DNA of 64,000 nt from Orbicella franksi (GCA_964199315.1 OZ116711.1:5766001-5830000); one strand, 5' to 3'. Counted from the first letter of the stretch, positions 1 through 64,000 are shown. The notes: generated by a model from the sequence alone, not told the origin. Numbers and translations are program-made.

Positions 1-13
1 TCTTGTTTAACTG

Positions 14-3000
14 TTATTCTATTTCAGATCTCTTACAGATCCTGTGTATACTAGTAGCATTTTCGTTTGCGGTCCCTTGCCACATTTGCATTTGTTTTTT
101 TCCTTGGGCGTTACTCACAATGTCAACATCTGGACTGTGAGAATCCAAATTAAATATCCTATGGATAGGTAGGAGATAATCATTGCGAAGCGAGAAAAGT
201 CTTCTCAAATGCTGTTTGTCCCCACCAGTGATCCTCTCTTTCATCACAGATTCCCCCTAATTGACCAAAAAAAAGATGGAACTTTTCATGTTTTTGTCGT
301 AAACATTCTGCGGGGATTAACTGATATATTATTTAGTGGTCATCACACGAAAGAATGAATTTAATTTAACCCCTTCGATGCTAACTTTTGCGGCCAAAAC
401 GCTCTTTTCTTAACCGTTGAATTTGTTTTTGGCATAATTTCCCCAAACTTTGCTAGAAAAGCATTTTTTTTTCCATTCACTGGAGCGAGATTTTGATAAT
501 GATTGCGTATTGTTGCGAGTTCAAGCAATTCAACCAAACTAGTCCACTGAATTACAAAGAGCTTTTGAGATTATGCCATGTAACACTTTTCACTATTCAA
601 AACTCGTCTTTTACGAACTCTATGTACATTCCTGACATTCAAAATTCAAATGGTTAACAGTGCAAAAAGCCTACGCCGAATTTGTCAGTGATTGTGAATT
701 ATCAATTAAAACGCAAAGATTGTGTTTTTCTTTCATTCTTTTCTATTTTTGCCTTGTTGTTGTAAAAATGAATAAAAAGTAGTAGGAGAAAGATGCAAAG
801 ACTGTATTATCCCATAATTAATTGGGAAAGATTGGCAGATCCTTTCTTAACTTTATCGTCAGCTGGCCTACCGTATCCTCATACTCTTCGTAGATCGTCT
901 GTGATCTGTCAACATCGGTGTACTCTGAATAGATTGCATACATGAATAACATGAAATGGAATGCAGTGTAACGGTAACATAATCAGTCGTTCGTCTTAAA
1001 ACTGTATCGAAACTGTCGTCAGTGGTGACCACATCATATTCGGAGAGTACATCTCATTTTACTAGTTAAGAACATGTACCCCAAGGAATGCTCAAACTCT
1101 AGAAACACCATTTATATATCATATACTGTGTTACGTGTTGTTGAGAAACAAAGAGCGGAAACTTAGGCTTTGATATGAAAGTTTTCCCCTTTCGAAATGA
1201 TAGCATTTCCACAATCGAGAAAAAAAAGCAACGGGAGGTCCTTGCCATTTAACATGCGTACAAATGTGTATATGTCTGGATTTATGGAAACAGTGTTAAA
1301 GAAAGCGCGTCCTGCTCAAGGGTTTTTTTCTCGCCAGGGATTATTTCGAAGTAGACGATATAAAAATCAAAAGGAATGTCAGTCTTTTTTTCCACCACTC
1401 TCTTATCTTCCTTTTCTTGTACCTCTCTCTCTATCTTTTTCCGCATTGACACGGTTTTCATAAATCCAGTCATATATATAATGACACTATTCACATTCAA
1501 ACTCCAACAAAACGGGTAATACAATAATTCACACATTGACACATAATTAAAAAGATAACTATTCATGGTACCTGAAACATTGTCTTGAGAAACGAACTCG
1601 TACATATCATCCAGTTCCTGTGGTTGTTGAGATACCTATAAGAAGAGGACGATAATAGCTAAAATGAGGTGGAGGTGTTGCCTAGTACAGTCCTAGTGGG
1701 AGGGGGGAGGAAATCCCATATAAAAAGGACGGTGTTGCTCTTCCTACTTTTTAGGGGTTTAAAAGCGGTGTTGGTACCTCTTAGGATGTTCAGCCTTAAA
1801 AGGTCCACAACGGGAGCTTTTGCGGTGCCTTTTAGGGTATTAGGCCGACAAAATATGACCGGGGATAAGGTGATGATTTAGAATTTGTAGCTCTTAGGGT
1901 TGAAAAATATTTCAGGCCATACCCACAAAACAGGATCTTGGTACCTCTTGGAGATTCTTTTGAAAATTTCCGACGAGCACCCGTCGCTTTTTGTATGGGA
2001 GCCCTCCCCCAAAAAATATCCCTATACATTTACAAGTGAAAAGTTAAATTTGAATAAACCCCCATTAGCCAAAACAACAAAGCGTTGGAGAGGGCTGCTG
2101 CAAGCCTTATTTACAAATAAAGCAAAGACAAACACGAAATTAACAGATGGAAGCATAAAAGAAAATGAGCAAATCAGCACAAAATTATGTAAATTTAAGT
2201 TACTATAAAAGCATATACTACTAATCTATACAACTTTAAGTAATAAACACGCATACGGTCAGCGGTTCTGATAAAAGACAGCGTTGCTTTTTCGAACTCC
2301 TACATTTCACGCGTCCACTGGAAAGTTGATTAATTGAGCTAGTTGTCAAAGTAACCAATCAACAGTGTAAATTATGACATAAGTCTAAACAGCAAACTTA
2401 CACTGACAATGTCAAGCTCTAAGTGTGGTGGGTTACGCCGTAGCTTTTCTTCCCCTGGAAAAAGAAAGGAACAAAGTCAGCGATTGTTTTTTGGATTCGT
2501 TTGTTGATATGTTTTGTCCGTTTCGCGATTGGATCTTGCTACATTTTATTCCGGCACTTAAATTCACCCACATCCCTCTCCTGATCCCTGCACCACAATG
2601 GCCCGTTGAGCTCGTCCCACAATCACCCAAATCACCAACCCCAATCCACGTTCACTGACTGAACGACTAGACTTTCTGACACATTCACTTCTTCACTCTT
2701 CTCAAGCTTATAGGGAGAAAAGCTAATCGTCTTAAAAGCACGTTCCATTCTGGGTCGAAAAAACAAAACCAGAGTAGCTAAAAGTAGACCGGCGTGGCTT
2801 GTTTAGTCTTTTATCGCACACGGAAGCCTAACTTTCGAAAAGGCAGTTCCCAAATTTACCAAGACGGTGAAACAAATTAATATAACCTCATATTAACGGT
2901 GATCATTAATGAAGTTCGTCCTTCGAGAGCCTAGTTAACTTTGCTGTAATAATCAGCTAAAAATCTGAAAAAAACGATTAGCGAATTTGGAGGAAAATGG

Positions 3001-6000
3001 TTCTATTCCGCTAATTATTTGTCGTTGCACCTGATTTCATCTTTAGCCGCATTTCCTTGAGTTCTTCTCTAAGGTCGAGTAATCTGATCCTTTCATTTCT
3101 TCGCTTTTTCAAGCACTGCTTCATCAACTTGTATTCATCATCATCAATTGATGGCTCTTGAGGTAGGTACTCTTCATTGACTTCCTGAAAAACCTTAATG
3201 AAACGCAATTTTCTTTCAGGGTTTAGAAAGAACGGGAGATTTCTTTCAGCCATTTCATATTGTCAAGACTTCCATTGGCGGAGATGATGCCCGACTCCGA
3301 CCAAGAGACAAATAAATTTTCCCTCTTTTCCAATAGAAAGATAATACTATTCTATGCTGAAGACAGAATAATTGGATTGAACTTATACATCTAGCATCAG
3401 CCTTTCGTTGGACGCTTAGACTTAGAGCTTGAAATATCAGTTCCCAAATTCCCTCAACGTTTGGATGCACTGCCCCAGCACAAGATGAAATAGCCATAGC
3501 TCGGGGACTGGGCTAACTCACTGCAGAGTTAACAAACCTCATCTATGGGAACCGAAAACTGAATGTCGACTTTTAACTTTAAAAATACATTTACGGTTAT
3601 AATCAATACAAAACACTTTGTTCAGTTCTTACATAATTGGCGACCTCACTATCCTCTCGGATGTGTCTGTGCGGGCAGCATCCAAGAGTGAGTACTTCGT
3701 ACATAAGCACAGCAAATGCCCAGACATCAGAGGCAGTGGAATACAAGTTATGCCGTAGACATTCCGGCGCTTTCCATCTTACTGGCAGGCCTTCATCATT
3801 TTCGCTTATACATTGCGGTAAATCGTCATCGAGCATGGCGTAATCATATTCTGGTGAGCGATTATCTTGGGCTGTGAAAAGAAGACGAACGTTTGCATCT
3901 ATAGTTATTTGCTGTCCATGTAGAGACGTTTTTCACAGTGCACTTAGATGAACTGCCTACTGAAGGATGCATGACAACTCGGTAACTACATGATTTAGAC
4001 ATCAACTTCAACTATATTACAGATTTAACAACTTTGAGAACTTCGATAAGAGCTCCCGCGTAACAATTTTTGTCTTTGTCTTATACTATGCGGATTCCAA
4101 CAAAGCTATGTGTCACATTGTGAACTGAAACGCACTAGCACTTTAGCTGTTGGTAATGCCTTTTTCGCTACGAAAATGGAATCTGTTTAGTAGGTTTTTA
4201 TATAGTGGTCTCATGACATGATACATAAGGTCACACAGGTCTATATCTGGAGAGCAATAATAGAACAATAGCTAATAAAATTAAGGTTGAACACATATGT
4301 TTACTATGAGTATGGACCTCAAAAGAAATTACACGAAAATGAACTACATGTGATTATTTTCGTTACAGTTTATCTTACCGTCTCCATAATGTCTGTTTTG
4401 TAGCATTTCTAAGGAGTGCAGGCCACTCAGCTTGGATGTATAACCATCTCCGACTAGAATGTTTTCCGCCATGACGGCCCGGTGAACCAAGTGCAGCTTT
4501 TGGTGTAAGTATAAAAGGCCTTCAATTATGCCGATAAACATTTTGTAAATAACGGACGATAGCAAAGCCTGGACTTCTCGAGACGTTCGAACAAGCTGAA
4601 GCAGATTACCGTATTTCTCATACTGTGTGATTATATGGTATGGTACGGTGGTTGTGTTATAGGCGAGAAGGACCGGAATGTTTGGATGCTGATTTAGGCT
4701 GTTTAATTGACATAAGTTGTAGGCTTCTGCAATTAGCCGTTTCTTCGCCTCCGACTGCACTGTGGTGTTTTCCTCCAGGATAACTTGCTTTGTGACAGCC
4801 AAAATCTTTACGGCCGCTTTTTGTCCCTTCAACATACCTCTGTTGACAAAACAGCTCGGTTCTTCGCGCCCCGCCTCACTGGCTATGATGCTGTTAACTT
4901 CCAGTGTTTGAGTCCTGTAGCAGGAAGTAAGGTGCTCGATGTGGAGTTCTGCTGGAAGTGTGTACTGTGCATTTTGGTTGTTGAGTAGATGAGGACCCAA
5001 AAGCTTCTTAATGAGACTGTCTTGACAGAACAGCACCCGTTTAGAAAGACGGTCAAGGATCGCTCTACATTCTGGCCTCTTCTGTGCTTTGTCATTCTTC
5101 AGGAGATTCACTAAACAGGAACCGGCTTCGATCCTCAATTCTTTATAAGAAAACAAATGAAAGAAAGCGAGCTTCTAAATCAGGTACATGGGCTGTACAC
5201 GGGGCTTAGCCTATATTTATACTAACTGTACGCAAGCAGTGTAAGAAATAACAGTTGTATTTCTTGGTTTGAATATTTTATATAACATAGACATTCTGTC
5301 ACTTAAGAGAAATGTTAACCTTTTTTCGCATGAGTACCGACTTGGGGTTGTTGATCTTACTTCTATGGAAAACTATACCGTGAAACTGAGTCAAACACTA
5401 CCTTAACACGTTCTTCATGGCCTCTTTCCAGATAGCACAATAATTACCTTTGGTGACGTTGTTCATTGAGATCTCCGACAGTAGAGATCCTGTTAAGAGA
5501 CAGAACTTCCAGTCATTTCCGCCTCCGCCATCAAGATAAGCTTCCACCACACGTCTGAGAAGAATCATGGCCTTTCGCTCCTTGTGCATCTGCGGAGTGG
5601 GACGTTCAGTATGCACCTGATTATTAAAATAAAAATAAAAAAAAATAGTGTACTGAGATGCTAGAACGTTTTGTGGGTGCCACTATATGATAAGAAATAC
5701 AAATATTTAAAAAGCAGTTCCACGATTCGATGCCATCTCTGACATCAATTAAGTCAATAAAGCTGTGAAAATTAGAAGCCCAAAGTGCAAAAATAAGCAT
5801 ACCACTTTATGATTTGACAAATTTAGCATGTAGCCGAGCGGACCTCCTTTTGGTCGTTGGCATGGCCCTATATTTTTTTCTTTCAGATTTCATCTGAGCG
5901 TTAGTAGTGTTTAGTGTTAGTAGTAGTTTCTTACAAATAAAATCGTTTCCTCAGTCTTGATCCGCGACTCACACCAGTAGTATATGGTGCCAAACCATCA

Positions 6001-9000
6001 AAACACGGTGATCAATCGAAGCAGGCAGAGAAAAAAAAATCATTCACAAAAATTATCAGTCTCGGTTAATAGAAGCATAGAAATACATATATTCTCCAAG
6101 AAAGGACCCTTACCTGTCCATGGAGATGGTAGAGAACACAGTGTAAATCAAACCATTTCACTTTGGATGTCTTCAACCTTTGAAATAACGACAACGTCTT
6201 TTCTTCAATTTGCTTATTTGCACATAGCGCCTTGCATTCGTCTAGGTGGCGTCCCAGATGTGTTTTCAGCGTCTTCTCTGGTGACTTCAAAAGATAGGAA
6301 ATTGCTTCCTGAATAAATTCCATTGAATATCTCAAAATGTCCTTCTTTTTCAGGTTGATCTGATTGAAATACACCTTCAGTTCCTCGAGATTTTTTAGAT
6401 TGTTCTGTAAGTCTATCCTGGAGAATCCTGATTGAACCTGGTGAATTATTAACTCTGACAGAATGTAGCCGTACACAGATAGTCTCAGTAGACGCACTGG
6501 ATCTGCCTCCTCTCTGAACACTCCATCTGGGGAAGCGATGGATGATCGTATGATTTTTTCTACACTCAGCAAACTTTGCTTAGAGTAGTCGAAGTTATCT
6601 CTGTATAGCAGATGCTGGAGATGATGTAGGGAATGTGTTACAACATCGCGACTACTTCGGCTGCAGCTTGCTTGGGCAAGGATTTTGTAGGTATCAATGT
6701 TACTAGCAGAGGATTTGCCCCACATGACTTGCTCCAGGTATGGCAAGATACCTCGCAGTATGAACTGTTCTTTCTCCTCCCTCAGGGACCCAGCACACGT
6801 GTCCATCTCTCTAATGAATTTTTCTGGATTCTCGAGAAACAACTCGACTGGCCATTCAAAATTAATTTCTCCTGTGAACATCAATGAAACGTTCCACTTG
6901 AAGTTTATCCGCGCCAAGACTGTAATACACTAACTATAAATCATAATCCTAGAATTTCCTATAAGAGGACATCTGTGAAGCAAACATGATGAACTTAGCT
7001 TTTTGATATGCTTTGCATATCGATCGTTGCACATCGATTGTAGTGTAGAACCATCTCGTTTATATTGTGTAAAGAACCCAACTGTAGTGGAATGAACCAC
7101 AGTTTTGGATAATATGGAACTCAGAGACTCTGGCGAATGCAGTATGCAAACTTGAAATTTACAGAAATGTATAAGGTGATTTTGTCAGCGATCGCGTGAG
7201 TATTCAGCAATATTTTATTGCGTGTGATTAAACATTCCAACAGTGGCACATGGGCTTCAATATATATATCAATGGTTTGAAACATTTTTAGTGATGCCTT
7301 TGAGTTTACCTCTCTGGATAGAGACACCGATGATAGGCTTAGGGTTCCAGTCTCCCACGTTTGTTTGTTGATAATAATTGTGATGACAATAACTGCCCGG
7401 AGAGGTCCTGGCGTAAACTAAATTTAGTCGCGTAGATGCGTCTATGGAATATTGGCTTTCTTGCAACTCTGGCTCCGTGTTCCTCTCAGATGGAGAAGCT
7501 TCCGTTCCTGGGTAGTTGCTGCTAGTATTGCCTTGATTAAGAAAATCGATAATTTTTTAAAAATAAAATTAGCGACAATAATTTTGAATGGAGTTCCGAT
7601 GACTCATTTATTATTGTCAAATTCGTGAACTAAAAGTCAGATTCTTATGAGTTCTTCATGTTCTATTCTCTTTGCATGTGATTAAAGACTCTAGAACAAG
7701 AATGTGGAATGTAGAGAGTGTTAATTTTAATTAACTTCAAAGTACTAAATAGTTTTGCTTTGATTGAGTCAGATAGAGTGTTCAGTTAAGGTTTCTTTTC
7801 TTGAATAAAGAGCATTTCGTAAATTAAGCGTTCAAATTTCTTACGACATTTCTTAAGAATGGTAAATTTGAAAATGATGAACGAGTCATCGAAACGTCAT
7901 TCAAGAATGTATCGCTAATATTTATTCTTAATTGTTTGTCTAAAGCCTCCGTTATTAGAATTTTTAATAGACTGGAAATTAGAGAACGGTTTCAGTTGTC
8001 TCTACTAACAAAGAACATAGTTGAAGAACTTGACTATGACCTCACATAGAAGTAGGCCCTCTGTTTCTACTGAGGTGATAAAACCGGCTCACCACGTTAC
8101 TAGTTTTGAATTCAACATAATTGCCATTACATAATGCGGACGGTTCATTCTTTTTTATTTCTTTTTTATTGAACTTAAGGTTCGAGAGAGTTAAGACTTA
8201 GGACATACCTCCATCTGGAGGCGCTGGGACAGTGTTGATAGTTCCGTGATCCCCAATGAGGGCTAGAACAGGACCGCTGGCTTTGATACTGATCAAATGT
8301 TGTGCGAACTGGTTCCTTTCATTTCCGTCAATGTCCCTGCTGTCTCCCAACGCTGAAGATAAAGAATATAACAAAACGGTATTTATGAAACAGCTTGTTT
8401 AGTTATCCTTTGTGTCAGCTTTTCTATCCACAGCTGAAGTGCACCATGCCACCAGACTCCGCTCGTCGTTTTCAGTGTTAACTGGCATAAGCGAATAATT
8501 AAATATTATATATTCAATGAGCCCACGTTGGACGAGATGAGGCGCGTAGCGTCGTGTTTTTTATAACCACTTTTGTCCAACAAGGGAGAATGGAAAAATT
8601 GTGTTATTTAAAAATCATTCAATCCACTGAATGTTGTGGACATTTCACTTGGATCATAAAGGAATCATGGCATGAAAAGGCAGGAAGATTTGTCGCGCGT
8701 TTTTCACTTCATGATCAGGTTTGAGTTGAAAGAATGAGGTCAGAAGCAAGCGAGACAGAGTTTTCTTCCGAAATATTCTTCGCATCGATAATCACCTCCA
8801 AAGTTCTCTACGTTTTTTAAATTTGTGACAAATGACAAATGGCTGCGGGAAGATCCGAAGTAGTCGCGTTGCTGAAAACACACGCCTTGGGCACGTCAAA
8901 TACGGTAAGAGTTTGCTTGTTGACGTGGCTCAGATTGTGTTGCTCAGAATCGAGCAGCCTCACTGAAGTATATAAGGACAAGACCCAAATGTAAGGTGGC

Positions 9001-9724
9001 AAACTCTACTTGAGTGCTAAGCTTGACTAACGGGACTTCATTCAGTCGTTTCTGGTGCACATTTACAAGCCGTTTCGATTAAATGTCTCGTATCAAACCC
9101 CCATTGTGATATTTCGTGGCTCTTTAAAACCAAACATTCTCCACCCAACTGCAGTCATTCAATAGCTTGCGTGCAGATACTTACTATCTCCTTTACTTCA
9201 CGAGAAAATAGTAACGTCTACACACAGTGTACCATTGAATGGCAGACTTTATATTCAAGAAGATTGAAAGGGCTGTGTGGCCCAGTGGCCTAGATAAAAT
9301 CTCCTGATATTAAATTCTATGAGACTTTCCTTGACATTAAATGCAGCATCAGCACTTTGAAGCTATAAATGGAAAACAAATCAATAAATAATCCATGTTG
9401 CATTCTTACCAGGAAATTCTGTGGCATCATCACAAATTGTGCCCCTTGCATCTTAAAATAGAAAAATAAAAAAAGTGATCTTCTACAAATAGTAAGACAT
9501 ATGTAATAGGATTTAGATATCTATCGGTTTATGTTTTTAACATGTTCTTAGCATTTGGCCAAATTCAGACTCAATATTATTTCAAAACAGAGTATAACAT
9601 CATTTTCATAGATCCTGACTTGCATCGTAAATATTTAAAACCTGCTGTAAGTTTCTTACCCTCCTGCGGCTGCGAGTCTTTGTGCTCATGCTCGTGAAGG
9701 CAACCATTTCATAATAGCATCCAT
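14..9724 (-). CDS. Multi-exon tyrosine-kinase-group pseudokinase with long helical N-terminal region and Tyr-rich C-terminal tail (~1004 aa if one +1 frameshift near 9699 is corrected)
   Basis: Phase-consistent GT-AG exon chain on the minus strand: 9724-9660, 9451-9410, 8352-8209, 7531-7310, 6919-6114, 5616-5448, 5140-4379, 3871-3633, 3184-3031, 2454-2402, 1635-1572, 924-872, 256-14. Kinase motifs: AAVK, HPNI, HRAVMAENILV, KLSGLH, LPVRWKAPE, SDVWAFAVLMYEVLTLG, YKLMKQC. The first exon is in frame only if one base is removed. The donor at 3030 (GTGCAA) is weak. Confidence 0.8.
1702..2010. mobile_element. Non-autonomous DNA element (MITE-like) in an intron
   Basis: Imperfect terminal inverted repeats GGGGGGAGGAAATCCCATATAAAAAGGACGG / CCGTCGCTTTTTGTATGGGAGCCCTCCCCC; no coding capacity; related ends occur at 24887-25284. 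Confidence 0.6.
3031..4900 (-). CDS. Protein kinase fold (TK group, catalytically degenerate), spread over three exons
   Basis: ORFs 4344-5156, 3603-3836 and 3011-3253 join in phase at 4379/3871 and 3633/3184. LPVRWxAPE is the tyrosine-kinase-type subdomain VIII motif. The catalytic Asp and the DFG Asp are absent. Confidence 0.9.
7568..7919. repeat. Degenerate inverted-repeat element (old MITE-like)
   Basis: ATTAGCGACAATAATTTTGAATGGAGTTCCGATGACTC at 7568 matches the reverse complement of GAGTCATCGAAACGTCATTCAAGAATGTATCGCTAAT ending at 7919. Confidence 0.55.
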
Positions 9725-9922
9725 ATTGAAATATATAAATCTCCTCTTAATAAAGTTGTTGTGCTTATTATCTACGCGCCTACAAAAGAATACACGGTTT
9801 CCTTTTCCGGCTGACTCCAAAACCACGGTTTGTCACCCTTCTACCTTGCTCGCTCTACAGTTATACGTGGTACAATTTGAAAAACGGATGGCTACATGAC
9901 CCATAAGGCCGGAGAAAAAAAC

Positions 9923-10772
9923 CTTTCTATGGCAATGTTCTTCATCCTGGACGGTAAAACATGGCCTCTAGCAAATTGTTGATAAAATCCTTTCCGTGGG
10001 AAACTAAACCTTGCGAAGCGTCCACCAGGATCCACCAAGAGAAGTACAGCACTTGACTCTCTCCGGTCTTGTATGCCGCTGAGCTCAATGCCAGAAGCTT
10101 CCGTCTCAATAAAAATCTCTGACTTCGACGAAGAGATCGGGAACGAAGCAAAGCCCAACCGACAGGTCACGAAAAATATTTCAAATGTCATCAAGTTCTA
10201 TTGTCCACGGTTCAGCTACAGGGGAACTGTCGCAGCGGGTCTGTCATATAGAATGGAAAGTTCCGACAGAAACGAGAAAATGTTCCATTTGGTTTCTAAG
10301 ATAAAGTTTAAGACACCGTGTTTTGAATCAATGCAAATCAGGAAAGTCAATATCTCAAAATCGTCTTCACAGTTCAAACAGATTCTATAAATGTTTTCAA
10401 AATTGGTTTCCTATAAAATAATATGACAATTACCTCTCCAGACATAAACAAATTTTTCTCCATCTCCAGGTCCTTTCTTAGAGAGGGTCCAAATATGTAC
10501 CGTCCAAAAGAATATTAAATGCCTCTATTGCTCGAACACACAATTCGGCCTCAGAAGTCGGAAGTTGAAAGTCGGAGATCAGAACTCAATGGAAGTCGGT
10601 TTCCTCTTGAGTTTTGAGCAAATTTTGTTACCAAACTAGTTAACAGAGTCAAGAAAAACTCGCTGGCATTGAATACCACCAGCAAAGTTAGCTCGCACCA
10701 CGTACAGACTACCCTGGGAGTAGAGTCGCTTCGATCTTTCCTTCCTATACCTAGGAAAGATGAAGCGACCAT
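9923..10772 (-). pseudogene. Decayed coding-like remnant of uncertain origin (possibly an old LINE ORF2 fragment)
   Basis: Protein-like stretches in shifting frames, broken by many stops (ETNFENIYRICLNCEDDFEILTFL; EPWTIELDDI*NIFRDL..FVP; RKLLALSSAAYK..KDFINNLLEAMF). No diagnostic motif seen. Confidence 0.25.
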
Positions 10773-13256
10773 GCTCGCAAGTTATTTTAAAACAGGCGTA
10801 AACGGGGAAGATGACTCTATGACGTCAGATGGGGGATAGCGGTGACAATTTTGCAAGCCGGACGATTTGTTCACGATTTGTTCACTCGTCGGGTCCCTGA
10901 AAAAACAGTTTTATCCATCATGGTAACAGAACTATATCGTCTCCACTACGTGATAACCATTGAACTTACCGACGTCTGAAGATTATGATAGTACCCTAAC
11001 TTAACGATGATGTCATTGGTAAATTTGACCCTTCTGCTTCGATAAGGTTTATTCAACCCGACCTCATCAATCATGCTACTCTATCCGAAAATCCGGGAAA
11101 AAACCCGTGTACTTACCTGTATAGACAATCTTTTTTTTCTTGAGATTTGGGTCAATGATTCTGAGCTGTCATTAATAGGCTGCTTGTCTTATGACTGTGT
11201 CAAAACATGCAGAGTGACTGCTGAAGCGCAGATTGTTAAATAAATACAGTGTTCATTTCATCTTTGGTTTGATTTAGGATGCTCAACTGCTGCTATCGAC
11301 AAGAAATTTATTGAACAAAAGAAAACAGTTAAATTTTAAAAGCGCGGTTATAAGATCTAACAGATCTTCTTGTTGAACCAACCTCAACCCAACGATATGA
11401 GCTAATCTAGACTCGATAGACAGCGACACAATGTTACGCCATTGCCTAATAAAACTGAAAATAATATGCAGAGATGGGGTCTCCAGCTGAGTCTTTCATT
11501 GGGCGCTCGAGGCTACTTTTCGAGTTCCTGCTTCAGTTCATGAAGCAAATAATCAAATATTCAGTTATTCCTTATCAGCACATTAAAGGTTGCTGAATGT
11601 ACTGGTATGATATTTGAGTATTCAGACTACCATTGAAGATGTAATGGAATCCGGATGAGAGTATATGAAGAGTGAGAATGAATTGATCGAATATGAGGCT
11701 GAAGAGGAACTTTTCCTACCACAGAAAAGTGTTTTTCTAATAGACCGTGCAATACGAATATAATGTTCATGATATTGGAAAGAAAGGGACAGCTGGCTCA
11801 AACATTTTAATGAACTACGCGCTAAGCACACGAAAGTTAAGCAACGTATCCTGGCTTGATTTTTGGCACTAAAGCCAATTGTTTCAGTGTTGTTGTTTCG
11901 GGTCGACAGTACATTGCCTACGTTGCATATATGCTAATGAATAGAACTTCTAATGAGCTTACGCAGTGCCTTTTTTATTTGTGGAATGGTACAAGCAGAG
12001 AAAGTGCAGGGTTGCTGTATCACACCGTGAGTTAGCTAAGAGCTCCACTTTTTTTTGGCATTAAGGCCATATCATTTTAAAGTTAGCTCGGTAGCCGATG
12101 GAGTATCGTGCAAAGGAGACCAGTCTATCTCAAAAATCATTTTGCATAACGGATCACTTTGTTATGACGTATCTTACCAACTATTTAATTGATTTGAAAT
12201 CCATTTAACCTACCCTCTTCTGCAGACATCTTGGTTACGTAAGGAGTACCAACATCATCCACAGACTGAAAAGAACGCGAATTCCACTCCTGCTTGCAGA
12301 AGCTTTACTAAACCCGACCTCGCCAATCTCGCTACTGTCACGGTATAATATACTGAATTCCGGGAAACCCCTAACATTGACTAAATTGGATTGTAAACAC
12401 TGACCATGGGCAGCTTGCCAATGAGATGACAGGCAGTAAGGTCGACATGGGAAGTGAGCTGAGTGAGTTAGTAAATTTATCTTTGGTTTCATTTAGAAGG
12501 CTAATCAGCTGTTATCAGTAAGAATTTTAACAAACCAGCCTCAACCTAATGATGACTCGGTATACAGCAACAGAATGTTACATGGAACACCATTGTCCAA
12601 TAACACTGTGACTTTCCAGGAGCGAAGCCACGTGTAGATTAGGGCTTAACAGGAGCTTGAACCACTCGAACGCACATTGTAATTCAAAGAAACCAGGTCA
12701 CAGTCAAATCAATAGTTAGCGTTTATTGGAAGGAGCGATGAAACAACAATATAGAAATCAGGATAACAAAATAGAGATGAACTTGTGATGAGAAGTCGTA
12801 GTAAGGGTTGTGATTGTGTGGTTCGAACTAAAAGCAAAACGATACAAAAGGCTTATGTAAGCTAATACTAGTTAAGATACAAAACATAAATCAAGGATAC
12901 CGATGGAACATAAATCTTAAACTATAACGACACGATTACAACTAAAATATATGTAGCAAAGACTTACTTTGATCTTGCTCCTGCGAGGGTAGCAATGGTA
13001 GAAACGATAGCTTAACACGATAGCGATGGCAGCGATAGCATAAAATAACAACGAAAACGTAGATGGCGTAACTAAACTGATAAAAGTGTGGTGTCTCTAA
13101 TTACATGATTCCAAAGGTTATATTGCGAAACTTGCATTGATCACAGCAATCACAGCATGAATAGCAAAAACTTAAAAAATGTACATAATCGTTAATAAGT
13201 AATAGTTATTTAAACAAAACAAAGAGGAAAACGAGTTACGAAAGTAACAAACACTA

Positions 13257-27200: not shown

Positions 27201-30200
27201 CATATACGTCGTCAGCAAATGCCTTGTTGAGCTTTTTGCCAAGGATTTGAAGATGGCGGCAAGAGTGAGCCTCTGGAGAAACATAAAAGGATAAATTGCT
27301 GCTGCAGGTGAAATTGGTTCTCTCATATTTAATTGTTTAATCATAGTTACAGAAGGAAATGGTTATGAAACCCGTCAAAGGTCTTTGTTATATGGAAATA
27401 TCGAAAAGTAACTGAGAATTTGCTTCCGAAAACTTTTATCCGCCTCACTTTAATAAATTTCTAATGCTAACTTCAAGGAAACCGTAAAGGAGGCAACATT
27501 TTTTAAAAGCTTTTGCTCGTTATACTTGCCTTGGATGTGCTAAGCCTCGTAGTGTGCCAGTAGAAGGCCCTTTGTTGTTTTCAGTTGGTAACGGTTGTGA
27601 CTGTTATCTTATCTGCATGCTTTAATCCTTTTAAAAATACAGTAGACCTTTTCACTACCTATGCTGTCATTTTGCTACAAGGGCAAACAAGGTACAAAGA
27701 TAATTTTCCCGAGGACTTTCGCAGGTTCTGGAATTTAAGAAGAAATGCATAGAAAACGGAAAAATACGACTGCACACTTTCTAAGAAGATAGCAACCTGC
27801 CTGACCGATCCTGGGATGTGGGATCTTAGGTCAGTTCTCGCCATAAAGGTTGCGTAATCTATTTGAGACTTAAGACCCCGTTTTTGCTCCCTGACATAAA
27901 CGTAAACTGCTTTTCTGCCATATATATATAAGCCACGACAAAACAACAACAACAACAACAACAAAACATTCACTGATGATATATTTTATCTAGTTTGTTC
28001 CCACATGAGGTCACTTGATTTTTCCGGCTCAGAGACGAATAAGAAAAATATAAAGAAAATTATCAAACGATGTTTTGTCGACACGCTCATCAGGGCAATT
28101 CGTTTCACTGTCATTACAATTTTGTTGCAAGGAAGTAAGAGCCTAAATGTACTTTTAATTTAATTTATTAAGGAAACGAAAACATGATCGCTTTCGGATC
28201 TCGAGTTTAAAATATTTGCATTTCAAAGGAGAATATAGATATCGCCCAGTCATTAAGAAGAAAATTGACAAATAGACCCAATTTCGTCTTCCGCACCTCG
28301 CTGTTACATATACAGTTTTTTTTCTCTATGTAATAAAGCAAGTCTTATGACTATCGTATCTTGTCGTGAAAAGTGTTCTTTTGCACAGGAAAAAGTGGAT
28401 TCTCCGAAGAGATTGTGGAAATCTCAGTGCCGGAAAATTGGATTAAAGCCCATCTGTCAGATGTTAGCCTAAATCGAGTTTTATTGTCAAACGTTTCTGG
28501 AAGAGAATTGAATCATCACACCAATATGAGAGCACAATAGACCCGGTGGGAGGAGAGCGTAATGTGTTGCAGTAAATCAATGTCACCAGAGCGAATCACT
28601 GTGTGTTTTGTTCTTACGCTTCCGAGATTTTTTTCTAATATCTCAGTGAACGTTTTGTCTTGTCAACAAACGCAGGTACACTTATGATTTCTCTAGTTCT
28701 TCCAAGGCGATGTTGTCCGTTTATCGCAAAAAACAGGGAAAAGATTGACAAGCTGAGCGTTTCAACGTTTCAAAGGAATGACAGTGTACCTACTCGTTAA
28801 GAAAACTTGAATTTCCCGAGTTACTGAGAAAATTAGGTGAATATTGGTTACAAGTTTTCAAGATTTTTCGATAGGACTCCAAAACAAAGTAGATTTTATA
28901 TATACTGATAAGTGACAACTTCAAATATTGCCGCAAATCGGAAGAGAACCATCTTAAAGTTTTGCTCATGGCAAAAAGGTTCAGGGTCAATAATGAAACT
29001 CTAACAGTACATAAGCCCTTCAACTTTTTGGTCTGTCACTTATTGTATTATTCATAATCGTAACAGTCTATTTTCAGTTGATAACTATGATATGTATTTA
29101 GAGGAAGATTTTTAAGCCATTCTCTGCCTAGGAGCTGCGTAGAATGATGATATTAGTTATTCAAAGCTTGGCGTGGATATTGTGAAGATCTACACGGCTC
29201 GGGCTTGAAAAAAATCAAGAGGAGCACATAGTAATTGGCCAGGAATAAACATCGTCTGGTTAGCAGTGATCCGTCATAATTACATTTATTATTGGACACT
29301 CCTACAGAAAGGCAACAAACAAAGGCAGTAAATACCTTTTTTGCGGTTAGTCTATGTCTACATAATTATGTTTTTTTTCCTTTTTCTTCAGGTTTTCAGT
29401 TTTAGCACCTGCCTGTTTGGAGAACTACCGTCTGATCATAAATTATTCAGCTTTCTTTTGACACATCACTTAGATGCCGAGAAGGCACTCAAATCAATTA
29501 GAACGTGGCTTACAGAGTGCAACTTCTAAATCAGACTACAAAGAGGACGAGGGAAGCAGCTTATCTTTTAGACAAGAACAAGTTATTAACGGGTATCAGA
29601 AAGCTTTGGCTTGAAAACAACCAGGGGACCACGTTCAGCTGTATTCCACTGTGGTTTAAGATGTTCATGGTGTACTAATTACCAAGACACTTTCATTGCT
29701 GAGCTATTGCTTCAAAAAGCCAAAGTGTTTTGTAGCCAGGTTGTGAGACGTCTGAAATTCAATATCAACGTTTTCTCAAGCTCTTCAAAGCGTTTTCATG
29801 TCTCAAAGAGCGAGCTGAAATTCTTGGAACTGTCGGAACTAATTACGAAGACGCTTTTATTGATCAGATATTACTTGGAATAGTCAAAGTGCTTTGTAGC
29901 CACTGAGGTTCTAGGACATCTGAAATTTAATATCAGCGTTTTCACAAAAGTTTTCTGACAGTAAACAGCGAGGTGAAATTTTTGGCACTGTCGTTTCTGT
30001 CAGATTTCTGAGCGGAAGCCACCGAGAGCACGGTATGGAAACAAGCAACACAACGAAATGTTTTTTCTTAACAAGCGTCGAACTCTCACATACGGGAGGT
30101 GTCTTCGTCGCAGAAATCATTTGTTGCGCAATTAACTCTGTATTTACCTTAGTGGCAACTCTGTGCAACATTTTAGTCATCCTGGTTATTTGGAAGTCTC

Positions 30201-32928
30201 CACCTCTCCACTCGCCTTCAAACGTTCTCATCTGCTGCCTGGCGGGTTCAGATCTGGTGACTGGTCTCTTTGCCCAACCTATGCTGGTCACTTATAAGAT
30301 TGCCGAGTTCGAGGACAGTGCTCAAACCGCCTGCATTGGAAGGCTAATTCACTGGATAGCTGGATTTGTGAGCGCAGGAGTTTCTGTAATGACAATAGCA
30401 GCCATATCGTTGGATAAAGTTCTTGCGCTTTATCTACACCTTCGTTACAAAGAAGTAATCACTGTGTCGCGTGTTTTGAAAGTTGTCTTCGTCTTCTGGT
30501 TCTTTTGCTTAACTGCGGCCGTTTCTCTATTTGTGGCGAACTCGGATCGATACTGGACGCTTGTTCCTCTCCCTGTGCTCAGTGTAAGCTTAACAACGAC
30601 ATTTGTAGCGTATATCAAAGTGTTCGGAGTTCTTCGACGTCACCGCAATCAAATCCGCGCCCAAACCCGTTCGGCTTGGAGTGGAGTCAACATGCGAAAA
30701 TACAAAAAATCGGTCATTACTATGGTGTACGTTCTAGTGCTGTTTCTCGTTTGTTATACACCGTTTTTAACAGCGATGGCAGTTCGCGTTTTGGTTGGTT
30801 ACAGTCCTAGTGTTAAAGTTGCTTACGAATGGGGAGCAACAGTCGTGTATCTAAATTCAACATTGAATCCCTTACTCTACTGGTTCAGAATGCAGGAGAT
30901 TCGCTTGGCAGCGTACAACGCCATAAGAAAACTGCAAGGAAACGAGAGCAAGATTGCAAGCAAAGTTTACAAATTTAGCCTGAACAACGAGGGCTTTTAT
31001 AACGAAAGCATCCCGACCAAGAGAGGAATGGATTTCTCGCAAGGCACTCAAACTTAACTGCTGCAATCACGCCACCTGTCATTATCTTATCTGGCTCACA
31101 AGATGTCTCAGAGTAATGTTTATTGAGAAGATGATTAGTTCAGGATAAATTACTCAAACATCATTCGCAAATTAATCGTCTTGTTTTATGTGAAAAATAA
31201 AATAGGAATAACCCGTTATTTCTACATTACGCTAATAGAATTTTCACGAAAAACCTTTGGGCTCGAAAAAAACTGCTTCTTCAGAATGTTACCACAGTCG
31301 TAGCCAGAGTAAATCTTGCTCTATTACCGAAGCAATATCAGAAAAACGGTTCTTTTATATTCATTTACCTTTTTATAAATGCATAGCCTCTTACGAGAAC
31401 TTGAAATCAACAAATAAATTCCAAATTCAGTTTACCGAGACAACTGACCAGGTTCGCCTGTGCTAGCTACGGCCTTGGTTACAAAACAAGTAGAAAAAAA
31501 ATTTAACACACAAAAGTCTTTATTTTAAAAGACGAGAAAATTATCATGTTATGTGAGATTACAACTAAACATGTTATATGATATTACCACTAACGACAGT
31601 GAATAGCAGCTGCTGGTATACATTTATTTAACACACCAACGCAGAAGCCGAGCAATTTCAGTTCAGTATTGTAACTCCAACTCCGCAATGTAATTACTGA
31701 TCTACGTTGCCGGACAGACGTTTATATTGAGCGCGCGGCGATAAAAGAGTTTGCCTCAAGGAAAGAGGGAGTATCTGTTAATTAGTTGGTGAGGATTGTT
31801 TACAGTTCATAGAAATAATTATAATCAGGTTCCGATATCATTGACTTATATTCCCGCTGAGAGCGTTAAGCTAAGAGGTAAACGGAATTTTGAATCATGC
31901 GTAGCGAAGGACCATCCAACGAAAGAGCAGCGAAATGGCTACAGTTACAGAGCAATGTATTTACCCATTTTATTGGTACTCATATGATTTCTTCATCCTC
32001 GTTTTGGTGTTCTCAGCTCTTAGTTGCAAGTCTCTTGATAAATAATTAATTGTAAGGATTGATCGTGATTGACAGGCAAACTCTCAACGATATTACATGC
32101 GTGAGGCAAAAGTAAAGTCAATAAATATCTTGCCGAGAAAGGAAATTATCGCAAAACCCAAAGATAAGATGGTGTTATCAAATGCCCTAATTTCCGCACC
32201 AGTTATATAGTAGTGGCGTTTCATTTCCAGCCTGGAGATTCTGACTAAAAATTTTTAATATTAAAATTCTGTCAGGGCTCTTCGTTTGTTGGTTTGCCGA
32301 AATAAAATAAAAAGAAGGTCTTTCATGGAAATTCTGAAGTAGTAATTAATATAACACTAACTTAATTAATGTTTCTGTTTAGCGCCACGACTAGAAACTA
32401 CTAACGTGTTAATGGGACGCTTTCAATATAATACTTCTGATTATTACCATTAATGTTATAGCGACAGTGAAGTGCAACTAAAGTAACGGAAACTTGCCAG
32501 AGGTTGCAAAATCTAAAACCAATCAGTTTACGCAGGGTAATAATATTAATGCGCTAAACCGCCGGGATTAACTTAATAATTGAATGTTTGAGCCTTGAGG
32601 TGTTTTACCCAGATCGTAGTTTCCTTAGTTTGGGCGGCAACTCCTCCAAGTTTTGATGTTGGTGCTGCTTGGCGTTTTGAAACCAAGGTTATCTTATATT
32701 GGCCAAAATGTGATATTCCATCCCTATACCAAACTTGCCATCTACAGCGGTCGATGCTTTATTTCAGATTTGATCGTTTGAAGTGTGCTCTTTAATGCTG
32801 AACTCTGCTATTTCGAACTCAAATGTGGATATTATTTTTCAGTCATTCACTGTCAGCTATCTGGAATCCCCGTTGTCTCGCACTATGTTTAGTTTCCGTT
32901 AGAGGAGCTCAGTCACGTTATCATGAAT

Positions 32929-32996
<68 letters not shown>

Positions 32997-35900
32997 GGTA
33001 TCAGAACTCTCAGGCCAACAAAGGTGTCACAGCGTCAGGAGGATCAGTAAAGATTCCCAGTCCAAACCTCGCAGCATAAACGAAAGTAGAAAGTTAAAAA
33101 ATTGTGAGGACGGACAACTTCTGACGTAAAAAAGATTAAAAAATTTAAAAAAAAAGTTTCGGTCAGAGACCTTCTTCAGTTATTACAACTTTTGAATAAA
33201 AACGACCCCTAAATAAGATTAAGGTGCTAGTGATTACGTAATTACAAGTGACAATTAATAAAAGTACAAAATCACGTGAAAGAGCAAAAAGTGGTGTTAA
33301 TTAGCAAAAAACAAAAAACAAAATCAACAAAGCGCAAAAATATTGAATAAGTCAAAAACAAACTATTATGAAAATAATCGGTAGAGTCTGAGAGATAAAA
33401 GCTAAAAACTAAAAGGCCAAACTGGCTAAAACAAATAAAATAACCAAAGAGGCGACGCGGCAAGCATTGGAAAAAGTAAAACCCTCCCCTACATATAACT
33501 GAAAACATCAACTGTGACAAAATCCCAAAACGAGGCCTTTGGAGCCTGAAAGGGCAAATTAGCAACAAAATCCCTGGAGGGGCCCTTAAATAATTTTAAT
33601 CATAATAAGATCCCTTGACAAGGCCTTTGAGTCTAATCAACACAATAAACCATACAGTCGAACCTCGATTATCTGTACCTCTATTATCCGGATTTCTCGA
33701 TTATCCGGACTTTTTCTCTAGTCCCAATTTTGTTATGAATATTTATTACTCATGATCAGGATCCGTAGCAATATTCTTTTTTAAAACTATAGCATTAAAA
33801 AGTGCAGTCAAAAGCGAGTTTGTTTTGCTTTTAAGAGCAAAAGCAGCACTCGCACGCGTCGTAACTAATGAAGAACACTCGAATGAGTTCTGATTAGCTC
33901 AGAGTTGAGTGGTTCAAGATATACAGTAGACCATATTGTTTTCCAAACGATTTGTGAAAGTGTTGTTTCACGATTAAATGTTGCTTCATTTAAACAGTTT
34001 TGTTCTTCATTAATATTCATATTTTCGATTATCCGGACCCTCGATTATCCGGACTATTTCGTCTAGTCCCCAACGAGTCCGGATAATCGAGGGTCGACTG
34101 TATTAGGGAACAAGGATGGTTAAGGATGGAGAAGATTGACACGGATTACAAACGACGAACTTGAAAAATTTAGGCTAAACTTTTCAAGATGCGCAAACCG
34201 TGACGTTCAACTGCATGTTAAATTCTAAAGAACTATTTGCGGCGATCGTGCTTAAAATGAATAATGTTCTTTCTTTCTTGTGGAAGGTTTATGTCCGATA
34301 TTAAAATTGACCCTGTTAATCCCATTAAAAAGTCAGAGTTCATTACGTAAAAACCCCGATGTAACAGGAAATTATCAATGAAAATGCCTGAGGTAGTGAT
34401 GAAGCCCCAATGATTAAAAATTGTACTCGTTAATTAACTTGAGCCCGGGACATTCGGATTACAAGTCTACCGCTCTAACTACTATAAGCTAAGCCGCTTC
34501 CGTATCAGATATTCCTTTCCATCATACGGAGCCGATGAAGCAATCATATAAAAGAAAACAACCTCGCGAAATGACGTGTGTAGTGCGGCTGAGGTGAAGT
34601 CTTCCTCCTTGCACACTTCAGAGCTTTATTCAGCACGCGCAATTCAAAACATTCAACAAGAAATTTTCAAGACTTTACAAAGATATCAAACTTAATTAAG
34701 CTGGTACAAGAGAAGTTATTAAACAAGTTACATTAGGTTGAAGTCGAGAGGAAATTATTTGGCTTTCCGTCTCTCGCAGCTTGCTGTCCGTACGTAAGTC
34801 GTTACCTTTTAAGGAAAAGAAAACATGTGCCGTGTTTCTATCGATTTACGGAAACACGATTTTTAACCAATCAGCGCGCTTATTTTCTTAGGACTGTTTT
34901 CTAAAAGACAAATATTCCCCTTATGGCTCGCCCAGTCAGTAAATAAATCATTATATAACTTACGGGGACAAGGTTCTTCATTGCAAGGTTCTTCTAGAAG
35001 TCTTTCACCTTCGCAAACCTTTCCTCCATACAGTGGAGACGGACTGTCGCAAAATCGGTAACGAATTCGCGTTCCACCATTACAGGCCCGCGAGCAATTC
35101 GTCCAGCCGGACCAGGAACCCCAGTTGCCATCACGTGGAGTACCAACTAATAGAAAAACCATGATTAAGCAGCTTGAAATCAGAGAAAATTTTACTACCC
35201 TATTAATTAATGATCTTCTATTACCCCTGTTCGGTGATACAGTTGTAACTAATTCTTTTAGAAAGTTTAAGTGGATGGAGCCCTCTTTGTATGAACATCA
35301 AATAAACAAAAACTTTGATCAGTACTTTCATACGGTATAGCAAAATAATCGTATTTTAGCGAACGCGCTAGGAAAGCTCCGGAGCGAGCGAGTGAAAACG
35401 ACGAGGGTGACTGATGTGAGACGTTTTTCGAGGATTAATGCTTTCATCCTTCTCGCCCAACGAAAAACGAAAACGACTGTTTTGCATGTAGTATTGTCGG
35501 GGAGGATAGAATTGTTTATTGTCATCCATTGTTTGCTTGTTGACATGAACATCCTAGAGCTTTATTCAAAACGTTACAAAAATGATCAAATGAATGCAAA
35601 CCTTTGTCACAAGCCGATGCGGGATCAAAGCCATCCTCACAGGTGCATTGGCCACTGTTGGTACAAACCTAAAGGACAAGGGAGGAATGAAGCAATTTTT
35701 TTTAAAGGTACGGATTAACATTTTGCGTTGTCATGACCGAATAGCAGGAACCAAAGGGTGCTGTAAAGAGCAAGCAAAATCCAGCGTTTGACGCGTTAGC
35801 CTAAGCATTGTAACATCTTATAACATGATATGAGGTTCGGAAAAAAAACGACGACAACTGAGGCAACGAAAACTTGGCTACTTCGCTAAACAAGAGAATC

Positions 35901-38900
35901 TACGAGCACTCCAGTTGCTCTGTACTTTTGTTATCTATATACATTTCTTAGCCGTCCTCTGAGAACATGGACCAAGTTCTGCATGTTTTTGACAACATAT
36001 TCAGGGCGCTGAATCGTCCCTAGCCGTCTTCATACAACTTCATACAGCGCACGGCACGGGACGAGGTGGGAGCGCATGCAGGGTGAGATTACCCCTTGCT
36101 CACCTTGCACCGTGCCGCGTGTTGTATGAAGACGACTGGGGACGAGTCAGCCATGGCGGCTAATTTTTTGGAATTGTTTATTTAACTGGGGCCAGTTCTT
36201 AAGAGATTCTTATGTAAAATATAAATTTTGTTGTCAGCGTCATGAATGCTAAAACTCACTCCGCGTCCTGCACATTCTTTTCCTTTAACGACTCTGCATT
36301 TCTTTCGTTGTATTGCTTGACAACTGTTCTCCTTACAAACCTACAAACCCGGTGATACAAGTATGTAATTAAAATAGAGGTCATACGGAAGAAACCTGCT
36401 CAAGATAGAACGACTTCTCATACGCATGATTTTTGCATCAGGATTTATGCATATGCATCACTATGGGACTGCGAGGGCAAACTGGCTGTTCCACTGCACC
36501 GCATCAACTTTCTAAGGAACAGTTTTTAGTTAACAGTATTGCCAAAACGCCGGACTTTCCATCAGATCTTTTAGCACCCAAAATAAGGCAAACTTACCAT
36601 GATTACACATGATAACAAGACCGTGAAAACATACTAAAGCTCAACGAAGATTGTTTTTTGTTTAGCTTCTGACTGAAGACAAAAGCAGTATGTTTGCTCG
36701 ATTGGTGAAATTCCTTGGCATGAGGTCTTTTAACTAGCCTTTGTCTCACGCGGCAAACAGAAAATCACTCTGCCGATCAATAATCGATTTATCCTGTTAA
36801 AACATTATTAAGATAGCGCTTGAGTTTCCAGAGCAATAGTACAGTGCACCAAGTTAATTTTAAAGTTTCTTTTTTCTTTGCGTACCTGATTGTCTCCACA
36901 TTTTGTTCCTTCTTTTACCATTCCTAACCCAAGAAAATCACTTTGATAATTGAGACGGGCGATGCTGTAAAGAAAAAATTATGTTAGTATTCACATGTTT
37001 ACTCTCTATTTGTCTACACTATGATACAAATTTTTCATTCTCTTTAAAGCTATCTAAGTCTTTACTCAATATTTGAACGTAGTAGCCTTTATCATGATTG
37101 GCTCACTGATAGAGAAACCGACGCTAAAATACTAGAAGACTACATACTGATGAACTTGACTAATTTACTGGTACTAAACTTTAGACTGGTACTAAACCCT
37201 TTTGAAAGAGATAAAGTACCTACTGACATTTTCTGTCTGGTGTATAAATAAGGAAAGATCAATTTTAACATAAGTCCCCTAAAAGAGGTTGCCCATAGAT
37301 TGTGTAAATGAAAATTTACAGTCAGGGAAACCGAAGATTTGGATCATATGCATTATTACTGAAAAACGTGTACACGAAAAGTGCGTTCCTTTGGGGAAAT
37401 CTGGATCAGCTGGTCAGTGAAACAAGGTCACTCGAAACATGGAGCATCAAAGGAACTGATGAATTCACTCTGCATGGTCACAGATTCAACCGCGCATTTG
37501 ATGCATTGTGATCCATGTGATCTTAAATCGTTGGCCTAGGTTATCCGAAAGGAACGCACCCGGAATCTTTGCCAGTGATCCCCTTATTGGCGCATTAATC
37601 ATAAAAGCTATAAAAGTGTAATTAATTTGAGATTCTTTACAGAAGCCTCCCAAAGTCCAACCCTACGTCCTCGTCGTGGGAGGCGGTAACGGGTAATACC
37701 GGCTAACAGGGCTCTGGCAACTGAAACTGGGCGTGCGGCTACATGCCCATTGCCGCATTTTCTATTGCTACAGAAACTGATGATCAGTGAAGAAACCAAT
37801 CCTTTGATTTCGGATGCGGTCTCCAGGCAAGATGGATCTGGAGGAATGACTGCACAGCACACAAAAAGAACACTTTTTCATGAACGGTTTAGACTGATTG
37901 AGCGAACCACATCTGCACTTTAAAATGTCCATACTATATTCTGGGCAGTGAAAACTCACTGAAAGTGCGACTTGGAGAGGATTGCAAGAGTAGGACAAGG
38001 TTTGCAAACAGTGGCCACCATCTTCAAACGAAGTCAGGCATCTCGGGTCTGTTAACGTTTTTCTCAGTACCTGACTAGTTTTTTTCTTTACATCAAGGCA
38101 GTCTACTGTCGCCTGGAAATTCATCTCTCGATATTAGAATCCCATCTCTCTCACGGGTGAAAAGAGGATGAAGTCCAAACAACGGCCATGATAGTCTAAT
38201 ATGGCCGCCATCTTGAAACAAAGTTTAAATATTCTGGTCTAATAATTTTATGTAGCAGCTTGGTACTTTTTGTGGGGATATCAAGATAAAAAATTATAAC
38301 GTAAAACTTCATCTCTCGATGGTAGAATCCCATCTCTTCAACGGTTGAAAAACAAAATGATGTCAAACATCGGAAGTGTTAGTCTGATATGGCCCCCATC
38401 TTGAGACGAAGTCCAACATTTCAGGTCTAATAGCGCTTTTCTTAGTATCTGGCTAGTTTTTTTTCTTTACATCAAGGCAGTCTACTGTCGCCTGGAAATT
38501 CATCTCTCGATATTATACTCCCATCTCTCTCACGGGTTGAAAAGAGGATGAAGTCAATCAAACAACAGCCATGTAAGTCTAATATGGCCGCTATCTTTAA
38601 TGGAAGTGCAACTTTTTTGGTCTAATAATTTCTTTTTTTTCTGTAGTAGCTTGGTAGTTTTTGTATGGATGTCAAGATATAAGACTTTCACGTAAAACAT
38701 CGTCTCTCGATGGTAGAATCCCATCTTTTCAACTGGTGAAAAAGAGAATGTTGGGAAACATGGGCCATGTTAGTCTAACTCTGGTCGCCAACATCAAGTC
38801 ACAACCAAGCTTTTGAACGCTGTAAGCGCTTAACGACCGTTACGCAGCTGGGCACACCATCATTATTTAAAGACGATAAGTAAAAAAAGCGCAAAAATCT

Positions 38901-41900
38901 GAATTACCTGCACTGAGCTCCAGAAGGATGAGGTATCTTCTTATATTCCACGCCGTAATCGATATCTGGCTTCTGTCGCACACTGTCTGCACACTGAATT
39001 TGTCCACACATAACATCTCTAAAATGATAGAATTTAAAATTTTCTTTATACTTGAAATTAAGGGAGACACGGTGAAACAATGACTAGAGTACTAGACTAC
39101 GAGTTTAGAGGTCTGGTGTAGAGTTCTGAACGCAGTCACTGGCATTATATTTGTGGGGAGGGCACCACCTAGGCGCAGAGCAAATACTTCTAGAAACTTT
39201 GTACTTTTGAGCATAAGAAATAATAAAAATTGTGAGCATAAATTCAGCCTGTTGAGCAATTGGGCACTCAAAGACCCGACAAGACTTCACTTTACAGATT
39301 AAACTTCGTGTAGCGAGAAACGTTTTAGTTGCAGCTGACTACGGCCAAAACAACAATAAATCACGCAATGCATGCAATTTGCCATGGCCAGCTTTAGATG
39401 AATGCAATCAGATTCCAAGTTCCAGGGCAAATTAGCTAGTGACTTCATTTCTATATAGAAATGACATGTTTAGACTGAACTAACAAGCGCATATTACAAA
39501 GGAAGGTGGGACCAAAACGAACACGGAGATTGGTTGTTAATTTTATTTTCGGCTTCAAGTGAAAAACGTCACCGTACGTTTGTTTCAACAAATTGCCAGT
39601 TTTAAATTGCTTCCCGAGTAATTACTCCACATATCTATGAATTTAATCTTCATTAATTCTTGGCTATATTGTTATTAATAACACAATTCATCGCTATGGA
39701 TCATCTAACCTTTTCGCACAGGGTTTTGGTTTTGCGGCATCGCATGTCCCGTATGGCGTTCCTTCTGAGTTGTATTTTTCCCAGCATGCTTTCCCGGCTG
39801 AACGGGCAGCTTCAGGTAGATGATAATACAGGTTAATTACAAAGCCTAGACTTAAGGCGTTGTCCTTTCTCACTAAAGGAAAGGAGGGTATTCCCAATCC
39901 TGTTCGGTTTGTTACTAAGTTACTTCTCTTTCTTAATAATCAATGGTATGGTTGTAAGGCACAAAGAATATAAATTAGTAGTGACATATTCTCTGCGTGC
40001 GATGTGCGATTTTTATCTCTGATATATGGCAACGGACCCTATAACCACAAACGAGAGAGGTAAACTCCTGTGAACAGTGTAGCTTTCCAGATAACGGTGT
40101 AAAACTTGTCCCTGTTGATCGACCCAGCCTGGATTACTGGTGTAGCAACTTCCCTCCGTAGCACGTTTTGATATGGTTTTCTTGGGTTAAACGTCACATA
40201 AACGTTTCTTTACTATTCATCAGTTGGGAGATACTTACTTCCTCCCCATAGATCAGAACACTGGGTGTCCGCTGTGTCGGCACACTTCCCAAGGTGGCAG
40301 TAGGACTGCAAATTAAAGATAAACTTTGATGAACGATCAATCAGCCAATCAGTGAGCGGGAGGACTAATGATGAGGGGAGGTACCCTGCGCGTCAAGCGT
40401 AACGCGGAAGGCTTGAAGGGGAGGCTATGAGCAAGGGAGAGTGAAACAAATGAACGAGGGAGCGAGTTGGGGAGTCATTAAATACGTTCAGTCAAAGTCG
40501 GAGATTAATCAATTAATAAATCGTTTGCCTTCAGAGTTAGTGTAACGTGGACGAAGGAAAACTATTGTCATACAGAACACAGCACAACACCGAAGCTCAC
40601 ACGCTTCGTACACACTCACTCTGTGGAGGCGCGACGATTCACTAGGGCAAAGGCCCCAGCTACATTAGTCAAAAACGATTGCTGTGCATCATGCATAAAG
40701 TAATTCTCTGTTAAATGGAGTCCAAGAATGCTTCTTTTAGTCTCGCCATATTAAATATCTTCGTTACACCCAAAATTATGCAAAACTAGAACGAATTCGT
40801 CAGCTTCTCGACAACAAACACTTGAACGATATCTGAATCTGACACGAGAGGGGAAAGTTAGAAGAACAAACTCTTACATTAGCCTCTAGTTTATCTCCAC
40901 TCTCACTGTAGGCCTTCCATTCTTTTCCATCTTGACTATACCAGAGGTAATACCCTTCAACTAAGTCCCATTCTTTCCCTTCAACCGCGACTCGTGTAAC
41001 CATTTGAAGCTGCGAAGAAGATACGAAAATTATATATATGATTTCACAATACAAGTGGTATTTTAAAAATTAAAATTAATTTAGTAATTAAATTTAATAA
41101 TACAAATTATTCAAATTTAATGATTAAAATTATTCTTCAAAGAAACTGCCTGATCTTGGAGAGGCAAAGTTAGTAACGTCATTTTATCACAATCTCGTTT
41201 TAATGTCAACTCCAGACAACTGTTTTTAGAGACAGAAAGTCCGTTGTGCTTCTCGGGTGAAGAAGAACATGTTAAAATTTTACACGCCAGTTGATATCTT
41301 TACAGTATTTTTTAATTATTTTTTTTTCGATACTTTTTCCGAATCTGTTTTTGGTGGCAAGTAGATAATTCATATTCAAGCGATGCTCAGATGCCTCATT
41401 TTAAGTCATATATTTAGCAACCTAAGGAAAACTTCTTCTTAACTAAACTGGAGGAATAAAACCTTCTTCGGCCTAGATACTACCAGCGTAAAGTAATATC
41501 AGGGCTTTAGAAGTGTTAGTAAACACAACACCACACCTTTCCAAGGTCGATCTGTAGATATTCGTCTTTATCGCTTTTATCATTTGGTTTACCACACCAG
41601 GCCTTGGGTCCATTGAGACGAGCATACTTAGGCAACCACTCATCACTGAGATTAGATGAAGCAGTCAGCTGATTGTCTCTGACGTCACCGCGCGATATAC
41701 CAAGAGAAAGAGCACAATCTGCGGAAATATATGAGGAGTATGCCTAAACCAAACAGGATAATAAACAGAAGCGCAAGAGATTTTCGTTCATTTCATGTTG
41801 TCACTCGTAAATTTTTGAAAGGGCTTTTGAAAACCTTCCCTACAATTTGGGATCTTGCCCAGGAAGACATTACATGTGCAAAGCTTGCATAATGGAATAT

Positions 41901-44900
41901 CAAACCAAACATATGTCTTGGACGGAAGATTTTGCCGTCTGTGTGCGTGCCAGCCTAACCAGCACATTCACAGCCATCTTCTTTGAGCCAAGCTCCACGC
42001 AAGGCCTCCACGCTCTTCCACCATGAGCATCTGAGCTCCATCAGTCGTGGCGGGTACACCAAATAAATAAACCAAATAATCTCCCCAGCCAAATTAAATT
42101 AAAGAAGCTATATCACGGTTTGCTCATCTTGAAAAGTTTAGCCTAAATGTTTCAATTTCGTCTTTTGTAATCCGTGAATCTTTTCCATCCTTAACTATCC
42201 TTGTTCCTTTTTGATTTATTATCATCTCTTTGGTATTATGCTATCTTGTGCGTGGTCAAAGTATGATGACTGAGCTCCTTTAAAAATGATATTACCAAAG
42301 TCTTTTTAACTTTTTATTTAAGCATAAATCAAACGTAAGTGTAGTGATTACCTTGCTTCATGAATGTTACTTTAGTACGTTCCTCATCACATCCTTGCCA
42401 TAAACAACATTCCACTCCTTCTGCAGGTGCACCTCCATAAAGATGGAGACATTTACCAGTCGGTTTGTGTCGTAAAGAATGAGCTATTGAAAATCAAAAA
42501 AGAAAAAATGCATTTACATCAGGAAAAACCAACTCAATTAGCCTCATCGACCTTACGTTTAATCTTGGTCCGAGAACTTAACTTGAGAGAAACTTAGAAG
42601 CATTAACGCAAGGTGGCCAAACGTAATTGGCAATGAATAGCTGCTAAGAAGGACTAACATGAAAACGATAGTAACATCACAAATTGGCAAGAAATGGCGT
42701 TGGATTGGCCACACGCTCAGAAGAGATAGCAAAAATGTTGCAAGACAAGCCTGGAACTATCAGCCGCATGGAAAGAGGAAAGTTGGACGGCTGGGGAACA
42801 ACTGGAAGCGTTCTATGCTGCAGGAGTTGAAAAGAGTGGGCTTCTCCTGAGAGAGAGTCAAAGCACTGGCAGAGAACTGAGCATGTTGGAGGGTACGGGT
42901 GGACGCCCTATGCTCCCCCGGGGGTGATAAAAGATAATGAAGATGAATTCTTAAGTACAAGTTTAAGTACAAATGTACTGGCAAATGGACAAATCATACC
43001 GGCAGTTCTTTCAAACTTGGCATCTTGAGGCTGACATTTGCTGCTAATCATAAGCTCACATCTCTTTCCTTGAGCTGGCTTTCGCTGGCACACCATCTTG
43101 CCACTGCAGTGATGTTTAAGGGTGCCATCCGCTGACAGAGTAAACTGCATGAATGGTTGATCGCAAGGCTTTGATTTAGTGAGCACAAGAATAGTTCCAT
43201 CAGGAGGCTGACATTTCCCTCTCTGAGGCTTGATACACATTCCGCTTGCTTGTAGGAGAGGGGTCGGGGCCGAAGGTTGCGCTGCAAGCCAGCAGTGAAA
43301 AAAAGTTGTAGACAAAATTAAAGTACAGTCGAACCTCCCATAACGGCCACTTCTCTACAACGGCCGCGTTTTTCCGTCTCGGCGGACAGGCCATACACAT
43401 TCACTCTTCTTTTAACCCCTCAACAACGGCCACCTCTCCACAACGGCAACGGCCACTAAAACTCGTCCCAACTGCCAAAATATCCTCTCGACAAATTCCA
43501 GTTAATCAACGACTGACGAGTACACAAAATCCCATTTTTTATTGTAAACGGTGACTAAAATTGATCCACACGTACCGCGCGCCGTTGGTCTCTGTTTCTG
43601 TTAAGTTTCTGTTTTATTGATACATTTTGATTTAAACTTTTCTCTGTCCCCAAGGTGTCCGTTGTGGAGAGGTTCGACTGTAGACGTAAATTCTTGCAAT
43701 TAGGGAGTTTAAGCATGCGCGTTTTTGAGACGCGGACGGCAACCAGAAGAGAAGATTTCGCTTGCTAGGACAATATTGTCTCCCAGATTTTTTATACTAC
43801 TCATCTCTAATGAAGAAAAGATACTTAGCAATGTGAATATGGTTGTGTGAGGACAAGTTAAAAGTGAAAGTAGCTCACTTCCGGCTACCGTCCGCGTCTC
43901 AAAAACGCGCGTGCTTAAGTTCCCTAATAATTTTCCTCTTTACACGTAGACCGCCATCTTACCTTGTTCTCCTGAACAGCCATACAATTCTGTTTTGAGG
44001 CACATCAGCGAATAGCTCCAATACTGAGGGTTTATCCTGAAATACTGCGCCTCGATCGGTGGATTTAGCACAGTGTTCTTAGTCTGATCTTTGGTGGTTG
44101 GTCCGACAAGAAGCTGAAGAAAATTCAGATTTCAACAATTACATAATCCAAACAGTTTTTCTCTAGGGCGTAATTGGTTAGTGCCATTATTAACTTTATT
44201 TCCCCGTCTCCCCATGACTTGCAAAAACGCCACCAATCTGTGTACGAAACAATAACCAGACCGAGATCGAAACAAGAGAAACTGTGTAGTATTTTAAGAG
44301 GATTGTGGTTAATTATACATTTTCCTGGGAAATGAAATTGTAGAGGCAGTTTTTGTCCTAAGTGCATGCCATGAGAAATTAGTGTTTTTAATGCCAACAA
44401 TTTTACGAATGTTTATTTGCGTGGGGACATGTACAAATGGAGCGATGATGCTAAACTAAACGTGAGATAGGCTGACTTTGAAAATCTGAAAAATATCCTA
44501 AAATACAGTTCAAAAGACAAGTGATTTAAAACTAAGCCCTTACCTGTCCTTTACTGTTACAAGGATATCCGTCGTAAATAAAAGAATCTGGAGGGCACTA
44601 AAGTATATAAAAAACGGCAATGTTAGCTTGTATATTTTTAACCACCCCTCCTCCCCCCTTCCCCAACTTTATATTCCACTCCTCCTCAAATCTACCCCAA
44701 TGAAAACACTTATGGCTACCTGTGGCTAAGGTTTGGAAAGAACATGACTGTTGTAACTGTGTTCCGGTTTGTTAAAAATCGATTGCAAATACATGGCATG
44801 TAGCGTATTGATAAAGACAGTCAACCATTCGCATCTGGCTTAATTGCATGGAAGCGTATTGTCCACTTCAAGACAGTAACAAGTATTAAAAAGATACAAC

Positions 44901-45051
44901 TTGAATCAGTTTTCTCGTGTCGTTCTTTTTGCGTTTTCAAAAAACGTTCCCTTCAAAATTTCAGCTCAGGGCTAATTTTTGAGACATTCGCGACAACCTG
45001 ACGTGTTCAGGATATTCCCAGTGAATTTATGGCGCGTCTTCCCGGGGGGGC

Positions 45052-45082
<31 letters not shown>

Positions 45083-45121
45083 CGCTGTGAAGGGTATGGT
45101 TTTCAAGCAGTTTACTCTACG

Positions 45122-45160
<39 letters not shown>

Positions 45161-48100
45161 GTATAGTTTTTCACAAAACTGACTAGTTGGTTGAAGATTT
45201 TATCTAGACTAAGGAAACTAGGAATTGCCACTCAAAAATACAAAAAAAATCAAATCGGCAAGTTTAAATTTACGCAAATCAGCCTCAACAGTGTCAATAG
45301 ATGGGGGATTTGGGGAGTTTACTCTAGTATAGGTTTCTTTGTATGGAATGAGTGTAACTATACGATTGATATAAATGTTAATGTTATGCGGTATTTTACT
45401 TACATCTCCTTTGTCTCCTGGGCAATACTCTGGTACATCGCAGTCGCCCTCACTAACGCGACATAAGATACCGTGAGGTTTAAACTGCAATAACGATCAC
45501 GGCAGACAAGAGAAAAGGGTGGTTATTTGCAAACATTACAAGGGTTAACACCAAACAATGTCAAAATTCGTGGCTTTATACCGTAAGCCGATGTAAAAAC
45601 GTAAGGATGTAAAAATCTAGAATGACAAGCCTTTTTTTAATCCTGGTGCCTCATAGGGTATGGTATGAAACCGGAAATTATGACAAGAACTATACCTGTC
45701 GTTTTGGAATTGAATAGGTACGGGTTGAGCTCATTTCAACACAGATTCGCTTCTATAAAAGTACGCTGTAAAACGCGACAATACAGAGAGGAGGGAGATA
45801 TAAGCGCGTAAACAGTGGGTCTTCTTTCGATCTCTTTCCTAACCTTGGGAACCGCTGCGGAGAAGAGGGGTGTGATAGAGCCAACGCGCCCATAACTCTG
45901 GTAACTTTCAGGTTCTTCTCGAAACATTTCGACGATGACCTTCGTCACTTTTATCACACTAACATCAGGACTTTATCTTTCCCGTTGGATTAAGACTCAG
46001 CTTTCATCAAATATAATTTTACAGGATATTCTATTGTACAATATAAGCAATGCCGTTAAAACTCACCACACATTCTTGACAGCAAGCATGATTCAGCACA
46101 CTGCACTGAGAGCCAGGCTTCAGCTTACAGCCCTTGGCTTCACAACATGGATCTCGCTCCAGGCAATCCTTAAAGAAAAATAAGTAAAGAAAAGAGCAAT
46201 AAATTGTGAGCAAGAACTTTTTCATAATCAGGAGCTCGAAAGGGAGGCTGCCTTGAACCTACAAACAATAGGCATCCTTATCTCGTACAAGTTATATTCG
46301 AAAGTGATCATTGGTATGAGCTATTTCGAGAACCTTCAAATGAAATATATATTTGTTATCAAAAATGAAGAGTGTAATAATTAAACTGGTTGATTATTAT
46401 TTCATCAGAGTTTTTCTTAACTGCAAAGTTAATCACACCTCTTCGCTTCCGCAGTCGCATTCCTCTCCTTGTTCCACGAGTCCATTCCCGCATCTTGGTC
46501 TTATTTCCTGTAAATTAAAAGAGAAAAATATTTTTATTCAACTGAAAAGCTCAGCAGTGAATAGGACTGCGTTACGCTGACTGGATTTGTGGTGAAAGTG
46601 GTAATTTAGAAATTCCTCTTCTTGCGTTTTTCCTTTCTTTGTCCACCAACTGAAAGTCTCGAGGTTGATCAGCAAGCCTAGTAAACAGCCAAGGGTCTAC
46701 ACGAAAATATTTTGGTTGAATGTTTACCTTTGTACTATCTAATGGTTTGTGACCCATAATCGCTTTAAGATCCTTGACAATAGCTTTTTAAAAGCGCACC
46801 TTAAGAGCTATGTATAAAGTGCGCAGCTCGATTTCGCTGTTCTCATCCGTTCGCGTTCCTGAGTTGCAGTTGGGTGGGAAGCACGGACTCCCTTCCCGCA
46901 CAGCGGCCAGAGTCTTAATGTAAGTGCCTCTTGATAATTTAACTTGAATGTCATCCATGCTTATTCATCGTTGTTAGCCCATCAAAGTCTTCCTCAGCGT
47001 TGACCTTCTTTGTTTTACCGAATATTCTAACTGTAAAACTCCGAAAGTAACGACCAACCCCAACTGAAAGTAAGAAAGAGCTGCTGTAGCATTTTAGTAA
47101 AAGACTAGCGATTTGTTTTAATTTCTGCCTTATTCTATCTTTTTCTTTTTTTACCTTTGAGATTTCCTGCCACTAGTAGTTTTGTCCGTGGTGTAAAAAA
47201 AAATTATAATACACTGTGACAGTGGTCCTTAAATGAAAGTTAAAAAGATAGAGCAAATCTGTTTTCTTAACAGATGACCTAGAGGCAACGCCTTGTAGTT
47301 GATCTATGTTTAGTCACGAAGCTTAGGGCGTAACGAAATCTCAGACTTGCGTTGGTGGATACCTGTTCCAAAGATAGACGAACCTTATCTTAAAATTGAA
47401 AAATTGAAAAATTTCAAGCGATATGAAAACAACTAGTGACTTTATTATTAAGAAACAAAAGAAATCAAAAGCTGAGCTGCTGCTTATTTCAGTGTCAGAA
47501 ATAACCGGTACAAATAAAACACTTGTTGCACGGCCGGGCGAACATTCCTGAGGTATCGGTTGCAGCGGGGGTTCCGTTCTTATCATTAAACTGTATATTC
47601 AGACACTGGTGTGACTGTCCTTGGTTGTGACTCAGTAACAGCGTATTAATCGCCTTTAATCAAATGCTTATAACCAATACTTATAGGACATTAGTTAGCT
47701 GAACGAGTTTTGACGACATTTTGCCGTTTTTACTGAAATCGGCGAGACAGAACCCAGTATTCGGCTGAAAGGCCCGTCACGCTATGTAAACTTCAGACAA
47801 CCTTGTTGAACTGAGCATTTGTTTCTGGCGAAAACACGCTATTTCTTTCGCGGCGTTTAGACGAGTTGTTTTCCATGGAACAGCAGTCGTATAATTTTTA
47901 TTTACGGCTAACACTATAAAACAAGTATCAGACAGATTGGAACAACTTTTCGCCGCGTGATTTTATTATCAACGTAATTATAATGGTGTGTATAGTTGTA
48001 GGGGATTCCATTCATTGTTAAAATCTAACAACTCATTTGTTTTGTGGATTTGATTGGACATTTGTGTTTTAAATGACAACATCTTGACAAATGCCAAAAT

Positions 48101-51100
48101 TAAATGATGCAACTAGATGAGACCTTTGTTTGATAACTGTGCCAGAGCCCGGTGTCATATCATTCCAGCCAAGCCCTTTGAGCGAGAGCTTTGCAAGAAC
48201 GCCGTGAAAAAAGGAAGGGAAGTCTGTGGAAAGCATGTCGAAAATCAGCGAAGACCAAATGTCTGAATTCCGAGATGCGTATTGCCTTTTCGATCGTATT
48301 GGCGATGGCAAGATAGACGGCGAACAAATCGAAGATATGCTGCGTTCTATGGGGTTGAACCCTCTAGGCTCGGATCTCAAACAAGTCCGAGAAGACTTCA
48401 AAGACGAGAGAGTCGAATTCGAGGAATGGCTTGGAATCTATACACAATTCTGCACTAAGCCAGAGCCAGTGAGAGAGGATTTCATCGAAGCATTCAAGTG
48501 TTATGACCGAGATGGTTCAGGAACGATCGATGGAGCTTCGCTGCGAGGACTGCTGTGTCTTCGGGGAGACAGTAAGCTGACGGAAGATGAAGCTAACAAG
48601 TTGCTTGCCCCGTTAGAAGATACTCAGAAGGGTGTAATAAACTACGAGGAGATCATCAAACTGGTAATGTCAAGGCCAGAAAAGGCTGAGTGATAACAGA
48701 CTTTATTGCCGCACCTCTCAGATGCGAACATTTATCTGAACAGAACTGCCTGATGATTTCACTGATCTTTTTGATTTAATTACCCACAAACTTCTAATCA
48801 AGTGGTATTGCCTAGATGAAATATTGTAATTTTAATTCGTCTTCTTTGACAGAAAATTAGAAGTCTCTTGCAACTCTGGTACAGATATAGTTTTATGCAT
48901 TTTTACTCCTTTGTTTATTAATTATGAGTTCAATTTTGGTGGAGTACATGGAGGTAGCTAATGGTCTTTAGGGACAGCGCTTTACGCTGATGGTTTCTTC
49001 GACCTAGAAAAAAGAAAGAGCTGGAATAAAACTTTCTTTGAGAAACTGCGATAATTATTTTGTTTGACTCGAATCTAGGCCATTGATGCCTGTTGTTTCT
49101 ATTCCGAGTCTGGTCCATTTAATATTCCTTGTCAAGAACAATAGCCGGCTTTTTCTTTGGGTGTGACTTACGGAAACGTTTATCTGTAAAATCGGATGTT
49201 TCGAAACGAGCAAGAACTGTTAAGCTAAGAATCGATTTGAATGTACTCTATAGTTGTTAGGATGTAGATATGTGCTTAAAGTGTATTTATGTCAAGTTTT
49301 ATTCCGTTGGATTTTTTTTAAGGCTAACAGACTGCTTGTTCGAAGATAAGGGAATGTTCTGCTGAGTGACTAACTGATTGCTTCGGGGACCCTGTACTAT
49401 AAACAAACTACAATCAATGACATTTCGTTGGATTGCGTGACCAACCCGCCAAAGTGTATGTTGTGTAATGACAAGGTTATCAACGTGACGTAGAGCTTTT
49501 ACGAGCAAATGCATGTGCAATGAGGCAAGCTATTGAATGAACACTGTGGAACAGGAGTATTCGAAAAAGATAACTTTTGCCAAAATCGGAAATCGGAACG
49601 CTAAAGGCCAAACCGTTTTTGACCCTCACTTAAATTTATTTGAAGTACCAGACGTGTTAAATTATGCCACAGACATGCTTTGACCTTAGAGAGAAGAGTC
49701 TGAACCATTTCCAGGGTGCGACATTTCTTAAAGAGTTAATTGAGTACGAGTCGAGATTGAAAAGTACGAAGAACGATCGAATAGACAGCGTGAAGTGAGA
49801 CTGTCATTTGCAGAGCGAGCGAGAGAGGGCGAAAGTTCGGTTGCTCGCCGGAGAAGCGAACGACTTAAAGAAAATCTAGGAATCTATCATAAGGTGCACG
49901 TGGTGAAGAGCAACATGGAAAAATCAGCAGAAATTTGACCGTATCAAAATGTAGATATCACTGGATGAGGGCCATTGGTCTCTCATTCAATCCTGTCTCT
50001 CTTGATCTTATAGTCTAAAGAAGTATTTTCTTTTCTGATTACCTTTCTTTCCTTAAATGTTGCGTTTGAAAATTTTGGATGTAGATCAATAAGATCCTTA
50101 TATTGCTTCTTTTCTTTATGCTCGTCACTTAATGCCATTTGTTCCGGCGCGCAATTCCCATTTTAAGTCGGCCAGTTCTTGCCCAGAAACATGATTCAGT
50201 TGTGTCCAAGAGAAAATGACTCTTGCGGTTTCTCATCAACTCACCTCCTTTGGTCTGTCATACAAACAGAAGTCGTTCACCTTAGCAAGACTTTTCATGC
50301 TGCAGTCTGAAAATCCAGCCACACGGGTCCTGTTTCATTGACAACAAAGACAGTCAAGGGTAAAAGAAGTTAATTTTTCTGGGCTTCATCCTAAAACAAA
50401 AACGAGGCTTACAGCCGCCTCCCCCCCTGGGGTCCTAGTTCCCCTCCGGTCCTCTAGGTTTCCCTATTATAGATTCTGTGTTGACAACAAAGAGACCCCA
50501 TGGTCCTCTTAAAAGGAACTAAAAGGAGGGGTTCAGGTTCTATGACTCTATCCGTCAGTGTGTAATCTAAGAGTTCTAAGGGACTATCATCAACATTGTT
50601 TTTGTCTGAGGTCTTAAAGGAGAGAAACGCTCAAGTTGGGCGCTTTGGGCTCAGGCGTCTAAAACAAAGCCTATAGGGTATTCCCACCCTCACATTTGTT
50701 TTGGACCTTGCTATGAAAAGCCAGTTATGAGTTTCTTCAGAGAATGTTGTTCTCGGTAACGCTTCCTATATTTTAAATGCTAGATCCTGCACAGAAACAA
50801 TGCTATAGTGAGTTGTTCCGCTGTGTCATCTCCTTATAGATCAGAGGATTAAACGTTAAGTCCTCACAGAGGAGCCAAAATTAACTATGGACGTGGACAT
50901 TTAAGATCAGTTAATTGTGATAGAGGATGTCTCTGCATTATTTCATCGACAATACCAAAATGAATTTCATGAGGTACTCACTTGTGTCCACCCATGATAC
51001 AGCCTCTGGGAGTCAGACAAGTACATCCGCCAATTTCTATCGGGAAAAATTCAAGTTAATAATTTAACTGAGATAACTAAGATCAGTTATTGGCGCACAG

Positions 51101-53171
51101 CCATTGATACCCTTGACTTCGTAAGTATCCTTTTAGATGTGAGTTATGAGGAATATGAACGGCTACGTTTTGGATTTTTGTAACGCGTCTAAACCACAGT
51201 TGGAAGACGTGGTTTTCTCGCAATGGTTAAATACCAACCTTCATCGTGATCCATTCCAAAGTTGTGTCCCATTTCATGAGCTGTGGCTATCCACGGTCCC
51301 ACAGAAATGTAGTGATCCCACTACAATAATTAAAACACACGGTGGAAAAAGTCAACACGAGTTTACACCGCTAACACGATTTTTTTTTTCTTCTTGCATT
51401 CGGTAAACATATGCAAAACTATAATTGTTCTTTTCTAGTTTCAGTTTAGTTGAAATTGAAGGATATCGCAAAATACTACTTAAGCCTCTCAGTACGCAAT
51501 TTTAGCCCCCAAAAGGGGCGCAATCAGGTGCTGGAGGTTATTTCTGGCCATTGTTGCATTGAAAACTTGTCAACATTGTGGTATAGTGCGCGTACAGAAA
51601 GTTAGTTTTTTAACGGTTTTTGAACAAAAAAAAAAGCAACAGGAGATCCCTGACAGCGCCAGTTAAGGCTTTTCGTCTTTCGTTCTTCACTTCCCCTTTG
51701 TACCACACTCTTTTGTAGACTGTTTTCCTTCTAGTGGCCTTAAACGTTAGACAACTTGTAATTTCATCTGCGGAACAACTAACAAAGAGAAAACGGAAAC
51801 ACAAAGAGAAAACGTAAGCACTAGAAAGTGTGAATGGATAGTCGGAGAATGCCGAAGGCTTTCTTCGATTTTCAGGAGACAAATTTGTAGGTTCAAAACG
51901 TGGATCTCTGTCCCGATTTCTCTCATCGCGCCTTTAAGCATGCTTTGTTGTAAGCTTTTGTGAGACTATTTCCTCCTTCATCAACTGATCATTAAAAAAA
52001 AAAAATTTTGTGAAAAGTGCTGACAGCACAAGTGGTACAAGGACCATGGCCCGCTTACTCGGTCCGGATTTCGTCGGGTTTAGCAGTCAGAAAGTTAAAG
52101 TAAAAGGACACGTTCTATTACCGACACTATTCCAGAAGAGCTTTCAGTACACATGCCATATAATGCTGCCATTCCTGCAGCATCGGTCCAGCTGTTATTA
52201 CTGTGATGAGAGAGAGTAGTGATAGTAATAAAAATTTAATAATAATTTATTTAAAGTCGTGACACAGGAAGCGGTTGCCCATTCTCCCGAGTCAGGGGCT
52301 CATGATAAAAGTGCTCAAAAAAAAAGTAAAATAAAGTACGAAACGAATGTGAATTGAGAAAGAGAAAAAGAGTAATCATAACATGTACGTAAACGATGGT
52401 CAAATTGTTGTTTGAGGTTAGGTTTTACCCATGGAATTGATATACATAGCTGCGTTATTGAATCTCTATAAGTACCAACGTCCATCTGGTGACCATCCAT
52501 ATTGTTTAGATTTTTTTTTTTCTTTTTCAAAAAAAAAAAAGGATTTAAAGGAAATTTAATTTCTTTAGATTTAGCTCCTGTATGGCTTTGAAAGAGAACC
52601 CTAAGAGTTCCATAACATGTAACAACAGTGAAAATTCGGCGCCATGGAAGATCCTAAGCGACACCAAAACACAATTTTCATCTTCTTCACTACCTTGCAC
52701 TGCCATGTAAAATGTGCCCTCCTCCCTCCCCAGAAAGTATGGCAAATTGTTAGGAGAAATTTTAGTTCAATCACCACTCACCACATCAGCTGTGCGTTAT
52801 CGTGATCAGGAAAGGTTTTCATCAGCGTGTTCTTGCGATATTTTGCAAATCTGTCGTAGTATTCGCCTGCAATTTCACTTCTGACAATTTTATCGCCATT
52901 GGTCCAGAATTCCATAGCAACCAGGACGATTCTGATGTTGATTTTGCTGTAAATCTGAAAGAAATTCTTACTTACAACTAGAACATGTGCGTATGTTACC
53001 TTATAGAGCTGTTTCGACAAAGAGAAGCTGAGGAATGAAACATTGGCGAGAGCGCTCGCCTCCCACCAATATGGCCTAGGTTCGATATCGGCCGGTGCCA
53101 TATATGTATTTGGGTTGAGTTTGATGTGAAGTTTATATGAAATAATTCATATAAGAACTGCGGTTGTAGAT

Positions 53172-53202
<31 letters not shown>

Positions 53203-53243
53203 TCCAATTTAAGCAATTGGAAAGAAGAAGCCTGAAAAAATCA

Positions 53244-53277
<34 letters not shown>

Positions 53278-61982: not shown

Positions 61983-63827
61983 ATGACGGCGGAGAAGAGA
62001 GTTCTACGCAAAGACGAACAGCTCTTAACGAAACTACAGTCAATTTTAAAACTGTACAAGAATTTCCATGCAGCAGCCGACGAACAAGACAAACTTGTCA
62101 TTTTAGAGGCTTTGAAAAGTATTCGTGAGATTCTGACAAGAAGGTACGTCACTGAGCGTTTAGGAAGAAACGACATTACGGAGATTGAAGAAGTTTTAAA
62201 AGACTTGAAAAGCCACGTGAAAGCAATGGCGTTAGACGAATTATTCAGTGAATTAAATGAGATTAAAATGAGAATGGACTTGGTAGAGACGAGATTCGAT
62301 CTGGAAGACACTATAAAGCATTCAAAAAATAATTTTAACGAAGAAGGTAAGTCATTTGAAATGTTCTCAATGATATGAAAAATCTTAAATGAATAATTAT
62401 TTAGCCACTGTATATTATCAATTTTTCGTTATTGCTGAACTTACCGAGATCTAGATATGCAAGACCAACGTAAATCAGCTTTTCTCTGTAAATGTAACTG
62501 GCTGACTTACTGACTGACAAACAGACAAGCAGACAGGGACAGACAGACTGACTGCCTGCCTGATTGTCCGACTGAACTGAGACCGACAAATTGTCAGTCT
62601 GGCTGTGCGACTGACGGATCGGCTGACCAAAAAACTGACTGATAAAGTGACTACCTGCCTGCCTGCCTACCTACCTACTTGTCTGTCTGTCTGTCTGATT
62701 GTCTGATAGACTAATTGACTCCTTAACTGCCTGCCTGACCGACTGACTGCCTGTCTTTGTGCCTCATTGCCTGCTTGACTGACTGACTAACTGACTGACT
62801 GACCAACTGACCGACCGAAATCAGTTTAAACATATTTGTTTTATTAGAACCGTGACAACTTCTAAATGACTAACATACAAACCAATTGATCCATACGTTA
62901 CACATTGTTCAGTAAGATACCATAGTTTCGGACCGACATTAGACATTTGGGTGCGCCAACGCAACGTAACGTCCAGCGCAAGTCTTTCTGACTTTTCTTG
63001 TCATCAGCTATTATTTTAATTCAGTAAGTCTTATCCCGTAGATGATGATGAGATATGGAGCAGAATCAGTGCTAAAAGGAAGGAAATACTCGGCCAGTCA
63101 AGCTTAAGACTGAAATCCACTCTTCCACGATACATGTACAAGGTGAGGTTTGATTTGCCGGGTTCACCTGCTCCTGTGCGCGCCGGTTCAGATGTGGGAA
63201 ACGAGAACCAGGACTCGGAAGAAACGTCCGATGATAGCAAAGAGCGTTTCAAATCAACTGACCAGATACTTCAAGATAGGATTAACAGTCTTCAGGGTTT
63301 TCTTAGGGAGCGAAAAACACGTTTAGCATCAGCAAGGAGACGCACAAAGATTAGTTCAGAGCTGGTGAATTCGGCGGACTACACGATTCAGCAATGCAAG
63401 AGAGAGTTACAAAGAGCTCGAGATGCGCGCTGTGGAAACCTTAGGACAAAGACTACATCTGTAGTTAAAAGCGGTGAGGACGATCTCAAACAAGGAAAGT
63501 CCCAAAGCGTGACAGTTACACGATGCGAAGAATGTAAAAGATGGTTAAAGGAAAGAGATAAGTTTTGGGGATTAGAGTCGGATTCGGAAGAAGAAGACAT
63601 TAAAGAGTTTAACAAACACGTGAGACGCCGGAGCTTACGGCGAGATTCAAGGCCTTTTGAAGCTACAGGAGGAAGGATAGTTGGCATGTCTTCGGGATCA
63701 TCTAGACACAAAGATGTCAGAAGAATAGCTGGGCGTGGTACATGGACAACACCAGCTTATGTTCCGCCATGGGCAGCAAATGGGACGAATACCGTACTAG
63801 ACAAAGGGCGGTTTGGTCCTAAGCGAG
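61983..63827 (+). CDS. Uncharacterised coiled-coil-rich protein, first two coding exons (continues beyond the window)
   Basis: Exon 61983-62346 (ATG..GAAG|GTAAGT, phase 1) joins exon 63042-63827 (CCCGTAG|AT.., ending AAGCGAG|GTAAGA) in frame. Long open frames with heptad-like Leu/Ile and E/K/R content; no family recognised. Confidence 0.7.
62497..62818. repeat. Degenerate tetranucleotide array (GACT/GCCT/GACA/GTCT)n in an intron
   Basis: A run of interspersed CTGA, CTGC, CAGA and CTGT 4-mers. Confidence 0.85.
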
Positions 63828-64000
63828 GTAAGAATAGATATTTGTTTACGTGTTTTCAGTTAGGGAAAAAATTGTTCCCGAAAGTTTCGGAAAAAGTTTG
63901 GGATTCTATTTATTCTTGCTTAATAGTACGCACATTATGACTGGTCAATTTTATTGACGCCATCACTCTATACTTAAGAGCCAGCCGTTCAACATGCCTG

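Follow-up and report, generated by a model that had tools for sequence, protein, structure and literature searches.

A beta-trefoil nested in a putative circularly permuted discoidin domain within an ADAM-type metalloprotease gene of Orbicella franksi

Five minus-strand exons in a 64,000-nucleotide stretch of the Orbicella franksi genome (GCA_964199315.1, OZ116711.1:5766001-5830000; hereafter the window, to which all positions refer) very probably form a genuine, constitutively spliceable cassette of a gene for a secreted multi-lectin ADAM-type metalloprotease. In the topology we propose, the chain would exit the ADAM scaffold at the junction of the disintegrin and Cys-rich domains, enter a discoidin (F5/8 type C) barrel in mid-domain, reach the native C-terminal Cys of the barrel, build a full beta-trefoil, re-enter the barrel at its native N-terminal Cys and leave it exactly at the point of entry, after which the ADAM Cys-rich domain would continue. 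The product would be a trefoil inside a circularly permuted discoidin domain inside an ADAM. Since the native discoidin termini lie side by side and are joined by a disulfide (putative here), a trefoil can bridge them; the new termini were next to each other in the original chain, so that a loop can accommodate the module. We found no paper in the searchable literature describing an ADAM with such an insert, and no report there of a permuted discoidin domain; the architecture appears undescribed in that literature, though it is already present in database gene models, since RefSeq entries with this architecture exist, all labelled 'uncharacterized protein'.

The host gene and the cassette exons

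The host gene, also on the minus strand, covers roughly 57100 to 17000 and is predicted to encode a multi-lectin ADAM-type metalloprotease with the domain order propeptide, reprolysin, disintegrin, cassette, ADAM Cys-rich, EGF, TSP1, three fibrinogen-related domains, TSP1 and a C-terminal trefoil. The window gene has an intact HExxHxxGxxHD motif and an intact Met-turn. The disintegrin domain and the ADAM Cys-rich domain (ADAM_CR) are both present, with the 293-aa cassette between them; in the 95% identical contig L007 from a close relative, Pfam recovers ADAM_CR positions 8-106 directly after the insert (E 1.7e-18). A crude Kyte-Doolittle scan of 10 orthologues recovered no transmembrane segment with a cytoplasmic tail, the sole hydrophobic segments being N-terminal, and the downstream exons of the window encode TSP1, fibrinogen-related and trefoil modules. 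These features point to a secreted ADAM-like protease rather than a classical membrane ADAM.

The cassette occupies a phase-0 intron bounded by the end of the last disintegrin exon at 44544 and the start of the first ADAM Cys-rich exon at 40305. The initial annotation had placed five minus-strand exons here and had read their order as disintegrin, C-terminal third of a discoidin domain, trefoil, N-terminal two thirds of a discoidin domain and ADAM Cys-rich (Table 1). The exons stand at these positions. All five are bounded by canonical splice sites (AG as acceptor, GT as donor), have mutually compatible phases and splice to 879 nt, or 293 codons with zero stops, in a window without N runs; the order is borne out by the Pfam coordinates and the phase-0 flanks. 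The cassette introns also carry transposon debris in the form of a reverse-transcriptase-tail-like ORF on the plus strand (42659-42850) and a 54-nt inverted repeat (43699-43928).

Table 1. Exons and domain matches of the ADAM-type gene in the window
Feature	Position	Strand	Evidence
Reprolysin-family Pfam match	52963-52784	-	E 1.5e-12
Catalytic zinc-site exon, same gene	51237..51320	-	HEMGHNFGMDHD intact; Reprolysin-family Pfam match
Met-turn exon, ..GCIMGG.. (CIM)	51031-50981	-	Reprolysin-family Pfam match
Two upstream disintegrin-domain exons	46171-46070 + 45484-45407	-	Pfam Disintegrin profile 13-43 and 45-69; orthologue alignment
Last pre-insert exon, end of disintegrin region, 18 aa CPPDSFIYDGYPCNSKGQ, ..DGYPCNSKGQ	44544..44597	-	GT donor, phase 0
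Cassette exon 1: discoidin (F5/8 type C) C-terminal third with the native last Cys end (..ELYGC), phase 0/1	43963..44113	-	F5_F8_type_C profile 88-118; orthologue collinearity
Cassette exon 2: ricin-type beta-trefoil lobes 1+2, phase 1/1	43000..43281	-	ORFs 83-98% identical in related coral metagenomes
Cassette exon 3: third trefoil lobe, phase 1/1	42352..42483	-	Pfam Ricin_B_lectin 91-122
Cassette exon 4: discoidin start from the native first Cys (DCALSLG..), phase 1/0	41537..41718	-	F5_F8_type_C 1-43, E 2.4e-7
Cassette exon 5: discoidin middle (..YSQDGKEWKAY..KLEAN), phase 0/0	40878..41009	-	F5_F8_type_C 48-88
First post-insert exon, ADAM Cys-rich, SYCHLGKC..DLWGG, phase 0 in	40239..40305	-	Pfam ADAM_CR 11-29
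TSP1 exons	35138-34965 + 19223-19050	-	Pfam

Predicted fold of the permuted discoidin domain and the trefoil

The canonical N-to-C strand order of the discoidin domain is absent: the segment that corresponds to profile positions 88-118 lies about 190 residues ahead of the one that corresponds to 1-88 in the genome, in L007 and in every orthologue. Joining the pieces in silico in their native order, with the N-terminal pieces followed by the C-terminal one, yields a sequence of 151 aa, of which positions 2-151 align with the C1 and C2 domains of factors V and VIII (E 8e-22), covering them from first to last Cys with no gap at the junction. The two pieces are thus exactly complementary, as had been claimed at the outset, and the fit is far beyond chance. 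All 19 family members compared keep the native first and last discoidin Cys, which the window also has, and a second inter-piece Cys pair is kept in 17 of the 19, both residues being lost jointly in the remaining two, from two lineages. Read from its sequence, the discoidin domain here appears to be a circular permutant cut at about profile position 88. It resembles the F5/8 type C domains of factors V/VIII, lactadherin and DDR1 in its full-length match once re-ordered and in the first-Cys/last-Cys pair, and differs from them in being permuted at that position, with the native termini linked via a whole trefoil. The discoidin domain of DDR1 has a second disulfide, which the second Cys pair of the cassette resembles.

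An AlphaFold (AF2) model of the cassette alone, computed as a monomer, has a mean pLDDT of 90.7 and a pTM of 0.77, with pLDDT values of 81-97 on both discoidin pieces. When modelled between the disintegrin and Cys-rich domains the cassette retains a pLDDT of 85-95, while the disintegrin part is poor at 30-45. In an alignment that is not permutation-aware, 128 residues of the model, taken from positions 1..277, superpose at 2.3 A (Z 13.8) on residues 637-779 of 6eon_A, a 143-residue domain. The pLDDT and pTM values, this single structural match spanning both pieces and the covariation of the inter-piece Cys pair indirectly support a model in which the two discoidin pieces form one beta-sandwich barrel in cis; the halves associate in the prediction as the initial annotation had expected.

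The middle domain of the cassette likewise adopts a beta-trefoil fold in the model. Its residues ~50-188 match the ricin-B-type trefoils of Mitsuba-1 (Z 21.5) and CBM13 (Z 19.4), the structural matches overall reaching Z 19-21.5, spanning 126-135 residues at rmsd 1.6-2.2 A and having 19-24% identity, and Foldseek E values range from 1e-7 to 1e-8. At the sequence level, the joined trefoil of L007 matches Pfam Ricin_B_lectin positions 9-122 at 24.8 bits, which is below the 29-bit gathering cut-off, and the (QxW)3 motifs are degenerate, their positions in the window reading QF, KF and TF. A three-lobe repeat with one conserved aromatic residue per lobe is nevertheless discernible, together with eight conserved Cys. 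The domain is best regarded as a divergent member of the fold, lectin-type in its predicted structure and not a clear member of the Ricin_B_lectin family by sequence. In comparison with ricin-B-type lectins (MytiLec/Mitsuba-1, 5XG5; CBM13, 1KNL), it shares the predicted fold and three-lobe repeat, whereas its eight conserved Cys, its degenerate QxW motifs and its position as an internal linker rather than a free lectin set it apart. A second, paralogous trefoil at the C-terminus of the same protein is 29-41% identical to it.

Transcripts, conservation and phyletic distribution

L007, a JGI contig from a close relative (dS 0.36), was recovered using a degenerate pattern across the first junction. 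It is collinear with 12 consecutive exons of the window at 87-96% nucleotide identity, with the introns between them removed, and aligns gap-free over 333 aa at 95% amino acid identity. Joining of the cassette to the ADAM exons at 44544>44113 and 40878>40305 had been predicted, and both junctions occur exactly in this relative's contig (..NSKGQ|LLVGP.. and ..KLEAN|SYCHLGKC..). Its 5' end retains sequence matching the upstream intron, which, given the removal of the introns between exons, fits partly processed RNA and not genomic DNA. Paralogues are likewise represented by full-length transcript contigs without introns, among them a Pocillopora paralogue found as an intronless 5668-nt Logan contig with a single ORF of 1861 aa. 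Cassette exon order is identical in two independent scaffolds, L001 and L002, the latter from another coral-associated metagenome; as conservation in L002 is confined to the exons, the order is not an assembly artefact. Cassette dN/dS is 0.072 against L002, 0.034 against L001 and 0.052 against L007, and the cassette is under strong purifying selection.

The same Pfam order (Disintegrin, trefoil, F5_F8_type_C 1-88, ADAM_CR from about position 8) was found in Hydra, which has five paralogues with the cassette architecture, and in Hydractinia, Clytia, Nematostella, Actinia, Pocillopora, Porites, Oculina, Desmophyllum and the nemertean Tubulanus, the sole bilaterian member found. The expected split, reversed-order F5_F8_type_C pieces thus do occur in other cnidarian proteins, at the same ADAM site. 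Alignments of the window cassette to each of these relatives run over its full length at 30-45% identity, and the cassette intron positions and phase-0 borders are kept in Nematostella, Tubulanus and Hydra. The 18-aa pre-insert exon with its phase-0 donor is present in these three genera and also in Rhopilema, where an insert-free scyphozoan homologue (P0161) has the same intron, 575 nt long and empty. The common ADAM position, architecture and introns across anthozoans, hydrozoans and a nemertean imply that the cassette is ancient.

These data bear on several alternative readings. That the cassette lies outside the ADAM protein, whether as an assembly error, a captured gene fragment in decay or an independent gene within the intron, seems to us exceedingly improbable: prior to these tests the mid-domain order of the fragments did resemble an assembly or duplication artefact, and the introns hold the transposon debris mentioned above, but L001 and L002 share the exon order independently, spliced L007 links the cassette to ADAM exons at both ends, dN/dS lies at 0.03-0.07, and over 20 gene models and transcripts from two phyla show the identical architecture. 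It is also quite unlikely that the discoidin pieces pair between chains through 3D domain swapping, in which case the cassette would serve to dimerise or polymerise the protein. Split domains whose parts are joined by a bulky linker are classically prone to such swapping, Cys covariation and conservation would be expected equally for pairing in trans, and the AF2 prediction was run on the monomer only; against this, the adjacent trefoil termini would hold the native discoidin termini in cis, the model reaches high confidence as a monomer, with no partner present, and both pieces superpose on a single compact domain. Rather doubtful, though compatible with the main reading, is an optional, alternatively spliced cassette, whose skipping would leave a textbook ADAM, with isoforms differing in their targeting. 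Its 0-0 phase symmetry means that skipping preserves the reading frame, the joined flanks read as a normal ADAM motif (PC..x..YC.xGxC), ADAM22 and P0161 align straight through the insertion site, and the empty Rhopilema intron indicates that the scaffold tolerates absence of the module. However, no skipping transcript was found, the cassette being included in every transcript-derived contig examined, and the strong purifying selection and two-phylum conservation argue for regular use.

Relation to known proteases, possible role and origin

The window gene shares with the ADAMs and P-III snake-venom metalloproteinases (M12B adamalysins; ADAM22, 3G5C; VAP1, 2ERO) the propeptide, a reprolysin domain with the HExxHxxGxxHD motif and Met-turn, the disintegrin domain, ADAM_CR and an EGF-like module; for the disintegrin and Cys-rich region of the insert-free homologue, ADAM22, atragin, VAP1 and chains like them are recovered with E values of 1e-23 to 1e-25. 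Relative to this scaffold it carries about 290 extra residues, or two domains, at the start of the Cys-rich region, the insertion site aligning between ..YSC-DGVQ-G and ICFGGRC of ADAM22. The family further differs from ADAMs in being without a transmembrane segment and cytoplasmic tail and in its C-terminal half of TSP1, fibrinogen-related and trefoil modules, to which hydrozoans add PA14/GLEYA. With the ADAMTS proteins it has in common a secreted reprolysin-family protease, TSP1 repeats and ancillary matrix-binding domains, but it possesses a true ADAM-type disintegrin domain, ADAM_CR and EGF in place of the disintegrin-like, Cys-rich and spacer regions of ADAMTS.

In RVV-X (P-IIId, 2E3X), lectin-fold light chains on the Cys-rich domain act as a substrate-selecting exosite; these light chains are C-type-lectin-like, and each is a polypeptide of its own, tethered by a disulfide. 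The RVV-X heavy chain is among the sequence matches to the disintegrin and Cys-rich region of the insert-free homologue. By analogy, the principle may be the same in the coral protein, namely a lectin-fold module fixed to a metalloprotease scaffold as an exosite, although the coral modules have discoidin and trefoil folds and are part of the same chain at the disintegrin/Cys-rich junction. We consider it somewhat better than an even bet that the two lectin-type folds serve as a glycan- or matrix-binding exosite, which would target or orient a protease with an intact catalytic motif.

As to its origin, the cassette probably entered a pre-existing phase-0 intron before the cnidarian/bilaterian split, as a captured mid-domain-to-mid-domain slice of a (discoidin-trefoil)n gene. 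The initial annotation had suggested such a capture, and it fits the 0-0 phase, the conserved intron positions and the empty intron at the same site in the jellyfish homologue; the donor step itself is one we infer, no (discoidin-trefoil)n gene having been found in any search. It is possible, if on the whole unlikely, that the permutation instead arose stepwise in the ADAM gene through insertion of a whole discoidin domain, tandem duplication around a trefoil and removal of the exons on the outside. In the textbook scenario circular permutants arise by duplication and later truncation, the gene itself could have supplied trefoil exons from its paralogous C-terminal trefoil, and a donor array did not turn up. 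On the other hand, no intermediate architecture occurs among about 25 homologues, in which the cassette is either complete or wholly absent, and one-step capture requires fewer events.

Based on these observations we propose, with slightly more confidence than doubt, that these proteins define an undescribed ADAM subfamily older than the cnidarian-bilaterian split, in which a single exon-shuffling event put a mid-domain slice into a phase-0 intron and produced a natural permuted discoidin domain that encloses a trefoil at the disintegrin/Cys-rich junction. If this is true, the family would provide a natural worked example of a general rule on slices of tandem domain arrays, whereby any slice whose two cuts fall at the same point of consecutive repeats has its ends side by side and is insertable into a loop of another protein.

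Cassette exons and host gene

The five open segments of the cassette lie on the minus strand of an ADAM-type gene, in eukaryotic sequence with a GC content of about 40%, and each is bounded by canonical AG/GT borders. Spliced together they give 879 nt, or 293 stop-free codons, which in chain order encode the C-terminal third of a discoidin (F5/8 type C) domain (the C piece), a beta-trefoil and the N-terminal two thirds of a discoidin domain (the N piece). When the discoidin pieces were put in silico in the order N-then-C, the resulting 151 residues aligned from first to last cysteine with the C1 and C2 domains of factors V and VIII (E 8e-22), the join being gapless in these alignments. The initial annotation had described a circularly permuted discoidin domain wrapped around a trefoil and inserted in an ADAM, and its account of the cassette proved accurate in all details.

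The host gene is collinear with its full-length homologues from about 57100 down to about 17000 (tblastn), and the domain order so derived is corroborated by Pfam on the window exons (see table). The cassette sits at the extreme start of the Cys-rich region, at its junction with the disintegrin domain. An insert-free homologue aligns to ADAM22, atragin, the RVV-X heavy chain, VAP1 and similar chains (E 1e-23 to 1e-25), which places the insertion point in a short ADAM22 loop flanked by ..YSC-DGVQ-G and ICFGGRC. The catalytic motif is intact at the sequence level, and the host protein is probably secreted because a crude scan of the orthologues detected hydrophobic segments only at the N-terminus. 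The C-terminal trefoil is paralogous to that of the cassette (29-35% identity within orthologues) and is seemingly encoded by three exons as against two for the cassette trefoil.

Features of the cassette and its host gene in the window, in transcript order
Feature	Position	Strand	Phase	Match or other detail
Propeptide	first in transcript order	minus		tblastn of homologues
Reprolysin domain	after propeptide	minus		intact HEMGHNFGMDHD site and CIM Met-turn
Disintegrin domain	after reprolysin, directly before cassette	minus		tblastn, Pfam
Exon directly upstream of cassette	44597-44544	minus	ends in phase 0	ends ..DGYPCNSKGQ
Cassette exon 1	44113-43963	minus	0/1	Pfam F5_F8_type_C profile 88-118
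Cassette exon 2	43281-43000	minus	1/1	no Pfam match reported
Cassette exon 3	42483-42352	minus	1/1	Pfam Ricin_B_lectin profile 91-122
Cassette exon 4	41718-41537	minus	1/0	Pfam F5_F8_type_C profile 1-43, E 2.4e-7
Cassette exon 5	41009-40878	minus	0/0	Pfam F5_F8_type_C profile 48-88
Exon directly downstream of cassette	40305-40239	minus	begins in phase 0	begins SYCHLGKC..; ADAM_CR profile 11-29
ADAM Cys-rich domain, then EGF-like module	after cassette	minus		tblastn, Pfam
TSP1 repeat	35138-34965	minus		tblastn, Pfam
Three fibrinogen-related modules	about 27300-19850	minus		tblastn, Pfam
Second TSP1 repeat	19223-19050	minus		tblastn, Pfam
C-terminal trefoil	18203-17033	minus		37-41% identical to cassette trefoil

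Two further features were observed in the cassette introns. Between the discoidin-C exon and trefoil exon 1, the intron holds a 54-nt inverted repeat (43699-43752 and 43875-43928), whose arms are 87% complementary and lie 122 nt apart and which may represent a MITE-like element. The plus strand of the intron that separates the trefoil exons carries a 63-aa ORF (42659-42850; ..WIGHTLRR..GKRKVGR..) that we take to resemble a LINE-type reverse transcriptase in its C-terminal tail and that is probably transposon debris. Direct repeats flanking the cassette, sought as traces of an insertion mechanism, were not found.

Assembly, splicing and selection

Coral-associated metagenome scaffolds yielded ORF calls that share 83-98% identity with trefoil exon 1. 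The exon order of the window is repeated in one such scaffold, L002 (3175 nt), from a pair of disintegrin exons through the discoidin-C exon and the two trefoil exons to the first discoidin-N exon; its introns are shorter, and the exons alone can be aligned (78-80% nucleotide identity). An independent scaffold with identical exon order and conservation confined to exons leads us to reject misassembly, and bears out the exon order given in the initial annotation. Furthermore, a search for the predicted first junction with a degenerate DNA pattern retrieved a single JGI contig of a close relative, L007. This contig matches twelve consecutive window exons collinearly (87-96% nucleotide identity), with the intervening introns removed. 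Its 492-aa ORF is 95% identical, without gaps, to the spliced window product over 333 residues, and both junctions that had been named for testing, ..NSKGQ|LLVGP.. and ..KLEAN|SYCHLGKC.., occur in it exactly. At its 5' end this contig begins with sequence that still corresponds to the upstream intron, and at its 3' end it enters sequence unlike the next window exon; it thus appears to be a partly processed transcript rather than genomic DNA.

Over the cassette codons the Nei-Gojobori method gave dN/dS values of 0.034 against a second metagenome scaffold, L001 (dS 0.38), 0.052 against L007 (dS 0.36) and 0.072 against L002, where dS is near saturation (1.44). Thus four independent lines, namely assemblies, spliced RNA, selection and deep conservation, establish that the cassette is truly part of the protein, and on the same grounds we reject both a nested gene within an intron and pseudo-exons.

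A proposed single discoidin barrel from two pieces

An AlphaFold2 model of the Pocillopora cassette alone, computed from a 24-row alignment that included the window exons, reached a mean pLDDT of 90.7 and a pTM of 0.77, with values of 81-97 in both discoidin pieces. In a longer Nematostella construct comprising disintegrin, cassette and Cys-rich regions the cassette scored 85-95 and the disintegrin part 30-45; consequently we make no statement on the orientation of the module on its scaffold. Residues from about 50 to 188 of the cassette model form a beta-trefoil, with Z-scores of 21.5 to Mitsuba-1, 20.3 to a Crenomytilus lectin and 19.4 to CBM13, and Foldseek also recovered this fold. To residues 637-779 of 6eon_A, 128 residues drawn from the model range 1..277 were aligned (2.3 A, Z 13.8). 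As the two discoidin pieces together supply about 131 residues and the target stretch has 143, this match implies, albeit indirectly, that both would lie in one compact domain of the model.

This bacterial galactanase domain is the best single-domain match to the permuted discoidin and spans both pieces. It would share the permuted strand order provided that the aligner keeps chain order, as we assumed, and this hints that permuted connectivity may already exist within the wider galactose-binding-like fold. Canonical discoidin structures were absent from the top 50 of the Foldseek and VIA-align lists, in which trefoil matches dominate, presumably because chain-order aligners match a permuted domain over a single piece at most.

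The cysteines offer a second view of the contact between the pieces. The native first and last cysteines of the discoidin are invariant (19/19 sequences), and a second inter-piece pair, formed by a cysteine of the C piece and the 'WC' cysteine of the N piece, is present in 17 of the 19. In the two exceptions, a Hydra paralogue and the Tubulanus protein, both positions are replaced together (columns 138 and 356 of the cassette alignment A3), a coincidence with a probability of about 1 in 171 if losses were independent per column. A two-disulfide pattern occurs in discoidin domains such as that of DDR1, and the two conserved inter-piece pairs of the cassette match it. This pattern and the coincident loss argue, from sequence covariation, that the pieces make the contacts of a normal barrel. 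Models and covariation together support the proposal that the two pieces form a single barrel in cis.

Distribution, origin and implications

An exhaustive HMMER search with trefoil exon 1 recovered two long proteins with the layout of the window gene, one from Hydra vulgaris (XP_047134262.1) and one from the nemertean Tubulanus polymorphus (XP_074645823.1). Further searches added four more Hydra paralogues, Hydractinia and Clytia among hydrozoans, and two Nematostella genes, Actinia, Pocillopora (two paralogues), Porites, Oculina and Desmophyllum among anthozoans, along with several intronless transcript contigs (e.g. a 5668-nt Logan contig with a single 1861-aa ORF). A word-indexed search with a Hydra cassette query returned Hydra paralogues only, other taxa being reached with a mixed alignment (A2) and a Nematostella query. 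All members show the same order: Disintegrin, C piece, trefoil, F5_F8_type_C profile positions of about 1-88, and ADAM_CR from about profile position 8. End to end, the window cassette is 40-45% identical to those of anthozoans, 30-34% to those of hydrozoans and 32% to that of Tubulanus, the closest full-length proteins being 40-46% identical over the cassette. In a maximum-likelihood cassette tree the window copy joins the base of the anthozoan clade on a long branch, its nearest relatives being metagenome and transcript contigs only (L001, L002 and L007), and it represents either a divergent paralogue or a distant lineage. Tubulanus, the sole bilaterian member found, groups weakly with sea anemones on a long branch. 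Hydra vulgaris also has shorter ADAM-like gene models (P0162-P0167 and P0174, 524-1066 aa) carrying parts of the cassette, with only the discoidin-C piece matched in P0174 (residues 382-431); truncated paralogues, isoforms and incomplete models are possible explanations.

Exact mapping of exons in the Nematostella, Tubulanus and Hydra loci revealed a shared plan in all three: the exon before the insert encodes the same 18-aa segment and closes in phase 0, the borders of the five cassette exons fall at matching alignment positions (to within one or two codons in Hydra), and the exit into the Cys-rich exon is again in phase 0. The homologue from the scyphozoan Rhopilema esculentum (LOC135683539) shares the downstream architecture and lacks the cassette, its Disintegrin (400-477) abutting ADAM_CR (482-591). 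At the insertion site it has a phase-0 intron of 575 nt (15533-16107 of locus L008), in which no traces of cassette exons were detected. This gene thus exists naturally in a cassette-less form. On the simplest reading, the cassette predates the split between cnidarians and bilaterians and was cleanly lost from the Rhopilema gene; alternatively, the latter descends from an insert-free paralogue. Under either reading the ADAM scaffold works whether or not the module is present, and the module behaves as a symmetric exon set. The empty intron and this symmetry fit the origin by exon shuffling suggested in the initial annotation. We found no (discoidin-trefoil)n donor gene, in which the two domain types would alternate, and a stepwise origin inside the gene is therefore a possible, though less likely, alternative.

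The cassette is real, spliced, selected and ancient, and its topology is that of a trefoil inside a permuted discoidin inside an ADAM. We propose that its two lectin-type folds would act as an exosite, binding glycans, matrix or microbial surfaces and thereby targeting the secreted protease, a role to which we give slightly better than even chances. The remaining modules are also of binding type (fibrinogen-related, TSP1 and the second trefoil, with PA14/GLEYA in hydrozoans). RVV-X has lectin-fold light chains, which would be analogous in principle to the proposed exosite. RefSeq labels these gene models only as 'uncharacterized protein' or with generic ADAM-like names. Literature searches of incomplete coverage, hence yielding absence of evidence only, found no description of an ADAM with such an insert or of a permuted discoidin domain, and nothing relevant on ADAMs with discoidin in corals, reprolysin with FA58C or the RefSeq LOC identifiers.

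Natural circular permutants are rare and their origins are usually guesswork. Here exon boundaries and phases, an empty homologous intron in a jellyfish gene and a two-level nested topology are still visible after hundreds of millions of years, and the exon-shuffling route to permutation and domain insertion is therefore directly testable. For protein engineering, the models suggest that a discoidin barrel may tolerate being newly opened near profile position 88 while its former termini are bridged by a domain of 140 residues. Together these genes define a conserved subfamily of ADAM-like proteins in which a new module, a lectin unit both nested and circularly permuted, sits at the disintegrin/Cys-rich hinge. 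The lectin-laden members of this subfamily are predicted to be secreted and catalytically intact, and it occurs in model cnidarians (Nematostella, Hydra, Hydractinia and Clytia) where knock-outs and imaging are routine.
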